From the NCBI GenBank assembly GCA_002269645.1, contig NIVC01002561.1:1-51712 (forward strand): a DNA stretch of 51,712 nucleotides. The letters run 5' to 3'. The notes under the pieces were generated by a model. That model was not told where the DNA came from and ran no database searches. It saw nothing but the letters and a program-made list of their open reading frames with translations. How positions within the stretch are numbered: the first letter of the stretch is position 1; each line of letters opens with the position of its first letter. Source of the stretch: Macrostomum lignano. Its lineage: Eukaryota. The translations under genes were made by a program, and so were the position numbers. This document shows, in pieces, positions 1 to 51,712 of this stretch.

Positions 1-599
1 CTGGCTTTAGCCTTGAAATCTCATTTATACCCAGTGAGCCTTGACATCTCAGCTATTCCCCCCCGTAAGCCTTGACATGTCAGCGATGGCCCCCATAAAC
101 CTTGAAATCTAAAAAATCCCCTGTTAACCTTGAAACCCGATAAAATATAACCCTCAACCCACACCTGACCTAAACCTAACTTTAACCCAACCTAAAGCCT
201 TGAAATCTCAGCAATTCTTCTCCCCTAAGCCTTGGCATTTTAGTGATTCCTTCTTTAAGAATCACCAGCACCATAACGATTTCCACCAAGCTTTGACATC
301 GTAGCAATTCCCAAATGAATCTTTTAACTTCGACATGACCTTTCTTTTATGTATACTTAGTGCTACTTTTATTTTTTACATGACTCTTCTTCTATCAGCG
401 CCTCGCCCCGTGGCGAGCCAACAAAGAATGCAATAAAAATTGAGTAAAGTACATGAACTTTGAAGTAGCTTCTGACTTGCTTTGACATCTCAGAACCACC
501 CCCCGTAATCTCAGTTATTCTCTGAGAGCCTTTACGTCTCAGTTTTTCTCCCCAGCACAGCATTATAACTGCATTTAATTTTTACATGACACCTTCATG

Positions 600-1325
600 T
601 CTGACATGACGCTTCTTTTATTCTACCATGATGCTTCTTAATTTTTTAAATGACACTTTCATTAGTCTTTAAATGAGGCTTCTATGATTTTTCCTGACGC
701 TTCTATGATTTTTACATGATGCTTCTATGATTTTTTATATGACGCTTCTATGATTGTTTATATGACGCTTCTATGCTTTTTACATGACGCTTCTATGATT
801 GTTTACATGACGCTTCTATGATTGTTTACATGACGCTTTTAAGATTTTTTACATGACGCATCTATGATTGTTTATATGACGCTTCTATAATTTTTACATG
901 ACGCTTCTAAGATTTTTTACATGACGCTTCTATGATTTTTACATGACGCTTCTATGATTTTTTACATGACGCTTCTATGATTGTTTACATAACGCTTCTA
1001 TGATTGTTTACATGACGCTTCTAAGATTTTTTACATGACGCTTCTATGATTTTTTACATAACGCTTTTATGATTTTTTACATGACGCTTCTATGATTGTT
1101 TACATGACGCTTCTATGATTGTTTACATGACGCTTCTATGATTTTTTACATGACGCTTCTATGATTTTTACATGACGCTTCTATGATTGTTTACATGACG
1201 CTTCTATGATTTTTACATAACGCTTTTATGATTGTTTACATTACGCTTCTATGATTTTTACATAACGCTTCTATGATTTTTTACATAACGCTTTTATGAT
1301 TTTTTACATGACGCTTCCATGATTT
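600..1325. repeat. Tandem minisatellite, ~21-22 bp unit ATGACGCTTCTATGATTTTTTAC
   Basis: About 30 near-identical consecutive units; the T-run length varies between units; degenerate at the left edge. Confidence 0.95.
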
Positions 1326-2580
1326 TTTAGTTTTTTTGGCGTTAAAAAACTTTAATTAAAAAAACTCTCTAAAAATTTGAACCATCGTCCCTGCATTTAG
1401 CAGTCAGTCTGTTTACCTCTAGGCTAGCTCTCATCGTTTTGATAACATGAATTTTAGCACTTCTATAATATAATTATAAGTTTCAAAACTCCAAGCATAG
1501 AGTAAATCACACGAAGCAGTTATGACATAATCATATGGTTACGCAATTTAAATCAAGTCTGGTGCTACGCTTCCACACTGCATTTTCAATTCAAGTCGGA
1601 GTTACAATTCAGTTATGATGCAATCTATTTCAGAATCAGAATCAACCAGTCAGTTTTTCTCTAGCATTCTTACAATGCATTTCAAGTCGAAAATTTTGCT
1701 TGACCTTTGCAAAAAAGCATGTTTTTCGAATATTTTATGCCTTTAGCATCGAGCAATTTCTTAGCCACGATGCATGTACCGTCACGGGAAAATTTCTGAT
1801 CGAACAGTGCAAGTCTCATGAAAATCGGTCCAGCCATTTTTTCTCTAATCGATTGCGTACAAACAAACAAACAAGCAAGATTTTCATTTTTAGTATATTG
1901 GATACATGTGTCACCATGCGGAGTATGGTAAATATGGAAGAATGCCCATAATGAAAAAGTATTTTTTTAACTGTCATTATGAATTTTGTTTCCATAGAAG
2001 ATACAAACGAGGGGACAGAATACCTGTAGCTCAGGCAAAGTACCCTGGAGGTGCTGGGCCATTACATGTACTCGTACATGTAGTTTTTGGGACTCGCACA
2101 CAAAAATAGACTCGTGCAGAGCTTTTAAAATTTTATCCACGAGGGCCAATATAGAGTGTGTATCTGGGTCTTATTCGATTGTATAAATTTACCAATAGCT
2201 CTGCCATCGAGTGGGAGTTACATGCATACAGAAGTTTGCAGATTTTCGATAAGTGTTATTCATCTCGGGGCTTCACACTCGTACATGCAATCGAATTCAG
2301 AATCCAGTGAGGAAAAAATTATATGTTCGCCTGATTTGTTATTGATGCTCACTGGCCAATTTCGTAGTTAACATTTTATTTCAATCAAAATGGTTTCAGA
2401 GCGGAGAAGCTGGATTCAATCGGAGCTTGATAAGACCATTTGAGTCTTTTAAAAAAGCGTGTCAAAATTTGGCATCGTAAACAATGTCAAATTGAACTCA
2501 ATTTCGCAGCCTGCGTGTTGAGTATCTAATTGTGAATTTTCGATTCTAAGTTGCGAATAAGCTGAATATTGGTTATCGAG

Positions 2581-5042
2581 TTACAGTTCTATCATCAGTC
2601 GAATCTCTTTCAGCGACATTTCAAATGCAACAGCGTCCCAGTGGACGTAGTCATTTTCGCGTCTCTCGCCTCCGCTGTAGTAGATCCCATTTGGATTGCA
2701 GGTCTCGCAGTAGTTGAACCACCATCCGGTACCACTTCTTACTTTAGCGCAGCAGTAACCATTGCAGTTGGCGTCAGTTGTCTGAAACTTCATTCCCCTG
2801 TGTGCACTGAGCGAGTCTCCAGAAACATTGGAGCTGCTGAGCAGCAGGCTGCCGTACTGCAGGGCGTAGCTAGTGTCGGGGCCCTCCACCAGGAAGCCGC
2901 TGTATTCGCAGTGGTAGCTCATGCCGTTGAACCTGACAGCCTCCATTCGCATGGTTCTGCCCACCGGCCGGGTCAGGGCGTGGATCCAGCGCAGGCCTGC
3001 GGTGTCAATGGACAGTCGGTCGGTATGAGCTGCAAGGGACTCTGACAGTGATTGAGTTTGTGACTCAGTGATTTCTGTAGCTTAATGCTCATACCTGTCC
3101 AAAAGTTGTCCTCATTTCCGAAGCCGTTCACGTAGTCGGTCCAGCCTCTGACGAAGTCAACGGAGTCGCTCTTGCGCTGTTGGATGACGAAGAACTTGCG
3201 GTGACCGCGGATCGCCAGGCGGTTGTAGTCTGCAATGCATTTGAGACTTTATGTATTCGTTACTTTAAGTAGAAGGGCAGAGTTCAGACAATGGAACATT
3301 CGACAATCCCTCATTCAGTCTGTTCTGACTCAAGTACTCACCGATCCTGAGCATCGCGCACTCTCCAGCTGACACCGTGAAGCTGAGCGCCTCCGAGTCC
3401 ATCACCAGCTTGCAGGCTCCGGTGTGAGACAACTTGGCCAGCCTGCAGAGGGGATTCAGCGAGCACTGCCGACTACAGACGAAGGCTGCGGAGACGAAAG
3501 CAGGCAGCATCGATGAGGCATCGCAGCTGCTCCGGTCGAGAGGGAGGAATCGGCTGCCGCAGTCTGCAGGGTTCGGAACGTTCAGTTTTGTCTCAAGTGA
3601 CGCTGCAATGCCCAGCGACTTTTCAACAATGCATGTCCATGTAAAACCAGTTTTGATCTCAAGTTACTCCGCAATCACAAGTTTTTCTCTGCAGTCCCCA
3701 GTGTCTTCTCTGCAGTCCCCAGTATCTTCTCTGCAGTCCCCAGTGTCTTCTCTGCAGTCCCCAGTATCTTCTCTGCAGTCCCCAGTGTCTTCTCTGCAAT
3801 CCCCAGTATCTTCTCTGCAGTCCCCAGTATCTTCTCTGCAGTCCCCAGTATCTTCTCTGCAGTCCCCAGTGTCTTCTCTGCAGTCCCCAGTATCTTCTCT
3901 GCAGTCCCCAGTATCTTCTCTGCAGTCCCCAGTGTCTTCTCTGCAGTCCCCAGTATCTTCTCTGCAGTCCCCAGTATCTTCTCTGCAGTCCCCAGATCTT
4001 CTCTGCAGTCCCCAGTATCTTCTCTGCAGTCCCCAGTATCTTCTCTGCAGTCCCCAGTGTCTTCTCTGCAGTCCCCAGTATCTTCTCTGCAGTCCCCAGT
4101 ATCTTCTCTGCAGTCACCAGTATCTTCTCTGCAGTCCCCAGTATCTTCTCTGCAGTCCCCAGTGTCTTCTCTGCAGTCCCCAGTATCTTCTCTGCAGTCC
4201 CCAGTATCTTCTCTGCAGTCCCCAGTGTCTTCTCTGCAGTCCCCAGTATCTTCTCTGCAGTCCCCAGTATCTTCTCTGCAGTCCCCAGTATCTTCTCTGC
4301 AGTCCCCAGTATCTTCTCTGCAGTCCCCAGTGTCTTCTCTGCAGTCCCCAGTATCTTCTCTGCAGTCCCCAGTATCTTCTCTGCAGTCCCCAGTATCTTC
4401 TCTGCAGTCCCCAGTGTCTTCTCTGCAGTCCCCAGTATCTTCTCTGCAGTCCCCAGTGTCTTCTCTGCAGTCCCCAGTATCTTCTCTGCAGTCCCCAGTA
4501 TCTTCTCTGCAGTCCCCAGTGTCTTCTCTGCAGTCCCCAGTATCTTCTCTGCAGTCCCCAGTGTCTTCTCTGCAGTCCCCAGTATCTTCTCTGCAGTCCC
4601 CAGTATCTTCTCTGCAGTCCCCAGTGTCTTCTCTGCAGTCCCCAGTATCTTCTCTGCAGTCCCCAGTATCTTCTCTGCAGTCCCCAGTATCTTCTCTGCA
4701 GTCCCCAGTGTCTTCTCTGCAGTCCCCAGTATCTTCTCTGCAGTCCCCAGTATCTTCTCTGCAGTCCCCAGTGTCTTCTCTGCAGTCCCCAGTATCTTCT
4801 CTGCAGTCCCCAGTATCTTCTCTGCAGTCCCCAGTATCTTCTCTGCAGTCCCCAGTATCTTCTCTGCAGTCCCCAGTATCTTCTCTGCAGTCCCCAGTGT
4901 CTTCTCTGCAGTCCCCAGTGTCTTCTCTGCAGTCCCCAGTGTCTTCTCTGCTGGACTCACCATTTCGCAATGTGTCCGATTGCTCCGATTGCACGCCGAT
5001 GCAGATGAATAAACAGAGTGTTAACAATCCTAGTCGAACCAT
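2581..5042 (-). CDS. Secreted fibrinogen-related domain (FReD/FBG) protein, ~284 aa, 4 exons, with a Cys-rich N-terminal module
   Basis: Exons 5042-4961 (signal peptide MVRLGLLTLCLFICIGVQS), 3563-3342, 3229-3095 and 2996-2581; all introns GT-AG and phase 1, total 855 nt in frame. FBG motifs: VIQQRKSDSVDFVRGWTDYVNGFGNEDNFWTGLRWIHALT, GDSLSAHRGMKFQT, GWWFNYCETCNPNG. Confidence 0.9.
3687..4950. repeat. Tandem 21-bp minisatellite CTGCAGTCCCCAGT(A/G)TCTTCT filling FReD intron 1
   Basis: About 60 almost perfect units, with one 20-nt unit near 3995. It produces the spurious ORFs SLQSPVS / LLCSPQY / TAEKILG / CREDTGD. Confidence 0.97.
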
Positions 5043-6695
5043 CAGGCTAATGTTTATTAATATTATATGTAGTATCTTATAATTGTTGGTTGTTAGACGA
5101 TTTTAGAAGCTAGAATCCTGCTGCATGTGTGCGACTGGTGGATTTTTATAAATTTTTATCCTCTGCAAATTATGAGCAAACATCCTTGAGTAGCTGCTTT
5201 ACGAGAAAAGTTTCACGCACATAAGCTAAAAATGCCAATTAGTCAAAATCCTCATTAATGGCGACATGTAGCCTGCAGTTCTCAGGGATGGAATTCTGTC
5301 TGCAATGATGGGAACGATGCTGCATCGAGAAAAGCATGCTGATCATTTTCCGTGAATTCCGCACACAAGCCTCACTCCTGGCGTCTTCAAAGTTTCTGCG
5401 ATGTTTTTCACCTTTCGTTCGTCTCCTTGGAAGGCATATTTTGTATCAAATATTATGCGAAAAAATAGATTCGTAGCTCATAAGTTCAGTAAAGTTTTCA
5501 GTGACAGAACGCTGGGGTTTTTGGCTGGGGTTAAGCCGCAGAGACCATGGAAACAAGAAAAATTGCTTAATTGATGCTTTAAGCCAGAATCATTGCTTGG
5601 AGTACCCTTGAATGAGAAGGTTTGAATTTTTTTAAAGGAGTCAGAAGCATATGCGGACAGCTCTTGTAACCTTGAAACGAATTTCTTACCTTAAAACCTT
5701 AAAACTTAAAAATATATATAATGCACTCATTGCACTCCAGCGAGATAATTGGGGTTACGAAAATTGCTTCAGGAATTGATGAGATTCTCGAACGATAGAT
5801 TTGGCTCTAGTAGTCAGTCGGCAACCCCGCCAATAGGCCTCTGAAGTTGTTGTTTCTAACAGTTGACCTCGGATTTGAATAAGTCTGTTAACAGAGGTTT
5901 GCTGCAGAACTGTATATATATTGGCACGAATGGCTCTCTTAGTGCCCAGGCAGGAGGGACGGAACGGAAACCTGCGTTCAGTAGGTTTGATGCAGTTGGC
6001 GTTACAGACCCCCCTCACTGAAACAGCCGAGCCCTCTCGTGGTCTGGAAGCCTGTCAAAGAGCTAAGTCTACAGGTGTCAAAGATCGAAACACTGCTCAT
6101 GCAAATTTTCGGCGCTGTTTACGGATTCTTTCTGTAAGCTGCTCATTGAACCAACATGGTAGGAGCGTATGGTCTGTATGTTAGTGATCAAAAAGGTTTG
6201 GATTATTCTGTAAATCCGTCCTGACGTTGAACCTCCACTGTTACGTCAGGAATTTTGAAGTAAAAAAACGTCCTTTACAAAGAATATCACGCATTAGAAA
6301 GTCAGAAATATTGAGCATACAAGTACATGTACTACGAGTATGGCGTCAGTTGCTTGCAGCCAATGAGAGTTTAGCCACTGTCGCAAATTTGCGCTGATAA
6401 AACCACCATGTGGTAAATTTTTCACAAATTAAATCCCGCAAATTTTTCTTTAGTTGAGTCATCGCTGCTCTACATTAATGCAAAAACAAACTGCAGCAAA
6501 TATGAAGAATTATCCGAACACTTCTGTGCCTTCTGTTTCAGCTTCGACACTTTTTGAGCGCTTTCAGTACCCCAAACAGTAAGTAAAAGTGAGTCCTAGC
6601 AGTATTCTTCGTATTTATAACTAGGTTGAATAAAACTATAAAAAGAGGCATAGAAGCCTTCAGTATTCGCTTTATTATAACAAATACGGATTGCC

Positions 6696-6791
6696 CCGAA
6701 CCCTGCAGACTGCGGCAGCCGATTCCTCCATCTTGATTATTATAATAATAATAATAATATAATAATAATATTATTACTAATATTTTCATAA

Positions 6792-6822
<31 letters not shown>

Positions 6823-7941
6823 ACTATTATTAACCAATTAGACTTTACAGTACGGACACTAAACTTGCAGCATATGTACATTAAGATCATATTTAAATAA
6901 CAACAATTTGACAATTTCAAATTTTCCCTGTTTTACAGATTACGTACAGCCGACTAGCGATCAGAGGCAGCAGAAACTTTTACATATTCCAGCAGCGCGA
7001 GAGCAATTCGGTTGACTTTGTGATAGGCTGGACCGAGTACAAAAATGGCTTTGGTGATGAAGCTAGCTTTTGGATAGGTGCATGATCGTGATGGTATAAT
7101 ACTGTTTCTTGAACGGGTCGTTTATTGAATCAGTGAATGCTCAAACAGTTCAAAACCAATGAACAATGATCAACTATGAAGCTTGTCAGCAAGATATAAG
7201 CTGACAGCCTTGAAGACAGAATTCCTTCAAAAAGATCAGTTTTGTGCCAATTACAAGTCATCGATTAAAGTTGATTAAAATCACTGCTACATGCACAAGT
7301 CAGTAATTACTAAACCCTGACTTCTGTTCTTAATTCCCAATACTAGAGATTCGCAGTATCTGTGCAAAGTCGCTTTCTTGAATTATGCTAATTCTCATGC
7401 AGTCTTAGGCAAAACTCTGTTGGGAAAAGGAGCGTATACTACAGAAGTCACTGAGCACTCATACAAACTCAGTCACTGTCAGAGCCCTTGCAGCTCATAC
7501 TGACCGACTGCCCATTGACACCGCAGGCCTGCGCTGGATCCGCGCCCTGACCCGGCCGGTGGGCAGAACCATGCGAATGGAGGCTGTCAGGTTCAACGGC
7601 ATGAGCTACCACTGCGAGTACAGCAGCTTCCTGGTGGAGGGCCCCGACACTGGCTACGCCCTGCAGTACGGCGCCTGCTGCTCAGCAGCTCCAATGTTTC
7701 TGGAGACTCGCTCAGTGCACACAGGAGAATGAAGTTTCAGACAACGGATGCTAACTGCAATGGTAACTGCTGCGCTAAAATAAGAAGTGGTACCGGATGG
7801 TGGTTCAACTACTGTGAGACCTGCAATCCAAATGGGATCTACTACAGTGGAGGCGAGAGAAACGGGGACGAATACGTCCACTGGGACGCTGTTGCATTTG
7901 AAATGTCGCTGAAAGAGATTCGACTGATGATTGAAATTTGA
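6696..7941 (+). pseudogene. Inverted, disrupted paralog of the FReD gene
   Basis: 6696-6729 is identical to the exon-2 acceptor region of the minus-strand gene, then breaks into (AAT)n. Exon 6939-7077 (YSRLAIRGSRNFYIFQQRESNSVDFVIGWTEYKNGFG) is 4 nt longer than its paralog exon (frameshift). The last exon 7527-7941 has a 1-nt deletion after 7672 (TACGGC-GCC vs TACGGCAGCC). I found no signal-peptide exon. Confidence 0.75.
6737..6832. repeat. (AAT)n followed by (ATT)n; imperfect AT-rich inverted microsatellite
   Basis: Read directly from the sequence; it begins a few nt after the end of the exon-2 remnant. Confidence 0.9.
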
Positions 7942-8887
7942 GATCAGATTGAAGATTTGCAATAGGACGCATTTTTCATTTAAGAATAAAAGTATTAACA
8001 ATATTTTGTTTTAATACTCCATTTGTTTTAACGTAGTAATTTTTGTTTTCGTGGATTGAATAATTTGTTTTAACTAAATGTTTGTTTAAACGAATGTAGC
8101 GCGAGCCAATAGAGAGAGGTTTCAGTTAGTATAAATATAAGACGAAAAACTAAACATTTTCTTTAACTCCTTCGTTGGGTTCAATACTCAGTAACCTAGA
8201 AATTAAGATTTCTCTGGTTTTACTGTCTTAGTTATTTAAGCAGGATTGCAAGTTTGGAAAGACCGTGTTGGGTAGAAAGGGCGTTTTGCCAGTGAAGTTA
8301 AGCAGGGATTACCGAACAAGCGTTTTGCTGAGTAAAAAGGGAGGATTCTCCAGGTATAGATCTAGGCTGTTACAAGCGTGATGCAGTATCAAGTCGGGAG
8401 AGACAGTATTAAAGCCGGAAACCCCTCGGTCAGTGGTAACGCCGTGTTTGGACTGAGTAGTTTTGGACATTAGTAGTAATTTAGTATAGTAGTCAGCAGT
8501 GTCTTGCCGTTCGGGAACTGAAGCTACCAGGGTAACTCGTACTGACGATAGCCCACATATAGGTATAATTATTAGGATTCTTAGGGTTAGAAGTAATTAT
8601 AGATTTAGTAGTAAACTGGTGGATTTAGACTGGGAGTAAATAGGCCTGCTACAATTTGGTGGCATTAGTAACTAGGAACAATTACACCTGTAACATTTTC
8701 TATTTTTAATTGCGCAGGATTTATTTGCGTAATGTCTAAGCAAGATTGGAAAAATACATCTGTGGACCGTATGTGCTGCGAGCTGCACGCTTGACTGATT
8801 CAAGAGTTCGAAAGTTGTTTTAATGCTCGTTACCTGAATTTGAGAAATCATAGAGATTTCTACTCTTTGTTGAGGAATTTGTTGTAA

Positions 8888-8929
8888 TAGTCCTTGACAA
8901 TTACATGTACATGTAATTGTCAAGGACTA
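8888..8929. repeat. Perfect 42-bp palindrome with no spacer
   Basis: TAGTCCTTGACAATTACATGT|ACATGTAATTGTCAAGGACTA equals its own reverse complement. Confidence 0.95.
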
Positions 8930-9679
8930 CTCAAGTAGAAGGACGGGAAACCTCGTTTCTTGGAACGCAGAATCGAAGAATAGAGAATGCTTTTAAACGA
9001 GCCTCCAACTTTTATTTTCACCATGATTAGAGCTTACCGTCCTGAGTGATTTAAAATTGACCTTGACTATATATCACATGCTTTATGTTTGTTACGAGTA
9101 GATGCAAATTAAGTTCTCTATGGCTTTTTCGTCCAACGAGCGTACCGTACGTACTGATTTGGCGGCGGCTAAAAGATAGCATTAAGAAAATAAAGCAGAA
9201 CGAGTAATAGGCTAGAAAGCCAGAAAACAACTCGGGTCGTATCATGCAACTCACTAAAGAGACGGCCATATACAATGTACGAGTATATTGGACCTTAACA
9301 AAAAATCTGTCTACATGTACATGTAAATGCCTAGATTCAAATGCCTAGAGGCGCAGAATATCAAAATTCGAAGAACCTGAGTCATCAGACTCTGAATTGT
9401 CCCTTTTAGCTTGTAACATTAGTTACTTGGAGCGGGACGGGACGTAATTTAAAAGCTGGACGTAACGCACTCCGAATTTTTTGAAAGAACTGAATACATG
9501 TACATGTATGTTTCTATAACAAGGACTACCCACCACTGTATATTAGCTATATACAGGGGTACTTGGTTTCTAAACTCAGAAACCAATCGCCGAATTATCT
9601 TGACTGTACATTAACACAGATAGTTATACTTTCACGCAATGAACACAAAATGACACCTTCATTATGTACCGAGTTACAT

Positions 9680-9943
9680 GGGTATCGGTAATTCACGGCC
9701 CGGCCCGGCCCAGCCCGGGCGGCCCCTATTTAGCCAATTAAATCTACTTTAGTAAATAAGTAAAACAAAAAATACTGACCAGAATGCCGCATATTTGTAG
9801 AGTCAATTGTGAGTTTACTACGTTTTAAAATATTGATTGTCAATTTACTGAACTTCTGATGCTCTATTTTTTAAATTAAGTTAAAAACTGAAGTAACAAC
9901 GCCGCGGCCCTGGGCCGGGCCGGGCCGCGAAATACCAACACCC
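9680..9943. mobile_element. 264-bp MITE with ~34-bp GC-rich TIRs and a 10-bp TSD (Mutator-like by TSD length)
   Basis: Left end GGGTATCGGTAATTCACGGCCCGGCCCGGCCCAG; reverse complement of right end GGGTGTTGGTATTTCGCGGCCCGGCCCGGCCCAG. Direct repeat CGAGTTACAT at 9670-9679 and 9944-9953. AT-rich non-coding interior. Confidence 0.85.
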
Positions 9944-12744
9944 CGAGTTACATGGGCCTGTATATACATGTACATTTTTCAAATTTAACTTTCGGTGCGG
10001 ATCCAAAACATTTTTGAGTTAGAAGCAACTTCAAATAAACGCCTATAAGAGGTAAAACCAAGAAAAAAAATTGGACCAGCCGAGGATGGACCCTGGCTTC
10101 GATCCTCTTAGTTGTTAAGTTTTTTTCTTTTGATAATATTTGCTTTTTTCTGCAAGTTGACTATCTGCCGAAAAAAAACTTCAACTCAAATGCAGTAGAA
10201 ATTTTTTGTTTAAATTAATTAGCTTTGCTCCTCTGTTTCTGGTCTGTTCCGTTCCGTTCTGTTCCGTTTTGTTCTGTTCTGTTCTGAGTAGATCGACCGC
10301 CACTGATCACATTCAACTTTAATTTCGTTCGTTTTCCTAGACGAATTTTTTACTAGCTAACAATTGTTTTTATACACAAAAAAACAATTTAAAAGAGTTT
10401 TTTGCTTTTAAAAATACAAATTTGTATTAATTTTCTATATAAAAAAGTATGTTTTGTTATAAAAATCTATACCTGAATTTAAATTGTAAATAATATTCTT
10501 TTTTGGGATAGTACTGATGTTGTGTAAACTCTTGCCACATGAAGTTATCGACCAATCACGTTGTTGCACTCTGAAGCTTGAGTCAAAATATTGTTTAATA
10601 TTGACCTAGCCTCAATTTAATAATATTGTATCTTTGAAAAATCTACTGAATGGTTGCATTTATTCATTTTTACCCTATGCCATAAGCCTAGCTAGCCTAG
10701 CCATCCATAATAGCATTAGCATATGGCATAGCCGCATAGGATGAAAGAAATTAAGCCCCTGGCCCTTATATGACTATTGGCTGGCTATGTATGGTGCATG
10801 ATATACATGCACATTGCACTTATATATATGCGCAGTTTTCTTAAAAATAAACCTATGTACTGGCATACTTTGATTTTGAATAGGCCTATAATCTTAACTA
10901 TAAATCATAATTTAGGAATTCCATTGGGCTTGATGTTGGCCTAGGCCGCCTAGGCCTTTAGGCCTATCTATTACAATAGCCAATATGAAGCGAAGGGTTA
11001 GGCTCTAGATCAAATCTATCAATAGCACCTACAGATTTATCATATAATTTCATTGATTTTTAATATCATTTTTCATTTGATTCTTTTAATTTATTTATAC
11101 AATTTAAGTTTGATGTACCTAATATTGATGTCTTAAGAGTTAAGTTGAGGCTAGGCCTATGCTAAGTTGAGGCTAGGCTTTAATAATTTATATCCTTATT
11201 TAGGCCTCTGGCTATGCATAATATTGCTTAGATAAGACAGTAAAGTTTTGCCATAACCAAATTTTTCCCAAATATATATATTTATATCCATATCTTATTT
11301 TTCTTGTAGCCTATCTATATTCAAAGCTGTATCTATAGGCCTATAGCTAATAAACTTCTATAACTATTGTACAATGCCAAGACCCTACAGTCTGGATCAT
11401 GCTAGGTGCATGACTAAACAAAAATTGATAGGTACAAATGCACACCGAAAAAAATTTGAGTGCATGCCCATTCTTAAAACTCTACTGGTGTTGCAATAAT
11501 AAATGATATTTTTTACATTTTTAAAATAAATAACCTTTTTTCATTGTATAATAGACTATTTTTGACAGATTCTGTTTTTTGGTGATACTATTTATAGTAA
11601 AAAATTGATACACACAAAGATTTGTTTTAATGCCTTATTACAAGCTTAAAAACCTGGAAAGCAAGAAAATTATGCTTAAAAATGAACTTTTTTACCTTTT
11701 TTCTATTTTACAATAAAACCTCTATGTGATTCTATAAAGTGCATACCAGGTATATTTTCGTAGAAGTGATACATGCCAACTGTGCACACCTATTTTTGGC
11801 ATGCAAGGCCAATGCATGCCCAAATTTTTGGGCAGATACTATATGATCCGGAGTATAGCCAAGACCTAGACCTTGATAGACACTTTGGAAAGATAGCTAG
11901 ATACCATAGTCTAGATCATGGCAGGTATATACTAGAATGAACATTCATATTCTTTCAATTTTGTGCTAACATAAAATTAAAAACTTTTTATACCAAGTCT
12001 AGAGTTGTTTGTATATAAATTTTTCAAAAGAGTATATATCATAAAAAAAAGAGTTCTACTAAACTGAAGATGGCTGTTTTTTTGCTAAAAACTGATATTC
12101 TTTGTTTTTCCCATAAACTGCATTAATATTTTTATTAAAGTTTATGATAATTTTTTAAAAAGCTTTTGTTTATTGATATTTATCTATACAATTACATTAG
12201 CCCTGAACTTTGCTATTTTTTGTGTGCTAACTATGTAATTTCATGTTGAACCTAAAAATTCTATGTCAAATATATGCCAAGATTGTTAGCAAGAGCAAAA
12301 ATACATCTGAATTTTCTAGCATATAGGCCACCTTCTAGATTATGGGCTAGATAGTACAAATGCTAAATGCAACCATCCTTATTATAGCCAATGACAATTA
12401 TTGCAAATGATATTTGGCACAGATTGGTCCTTAGCAGTACAGGTGCAGTCTGACATACTAGTGCAGTTTGGTATAAGAAAGGGGGATGCATAATATGGTT
12501 TAGACCTTTGTTTCAATAGAGGCATCCATGTTGAGTATGACATTCAGAGTATAGAGCAGTCTAGGTAGCAAGACCAATGCTAGATGCTTTATACAAGGGT
12601 GTGCCTAATGTGGCCTTCTAACCTGCTGCATGGGTAATAAGTTTGACTGATTGGCCATGTCATTTGGTTGGAGGCCTTGCCTTCTGCCCTAAGCTGCTAT
12701 ACAAAGTGCAAGGACTATAGACTAGGCCAAGGGCAAATGGCTAG

Positions 12745-12920
12745 ATTCTCTTCTCTGCACTCTTTTCTATCTCTCCCCTTTTTCTTCCTCTTTCCCCTTT
12801 TTTTTCTTCCCTCTTTTTTCTCTTTTCCCTGTCTTCTCTCCCCTCTTTTTCCCTTTCTCTCAGTCTCTTCTTTTTTTCCTTGTCTCCCTTCTCTCCTCTC
12901 TTTCTTGATATCTTTTCTTA
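12745..12920. repeat. Polypyrimidine (CT-rich) low-complexity tract
   Basis: Almost entirely C/T; accounts for the Phe/Ser/Leu-rich ORF 12668-12943. Confidence 0.85.
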
Positions 12921-13574
12921 TATTGTTTAAGAAACTAAAGTAACAAAAATCTTATCATGCAAGATCTTCTGTGAGGGAAATTATCTACTTATCAGTTGGT
13001 TTCTAATTCTAAAAAGCCTTCTTTGCAATCTAGCCTTTTTTTCTTTGATAGTTGCAAATGCTAGATAGCTACCCCATTGCTTTCATTTACCTTAACTTAA
13101 GCCTCCACTATTCCAACCACAGTGTGCATATAGTGTCAAAAATGTTTGAGTCCCTGACCCTAGTGAATTAAGAGCTATTTTAGTATTGAAAGTAAAAATA
13201 TATAACTCAACTTTTGCCCCCCTTGTTTCAACCCCTATGTATATATAGTGTCCTTATGAATATAATTATGGATATGGATATAATGTCTTAATTGAATAAG
13301 TATTGCTTTAATAGTAAGAATTTTATTGAAGTTGAGCTGAATGAAATGCTCTTTAAAAAGCAGCAAATTAATACTTAGCTGATCAACTTTATTAATATGA
13401 TTGAGTTACAATTCAAAACTAATTACAATTAGGAATTAAATCACAAACTCAAAATTTTTGTTTGTCATATGGGCTTGCAACAGGACAATTTAAAGTACAG
13501 CGACAGCTTACAGTATTAAATTTTCAAATTCTTGCTTTAAATTGATTTTTTCAGGATTCCAGAGTCCCCAGCAA

Positions 13575-13771
13575 ATGACAGAGTCTTCTAGCTGCAACTC
13601 CTTTGTGTAGGTAGCTTTTATTGTAAATTTTCATTACTTTTTACTGCTGTCAGTAGTGCGATGCTAATTTTTTTCGGAAGATTTTATGTAATTTTTATTG
13701 CTTCATTTCCAATTAGCAGTTCTTCGCACGCATGCATTGTGCAAGGAGTTGCCACAATCGACAGTACACTG

Positions 13772-13803
<32 letters not shown>

Positions 13804-16228
13804 GCAGATGCTGCAGCAAATTCAAAGCTCCCAAACTCGAATCGTATGCTCGACTGCTGTAGAAGACGACGATGTGCAAATTATTGGCGCCAGTCACAGC
13901 CGCGGCCAGCAGGGCGGGGCGCCCATCGCCACCGTGTACTGCAGCACTGGCGGCGGCGAGATCGGGTCTCACGGGTGAGGGAAACTAATATTAAGTACAT
14001 TGTGTCCTTCGACTTTTAAAACAGAACTAACGAAGTTGACTTACAGAAGAGTTTAAAATACGAGAACTAGGTGGTGTATATTTAGCATATATTTTTGATG
14101 CTTGCTAAACTAACTTATTATATTAATATTGAATAAAATGTAAACATAAATACTCACACTACATTGAAAAGCTAAAGCTGCTGCTAGAACTTAATGAAAG
14201 CAATGCTTTTTTGCTTTTCATCAATTGTCTAAATTGGCAAAATCTTGCATGGTCTAGATTAGCAATCCATTCTATTTTTGCTTCCACACATTGGGTAGAT
14301 TAGCAATCCATTCTGTTCCTGCATCCTTCTGGGCTAGATTAGCAATCCATTCTATTCCTGCATCCTTGTGGGCTAGATTAGCAATCCATTCTATTCCTGC
14401 TTCCTTGTGGGCTAGATAAGCAATCCATTCTATTCCTGCATCCTTGTGGGCTAGATTAGCAATCCATTCTATCCCTGCATATACATAATTAGCAATCCAT
14501 TTAGTTAACTGTATTTCAGTGTCTTAATGAAACCCTAGTGCAAAGCTACTACTAGTAGTGCAAATTGTACATGTGTCCAGTATTTAGCCCAACAGCATCA
14601 GTCAGTTGTACTGGAAGGCGCTGGGCAGCCGGCTGATGCTCTGCGGATGGTGGCTGACGGAGGCCGGGTGCGACATGAGCTGCGGGCCCCACAGCGCCGC
14701 CAACTGGGCGTCATTGAACGGCACCCCAGGCGGCGGCGCGGTGGAGCCGCGGTAGGCCCGGATCTCCTGGTATCGCAGGGCGCAGTCCCGGCGTCCGGCT
14801 TCCGGCGGCTCGAGGCCGTGCGCGAAATAGCGACGATTGGTTGGCGCCGGCTGTTCGGGAAAATATCCGATGGCGCCGGTGTAGCCGCGCCAATTGCGCG
14901 CCACGTAGGGCGGCGGACACCTTGGGTTGGGGGTGGGGGGGTTGTGTGGCTTGGAATGATTGAGTTAGTACTCGTTGAACCAACAGGTGTGTAGATAGGT
15001 AAATTGGTATGTACATGATTGATGACAAAGTAGATTAAAAGGAAATGTGAATAGACACTGGTACATGTATATAGACACGGTGGTACATACTCATAGACAG
15101 ATACAGTGGTGGATAGACACTGGTGGTGGATAGACACAGTGGTGGATAGACACAGTGGTGGATAGACACTGGTGGTGGATAGACACTGGTGGTGGATAGA
15201 CACTGGTGGTGGATAGACACTGGTGGTGGATAGACACTGGTGGTGGATAGACACAGTGGTGGATAGACACAGTGGTGGATAGACACTGGTGGTGGATAGA
15301 CACTGGTGGTGGATAGACACTGGTGGTGGATAGACACAGTGGTGGATAGACACTGGTGGTGGATAGACACAGTGGTGGATAGACACAGTGGTGGATAGAC
15401 ACTGGTGGTGGATAGACACTGGTGGTGGATAGACACTGGTGGTGGATAGACACTGGTGGTGGATAGACACTGGTGGTGGATAGACACTGGTGGTGGATAG
15501 ACACTGGTGGTGGATAGACACAGTGGTGTGTAGACGGAAAGTTAGATTGACACTGTACAGTGGAACGAGTAGACTAGGAAGATAAAAGCGAGCTCCTTCA
15601 GCCCAAGCAGTTGAACAGTAACAGATGCCAGACCTCACTCACTCAGTCCTGCTGTAATCCAGCACTAGTGGTGGTCCCTCCGGCCGCGGCAGCGGAGGCC
15701 TATCAGGATACCAACGATAGTCGTTGAATGTTGGGCAGTCTGGACTGCTGGCAAGGATCTCTCTATCAGACTGCTGGCTTGAACTCATCTGGTTGTAAAA
15801 ATCCTAGCTGAATAATTATTAAAATTTCAATTTCAAATTGCTTTTTACCTTCCTGAGGTCTGATTTAAAGCCAAAACAGATGGGCATAAACGCGTATTTA
15901 ATACAGAATGCAATTTACATTCACCGCGCTGTTTACCAAGCTTTTTGCTGCCCTATTTCTGCTCCTCTGGGTAGAGAATGCTCAGTGCAATGGCCAGTGC
16001 AACCTGCTGTTTGAGTCTGGGCGTGCAGCTATGACAACACCTCACTCTTCTCCGCTCTTCTCCTTTCTCTCGCGGTGTAGCGATGAGGTTAAAGCCATTT
16101 GGAAAAGATTGTCTATTAATATAGTGTTGTTGCTAGGCTATTCTATGTAGAATGTATACTTTTCATATGCCATTATTTTCATCTTTAAATAGCTTATTCT
16201 TTGTTTTGTGAGGAATAAAAAATCAAGC

Positions 16229-16259
<31 letters not shown>

Positions 16260-16304
16260 TAGACAAGCAGACAGGCAAGCGGGCAGTCAGACAGACAGAC
16301 AAGC

Positions 16305-16343
<39 letters not shown>

Positions 16344-16382
16344 AAGAGACAGACAGATAGACAAGCAGACAGACAGACACTA

Positions 16383-16417
<35 letters not shown>

Positions 16418-16570
16418 AAGAGACAGACAGATAGACAAGCAGACAGACAGACACTAAGACAGACAGACAGACAGACACTAAGACAGACAGACAGACAGAC
16501 AGACACTAAGACAGACAGACAGACAGACAGAAAGAGACAGACAGATAGACAAGCAGACAGACAGGCAGGC

Positions 16571-16602
<32 letters not shown>

Positions 16603-17237
16603 CAATAGCCGATAACCGATAGCCAACTCCATAGAAGTCTTAGACTATACAGTTTCCTCGGTGCCTGAAATTCTAGCTTCTCTTCACACACGCCATGATT
16701 TCCATTCCAGATCCCTGCCGGGGTCCATGCAGACCAAGCCAGTCCAGGTGGTGCAGCCCACGCTCAGCCATCAGGTGGTTGGCGGTAAATCCGCCGCGGC
16801 GGCTGCCACTCTGCAGACGACAATTCAACCGCGCGTTCTGACAGCCGTAGCGGCCAGCGCTGCGGCTCCTGGCGTCCAGATGCAGCAGACTCTGCAGGCG
16901 GGCGCGGCCGCTGTCGCCGTCTCGGCCGCGCCGTCCTCGAGTGTGTCGGGCAATCCGGTTGAAGCCGCCATCGGCATCGGCGGCCAGCCGATGCAGCTGC
17001 AGCAGAATTTCAATATTTTGAATTTTAACTATCCGAGCACCCTCCTGCAGCTGCCCGACGGCCGGCTGTTCCTGCAGCAGCCGCCGTCCAGCGCCGGCCC
17101 CATCCAGTTTGTTAAACTGCCAGCTATGGCCGCCAGCACTGCCGGTGCTGCTGGAGCTGCTGGCAAGCCGCATCAGATTATTGCAGCCTCTAATTCTACT
17201 GTGCAGGTTGGTACCGGGCATTGCCTGTGTGTCTGCC

Positions 17238-17270
<33 letters not shown>

Positions 17271-17273
17271 GGC

Positions 17274-17312
<39 letters not shown>

Positions 17313-17423
17313 CTATCTGTTTGTCTGTCTGTCTGTCTGTCGATCTGTCTGTCTGTCTGTCTGTCTGTCTGTCGATCTGTCTGTCTGTCTGTCGATCTGT
17401 CTGTCGATCTGTCTGTCTGTCGA

Positions 17424-17470
<47 letters not shown>

Positions 17471-20400
17471 GCGTGTCTGTCTGTCTGTCTGTCTTAGTGT
17501 CTGTCTGTCTGTTTGTCTTTCTGTCTTAGTGTCTGTCTGTCTGTGTGTGTGTGTGTGTGTGTGTCTGTGTGTGTGTGTGTGTCTATCTGTCTTAGTGTCT
17601 GTCTGTGTCTGTCTGTCTGTGTTTCTGTTTGTCGGTCTGTCTGTCTGTCTGTCTTTGGCTGTCTTTTTTTGTCTCTGGCTGTCTGTCTGTCAACTTGTCT
17701 GCCCATAATTTTGTGTTGCTTTATTTTTCCACCTACCTATTCTTCCTCATTATTTTGCCTTCCACCTCCGCCTCCTCCATACGCAGGTGAGCGCGTCAGC
17801 TCCAACACAGGCCTTTATCAGCCAGACTCCCAGCGGAGGCCAGCAGGTGCATTTCCTGGCCGCCCCAATGACTCCGCAACAGCAGCAGCTGCAACAACAA
17901 CAGCAGCAGCAACTGCTTCAGCAGCAGCAATTACAACAGCAACTGCAACAACAACAACAGCAGCAGCAACAGCAGCAACAACAACAGCAGCAGCAACAGC
18001 AACAGCAGCCATCTCTGGACCACTTAAAACAAATGCTACCTGGCGTAAAAGACGTGGCCGAATCCAACGGTCGTATAGTGCTCACAACTAAGCAGGACCG
18101 GGTGATCAGCATGAAGCCGGAGGAGTTCAAGCTGTTTTACAACCTCACTCTGCAGGTTGACGCTTTGCAGAAAAACACCGCCAAAACGCCTCAGGTTTGT
18201 TAATTTGTCTTCTTGCCACTCATTTACTCTTGTCATTCCGCTAGACTTTACTATTCTCACTTCGCCAGTATCCTAGCCTATTATCTTGTCACTCAATCAA
18301 GCTCTCAGAATCTCATCTTGTCACTCCATCAGACTCACAGACTCATCTTGTCACTCCATCAAGCTCGCAGACTCATATTGTCACTCTAGAAGCTCAGAAT
18401 TTCATCTTGTCACTCCATCAAGCTCCCAGCCTCATTTTGTCACTCTAGAAGCTCAGAGTCTCATCTTGTCACTCAATCAAGCTCTCAGAATCTCATCTTG
18501 TCACTCCATCAGACTCACAGACTCTCATCTTGTCACTCCATCAGACTCACAGACTCAATCTTGTCACTCCATCAGACTCACTGACTCAATCTTGTCACTC
18601 TATCAAGCTCCCAGCCTCATCTTGTCACTCCAGAAGCTCAAAATCTCATCTTGTCACTCCATCAAGCTCCCAGACTCATCTTGTCACTCCATCAAGCTCC
18701 CAGACTCGATCTTGTCACTATCAAGCTCCCAGACTCAATCTTTTCACTCAGCACGTTCCCAAATTCAATCTTGTCACTCCGTCAGACACTCTTGTTGCTC
18801 CATCAGGCTCCCAGTCTCTTGTCACTCGGTCACACTCTTCTTGTCACTCCGCCAGTTCAAAGTTATCTTCCATTTCTGTTTCCCTTGCATTCCAGATTGA
18901 GGAGGAGCTTCGCAAGCTGCGGCAAATGCAGAATGACGTCATCAAGCAGGCCAACAAAATGCACCAGGTGATCGAGCAGCAGCAGAAATCAACGGAGCCA
19001 AATTCTGCAACTCCGGCATCGACCCAGTCGGCGGCAGCTTCGTCGTCGGGCTCAGCAGACGACGCCGATTCGTTTGTACTGGCCGAGCCGAAGTACGGCG
19101 AGATGCGGGTGTTAGTGGAGTACCGAGTCGAGGGCACTCGCTACCAGCTGCGCCTGACGCCGTCGCAGAAGACCCAGGTGGACGAGGCGGTGGTCCGGCT
19201 GGCCGGCGTGGCCGACCGCGAGCGGCTGCTGCAGCGACTGCTGGCTAAGCAGCAACAGCAGCCAGTCATGGCTACCAGAATTGTTGCTTTGGCGCCTGGC
19301 CAGCAGCAGCAGCCTCAGCAGAGTCATTCCGGCTCATTCCAGCCGCAGTTAGTGGCTGCTATGCACTCCAGTGCCCCTCAGCAGCAGATTTTAACCCAAT
19401 CAACGGCTACGCCTATCGTACGCGGCGGCCGGCCAACTGCTGTTGTTGTCACGGCGTTGCCTCAGCAACAACAGCAGCAGCAGCAACAGCATCAGCAGCT
19501 TCAAAATCAATTGCCAAGCAGCCAGCACCAGCCTTCGCCGCCGCCGCCTGCAGCTGTTCAGCAGCCTCAGCCATCAGCGCCAACCGCGCCGACTCGATCG
19601 CAGCTCAGAGCGAGTCGAATTCACCGCCAGATTCAAGTGGAGCATCGGACGTTGCTGTCCCATTTGAGGCCGGATCCGTTCAGGACTGCGGACGAGGCCA
19701 CGGCTAACCTGCTGAGGTTTCATCTGTTTCAGGACACTGAGGAAACCGCGCCGCCGTCGTCAACTGCGCCGGACTCCGGTGACGATGTCGGAGCTGCGTC
19801 GGAGTTTACAGCGCTGGCGCAAAATGCCTGGTCGGCGATGGAAGCGCGGTTTAAACGCCTGCAGGTGAGCTGGTGAAATTCTTTCAGTGAGATCCATCTC
19901 TGAATAGTTTAAAGTTAACACGTGAGCTAGAACTGCGTCAGGGATCAAAGGGATCAAAGTGAACTGTCAGGGTTCAAAGTGAACTTGGTCAGGGTTCACA
20001 GTAAACTGGGTCAGGGATCAAAGGGAACTGGGTCAGGGATCAAAGGGAACTGGGTCACGGATCAAAGTGAACTGAGTCAGGGTTCACAGTGAACTGGGTC
20101 AGGATTCATAGGGCACTGGGTCAGGTTCAAAGGGAACTGGGTCAGGGTTCATAGGGCGCTGGGTCAGGGTTCAAAGGGATCTGGGTCAGGGTTCAAAGGG
20201 ATCTGGGTCAGGGTTCAAAGGGATCTGGGTCAGGGTTCAAAGGGACCTGGGTCAGGGTTCAAAGGGACCTGGGTCAGGGTTCAAAGGGACCTGGGTCAGG
20301 GTTCAAAGGGACCTGGGTCAGGGTTCAAAGGGACCTGGGTCAGGGTTCAAAGGGACCTGGGTCACGGTTCAAAAAGACCTGGGTCAGGGTTCAAAGTGAA

Positions 20401-21182
20401 CTGGGTCAGGGTTCACAGTGAACTGGGTCAGAGTTCAAAGTAAACTGGGTCAGGGATTAAAGTGAACTGGGTCAGGGTTCAAAGTGAACTGAGTCAGGGT
20501 TCAAAGTGAACTGGGTCAGGGATCAAAGTAAACTGGGTCAGGGATCAAAGTAAACTGGGTCAGGACTCAAGTAAGTTGGTCAAGATTTTAACAAAACATT
20601 TCTTGCTTTGCACGCGGCCCACCCCAGGCGGCCATCCTGATGTCGGAGCTGCGCACCCGAGTGCTGTCCTCGGCCGATCCGGAGCTGCAGCTGCTGTCCG
20701 ACCAGCTGTCCGTGTCAGCCGCCCGCCAGCAGCTTGACTCGGAGCGGGCCCAGCCGGCCGGCCAGGTCGCTCCGCTGGCTTTCGACGACGCGGGCCGCGG
20801 CCGGCCAGTCTCGCCGAAGCGGGCCCGCCTGCTGCCCGACGTCGGCGACGCCGACTCCGCAGTCGGCAGCGGCAGGGACAACGCCAAGACCAGCGGCGTC
20901 GCTGTTGCCGGCGTTGTCGGCGACAATTGCGACGGCGACGTCGATAACGCGGACGACGACGATGACGACGAGTTCGAGGAGGTCGGTCCGAAATCGTCTG
21001 TCGGCGAGTCGGCTACGGCGGCAGCAGCGTCTGCCAATGGGGACTGCTCGATGGAATTTCCTGTCGTCGACGACAACATTGACGACGGCAGTGTCGGTGG
21101 CGACTCCTTGTCAGCGTTGACTTCCGGCCCCGGCGCGCCCGCAGACGATGAGGCATCTGCCGCTATAGCTAGCATCTTGTAG
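13575..21182 (+). CDS. Gln-rich GLTSCR1-domain protein (BICRA/BICRAL-like ncBAF subunit), ~905 aa, 6 coding exons
   Basis: Exons 13575-13606, 13717-13974, 16711-17206, 17787-18194, 18896-19864 and 20628-21182 join in frame through GT-AG junctions (phases 2,2,0,0,0; 2718 nt). The segment [22 protein letters not shown]...[30 protein letters not shown] resembles the GLTSCR1 domain as I recall it (F.S.EDA..RLLPYHVYQ...EFETVSTQLL). Several poly-Q tracts. The start exon is the least certain part. Confidence 0.75.
14245..14495. repeat. 39-bp minisatellite GGGCTAGATTAGCAATCCATTCTA(T/C)TCCTGCATCCTTGT, copy 1
   Basis: About 6 units in the BICRA-like intron; the same unit recurs at 33147-33573. Confidence 0.9.
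14602..15887 (-). CDS. Uncharacterised Pro/Arg/Tyr-rich protein (~154 aa, or 167 aa with an upstream mini-exon), nested antisense in the BICRA-like intron
   Basis: Exon 15788-15643 ([12 protein letters not shown]...LDYSRT, donor GA|GTGAGT) joins exon 14920-14602 (acceptor CCCAAG|G; [22 protein letters not shown]...FQYN*) in frame. Optional upstream exon 15887-15849 ([16 protein letters not shown]|GTAAAA, 60-nt intron) is also in frame. The last exon has GC3-rich codons like the other genes here. Confidence 0.7.
15105..15530. repeat. 16/17-bp minisatellite GATAGACAC(T/A)GGTGGTG
   Basis: About 25 units lying in the intron of the nested antisense gene. Confidence 0.95.
16228..16602. repeat. (AGAC)n microsatellite with variant units
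   Basis: Read directly; upstream of the exon at 16711. Confidence 0.95.
17228..17692. repeat. (GTCT)n/(GT)n microsatellite, the reverse complement of 16228-16602
   Basis: Read directly; fills most of intron 17207-17786. Confidence 0.95.
18284..18850. repeat. Degenerate ~33-35 bp tandem repeat with core CTCATCTTGTCACTCCATCA(A/G)
   Basis: The core recurs throughout intron 18195-18895. Confidence 0.9.
19940..20575. repeat. 22-bp G-rich minisatellite GGGTCAGGGTTCAAAGGGACCT
   Basis: About 28 units in intron 19865-20627; homogeneous in the centre, degenerate at the edges. Confidence 0.95.
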
Positions 21183-21519
21183 CCCCCCACCAGTCTCTTC
21201 CGTTCCCATGGCAACCATAGGTTCCCCTGATTTTGTTTCTCCATCATGTGCATGTAGTTTGGCTAGCAACTAATTTATTAATGATAGTCGCTTTTGTTCT
21301 GATATTCTCCTCTTCGTCCCGTCTCCTTCTCTTATCGGTCTTTGAAAATTGTGTGTTTTTCTCTCTCGTTTATTCACCAGAGTACATGTATATTGTTGTG
21401 CAGTGAATTGCCTGTTCCATTCGATATTTGCATTGAATGCTGAATTTCTTTATATTTCTATGTTGCTACTCACCTGGTTTTTTAATTAAGATCCTGTTTT
21501 TTTATTTAATGTCCATCCA

Positions 21520-21900
21520 GCTCTAATCTCTTATCTCTATTCTCCATCTATCTCTTAGTATTTTATCTTTCATCTATTCTACTGTCTATCTCTTATCTCT
21601 ACTCCCAATCTTGAATCTCATCTCTACTACCAATCTCTAATCTCATCTCTTATTTCTTCTACTACTGTATATCTCTCTTCTCTTATCTCTACTGCTAAAA
21701 TCTACTCTCATCTTTCATCTCTTCTGTTGTCCATCTCTAATCTCATCCCTAATTTCTTTTATTTTTCATCTCTAATCTCATCTCTTCTATTGTGCATCTC
21801 TAATCTAATCTCTTAATAACTCTTCTATTATCCATCTTCTCATCTTTTATCTCTTCTACTGTCGATTTATAATCTCTCATCTCTCCATCCTCTACTTTTC
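21520..21900. repeat. Low-complexity ATCTCT-rich tract
   Basis: Recurring ATCTCT/CATCTC/TCTAATCT motifs downstream of the BICRA-like stop codon. Confidence 0.7.
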
Positions 21901-22489
21901 TCTTCAATCGAAATCAATCCATCAGCAGCTTATGAGTCACAAGCAAACAAGTGCATTCAAATCTATTTAATTAAGTGAACAGTTTCATAAATTATAGACT
22001 TTATATTTACCTGGCATAAGTGTGCATTAGTGAATGTTAAACACTAAAGACCATTTATAATTTGGGTTGTTAGAGATCAGAGCCTAGTATTGCACACTTT
22101 GATTAACTCTTATATTGGCTATAAACATTAGGCAACTTCCGTATCATTCAAATTCACTCTGTCTGAATATTTGCTTTGATTTAATATAATGATGTATGTA
22201 TATTGTAATTTATATCAATTACTATTTTTACATTGGGCAGCAACTTCTGTTATAATTCTGTATTGATTCTGGTTATTACGAGCGCAGAAACCAGAATTCT
22301 GACTTGTGTCGTTAATTTATGCTGTTGTTAAAATGTTCTGACATATGCTTTGTATACTACTGCTCTCTGCTGAACGTCTCGCAAATTCAATTATTACTAA
22401 GGGGATTCAATTATTATGGCCTGAATTCAGTGTAATTAAGTGACTTATTAGTTTTTTTAACACCTACACTTGATGCATTGCTGCCTCTG

Positions 22490-23357
22490 TTTCCTGACAC
22501 CCTGTTCTATCTCCCTGACACCCTGTCCTATCTGCCTGACACCCTGTTCTATCTCCCTGACACCCTCTCCTATCTCCCTGTCACCCTCTCCTATCTCCCT
22601 GACACCCTGTCCTATCTCCCTGACACCCTGTTCTATCTCCCTGACACCCTGTTCTATCTCCCTGACACCCTGTTCTATCTCCCTGACACCCTGTTCTATC
22701 TCCCTGACACCCTGTCCTATCTCCCTGACACCCTGTCCTATCTCCCTGACACCCTGTCCTATCTCCCAGACACCCTGTCCTATCTCCCTGACACCCTGTC
22801 CTATCTCCCTGACACTCTGTCCTATCTCCCTGACACCCTGTTCTATCTCCCTGACACCCTGTTCTATCTCCCTGACACTATGTCCTATCTCCCTGACACC
22901 CTGTCCTATCTCCCTGACACCCTGTCCTATCTCCCTGACACCCTGTCCTATCTCCCTGACACCCTGTCCTATCTCCCTGACACTATGTCCTATCTCCCAG
23001 ACACCCTGTCCTATCTCCCTGACACCCTGTCCTATCTCCCTGACACTCTGTCCTATCTCCCTGACACCCTGTTCTATCTCCCTGACACTATGTCCTATCT
23101 CCCTGACACCCTGTTCTATCTCCCTGACACCCTGTTCTATCTCCCTGACACTATGTCCTATCTCCCTGACACCCTGTCCTATCTCCCTGACACCCTGTTC
23201 TATCTCCCTGACACCCTGTCCTATCTCCCTGACACTATGTCTCATCTCCCTGACACCCTGTCCTATTCCCCTGACACCCTGTCCTATCTCCCTGACACCC
23301 TGTCCTATCTCCCTGACACCCTGTCCTACCTCCCTGACACCCTTTCCTATCTCCCAA
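22490..23357. repeat. 21-bp minisatellite CTATCTCCCTGACACCCTGT(C/T)
   Basis: About 41 units; source of the spurious ORFs YLPDTLS / ISLTPCP / REIGQGV. Confidence 0.97.
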
Positions 23358-23911
23358 TAAAAGTTCGACTTTATAATGGCTTCAAATTCAAACTAAATTA
23401 ATTGAGGTCTTGCACAGGCCACTAATACGACAGTTGAGCATAATTATATGATACAGCAATTGCGACTTAAATAAATATTATTTTATCTCTCTTACTCAAT
23501 GCGCCTTTGAAAAAAAATTAAACTTTTGTATCGCTTAACACCATATGCACTTTTCATTTGCAGTCGTCTGTCTGTGTCTATCTGTATCGCAAACAGTTTC
23601 ACTAATTTGTCTAGATGAATCATTTCAAAAATTACTTGTGTTCATTGCAAATGCCTATATCTGTCCTTTACTTAATTAAGTCACGTTAGTGATGCTTTTA
23701 TTAAACTATTATTCAACTTATTGCTATTCCTGCTATATTGCCTATGTATTGTACAGATTTCTAGTTGTACTAAAAATTATAAATTCACTCGAAAGCAATG
23801 CAACAAATGACAAACAAGTAACAAACAAACAAACTGCACATTTCCTCTGCTTTGTATTGCAATCGTTGATATTTATTTTATATCGGCATTTTTATGACGC
23901 CTTGGTCTTCG

Positions 23912-24385
23912 GTGGGTGTGTGCTACCCCACCTCCTTGCCTTAAGTGGGTGTGTGCTACCCCACCTCCTTGCCTTAAGTGGGTGTGTGCTACCCCACCTC
24001 CTTGCCTTAAGTGGGTGTGTGCTACCCACCTCCTTGCCTTAAGTGGGTGTGTGCTACCCACCTCCTTGCCTTAAGTGGGTGTGTGCTACCCCACCTCCTT
24101 GCCTTAAGTGGGTGTGTGCTACCCCACCTCCTTGCCTTAAGTGGGTGTGTGCTACCTCACCTCCTTGCCTTAAGTGAGTGTGTGCTACCCCACTTCCTTG
24201 ATTAAGTGGGTGTGTGCTACCGCACTGCCTTGCCTTAAGTGGGTGTGTGCTACCCCACCTCCTTGCCTTAAGTGGGTGTGTGCTACCCCACCTCCTTGCC
24301 TTAAGTGAGTGTGTGCTACCCCACTGCCTTGATTAAGTAGGTGTGTGCTACCACACTGCCTTGCCCTCGGTGGCTGTGTGCTGTG
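23912..24385. repeat. 33-bp minisatellite GGGTGTGTGCTACCCCACCTCCTTGCCTTAAGT
   Basis: About 14 units, two of them with 1-nt deletions. Confidence 0.95.
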
Positions 24386-24944
24386 CTATCCAGCTACCGA
24401 GCCGACTTGATTCTTATTTGCAAAGTTGCGCAACAAAAAGTTAGTCCGTTTCTACAATTTCCGGTTGCAGAAAAAAAGTTGTTAGGGTTTAGATCCTGTT
24501 GAATGTTGAATTGAAGACCTTTGAAAGTTTAATGGTATGAAAAATTATTAATATTGGGCTAATGCGAAGTATCAGATTATATATTAGTTTTTAGCATGTG
24601 GCTTGTAGTAGTTGTAGTCGGTATATAACACATCCAATGGGTAGACTGCACATAACTTCTAGATTAATAGCAGTAGAAAGAGTTAATAAATATTGTATAT
24701 AATAATTAGCTTATGAAGCTTCACACAAATTCACTTTGGTGTTAAAGAAAACAGTGGACTAAATGAGTTAACCAAAGATAAAATAAATTTAGGTCACACT
24801 GCCGCTTGTACTTTGTCCGTATGAATGAGTAATAGATTCTGTTCTCATCTCCCCTTCAGCTAATCAAAACTTTCTTGTGAGATGATGGAAATGTCAGCAA
24901 GTGGCTATGGCCTCTCCTGACATTTATATTGCATGTCAATACAT

Positions 24945-25172
24945 TGTAATTTTCATTGCCCCCATCCTGACATTTTCATTGCCCCCATCCTGACATTTTC
25001 ATTACATCCATCCTGACATTTTCATTGCCCCCATCCTGACATTTTCATTGCCCCATCCTGACATTTTCATTGCATCCATCCTGACATTTTCATTGCCCCC
25101 ATCCTGACATCTTCATTGGCCCCATCCTGACATTTTCACTGCCCATGTTCTGACATTTTCATTTCCCCATCC
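24945..25172. repeat. ~22-23 bp minisatellite CATTGCCCCCATCCTGACATTTT
   Basis: About 10 units. Confidence 0.9.
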
Positions 25173-25297
25173 CGACTGAGGAAATCCTCATCTGAAACGG
25201 CCACTGCATGCAACTCACTCACTACTCCTAACCCTCTTGACAACTCGCTGCCATTTCTTGACAGCTGAAACCGCCATCAGAGTGAAGGAGCGATGAG

Positions 25298-26715
25298 TCA
25301 CTGGTCATTGTTGACTCCGTCAGCGGCACCTTGAACCCCGTCAGTGGCCTCAGCCGCCTGCTCGTCCATCTGGCGCCGCTTTCGTCCACTTATAACCTCG
25401 TAGGAGACGATAATGACCAACATGGTGACCAGCTCGGCACCGATGCCCAGCAGGGGAGGCAGGAAGGCCTCGGGCTCTTGACGCGAAGGAACATGGTAGC
25501 CTGGTTGGCGCCAAAATCGTTGCTGGATTCGCAGGTCACGGTGCCCCTATCCAGTTCGTAGTCCATCTGGGACAGCAGCAGGGTCTCATTGCGGCTGTGG
25601 TTAAAGCTCGGCCGGAACTGCTGGCTCCAGCGAATGTCGCCGAGCGGATGGCCCATCACCTGGCAGGTGATGTTCACCGTTTCGGTGGGCCAAACGGCCA
25701 CGTCGAATCTGGGAGGGAGATTGCGGGAGATTGTCGCCAAAAGTGTCGTTAATTGTGTCGCTTAGTGTATCGCTAATTATGTCGCTTGGAGTGTCGCTAA
25801 TTATGTCGCTTGGGGTGAGGCTAATTATGTCGCTTGGAGTGTGGCTAATTATGTCGTTTGGAGTGTCGCTAGTATGTCGCTTAGTGCATCGCTAATTATG
25901 TCGCTTAGGGTGTCGCTAAATATGTCGCTTGGAGTGTCGCTAAGTATGCTGCTTGGATTGTACTTAAATGTTTTGCTAAATTTTTTGCTAGGTCTTGGAT
26001 TGTCGATAAATTAAATGTGTCATTTAGAGTCTGTCTCTTAGATGTCGCTTCAGTTGTCACAATTGTGTCCTTTTGATGATTGCACTAAAGGTGCTGCTAC
26101 GTGGAACCGTCGCTAAATATAGTACGCGATGGTTTCACTCCGTTTCAATTTGAAAGCTGCACGTACACTTCAGCGTCTGGCGCAGATGAAGGATGAGCAA
26201 GCACGATCCAGGCTTACCTGTCATTGCCGTTCACCAGCATGCGTATTATGGGTCTTGACTGGAAAGCGCGCTAGCCACAATTGTCTCCATGACGGCGCCA
26301 CCGCGCGCTCACCGGGGTCACGGAGACACTCGTAGACGCTGACGTCCTCGTTAATTGGACTGCGCAAGGTCAACGTGGAGATGCAGCTGACGCCCTCCTT
26401 GCACTCCGTGTGGATGCTGGCCCGGCTCTCCTTGACGCTGATGCTGCGGTTCCGGCCGGGCCTCCTCCAGTCGAAGCTCGCCTCCGCCAGGCTGACCGCC
26501 GCCTGACCCGGCTTCGGTGGCGACGTCTCCGCCCGGCACGTGATTACCAGCGGAGCGCGCTTGTCCAGCTTGTAGGCCTCGCCAAAGCCGCCGTCCGCCT
26601 GCTTCTGCAGATGGACCACCACGTTGTCCACGGTGACGTTGACCCGGCTGGCCGAAGCCGCTGCCGCCGTCAGCAGCAGCAGCGACGCGACTGCCTGCGC
26701 CAGAAGTTGCCGCAT
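25298..26715 (-). CDS. Basigin/neuroplastin (CD147-family)-like two-Ig single-pass membrane protein with apparent frameshift(s)
   Basis: Exon 26715-26313 has a signal peptide and Ig1 (ITC...FDW...STLTL...DVSVYEC); mini-exon 26258-26218 (SRPIIRMLVNGNDR); exon 25708-25298 has Ig2 (ITCQVMGHPLGDIRW...VTCESSNDFG). After a 1-nt shift near 25468 comes AFLPPLLGIGAELVTMLVIIVSYEVISGRKRR, matching the basigin-family TM signature (intramembrane Glu in GI.AE, then YE and a basic patch). A second frame problem lies near 26320. Confidence 0.75.
25745..25960. repeat. Degenerate ~24-bp repeat TGTCGCTAATTATGTCGCTTGGAG
   Basis: Recurring TGTCGCT motif in the basigin-like intron 25709-26217. Confidence 0.85.
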
Positions 26716-27914
26716 AGCCCACTGTTAATTGCTAGCGTTGCCCCACACTGCCAGTGAATAGGCCCGATCGATCGATCGAGATGGGAATGTTTTAGTCAAG
26801 GAGAGACTGACTGACTGCCGCCTTTTATCCGGCTGCTGGGACAGGCAGCAGTGTGACTTTGTCTGTACAGCTGGAATAGAGAGAGGCGCAGGCTGAGACA
26901 GAGAGGGAAGCGGCGGAGCTGGCGGGGCGGGCGGCGACTCAGCGAACCGGGCGGTGGGGGGGGGAGAGATGGGGTTTGAGGAGCTCAGCTGAGCCAAGGG
27001 AGGAATAGAAATGGAGTCTGGAGTGGCAACTTCTTCTCCCACAATTCCGCAATTTCAGACAGCTGTATGCCGCAAATTGTTTTTTTTAGTATATAGGACT
27101 AGTAATCTTGCCCCCGTTAAGGGAAGGCAACGAAGAAAGTAATGAAATATCACAAAACCTTTGCATGTAAAAGGCATTGTACAGTCACTGCTGTTAGTTT
27201 CATAAAGATGAAATTAGATGTAGATGTTAGATGGTTCTAGCCAAAGATATCAACATCCTCTTTTTCATTATTGGCATCTGAGCAATTCCTCCAGTGAGCC
27301 TCGTCATCGTAGCAATCCCCCCTCCAGTGAACTCTGGAATTTCAGTCAGATTTGCACTGTAGATTGTAGAACACGTGCTGCAGAACCTGTAGAACTGCAC
27401 TCAGCCTTCAGCTGTCTGAATGGGATGAGGAGCAGCTGCTGCTACTCCAGATTCCGGCTCTGGGACTCCATGCCAGAGCTCATACGCTCTTACGAGCGTA
27501 TATGCCATTGGCAGGACTTTGGAGTCTGCGTGTGCGAAGCGAGTGACCGAGACGCAGAGCGCGCGGGAGGGAGAGAGAAAGGAAGAGTAGAGGGGGGGGA
27601 ATTATTTGTATTTCCTCCTCGTCCTCTGGAACTAGTCTGAGCTGCTGCATGGAGAGAATCTGACTTCCCGTCCCTGTGCTCAGTAGCACCCCCCTTTCAT
27701 CCGGAGTGAAGGCTTTTATTCTCCACTTCCCAGACCGGATATCAATTCTGAACTGGCAGCAGAATTGTTTTCGCGGAAATTCCGTTTATAGCATTGCTTT
27801 CCAGATTGCATTATCCTGCCGATTGATATTGGCTGGATTGGGAGTTAATGCGATCTCCGTGACTGCGAATTCAATTGGGCCAGCTGTGCTCGGAGCTGAA
27901 GTCTGCGACCGAAC

Positions 27915-29070
27915 TGGCTGGGTTCTGTACACGATGTCTGTACTGGCTGGGTTTTGTACACGATGTCTGTACTGGGTGGGTGCTGTACACAATGTCTGTA
28001 CTGGGTGGGTTCTGTACACAATGTCTGTACTTGCTAGCTGGGTTCTGTACACGATGTCTGTACTGGCTGGGTTTTGTACACGATGTCTGTACTGGGTGGG
28101 TGCTGTACACAAGGTCTGTACTGGGTGGGTTCTGTACACAATGTCTGTACTTGCTAGCTGGGTTCTGTACACGATGTCTGTACTGGCTAGGTTTTGTACA
28201 CGATGTCTGTACTGGCTTGGTTTTGTACACGATATCTGTACTGGCTAGGTTTTGTACACGATATCTGTACTGGCTAGGTTTTGTACACGATATCTGTACT
28301 GGCTATGTTTTGTACACGATATCTGTACTGGCTATGTTTTGTACACGATATCTGTACTGGCTAGGTTTTTACACGATGTCTGTACTGGCTAGGTTTTGTA
28401 CACGATATCTGTACTGGCTATGTTTTGTACACGATATCTGTACTGGCTGGGTTTTTACACGATGTCTGTACTGGGTGGATTCTGTACACGATGTCTGTAC
28501 TGGGTGGGTTCTGTACACGATGTCTTTACTGGCTAGGTTCTGTACACGATATCTGTACTGGCTATGTTTTGTACACGATATCTGTACTGGCTAGGTTTGT
28601 ACACGATATCTGTACTGGCTAGGTTTTTACACGATGTCTGTACTGGCTAGGTTTTGTACACGATATCTGTACTGGCTATGTTTTGTACACGATATCTGTA
28701 CTGGCTAGGTTTTTGCACGATGTCTGTACTGGGTGGATTCTGTACACGATATCTGTACTGGCTATGTTTTGTACACGATATCTGTACTGGCTATGTTTTG
28801 TACACGATATCTGTACTGGCTAGGTTTGTACACGATATCTGTACTGGCTATGTTTTGTACACGATATCTGTACTGGCTAGGTTTTTACACGATGTCTGTA
28901 CTGGGTGGATTCTGTACACGATGTCTGTACTGGGTGGGTTCTGTACACGATGTCTTTACTGGCTAGGTTCTGTACACGATGTCTGTACTGGCTGGGTTCT
29001 GTACACGATGTTTGTACAGGCTGGGTTCTGTACACGATTGCTACTGTACTAGAGCTAGATCCTGTACACG
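27915..29070. repeat. ~28-30 bp minisatellite TGTACACGAT(A/G)TCTGTACTGGCTAGGTTT
   Basis: About 40 units with variant subtypes; source of the spurious FCTRCLYWLG ORFs. Confidence 0.95.
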
Positions 29071-29382
29071 ATTGCTACACCGCCCCACCCAACTCAAGGT
29101 CAAATACTGGTTGGTTACCAACTACTGATTCCGGTAATTGATGATGGCCTGTGAAGAGATAATTTTGTGGCGAAACCGCGTCTACACATCCGGATATCGG
29201 CTTAGCATTAACCAGCTGTATAGGCGGTGGAGCTGATGCCGCAATTATCTAGACAGGCTGAGAGGCTCAGGCTTAGTTGAAATTCATTGTGAGTGCTTCT
29301 CTACTTGTAGTGTGCGCAGTGAATCGCCAAGTGTCGATGGATGCGCATATTGCACTACTTATAGTAGAATGACCAGAATCCA

Positions 29383-32706
<3,324 letters not shown>

Positions 32707-33146
32707 CAGCTGAAGAGGCCGACAGTGATGAATTGCCAGCTGCGGCAGGCGCTTTGAGCTGAGCCGAGAGTATTTTATTGGGTGCTCAGATACGCGCTGT
32801 GCACACTCAGCCATATGAAATCCAGAGGCCTCATCGAATGCTTGCACAGGCGGCGGCACCGAGGCCAGCATTTGCCTGCTTAATTTATGACCCGCCGGCA
32901 AGAAGGGCGAGAAATTTGAGCACCGCCTGCCTGACTGAGCAGGCCGCCAATCTGCAGGCCGGGCTGATCTCCAGCTGTCCTGGGATTAGCAGTCCCCCCG
33001 AGTGCAGGATCAGCTGGACGGGAGGATTAACTGGATTTGAGAGGCTCTCATTGTGAATAAGTAGGCGTATTTGTTCTTTTAGAAGATATTTATTTTCTTT
33101 TGTCTGCTCTTCGCTCATAAGCAGCTGAGCACTTTGCAGTGCGCTT

Positions 33147-33573
33147 GGATTAGCAATCCATTCTATTCCTGCATCCTTGTGGGCTAGATTAGCAATCCAT
33201 TCTACTCCTGCATCCTTGTGGGCTAGATTAGCAATCCATTCTACTCCTGCATCCTTGTGGGCTAGATTAGCAATCCATTCTACTCCTGCATCCTTGTGGG
33301 CTAGATTAGCAATCCATTCTACTCCTGCATCCTTGTGGGCTAGCAATCCATTCTGTTCCTGCATCCTTGTGGGCTAGATTAGCAATCCATTCTATTCCTG
33401 CATCCTTGTGGGCTAGATTAGCAATCCATTCTACTCCTGCATCCTTGTGGGCTAGATTAGCAATCCATTCTACTCCTGCTTCCTTGTGGGCTAGATTAGC
33501 AATCCATTCTACTCCTGCTTCCTTGTGGGCTAGATTAGCAATCCATTCTACTCCTGCATCCTTGTGGGCTAGA
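33147..33573. repeat. 39-bp minisatellite, copy 2 (same unit and orientation as 14245-14495)
   Basis: About 11 units, one of them truncated. Confidence 0.95.
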
Positions 33574-34515
33574 TGGGTCATAAACCGGCAGTCAATACTA
33601 GCCAAATCTGCATGAGCAGTTGCTCCGTATCCGAAAGCATAAAATTTCCCATTTCTATCACCGAGATACTACCACCTCTATATTACAGGCTAGTTGGGCA
33701 CTGAGAGTCGTAAAAGCCCCCACAGTTTTATTAACAATAGCACTAGCCCTCCCTGAGGCACGTAACGCATGCCTGTCACACAGGAATGAAAAGTCGGTCG
33801 CGTATTTTGGTTATTTCGGCTTTTTTTCCAGCGCTGAAGATCTCCCAGCGCTTTCTCTCCCCTCTCCATCCAATTTTTTAGCTTCTCCGAAGAAAATCTT
33901 CTCCGGCAGCAATCTTCAGTGCTCCAGGTAGTGACGGAGTGGAAAGGGAAAGAGGAAGAAGAAAGAAATGGGAATTTTGTCGGCCGCTCCTCCACCGTAC
34001 GCGCCAATCTCCCAGATCTCCTAGCCGCCCGCCTGTCCTCAATCGACCTCGCCCCTCGCCCCCACTTCTTACCCCTGCGCCGCCCTTCCCAACCGGCCCT
34101 CAAAAAAGCCACTGACACCGCAGAGAAGAATTATTGTAGAGTGCGCGGGTGAACGGCTTGGAGCTAGAGGGTACAAAGCACCGCGCAGCCCCCTACGCTC
34201 CAGCAGAGACTGGGAGTGCGAGACAGACGTCCCTAGGCTTGGCTAGTAGCGGCAAAAGAGGGCAGACCTCTCTCAAGATTTGGGGGAGGGGGGGGCAGCC
34301 AACCAATGGAACAGTGCACTGGCTTCTCTGAGCCAGTAACAGCAAGGCTCATGCTTTTTTGGTAGCGTCGGTGGAGCAATGCAAGCAGACCCGCTTCCCC
34401 TCATCTCCATAAATCGATGTCACAGCCTCATGCTCAAAGCCTTGGCAACTCAGCTGCGTGGGCACAGACTAAAGTAACACTTTAAGCTAGAACCCTGCAC
34501 CAGCGGTCAGTTGCC

Positions 34516-37170
34516 ATGCACAATTGCAACGGTAGCGCAGACCTGCTGGCTCGTTGCCAGGCCACTTGGCTGGCTCAACCAGCCGAAGCTGCTGCCGTGG
34601 TCAACGGGGTCTGGAAACGAATCGACTCGACGATCTTGTCGTCGTCGTCGTCGGATTTGTCGGCGCCAGCGCCGGCGCCTGCATCGCCGACTCCGCGCAG
34701 GCGGCGCGCCTGGCCGACCGTCAGCGTGTTCGTCTCCTCGGCGCTGGCCGACTTCGCTGACGAGCGCGACCGCCTCTCTCGGCACGTCTTCCCCGACCTG
34801 CGCGACTGGTGCGAGGCGCGGCGCCTGGCGCTGGACGAGTGCGACCCGCGCTGCGGCCTGGCGCCGGGCGACTCGGACCGGGCGCACCTGGACCTGCTCG
34901 GCCAGGCGGGCGGCTGTTGCGTCTTCCTCGGCCTGGTCGGCCACCGCCTGGGCCCCGAAGTCAGCGAGACGGAGCTGGCGGCCACCGGCTTGCCCGCCGG
35001 CTGCTCAACGGATCTGGCCGAGGCGCTGAGCTGTGGCGCTCTGGATCCGTCGTCGAGGCGCTGCGCTGCCGCGCTTTTCCTGCTGCTGATGGACGACGAC
35101 AGCAATGACGACGGCGGAGCAGCGACGGCCCAGGCTGCTCGGTATCGACTGGAGATCGCCAGTCGCCTGCCTGCCAGTCGAGTGCTGCAGTACTCGCGCT
35201 CGGCTGCCGACAGCCTCGACAGCTTCGAAGCCTGCGTCCTGGAGCAGCTCAAGCGAGTCGTCTCCGAGCAGTTTCCATCGGCGACGGCGCCCTTCGACGT
35301 CACGCTGACCACCGAGATCAGCGACTCGAACGAGGCGCACATCGGCTACCTGCAGTCGCTACTGGAGACCGACAGCCACACTCCCGCCACCATAGCAGGC
35401 CAGGAGCGCTGCCTCAGCCTGCTCACCAACTTCGTGGAGACTGGCGAGTTGTCCATGGCTGACTTTCACCTTTTTGGCGACTCGGCCGACCACATCGCCT
35501 TCGGCCTGCCCGGCGTCAAGTCCGTGGTGGTGTCCGGCGACCCCGGCGCCGGCAAGTCAACCATGTTGGCCAGGCTCGGCGCCGCCTTCCTCGACCGGCG
35601 CGGATTCGACGTGCTGGCGCATTTTGCCCAACTGTCGCCGGCCTCGAACGATCGGCGAACTTTGCAGCGCAAGATGAAGGCCTTCCTGCGCGGCCAGCTG
35701 ACCGAGGCGGAGGCTGCCCGTCTTGGCGACGAGCAGGCGACCCGCAGCGTCTCGGAGCTGTTCAACTCCATCATGAGCGCCAAGCGGACCATGCTCATCC
35801 TCATCGACGCGTTCGAGTGCTTCTACGAAGTGTCCCACGTCGGCGAGCTCCTGCCAGTCGCCTGGCCGCAGAACATCCGCTGTGTGGTCTCCTGCCGTCG
35901 GCGCGATCTTGACCGCTGCTTCAGCGAGCGCAGCGTCTGCCTTTACGAGCTGCAGCCGCTGGAACCCGCCGCTCAGGCGCTGGTCTGCCGAGGCCGGCTC
36001 GGCGAGGACTGGAGCAGCGAACTGGCCGACGCCCTGCTCGGCGTCAGGGCAGGCAGCGGCGCGGCGGCACCGGCAGCGGCCGCCAACCCGCTCTGGCTGG
36101 TCGAAGCCTGCGGCGAGGTGCGCCGCTCCGGCCCGGCCGCTGCTGCCGGCCTTCCCGGCGGGGCGCGCGACCTGCTTCTCTCTGTGGCCACCCGCCTACT
36201 GGCCGAGGAGGACGCGGACGGGTCCCTGGCCGCTTTGCTCGCTCTCGCCTGCGTGGCCCGAGTCGGACTCTGGGAGCGGCACGTCCGCTTGTTGCTGCGC
36301 TTCGTCGTCGAATATCGAGCCGCTTCGCCGACCGAAGCGTCGGAGGTGTCGCCTCCTACGCTGTCGCTCCAGCCGCTGCCGCTGACCGACTACCGGCGGC
36401 TGCTCCGCCTGGCGCGGCCGTTCCTGCGTCATATTCGGCGCGAATCCTCGGCGCTCGCCTATCGGCACGAGCTGGCGCGCTCGGCCGCCGCCCAGGCGCT
36501 GCAGCTGGTGGACAGTCCGGAGCGGGCCAAGCGCTGGCACAGCCTGGCCGTCGACTTCATCCTGCTGGCCGAGCGGCTCGGCTTCGGCTGCGCCTACCTG
36601 GCCAGGGACCTGCCGTTCCACCTGTACTGGAGCGACCGGCGGTCCGAGCTGCACGCCCTGCTGCAGGCCGGCGGCGGCTCCCCCGTCAGTGGCTCGCCGC
36701 AGCATCGGTCGCGGGTGCCGCACCAGACAGCCAGCGGCGTTTACAGCTCCTGGCGCTGCCGGGTGCCCAAAGTTGCGGCGGACAAGTCGCAGCCGGTGGC
36801 GTCGGCTTCCGGCTCCGCGCCGCGCGGCCTGGTCGCCTGCCTCGAATGCGCCGAACAGCCTGGCGCCAATGCTGAGCGCCAGCCGCGGGTCAGGTGCTGC
36901 ATTTACTGCGGCCAGGCGCTGGCGATGAGCAGGGCCGGTGGCGCCGTGCCTGCGCTCACCTGTGGCCAGCACCTGGCGCCGCCGGACGAGCAGCCCAGGT
37001 GCTGGTTCTGCAGCTCGGCAGCGGGAGCCCAGCCGGCCCAGCTGCTGGTGTGCAACTTCTGCAACAGCGCGGCCAGTTCCTACCTGTGCTACCTGCCAGT
37101 GCTGGAGACTGATCCGCAGTTTAGCCAGGTGGTGAGGAACCAGACCAAGAAGTTTGGCCTGCAGTGGTGA
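34516..37170 (+). CDS. Intronless 884-aa STAND-class ATPase: DUF4062 + NACHT-like P-loop (TEP1/NWD-type) + C-terminal Cys-rich Zn-binding region
   Basis: Long GC3-rich ORF. VSVFVSSALADFADERDRLSRHVFPDLRDWC...LDECDPRCG...FLGLVGHRLG...VSETEL (~34720-34977) fits DUF4062. Walker A GDPGAGKST at 35536, Walker B LILIDAFE at ~35794, YLARDLPFHL typical of the TEP1/NWD helical region. C-terminal CxxC clusters at 36757-37089. Confidence 0.88.
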   Translation: MHNCNGSADLLARCQATWLAQPAEAAAVVNGVWKRIDSTILSSSSSDLSAPAPAPASPTPRRRRAWPTVSVFVSSALADFADERDRLSRHVFPDLRDWCEARRLALDECDPRCGLAPGDSDRAHLDLLGQAGGCCVFLGLVGHRLGPEVSETELAATGLPAGCSTDLAEALSCGALDPSSRRCAAALFLLLMDDDSNDDGGAATAQAARYRLEIASRLPASRVLQYSRSAADSLDSFEACVLEQLKRVVSEQFPSATAPFDVTLTTEISDSNEAHIGYLQSLLETDSHTPATIAGQERCLSLLTNFVETGELSMADFHLFGDSADHIAFGLPGVKSVVVSGDPGAGKSTMLARLGAAFLDRRGFDVLAHFAQLSPASNDRRTLQRKMKAFLRGQLTEAEAARLGDEQATRSVSELFNSIMSAKRTMLILIDAFECFYEVSHVGELLPVAWPQNIRCVVSCRRRDLDRCFSERSVCLYELQPLEPAAQALVCRGRLGEDWSSELADALLGVRAGSGAAAPAAAANPLWLVEACGEVRRSGPAAAAGLPGGARDLLLSVATRLLAEEDADGSLAALLALACVARVGLWERHVRLLLRFVVEYRAASPTEASEVSPPTLSLQPLPLTDYRRLLRLARPFLRHIRRESSALAYRHELARSAAAQALQLVDSPERAKRWHSLAVDFILLAERLGFGCAYLARDLPFHLYWSDRRSELHALLQAGGGSPVSGSPQHRSRVPHQTASGVYSSWRCRVPKVAADKSQPVASASGSAPRGLVACLECAEQPGANAERQPRVRCCIYCGQALAMSRAGGAVPALTCGQHLAPPDEQPRCWFCSSAAGAQPAQLLVCNFCNSAASSYLCYLPVLETDPQFSQVVRNQTKKFGLQW

Positions 37171-37524
37171 CGTTCGCAATCTGTCAATCTTATTATTTTC
37201 CTGTTCACATCGCTAATTGCAAGCTGTCTGGCTTCTAACACACACAACAAAGTGTTTTCGTGCTTGCCAGTTATTGCCTGAAAGTTGCTTTCTTGCTTGT
37301 GTTTTCCTCGCGTTTTCTCTCTCCCACTTCCGGATCCCTTGTGAGCTCAGGCCTGAGGGAAAAATTGGCACCACTTAGCGCAAATAGCAAATTTAGTCGA
37401 TGCGATAGAACTGATTCTGCTTGCAAGTAATAAATACTACTCAGCTCGTGCATGGTTATGGCTATTTAGTTAAATCAATGGTTGTTGATTTATTTTTTTA
37501 ATAACAAAATTAATGAAAAAGTAA

Positions 37525-38130
37525 AGTTTACATTAGCCACACCCGAGCAATTCAATAGTTTTGTTCCTTATCTGAGTGTACATTAGCCACGCCCTAGCAA
37601 TCCAATAGTTTTCGTCCCTTATCTGAGTGTACATTAGCCACGCCCTAGCAATCCAATAGTTTTCGTCCCCATATTAGTGTACATTAGCCACGCCCGAGCA
37701 ATTCAATAGTTTTCATCCCCATCTGAGTGTACATTAGCCACACCCGAGCAATTCAATAGTTTTCGTCCCTTATCTGAGTGTAAATTAGCCACACCCGAGC
37801 AATTCAATAGTTTTCGTCCCTTATCTGAGTGTACATTAGCCACACCGAGCAATTCAATAGTTTTCGTCCCTTATCTGAGTGTACATTAGCCACACCCGAG
37901 CAATTCAATAGTTTTCGTCCCTTATCTGAGTGTACATTAGCCACACCCGAGCAATTCAATAGTTTTCGTCCCTTATCTGAGTGTACATTAGCCACACCCG
38001 AGCAATTCAATAGTTTTCGTCCCTTATCTGAGTGTACATTAGCCACACCCGAGCAATTCAATGACTTTCGTCACTATCTGACTGTACATTAGCCACGCCC
38101 AACTAATCCAATAGTTTTAGTATCCATCTG
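37525..38130. repeat. 51-bp minisatellite GTGTACATTAGCCACACCCGAGCAATTCAATAGTTTTCGTCCCTTATCTGA
   Basis: About 12 units. Confidence 0.95.
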
Positions 38131-38924
38131 AGTGCACATAAGCCAGAGTGTACAAAAATAAAAGGCAGCTTTCAATCATAATAAGAAGCTGCTATTTAAT
38201 GCTTTTTATAAACCGCATCTCCGTTCGTAGAAAATGGACACAGCAATGGCGTCATTCTACTGCCCTCAACTGGCTCGCAATGTCTCAAATTAGCTAAGAG
38301 GTATTCATTCCATAAGGCAACGCAAAAAACCGGCCCAGAAAAAGACAGAGGGTACACAAAGTCTTTCTTCTTGTTCTCGGGTTTCGGTCTTTTTGCCAAC
38401 ACTACAGCTGGCCTCCTTCCTGCCACAAGGCCAGAACAGGAACAGGCCTGATGGCGCCTCGTACTGACGTTTCCTTTCTTGTTAGACAGAATTTTTCTGT
38501 TGAAAAACTCCTACTTTTGCGCTGCCACTCCCCCTTCTTGCTGGATTTTTTCTCCGCGCGCTTTTTCAGCTGTCTGTCCCGCATCAGCGCTTCATTAGTT
38601 TGACCGCCTCCTCCCTCGCCTCTCCTCTCCAACGAGGGTGTGTTGTGCAACTCGACTTCCAAGCAGCATTGCGGCTGGAGTGGGAAAATTTTGGCGCTCG
38701 ATGACGAACGAAGATCAACGGCTGGGGCTGCACTTTATGATTTGCCTTGCCCTGCACTGCACGGATAACCATGTCTAATGAGGAAGGAAAAACGCCCATC
38801 TCTCCAGCTGCAAAGTACAAATCAAGTTTGCGAAAGCAGCAGTGAATCTTGTGTAGAAAGGGTTGGAGGCTTGCCCTAGATTTGCAAAGCTTAGAAAAGC
38901 CGCTAAACAAACTTTTCTATGATG

Positions 38925-39762
38925 TGTCTATCTGTGATGTGTCTTTCTGTGCTGTGTCTATCTGTGATGTGTCTTTCTGTGATGTGTCTTTCTGTGATGT
39001 GTCTTTCTGTGATGTGTCTTTCTGTGGTGTGTCGTTCTGTAATGTGTCTTTCCCTGATGTGTCTTTCTGTGATGTGTCTATCTGTGATGTGTCTTTCTGT
39101 GATGTGTCTTTCTGTGGTGTGTCGTTCTGTAATGTGTCTTTCCCTGATGTGTCTTTCTGTGATGTATCTTTCTGTGATGTATCTATCTGTGATGTGTCTA
39201 TCTGTGATGTGTCTATCTGTGATGTATCTTTCTGTGATGTATCTTTCTGTGATGTATCTTTCTGTGCTGTGTTTTTCTGTGGTGTGTCGTTCTGTAATGT
39301 GTCTTTCCCTGATGTGTCTTTCAGTGATGTATCTTTCTGTGATGTGTCTATCTGTGATGTGTCTTTCTGTGATGTGTCTTTCTGTGATGTGTCTTTCTGT
39401 GATGTGTCTTTCTGTGGTGTGTCGTTCTGTAATGTGTCTTTCCCTGATGTGTCTTTCTGTGATGTGTCTATCTGTGATGTGTCTTTCTGTGATGTGTCTT
39501 TCTGTGGTGTGTCGTTCTGTAATGTGTCTTTCCCTGATGTGTCTTTCTGTGATGTATCTTTCTGTGATGTATCTATCTGTGATGTGTCTATCTGTGATGT
39601 GTCTATCTGTGATGTATCTTTCTGTGATGTATCTTTCTGTGATGTATCTTTCTGTGCTGTGTTTTTCTGTGATGTGTCTATCTGTGATGTGTCTTTCTGT
39701 ACTGTGTCTTTCTATGATGTGTCTTTCTGTGAAGCGTCTTTCTGTAAAGTGTCTTTCTGTGC
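38925..39762. repeat. 15-bp minisatellite GATGTGTCTTTCTGT with a 390-bp higher-order duplication
   Basis: About 56 units. Variant units recur exactly 390 bp apart (39026/39416, 39116/39506, 39266/39656). Confidence 0.95.
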
Positions 39763-40548
39763 TGAAAAAATACTATAGCTAATGTAACCCAATTTTCAAC
39801 TTATCGAAGGAGACCTAGCTTTACATTTGGTCAAGGACCACGTGATTTACCCTGCCTGTATTATGTAAACAAAATGAAATCCCAATCTTTGAATCTGGCA
39901 CGAGTTGAGTGGCTACACATATTAGCACAGCAGCTATATTTGCACAGCTCACAGGGTTTCATCAGGCGCAGCTGGCCTCTCCCTCTCGACACTCGTATGC
40001 ACTCGCATTCGCCCACTTCGGACGCAAAAAGTATCAATTCTTTTTCGTTTTGCTCTTCTCATTCGCTCAAATGAATGCAGCTCGAGCCCTCCGCCGCTTC
40101 TGCTCTGCATTCTCAGCACAAATAACTACAGTGCTCACGAGTTTCTGTAACCTGACCGTTAGAATTTGCCCAGCAGCTTCAATGCTGCTTGTCTCTACGT
40201 AATAGTTGGTATTCAATTCTTTGCCACTAGCTATGCAAAATAACCTGGGCTCTGAATAAGCGCGTTGTCACTCTTATACCCACTTGGAGCTGCTCAGCTT
40301 AATTATCTTCTGTCCGTCTGTTGGCGCCCCGGCGCGTCACTGCCTGCCTGCGTGCCAACCTGCCCGTCCCTTCCATCGCTTGCATATTTTCAGTAATAAA
40401 GTGGCCTGATTATTCCAGCTGTCATGGCTGCAAGCTGGGTGCGGTACTGCAGTTAACAAAGTACTAATTAGTTGATGCACTGTTTTAACGAACAAATTAA
40501 TGTATTTTTTCTTGAGCTGCGGTTTACTCGTAAAGCTATGGGGCACTC

Positions 40549-41030
40549 TGGTGCTGGCGCCCCTGGTGCTGGCGCCCCTGGTGCTGGCGCCCCTGGTGCT
40601 GGCGCCCCTGGTGCTGGCGCCCCTGGTGCTGGCGCCCCTGGTGCTGGCGCCCCTGGTGCTGGCGCCCCTGGTGCTGGCGCCCCTGGTGCTGGCGCCCCTG
40701 GTGCTGGCGCCCCTGGTGCTGGCGCCCCTGGTGCTGGCGCCCCTGGTGCTGGCGCCCCTGGTGCTGGCGCCCCTGGTGCTGGCGCCCCTGGTGCTGGCGC
40801 CCCTGGTGCTGGCGCCCCTGGTGCTGGCGCCCCTGGTGCTGGCGCCCCTGGTGCTGGCGCCCCTGGTGCTGGCGCCCCTGGTGCTGGCGCCCCTGGTGCT
40901 GGCGCCCCTGGTGCTGGCGCCCCTGGTGCTGGCGCCCCTGGTGCTGGCGCCCCTGGTGCTGGCGCCCCTGGTGCTGGCGCCCCTGGTGCTGGCGACCCTT
41001 GGTGCTGGCGACCCCTGGTGCTGGCGCCCC
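40549..41030. repeat. Perfect GC-rich 15-bp repeat GGTGCTGGCGCCCCT
   Basis: About 30 identical units plus 2-3 degenerate terminal units. Confidence 0.97.
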
Positions 41031-42449
41031 TGCATGGTGCAGGCAGCTAATAAAGAAGAATGAATTGTGTAGAGAACATATCAGCATCGGGGCTGACTGC
41101 CTGCTGCCTATAGAAATTCTATCAAATCGTTTTTCTCAGTCGAAAAAACTCCTAGGGTTTTATTCGAATCAGCCAACCAGAACGAAGCAATCGAGCTGAA
41201 AGAAAAGTCGCTGCCGAATTCGCAAGTGTTCCCGCCCTGGCCAGGGGTAGCAGCAGCAGCCGCAGAAAGCTAATTTCCCAAAATCTTTCGTGTGCTGCGT
41301 ACATAGAGGCAAATTCTGCTTGACAGCCAACAGAGGGAAATTTCCAGCACGCAATCCGACAGCAAAGACAGACGTACAACTGCATATCCTTCAATTTGAT
41401 TATCATATGTAATTTACACATTTACGACCGCCAAAATTATTTACACATAGCACACTATTTGTGTATAGGAAAAGAATGCGAGGACTAACTTTACATGCAC
41501 ATATACATTGTATAATTTAATCTTCAATATATCGTCCTTGGGATAGAGTAGCTGAAAAAACTTAAATGAAGAATAATGTTTCAAAATTTTTGCTAATCAT
41601 GCGCTTACAGCTACTTGCAGTACGTACATGTACAAACAACTAGCTCGCTTTTCGGTTTTTTGAGTGGCCGGAGGTGTGTTGGAAACGAGCTATAACTACA
41701 GTAAACCTACATGTATCGATCGTAGCTAGAGTTTGCTTTTGTGGGCTCGTGTGGGTAATTATTTGCTGACTCCGACTACTCTTTATGAATGTGCAGTCAT
41801 CGACCCTTGATGCACGCATCCATAAAACAGAAGCAATTAGTTGTTCTTACAATTTAAGACTGGATACAAAATATTTTGTATAATAAGATGGGCTGACTGA
41901 AAATATGGGAGCTGCAGCCTGCACCAGCTCCAACTCATAGATCATCAGAAATGCGTTTCAATGTCTTCGGTACTTACAACACAGTTAGGGAGATATCAGC
42001 TGTAGCTCTGATCAAGTACCAGTGTATAAAACAGTTATATACAGTGGTCCTTGGCTCTGATCTATCGTTGAGAGATTTCCTCGTTACAAAAAATAGTAAT
42101 CCGATCAATCGCAGATAAGTGTCAAAATAAAGAATAGCAACATTAACTTCTAGCTTGATTTTAGTTACATGCGATGATATTAAAAAGAACCCTCAATTTA
42201 ATTTTATTTCAGAATTGCTGTACAAATAGATAGGCATTCATTTAAAACATTAGTATTTCTTGGAAAAGCACAATTTCAATATTCATTTTAATATATATTT
42301 TTTAATTTGCTCGCGCCCTTATTGTCCCATTTAGTATCGTATTTAGTATATTTAGACGTACGTCTATATTCCACTTTATTTTATTTAGTTTTCCGCTATT
42401 TTCAGTTTCTATTGCTTAAGCATTCAATTCAGTCTTGAAACAAACAACT

Positions 42450-45400
42450 ATGGCACAACAAGGACCCCAGAAGTCGGCCATCATTGTAAGTCAGGCAACA
42501 AAGTTAGGCCTAGCGTCTAGACGCAGTCAAATTCAAGTTTTACATTCACGTTATGACGTTTGCTAGGCCTATATCGAAAGATATAGTACATAAAACATAG
42601 GCATCTATAGTCTCAGTTAACATTATTTATTTTAAAAAAATAAATGTATTAGTCATCTAATTATAGTACTAGGTACTAGGCCTACATCTATATTTTTTGG
42701 GGTGGGCATTTTTGCGACTTTCCCCTGCCCTGGTCCACCACAATTTACGGTGGCCAGATTGGCCAGGTCAGCCAGCAGTTGCGCATGTATGATTTTCAAA
42801 CTGTAGGCCTACTCAGTTTGTGCACGTAGCACTTGTTGAAGCTCTTGTTGTATCCCTAAAAATTAGGCTTAACATATCTAGCAGTTTTTTTTCCTTGCTG
42901 AAACTGAAACTTCATCAAACTTCAAATGTAAATAGATTCCACCATGACCAAAAAATTGAGGTAGCTAATAAAAATGTTTGCAATGTAGACATAGTTGCAA
43001 ACTGAGGAATGTACCTTATATACTTTGTGTTAGCAACAATGATTATCGCCAATCTTCAAGTTTCATTCGTTAAATTATTTTTTCAATGATTTCTGAACTA
43101 TCTTGCTCTCAGATGATTATTTTCGAGCTCTCCAGTGTACCCAGCCCTTTCCTAGCTGAGAAAGTAGCAGCTTTGTTAATATTAACCTCTAACGTACCAT
43201 AAAGCCAGAAATATAAGATGCAAACAAGCAAAGCTAACATGTAGCCATCAGTAAAGCGGTCACCTTGACGGAGCTGCAGCTGAAGTTGAGTGGCCGGACA
43301 ATTGGCACACATTTGCTGGTTGGCAATTAGATAGTATTTGGCCATCCAATTCATGGTATCCCTTGTTGTTGCCATAATCACAGCTAGTTCCCGCATTGTC
43401 AAGGTGATGTCACACAAAGCTGCAGCTGGTTGCACTTGTGCTACTGGTACAATAAAAGTGGGTGCCGCTGGTCATCCTGCTATAGTGTATTAGTCTTATA
43501 GTGTATTAGCTGCTTGTCTATTAACTGCTTATGATATTACTCCATGCCACTCCTAAAGCTGTGTACAATAGCATCTTTATTCCCCATAGACGTTCTTTGC
43601 TAAAATGCCACGTCAGTGAAAGCCACATCATCATTACGTTACCGTAATATGGGCCATAGACATTCCTTTGCCTACCAACGGCTTTACGGTACATTAGATA
43701 TATAATATTAACAAAGCTGCTACTTTCTCAGCTAGGAAAGGGCTGGGTACACTGGAGAGCTCGAAAATAATCATCTCAGAGCAAGATAGTTCAGAAATCA
43801 TTGAAAAAATAATTTAACGAACAAAACTTGAAGATTGCCTGATCATCATATAAAATAATGTTACTAAAAATGCTTAGCTAAAAGTAACAACTTGGCTTAA
43901 GCTTCTAAAGCAATGCCAATGCCAAGCCAGCATATTAAATAATTTCAAAAAAGGCACTATTAAGAAAGTATTGTTAATTGTTTTTAGCAAATGTTCTATT
44001 TTTTATAGTAGGCCTAACTGTAAAATAAGTTGAAATTTGCTAAGTCTATCAAACATATTTAGCTATTTTAAGTATTGCATAATAATAATATTATTGTTAT
44101 TATATTGTTTAAAAAATCTTTTTTTGCTTTGCATCACTTTTTGTCATTTTGTTCTGCCTCTCTCTGTTGTACATTGTTGTATACTAGGTCCATTTTGAAA
44201 TTTACCTTCTATTGTGTAAAAACACCCTATTTACCCAGTGACCTATAGATGAATACAATCCACTTCGGTAACAGCCATTTCAGTAACAGCCACTTCGGTA
44301 ACAAAAAATGAATACTTTGGTAACTGCCACTTTGGTAACAAAGCAGATTTACAACTGTCAACACTATATTTTTATGATAATTAGGTTTGGAAATAATTAG
44401 TTTATTAATTAACATTTCAAATGTCTTATTGCACATATCATTAAACTTTCTAGTTAAGCTATATTATACTTTGTTTAAACTTGCGCAGTAATTTTGTGAA
44501 ACATTTAAAGGCAAATAAAATTAAGCAAAGCGAGCTAGCTATATAGCTCCCATACATTCATTGAAATGGAATTTTTTAAAATAATTAATGAAGAAAAAAG
44601 TAGATTCTGTGATTTTAAGTCATTATTCGCTAACTAGATCAGAGATTCCAATGTACATGGTCACAAAATTTGGTCAATTACAGGATGTCTCGGGTGCACA
44701 TAATCTGACTCATCCGGAAATTAAAATAGATTGGTTAAAACACTTTAAAACAAGTTAAACACATGCAGGTACACATGTGTTTTGTCATTCTTTCTTTAAA
44801 GTTTGTTCGCACATCCTTTCGAAGCATATCAATTAATGCATATTATATTATTCTCACTTGTTACCAAAGTGGCTGTTACCGAAATGGCTGTTACCAAAGT
44901 GGACTGTTACCCCTATAGATATATTCTACATTATAGACATTGCCCATTGTCTAGAAGGTGGCCTTTATGCCAGAAAATTCTGGCATATTTTTGTTCTCAT
45001 TGATAATCTTAGTATACATTTAATATATATAATTTTTAGGCTCAATATTAAGTCTACACATAACACAGTTGGCATACAAAAATGGCCAAGTTCAGGTCTA
45101 GTATATATGGTGTAGTTAAATATTCACTATATTAAATATAGTGAATATTTTGTCATAACAAAAGCTCTTTTAAAAATAATTGGAAACAAAAATGAGAAAA
45201 CTAGCCATACTAGTATGGCCCCCCTTTGGGGTGCCCAATAAGCAAGGAGCAAAAATAGTTCATAGAAAACAATTAAAAAGCACAATTTCCTAAAAACCAA
45301 TTTCTTCTTCACTTTTAAAAATTGCCTTATTTATTTAAAATTGTCACAGACACTGATATTTGTTATAAATCCTTTTTTTTCTAAAATTAACAAATAGACA

Positions 45401-48400
45401 ACAGATAGCAAGCATCCCATAGATAGCAAGCATCCCATAGATAGAAGCATCCACCCAGATAGCAAGAATCCTATAGATAGCAAGCATCCCATAGATAGAA
45501 GCATCCACCTAGATAGCAAGCATCTTGCAGATAGCAAGAATCTCTAAATAGCAAGCATCCCTGGATAGAAAGAATCCCATACATGTAGCCAATACCCCTC
45601 TTCCAAATAGCAATATCCCCCTCGAGAGCAAGCATCCACCACATACATGCCCAACCTCAAAATTTTACCCATCTGGTGCAACTTAGTTTTGTCCAGATTT
45701 GTGACTTAGTTCCTCTCGATTGCAACTTAGTTTTCACTTTTTATGACTTTTCTTGCTTTCTTTTCTTTTCTTTTCTTTTTCTTTCTTTTTCCTCTTTCTC
45801 CTCTCTCTTTTCTTTCTCCTTTCTTTTACTTTTCTCTTCCTCTCCTTACTTTCTTCTCCCAAATTTTTGTTTTTCCCATTTTTCATTTTGTGACACCTTG
45901 GCTCGTGGCCATTTCCATCTGGTTCTAGGACAGGTTAGACAGGTGTTGGGCATGTATGATCCACCAGACAGCAAGTAGCTAGTGCAAATGTTACCTCTGT
46001 TAATGCAATAATCACTTTCTCAGGTTGTGCAATAATCTGTCTTAGCTAACACAATAATATCTTTTTTAGACAGCACAATAATCAACTTCTCAGCTAGTGA
46101 AATAATCCTTTACTCATCAAGTCCAAAAATTGATGTCTCAGCTAGTGCAATAGCCCTTTCTAGTGCAATATTCCTTGGTTTATCTAGTGCAACATTCCTT
46201 ATTATCAAAGTACAATGATCTTTGACTTATCAAGTGCAATAATCATTGGCTTTTCAAATGCAATATTCCTTGGTTTATCAAGCATAGTATCCTAGGTTTA
46301 TCAAGTGCAATAATCCTTAGGTTATCAAGTGCAATAATCCTTGGTTTATCAAGTGCAATAATCCTTAGTTTATCAAATGCAATAATATTTGATTTATCAA
46401 GCATAGTAATCCTTGGTTTATCAAGTGCAATAATCCTTGGTTTATCAAGTGCAATAATCCTTAGTTTATCAAATGCAATAATATTTGGTTTATCAAGCAT
46501 AGTAATCCTTGGTTTATCAAGTGCAATAATCCTTGGTTTATCAAGTGCAGTAATCCTTGGTTTATCAAGTGCAGTAATCCTTGGTTTATCAAGTGCAGAA
46601 ATCCTTGGTTTATCAAGTGCAGTAATCCTTGGTTTATCAAGTGCAGTAATCCTTGGCTTATCAAGTGCATTAATCCTTGGTTTATCAAGTGCAGTAATCC
46701 TTGGCTTATCAAGTGCAATAATCATTGGCTAATCAAGTGCAATAATCCTTAGTTTATCAAGTGCAGTAATCCTTTGTTTATCAAGTGCAGTAATCCTTTG
46801 TTTATCAAGTGTAGTAATCCTAGGTTTATCAAGGGCCATAATCCAGGTCTTTTTAATTAGTCCTTTAATAAAAGCATTCAATAAAAATTATGCTACTTTT
46901 ATTTACACTACTAAGATTTGAACCCAGGTTGCTGCATTAGCAGTCCAGTGTGTTCACATTTAGGCTAGCTCTCATTGAATTATAAATGAATTTATAGCAT
47001 TTATAATTCAACACTCACACCAAGTTAAGTTAAATGAAGGTTCCTATACTAGGTAGGTACATAGTTTTGATTTTTAGTATATTGGATTAACAAAATTTCT
47101 AAGAAAAAAACAAAATTAAAACAAAAAATGAACAATAACTGAAATTTAGCAAAGAACAGTCATTTTAAAGTTCAGTACAACTCCAGTATTTCTAAAATTA
47201 TATTTTCTTTAAAAATATTGGCATGTAAACAACTTTAGACTTGGCATAAAAAGAATTAATTTTACATCAGCCTAAAATTGAAAACATAGGAAATTTTATT
47301 CCGGCGTACACCTGCCATGATCTGGACTATGGGACACTGCCAACATGTCTGTAGGCTCTAAAATTATAGAAATTGTGGCCATGTCTATAAGTATAGACCT
47401 AAGCACTATTAGAGACATGGCTGCCAGTTCTATAAGTTTCTGCATTATAGACACAGTTGCCATATCCAGGCACAGATACAGAAAATTTTTGAAGGTGGGG
47501 GCAAGCTATACCAAGCACTGCAACCCAATATTAGAAAATAGACCTAGTATAGTTTAGAGTTTTTTTCTTATAAATTTATTATTGTAATACACAAATGGAA
47601 GCATTAAACTTTTTTTTAAAATAAAAAGTTCCTGTACACAGTGGTATTGTCATTGCTTGTTTTAAGATTCACATATTCACACGTAACAGCCTGCAGTTAC
47701 AATCCGGATAGCCTGTACACCCGCCCCAGATACCAGATGAGCCGCCAGTGCTGCCGCTGGAGTCGCTCAGCTACCCGGTTCACTACGCGCCCTACATCTC
47801 CAACGTGGTCATCCCCTACGGCCTCGTGTTGGATCGCATCGAGCGCATGGCAGAAGAGATCAGCCAGGACCTGCAGGCCAGCTGCGATCCTGAGGAGGGT
47901 CTGCACGCAATCTGCGTTCTCAAGGGCGGATTCAAGTTTTTTACCGATCTCACAGATCGGATGCAGAGCAAGAACTGCTGTCACAAGTCTTTGAAGATTT
48001 CTAGTCATTTCATTCGCGCTAGAAGCTACCAGGTTTGCTCACGGGAGATTTCTATCAGCAGAAATGATTTCATGCAGTCCTCAGAATGGACTGTTAGTAC
48101 TTGCCTAGAACTCGGACTCACGACTTCAAGGTCGGGGATTCGATTCCCGATACCGCTAGAACAATCTGTGTCCTTGATCAAGACGCTTTACTCTGCATTG
48201 CTTCAGTTCTCCGAGTTATCAGTAGAAAAATAATACATAAGCTATTTTATAAATATAAAGGCAGCTGAAATGACTTTGATAAGCTTAGAAGCCCAAGCAT
48301 GCAGGCGTAAACAGCTTGCTAATTGGTTCAGCCTTAATGTACATTAGTCAATCCACTGAAATGTACATGGTAGATCTAGGCTGGAATTCCAAGAAAGACA

Positions 48401-50569
48401 ATAAAAATGGGGTGGGGCGGTCAGGGGTAGTGTGGAAAAGTGAAAAGTAAAAATACATTAAAATGCTTCTGGTTAACTTACTACTGAACTGAAAGTAGCT
48501 TACTCATAGCTAAAGTAGCTGAGTGGCCCATCTCATTATTTTAGTATCTGAGCGCAAATGCGCTTTAGACGCAACTCAGTGATTCTGCAGATTCTGCAGC
48601 GACTTCAGCACGCCTCAGATACGACTGTACGGCCCCAGGGTCATATTATAAAAGTGCTTTGTTTCAGAAATCGCAGACAATCAAAACGCCTCAAATTGAC
48701 TAGTCGGCGACTCTTTCACGACTTTTACTGTGAACTCAAATCAAACGGCTAATTTTCAGAATGACCAGTCAACGGGCAGTGTGAGCATTATGAAGCTCTA
48801 CGATTTGGAAGTTCTGGCTAATAAGGTTAGTTTAGTTAATTCTAGTATCTGTGATCCTGTCTTTGCTGACTTGTATAAATTGCCATTTTTAATTGCAGAC
48901 CGTGCTAGTAGTTGAGGACATTGTTGACACCGGCCACACGCTCAGCAAGCTGATTGAGCACCTGCACCAGTACAAGCCCAAGACTATTAAGGTTGCCAGC
49001 TTGTTGTTGAAGCGGACTCCACTGCATAATGGCCTATTTCCTGACTGTAAGCGACCTCTTCGTGTAGCTTAATTTAACTTGGTTACTTACACTTACCGAA
49101 AGATAATCACTTAGAGGTATACGAGCGTATTAGTTTGGCCGCAGAATTCCATCTCTGAGTAAATCTCGAGGGAATCATTAGGGTTTAGTCGAGTGTTTAG
49201 GGTTTACTCGCAGGTTAGTTTTTAGGGTTTGGGTTAGTGTTTAGTGTTTAGATTAGTGTTTAGAGTTCTGTTGCTCAGGGTTTAGGTTAGTGTTTAGGCT
49301 TCAGGTTAGTTTTTAGGGTTTAGGCTAGTGCTTAGGCTTCAGGTTAGTGTTTAGGGTTTGGGTTAGTGTTCAGGATATAGGTTAGTGTTTAGGGTTTAGG
49401 CTAGTGTTTAGGGTTTAGGTTAGTGTTTAGGGTTTAGGCTAGTGTTTAGGGTTTAGGTTAGTGTTTAGGGTTTAGGCTAGTGCTTAGGCTTCAGGTTAGT
49501 GTTTAGGCTTCAGGTTAGTGTTTAGGCTTCAGGTTAGTGTTTAGGCTTCAGGTTAGTGTTTAGGGTTTGGGTTAGTGTTCAGGATATAGGTTAGTGTTTA
49601 GGGTTTGGGTTAGTGTTCAGGATATAGGTTAGTGTTTAGGGTTTACATTAGTGTTTAGGGTTTAGGTTAGTGTTTAGGGTTTAGGTTAGTGTTTAGGGTT
49701 TAGGTTAGTGTTTAGGGTTTAGGTTAGTGTTTAGGGTTTAGGTTAGTGTTTAGGGTTTAGGTTAGTGTTTAGGGTTTAGGTTAGTGTTTAGGGTTTAGGC
49801 TAGTCTTCAGGATTTAGGTTAGTGTTTATGTTAGTGTTTAGACTTTCAGTTAATTTTTAGGCTTTAGGAAAAGGATAGTGTTTCGGCCTTAGGTTAGTGT
49901 TTAGGGTTAAGATTAGGTTTATATGGTTAGAATTTAGGTTTAGGTTAGAGTCGGCAGTCAACTTCTGGCTTTTGGCAGTGCAGTAGTTGGCAGTCAGTAG
50001 ACATTGGTTTCAGCTTGGCACTTTGCCCCCTTTCTGTGGCCAGCACTCGACCGAAAAAAGATTAAATAAATCTCTTCTATTTTGCACTGCCGCTGTCCCA
50101 GTTAGCAACTGCAGTGCTATTGATATTGTAATTTTATTCCAGATGTCGGCTTCTCTGTGCCCAACATGTTCATTGTTGGCTACGCTCTTGACTACAATGA
50201 GAACTTTCGCGATCTCAAGGTAACAGACAGGGTTGCATATCACCAGAACTTTGTAAAGATCTTATTTAGATCTAACACTTAAAAAACCAATATTCATTTG
50301 TGATGGTTTCAGTTGATGTGAAATAAAGAGTTTATTAAAATAGTTTAAGGGATGCATTGGAAATGAGTTTCAGTTGGATGCTTTGGAAATGAGTTTCAGA
50401 TGGATGCATTGGAAATGAATTCAAGTTGCATTGCGAATGTCTCGATATTAGTGTCCTTAAAAGGGCCGTTTTCAACAAACTAGCATAGTTAAACATTTCT
50501 GTTGATTTGCAGCACATCTGTCAGATCAGCGATGAAGGCAAGAAGAAATTTGCTAATAAGCCTTCTTAA
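42450..50569 (+). CDS. HPRT1: Hypoxanthine-guanine phosphoribosyltransferase, 228 aa, 6 exons
   Basis: Exons 42450-42485, 47730-48032, 48760-48825, 48899-49046, 50143-50219 and 50513-50569 (687 nt, in frame, GT-AG). Motifs ICVLKGGFKFF, IRARSY, PRPP-binding VLVVEDIVDTGHT, VASLLLKRTP, FIVGYALDYNENFRDL, HIC.IS..GK.KF. Confidence 0.97.
43051..43836. mobile_element. Foldback element: 134-bp inverted arms (43051-43184 / 43703-43836) around a 518-bp spacer
   Basis: The arms are near-identical reverse complements (about 3 mismatches by eye). GCC flanks both outer ends, which could be a 3-bp TSD or chance. Lies in HPRT intron 1. Confidence 0.75.
43200..43435 (-). pseudogene. Probable relic of a Merlin/IS1595 (ISXO2-like) transposase N-terminal Zn-ribbon
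   Basis: TMNWMAKYYLIANQQMCANCPATQLQLQLRQGDRFTDGY resembles the W...L(L/I).N...C..C...L.....DGY pattern I associate with Merlin transposases. No DDE core is visible. Recognition from memory only. Confidence 0.5.
44251..44911. mobile_element. 661-bp MITE with TIRs built from 15-bp GGTAACAGCCACTTT repeats and a 9-bp TSD (Merlin- or Mutator-like)
   Basis: TCCACTTCGGTAACAGCCATTTCAGTAACAGCCACTTCGGTAACAA (44259-44304) is inverted at ~44858-44903. Direct repeat CCTATAGAT at 44242-44250 and 44912-44920. The right end reads GGTAA on the minus strand. Confidence 0.8.
45395..45640. repeat. 18-bp minisatellite CATCCCATAGATAGCAAG
   Basis: About 12 degenerate units in HPRT intron 1. Confidence 0.9.
45745..45890. 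repeat. CT-rich low-complexity tract
   Basis: Almost entirely pyrimidines. Confidence 0.85.
46150..46840. repeat. 24-bp minisatellite TTTATCAAGTGCAATAATCCTTGG
   Basis: About 27 units; source of the spurious (ALDKPRIT)n ORF. Confidence 0.95.
49180..49950. repeat. 19-bp telomere-like minisatellite GGGTTTAGGTTAGTGTTTA in HPRT intron 4
   Basis: Most units contain TTAGGG (as TTTAGGG); the core at 49655-49800 is homogeneous. Confidence 0.92.
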
Positions 50570-51302
50570 ATGCACTAAGGCTGAGAGAGCTCTGGCCTGT
50601 GAACATTCTGTTATAAAAATGTTATTTTAACGGTATTAATCGGTCAATATTTTACATTCTAATCTATCCTATAGCTAGCTAAAATTGTCTTCAAGCAAGA
50701 ATCGAAGTAATTTGTAAAAGCATTTCCAATATTTTTCCATCTCCTGATCTCCATAATTTGTTGATTCATTTTTGTTCACATCGAACAGATACGTACTAAA
50801 GCCTATGGATCATTCGATTATGTAGCTGTTTTTTAACACTGCACCTATTTTTCCTGACTAAAAAACAGGCATTAGACTCCATCTTGTTGTGCGTAGCGCT
50901 TTCTGGCTCGCAAAAAAGTATATTATATTATATATTCTCGTTGATTGTTGTAGCTTATACTGATTCGATTTTAATTAACAACAACGAAAAAACAATTTTT
51001 CTGCACTGATGTTTCTTGGCTTGTATTAAGTTAAGTTTGTATTGTACTTTAATTATATATGCTTGACTCATTAATTTATTTTATTATCATTGAAAGTTGC
51101 TAAGCGCTTGTTTTGTAACTCAAAATCATGCTTCTCTTGTTGTGTTCAAATCTTGTTTTGTCGGGTAAATTCGTAGTTTTGCATCTCTGTATCAGTCTTT
51201 ACATATTTTTGTGTTTTTTAGCAAAATATATTGCACCTTTGTTTTGAAATTGGTTGTTTGTGTTTGATAATTGCCACTTGTAAGGGTGTTCTGATTTAAA
51301 GC

Positions 51303-51712
51303 GGGTGATTGAGGGGAATTCTGGCTCATCTCACAGGTTATTGAGGGGAATTCTGGCTAATCTCACAGGTGATTGAGGGAATTCTGGCTCATCTCACAGT
51401 GATTGAGGGAATTCTGGCTCATCTCACAGGTGATTGAGGGGAATTCTGGCTCATCTCACAGGTGATTGAGGGAATTCTGGCTCATCTCACAGGTGATTGA
51501 GGGGAATTCTGGCTCATCTCACAGGTGATTGAGGGGAATTCTGGCTCATCTCACAGGTGATTGAGGGGAATTCTGGCTCATCTCACAGGTGATTGAGGGG
51601 AATTCTGGCTCATCTCACAGGTGATTAAGGGGAATTCTGGCTCATCTCACAGGTGATTGAGGGGAATTCTGGCTCATCTCACAGTGATTAAGGGGAATTC
51701 TGGCTCATCTCA
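51303..51712. repeat. 32-bp minisatellite GGTGATTGAGGGGAATTCTGGCTCATCTCACA, running off the window end
   Basis: About 13 units, some with 1-nt deletions. Confidence 0.95.

Follow-up and report, generated by a model that had tools for sequence, protein, structure and literature searches.

It has been demonstrated experimentally, in bacteria and for human TEP1, that the DUF4062 (NIR) domain is a TIR-like NADase; in TEP1 the catalytic residue is E1008 and activity increases with concentration, and NIR-NLRs are widespread in Metazoa (bioRxiv 10.64898/2026.09.04.749371, 10.64898/2026.05.01.722283). No NADase activity was seen in vitro for human NWD1, NWD2 and NPHP3, TEP1 alone being active among the human members, so that a conserved Glu is no guarantee of activity. 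Avs2-NIR and other NIR-effector STAND proteins are activated by ligand-induced assembly, and only recently (2026 preprints) was it recognised that NIR/DUF4062-NACHT proteins are the widespread counterpart, in animals, of the NADase defence proteins of bacteria. The protein described below also invites comparison with the splicing factor PHF5A, whose zinc ligands follow the order 1 + 5 CxxC + 1 with zinc pairing of knuckles #1+#4, #2+#5 and #3 with the end Cys residues, in a three-zinc interleaved trefoil-knot fold for which PHF5A and Rds3 have been reported to be the only PDB representatives (PMC5458519). PHF5A contacts RNA backbones.

The gene and its domain order

The window, a 51,712-nt stretch of Macrostomum lignano DNA, carries an ATG-initiated open reading frame at 34516..37170 (+) which, according to the ORF list, is intact and forms a complete single-exon coding sequence of 884 amino acids plus stop for a predicted NIR-NACHT-helical-Zn3 NLR-like protein, exactly where an earlier sequence-only reading had placed it. 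An in-frame stop lies 10 codons 5' of the start, and a putative polyadenylation signal (AATAAA, 37429..37434, +) lies 259 nt 3' of the stop codon. The annotated start is supported by a conserved motif ahead of the NIR domain (AVVNGVWKRIDSTI, 34594..34635, +), because its W33 is invariant in the family in the A2 alignment (consensus VxxCWxxID), and the family alignment spans residues 27-882 of the 884-aa protein. A second M. lignano contig, a homeologous copy, encodes an identical 884-aa protein with one synonymous nucleotide difference. The ORF is probably a genuine intact gene for an NLR-like STAND protein composed of DUF4062/NIR, NACHT and winged-helix/helical regions and a 12-ligand tail.

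PDB 11gz_A, Pfam DUF4062 and residue mapping together delimit a degenerate DUF4062/NIR (TIR-like NADase) domain at about residues 65-265 (34708..35310, +). Residues 65-146 match the TEP1 TIR-like/DUF4062 crystal chain (PDB 11gz_A, E=5.6e-5), in agreement with the DUF4062-like N-terminus first proposed, and the Pfam DUF4062 match of the window protein is weak (residues 71-151, E=0.033, 14.8 bits vs a cut-off of 24.7); canonical family members exceed this cut-off (32.9-41.7 bits) and also pass the NACHT and NPHP3_N thresholds. The accompanying suggestion that DUF4062 is a nucleotide-processing effector is now supported by the NADase activity demonstrated in bacteria and human TEP1. The window NIR keeps F72, R144 (equivalent to TEP1 R976) and E169 (equivalent to the catalytic E1008 of TEP1; codon 35020-35022), the last being invariant across 12 aligned family members, and has Ala at the position of TEP1 R908, which is variable in the family. 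Its DLRWGV motif is changed to DPRCGL, and it has lost both the GWIP segment and some 10 residues following the FFLRD strand.

The NIR domain is directly followed by a NACHT P-loop NTPase at about residues 331-490 (35506..35985, +), with PF05729 covering residues 337-486 above its cut-off (30.2 vs 26.7 bits). Both Walker motifs are present: Walker A, GDPGAGKS, at residues 341-348 (35536-35559, +), in which G344, G346 and K347 are invariant in the family, and Walker B, LILIDAFE, within residues 425-440 (+). The helical/winged-helix part of the NOD (residues 491-746; 35986..36753, +) is divergent in the window copy; the A2 alignment has invariants there at W527, E534, R536, G539, R560 and H651 (codon 36466-36468), and the sister protein P0013 carries HTH_NWD1 in the equivalent region. 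Pfam found no WD40 or TPR repeat match on the window protein, in which the helical domain leads into the zinc module. The effector-switch-sensor (NLR/STAND) layout that had been read from the sequence is thus present as NIR, NACHT and helical region, with the tail where relatives carry WD40/TPR.

The window copy is not evenly conserved. At near-invariant family columns it deviates in 28/58 cases in the NIR domain, 14/24 in the helical region and 3/13 in NACHT, but in 0/13 in the tail, with an overall divergence of 59% from the M. lignano paralog, and the gene has a GC content of 69.6% (GC3 85.4%) vs 41-43% in its flanks. Judged from sequence, it is a GC-driven, fast-diverged paralog in which NIR and helical regions have eroded and the catalytic Glu, the P-loop and the zinc ligands have been kept. 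Owing to this erosion its predicted NADase output is doubtful, and effector activity is least certain for the window gene because the N-domain is strongly degenerate. The copy may rely on the canonical paralog (Mlig012051) or modulate it, and could act as its sensor-only or regulatory partner. A decaying, functionless duplicate, its ORF held open by extreme GC and not by selection, would likewise show lost near-invariant positions in the NIR and helical regions and a composition pushed to Ala, Gly, Pro and Leu (GC3 85%); long ORFs on the opposite strand of this stretch show that stops are rare here, and the two genomic copies are too alike to measure selection. Such decay nevertheless seems unlikely, given that the gene keeps 13/13 tail positions along with both Walker motifs, H651 and the catalytic Glu despite the 59% divergence from the paralog, that 2,655 nt run free of frameshift or stop in either homeolog, and that the erosion is domain-specific and not uniform, a sign of continued selection on NACHT and tail.

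The predicted C-terminal zinc module

The tail is a 12-ligand, predicted three-zinc module at residues 747-858 (36754..37089, +), defined from ligand positions, invariance and an AlphaFold model, and its 111 residues hold 12 of the 33 Cys/His ligand candidates of the protein. The ligands, read off the 884-aa protein in the order and local contexts given previously, are C748 (WRC), C775xxC778 (CLEC), C795xxC798 (C794/C795, CCIYC), C816xxH819 (CGQH), C829xxC832 (CWFC), C846xxC849 (CNFC) and C858 (LCY). The sequence-only reading had made its case depend on conservation of these residues in homologs, and across an alignment of 13 tails that samples Cnidaria, Spiralia and Deuterostomia, including Hydra, amphioxus and newt, the invariant columns are 12/12 ligands plus R747 and nothing else. 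This invariance is partly circular because the 13 tails were chosen by a regular expression demanding the ligand pattern; R747, the constant location at the C-terminus and the consistently basic charge lie outside that pattern. The module is C-terminal in every member, always after the NOD module, and its net charge is +7 to +10 in the family and +4 in the window protein. In the window protein it is followed by a 26-aa extension (YLPVLETDPQFSQVVRNQTKKFGLQW, 37090..37167, +) of low pLDDT, common in the A1 alignment to the M. lignano paralog P0004 only. Pfam returned no family above threshold on the window tail or on the 13 family tails. By its pattern of conservation the tail is a real conserved domain; it is predicted from the model to be one compact domain binding three zinc ions and not beads on a string, and from its position only it is presumed to be the sensor of the NLR-like protein.

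The tail had been likened to PHF5A/Rds3 on the basis of its ligand order, and this order is confirmed as 1 + five + 1 with 12 ligands, except that the third knuckle is CxxH where PHF5A has CxxC. The AlphaFold model, built from the 13-tail alignment, reached pLDDT 72.4 and pTM 0.67 with the five knuckles in blocks of 75-91, and 3/5 models were above pLDDT 65. When it was compared blind with about 350,000 chains (Foldseek), the top PDB match was PHF5A (9k1w_D; RMSD 3.4 Å over 84 columns, 14% identity or about 12 residues), other matches having RMSD values of 5.6-27 Å; the PHF5A match is statistically insignificant (E=3.3, prob 0.11, TM 0.31/0.41). The knuckle types of the model resemble those of PHF5A (PDB 5SYB; Rds3 2K0A), with #1 a helical turn, #2/#4 knuckles and #5 a helix, and the surface is basic as in PHF5A. 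With a PHF5A sequence verified against the PDB, hhalign aligned knuckles #2-#5 in the register first proposed (probability 29%, E=6e-4 for a single comparison); the real PHF5A score exceeded 99/100 shuffles keeping Cys positions only, but was reached by 11/100 PHF5A decoys with permuted linkers (p about 0.11). On the other hand, no significant sequence relationship emerges from the Pfam, BLASTP, profile and decoy tests: the Pfam PHF5 model (PF03660) gave no match to the window tail at E<=10 and matched 1/13 tails, at 19.5 vs 26.7 bits and two knuckles out of register; the A1 tail profile retrieved no PHF5 chain from the PDB at E<=10; and BLASTP of the tail against PHF5 gave E=0.19. The spacers of the 13 tails are 14-26, 11-18, 13-17, 7-12, 12-25 and 5-8, vs 11, 3, 12, 8, 10 and 9 in PHF5A, so that the first-half spacers are much longer and only the last three overlap or approach the PHF5A values. 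The PHF5-type fold of the earlier reading is therefore only suggestive: the Foldseek ranking and the hhalign register speak for it, and the Foldseek E-value, the linker-permuted decoys, the failing Pfam model and the first-half spacers against it. In the best current model the knuckles may pair as in PHF5A (#1+#4, #2+#5, #3 with the two single Cys), although AlphaFold, given a shallow alignment of 13 sequences, may simply have reproduced the only fold in its training with such a ligand order.

Competing explanations of the module

In a far-reaching reading, possible but short of being probable, the tail would represent a further family, outside the spliceosome, with the trefoil knot of PHF5A/Rds3, and would serve as the ligand sensor (plausibly for RNA or another nucleic acid) of an ancient NADase-NLR found from cnidarians to amphibians. 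A different arrangement, in which the tail is a lineage-specific series of ordinary zinc ribbons or treble clefs, each formed by neighbouring knuckles (such as #1+#2, #3+#4, #5 with a single Cys) without PHF5 interleaving, is a realistic possibility short of being probable; the likeness to PHF5 would then be a product of counting CxxC motifs and of AlphaFold bias. It would fit the equal hhalign scores of linker-permuted decoys, the insignificant Foldseek statistics, the long and variable spacers, and the weak matches of knuckles #1-#2 to DksA/TraR-type and eS27/GATA-type C4 fingers (YbiI, E=0.0067 with the window tail; TraR; eS27). The DksA/TraR finger (YbiI PDB 2KGO; TraR 5W1S) shares CxxC-x(16-18)-CxxC and similar flanks with #1-#2, but the match is marginal and covers 4/12 ligands, and the tail lacks the coiled-coil, so that it is probably generic zinc-ribbon similarity. 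In Lottia, P0008 duplicates a [RC..CxxC..CxxCG] unit ([RC, #1, #2]), and this duplication and the C4-ribbon matches hint that #1+#2 may form a local finger instead; P0008 may, however, be a gene-model artefact, because it has suspicious tandem duplications elsewhere. Sequential ribbons are further opposed by the pTM of 0.67 and the high pLDDT on five knuckles, which argue for one rigid domain, by a superposition on PHF5A that is best by a wide margin (84 columns, about 12 identities), and by the all-or-none inheritance of the module with its first and last single Cys invariant, as expected if the ends share a zinc site.

Stronger than shared fold would be true homology, with a PHF5/Rds3 protein captured by an NLR, a co-opted spliceosomal fold that would sense RNA or serve as an integrated decoy for an SF3b-targeting agent. 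The PHF5A ligand order with one Cys-to-His change, the in-register hhalign alignment (E=6e-4, single comparison), the score above 99/100 Cys-position-keeping shuffles, the place of PHF5A at the head of the blind Foldseek list of about 350,000 chains and the basic charge expected of an RNA-contacting surface such as that of PHF5A all point in this direction. Homology is rendered improbable by a PHF5 Pfam model that recognises neither the window tail nor 12/13 tails, its lone sub-threshold match being shifted by two knuckles, by the lack of PHF5 chains in the A1 profile search of the PDB at E<=10, by the 11/100 linker-permuted decoys that score equally, by a #1-#2 spacer of 11-18 residues vs 3 in PHF5A, and by a tail without a testable counterpart of the PHF5A Y36 pocket and SF3B1-binding context; no evidence supports the role of integrated decoy that had been raised at the outset. 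It has also been considered that the tail may be an output or recruitment module instead of a sensor, namely an E3-like cross-brace, adaptor or localisation domain. Sub-threshold RING matches (Pfam zf-C3HC4_3) occur in 3/13 tails (best E=0.027), and RING, LIM and IDOL structures are among the low-ranked Foldseek matches. RING (C3HC4) identity was rejected since the His-to-Cys spacer must be 2-3 and is 7-12 in 13/13 tails, with zf-C3HC4_3 at E>=0.027 only, and LIM identity since no tail has the 2-residue gap between fingers that defines it (smallest spacer 5) and Pfam gave no LIM match. An output role is an unlikely one, given that sister families carry a TPR/WD40 sensor at the same position and that the family already possesses an N-terminal effector.

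Family, proposed mechanism and related systems

We consider it rather probable (about 0.6) that the zinc-tail proteins form an ancient metazoan family, as yet without a name, whose sister group is that of the NPHP3/TTC41/TEP1-like NIR-NACHT proteins, and that in this family a zinc module replaces the TPR/WD40 sensor. Its members, of about 850-990 aa and named 'telomerase protein component 1-like' in databases, occur in cnidarians, a flatworm, a nemertean, molluscs, an echinoderm, a hemichordate, amphioxus and a newt, the last of which makes the 'invertebrate' scope first given too narrow. By estimate, animals have thus conserved it for over 600 million years. The follow-up literature search found no description of this architecture, in line with the sequence-only reading, and whatever its fold the tail is a conserved domain without a Pfam model and with no published description found. 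Among animal NIR/DUF4062-NACHT proteins the zinc-tail family would be the smallest and most tractable example, since its presumed sensor is a 110-aa zinc domain where others have an extended array of repeats, and it occurs in animals open to experiment (Hydra, Macrostomum, amphioxus, newt). If the tail has the PHF5A fold, this would be the first use of the knotted fold outside the spliceosome, with RNA as a candidate ligand, and a PHF5A-type sensor would be of a class new to the NIR-NACHT proteins of animals.

The most likely mechanism, by analogy with Avs2-NIR, Apaf-1/NLRC4 and TEP1, is one in which H651, the His of the winged helix, would together with the zinc module keep the NOD closed and ADP-bound; a ligand, at best guess nucleic acid or the acidic surface of a protein, would bind the basic zinc module, the lock would be released, and NACHT would exchange nucleotide and oligomerise.

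Compared with known systems, the family shares with TEP1, NWD1, NWD2, NPHP3 and TTC41 the N-terminal NIR with its catalytic Glu (E169 = TEP1 E1008), the NACHT domain and the winged-helix/helical NOD, the TEP1 NIR crystal chain being the best PDB match of the window protein, but its proteins end in the zinc module (about 110 aa) and have no WD40, TPR, TROVE or vWA. In an exhaustive search the nearest tail-less relatives were NPHP3/TTC41-like proteins (Mytilus CAC5362199, sea-urchin XP_011662164), which have in common with the family the N-terminal motifs, NIR, NACHT/NPHP3_N and the helical region as far as the LPxHL helix, after which they carry TPR_NPHP3/TPR_12 repeats instead of the zinc module; the sister proteins P0013 and P0023 likewise have TPR_NPHP3 at this place. 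PHF5A is a free 110-aa SF3b subunit, whereas the tail is a C-terminal domain fused to an NLR in every member. No PADLOC model matches the window protein or a canonical family member. The order of effector, STAND NTPase and C-terminal sensor is that of the bacterial Avs2-NIR, Avs, Vulcan, Vesta, Swarozyc and Evangelion proteins; the sensors of bacterial NIR-STAND proteins are TPR-like/HEAT repeats or phage-protein-binding accessory domains, whereas the zinc-tail family is metazoan.

Gene model and protein class

The open reading frame at 34516..37170 (+) starts with an ATG and encodes 884 aa, with an in-frame stop 10 codons 5' of it and an AATAAA 259 nt 3'. All of contig NIVC01002561.1 (assembly GCA_002269645.1) of Macrostomum lignano, a neopolyploid flatworm, makes up the window, and the gene is also found on a second M. 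lignano contig, with a single, synonymous nucleotide difference. Pfam places a NACHT domain at residues 337-486 (30.2 bits against a curated cut-off of 26.7) and, weakly, DUF4062 at residues 71-151 (E=0.033), while residues 65-146 match DUF4062 as crystallised from human TEP1 (11gz_A, E=5.6e-5); the ORF, domains and tail proposed in a sequence-only reading are borne out. A chance ORF in GC-rich DNA is ruled out by the above-threshold NACHT match and by the alignment of the family over its full length. The GC island and the bacterial DUF4062-NACHT-TPR proteins matched in a word-indexed search had raised the idea of bacterial contamination or horizontal transfer, but the closest relatives are metazoan, animal genes flank the gene on two contigs, and the paralog Mlig012051 lies next to the same Ig-gene neighbour. 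Long ORFs in the antisense and other frames of 34516-37170, of up to 327 aa (36196..37179, minus), are by-products of a composition of ~70% GC, not genes.

An Ig-domain gene (~25390-26240, minus) lies upstream and a phosphoribosyltransferase gene (~42450-47170, plus) downstream. At the paralog locus an Ig-domain gene (1941-2489, minus) is likewise found just upstream and the paralog is also single-exon, which suggests an old segmental duplication. Four minisatellites surround the gene (33148-33574, 37525-38145, 38914-39761 and 40548-40999; units of 39 bp x11, 51 bp x12, 15 bp x56 and GC-rich 15 bp x30), giving many repeat-encoded pseudo-ORFs on both strands, and a perfect (TCTA)n microsatellite of ~3.3 kb at 29420-32703 yields a spurious 1,133-aa ORF (29312..32713). 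The ORF at 22478-23398 (+), where GC skew is strong (-0.40), has a Pfam PaaX-like ferredoxin-like match (E=1.5e-24) in which no stretch is significant by itself; an artefact of repeats or low complexity is the most likely explanation.

DUF4062 has been renamed NIR and shown to be a TIR-like NADase in three 2026 preprints (including bioRxiv 10.64898/2026.09.04.749371 and 10.64898/2026.05.01.722283), acting in the bacterial anti-phage systems Avs2, Swarozyc, Evangelion, Vulcan and Vesta and in human TEP1, and NIR-NLR-like proteins are reported there from 88% of metazoan genomes. The catalytic residue of TEP1 is E1008, with contributions from R908 and R976, and the protein becomes more active as its concentration increases (2026 preprints). 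With residues mapped by the numbering of the TEP1 crystal chain, E169 and R144 of the window protein align with E1008 and R976, and both are invariant across the family.

A C-terminal zinc domain at the sensor position

Only exhaustive HMMER searching, over 1.84 billion representatives, recovered the family (1,769 matches at E<=1e-3, for the most part generic DUF4062-NACHT proteins); word-indexed searches queried with the whole protein, with a profile of the tail or with one of the full-length family gave almost nothing of use. When the ligand pattern was applied to the best 152 of these matches, the complete module was found in 14 representatives of 840-990 aa, at the C-terminal extreme each time, from Macrostomum, Branchiostoma, the hemichordate Glandiceps, the newt Lissotriton, the jellyfish Rhopilema, Hydra, the nemertean Tubulanus and four gastropods (Nucella, Lymnaea, Haliotis and Lottia). 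There is one close paralog, M. lignano Mlig012051 (P0004; 41% full-length identity), and the gene model of a crinoid member is truncated. Members are named in databases as 'telomerase protein component 1-like', 'TPR repeat-containing protein DDB_G0287407-like' or hypothetical. In the nearest tail-less relatives (Mytilus, sea urchins), NPHP3-type TPRs start at the same point, which puts the zinc module at the sensor position, right after the NOD (NACHT plus helical and winged-helix part).

The ligands are C748, C775/C778 (knuckle #1), C795/C798 (#2, with an extra C794), C816/H819 (#3), C829/C832 (#4), C846/C849 (#5) and C858, exactly where they had been predicted. In an alignment of 13 tails, R747 and these 12 proposed ligands are the only invariant columns, and although the invariance of the ligands is partly circular, the tails having been picked by the pattern, that pattern did not select for R747, C-terminal position, all-or-none inheritance or net charge. 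The charge is +7 to +10 in the family and +4 in the window protein, and the module is all-or-none among 169 sequences, which held no ligand-loss variants from which zinc pairing might have been deduced. All 13 tails stay below threshold for every Pfam model, and searches of tail and whole protein against Pfam, NCBIfam and PADLOC left the tail covered by no family. RING, LIM and B-box readings are ruled out by spacing, RING and LIM by their own defining spacers. The three NIR preprints make no mention of a zinc or cysteine tail, and the literature covered, incompletely, gave no description of the tail or of the NIR-NACHT-zinc architecture, in agreement with what had been supposed, although one may exist elsewhere. 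The tail is a real, conserved and undescribed zinc domain at the sensor position.

Several other C-terminal features were observed. Both M. lignano paralogs, and no other family member, continue past the last ligand with a 26-30-aa extension (..PVLETD.QF....R.QTK....; aa 859-884, positions 37090-37167). Many DUF4062-NACHT-WD40 relatives (~1,500 aa; P0017, P0018, P0024, P0044, P0069, P0093, P0114, P0122 and P0130) have another conserved zinc ribbon at the C-terminus, CPxCG...(30-40 aa)...CPxC..L.FNPF, its pattern unrelated to that of the 12-ligand tail. The Lottia (P0008) and Nucella (P0007) models carry internal tandem peptide duplications within the NIR domain, and these, together with a duplicated part of the P0008 tail ([RC..CxxC..CxxCG]), are lineage-specific or else an assembly or gene-model artefact.

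Resemblance of the tail to PHF5A

PHF5A holds three zincs with five CxxC motifs and two single cysteines, pairing #1 with #4, #2 with #5, and #3 with the first and last Cys, in a trefoil knot whose sole structural relative was then Rds3 (PMC5458519). Sequence comparison gave little: the window tail has no Pfam PHF5 match at E<=10, its BLASTP alignment to human PHF5A (sequence verified) is out of register (E=0.19), and PF03660 matches 1 of 13 tails, below threshold (19.5 against 26.7 bits), pairing tail #4, #5 and the last Cys with PHF5 #2, #3 and C58. The tail profile retrieved no PHF5 chain from the PDB; its weak TraR, eS27 and GATA-type C4 matches fall on knuckles #1-#2 alone. The register first proposed was picked by hhalign (#2-#5 on #2-#5; probability 29%, score 25.8), a score reached by 1 of 100 decoys in which the PHF5A cysteines were fixed and other residues shuffled (mean 15.0 ± 3.3, SD), and by 11 of 100 in which knuckles were kept and linkers permuted (19.6 ± 4.1). 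The similarity reflects the general context of zinc knuckles and not a spacing specific to PHF5. The PHF5A spacers (11, 3, 12, 8, 10, 9) resemble those of the tail family (14-26, 11-18, 13-17, 7-12, 12-25, 5-8) in the second half but not in the first.

A single-sequence AlphaFold model was useless (pLDDT 41.5), whereas AlphaFold2 with the 13-sequence alignment reached pLDDT 72.4 and pTM 0.67 with all five knuckles in blocks of 75-91, which favours a single compact domain. Searched blind with Foldseek against ~350,000 PDB chains, the model had 9k1w chain D as its best match; this chain must be PHF5A because that complex consists of SF3B1, SF3B3, the 86-aa SF3B5 and PHF5A only. The superposition spans 84 columns at an RMSD of 3.4 Å and 14% identity, and the ~12 identical residues are the number to be expected were the ligands to superpose; its statistics, however, fall short of significance: E=3.3, probability 0.11 and TM 0.31 (query-normalised) or 0.41 (target-normalised). 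The remaining PDB matches have RMSDs of 5.6-27 Å, and viral structures gave nothing comparable. The modelled secondary structure (a helical turn at #1, knuckles at #2 and #4, a helix at #5) appears to fit the description of PHF5A, as would the proximity of C748 and C858, which antiparallel pairing through the isolated bridges at model residues 8/12 and 118/122 would join.

A PHF5-like zinc pairing is the best single model for the tail, at a probability of about 0.4-0.5. AlphaFold may, on the other hand, have re-created the sole fold with this ligand order on which it was trained, and the [RC, #1, #2] unit is duplicated in the Lottia homolog as though autonomous, a hint against such pairing from a gene model with odd tandem duplications elsewhere too; a sequential zinc arrangement is a serious rival and quite conceivable. 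Actual descent from PHF5 is improbable, and the tail is not demonstrably a member of the PHF5 family, whose profile, spacing and context it lacks. The original interpretation is supported in part: it stands as to the NIR-NACHT class and the zinc domain at the sensor position, while a PHF5-type fold is suggested only.

Erosion, possible mechanism and known systems

Deviations at near-invariant family columns, counted per domain by leave-one-out, are concentrated in the NIR domain (28/58 in the window protein, 1-8 of ~50 in every other member) and the helical region (14/24, against 1-6 of ~18), with 3/13 in NACHT (others 0-4 of 11-14) and 0/13 in the zinc tail (others 0-1 of 13-14). Within NIR, DPRCGL stands in place of DLRWGV, the GWIP segment has been lost and ~10 residues are gone past the next strand. 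The coding sequence is a GC island (GC 69.6%, GC3 85.4%; flanks 41-43%; paralog GC3 70.7%), and its product is depleted in Lys, Asn, Ile, Tyr and Phe and enriched in Ala, Gly, Pro and Leu, so that GC-biased drift explains much of the divergence. Judging from the residues retained, selection is evidently ongoing on the P-loop, H651, E169 and every zinc ligand, which speaks against the gene being dead. NADase output from this eroded copy is uncertain, and a sensor-only or modulatory role beside the canonical paralog is possible.

The domain order is effector, NOD and small C-terminal domain, with catalytic Glu and Walker A/B conserved; the winged-helix region has an invariant His (H651), and the tail is basic and its cysteines are invariant. 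In Apaf-1 and NLRC4 the winged-helix His touches ADP in the closed state, and the C-terminal sensors of STAND proteins hold the NOD closed until ligand binds. Proximity is what activates TIR-like NADases (2026 preprints). Binding of a ligand to the zinc module would open the NOD, NACHT would oligomerise, and the NIR domains would hydrolyse NAD+. Nucleic acid is the first ligand candidate because of the uniform positive charge of the tail and because PHF5A grips RNA backbones (9k1w complex).

The class of protein that bears this undescribed zinc domain has only lately become topical. The window protein belongs to the animal NIR-NACHT NLR-like group, sharing its effector, catalytic Glu and NACHT features, but lacks the repeat sensor of that group.
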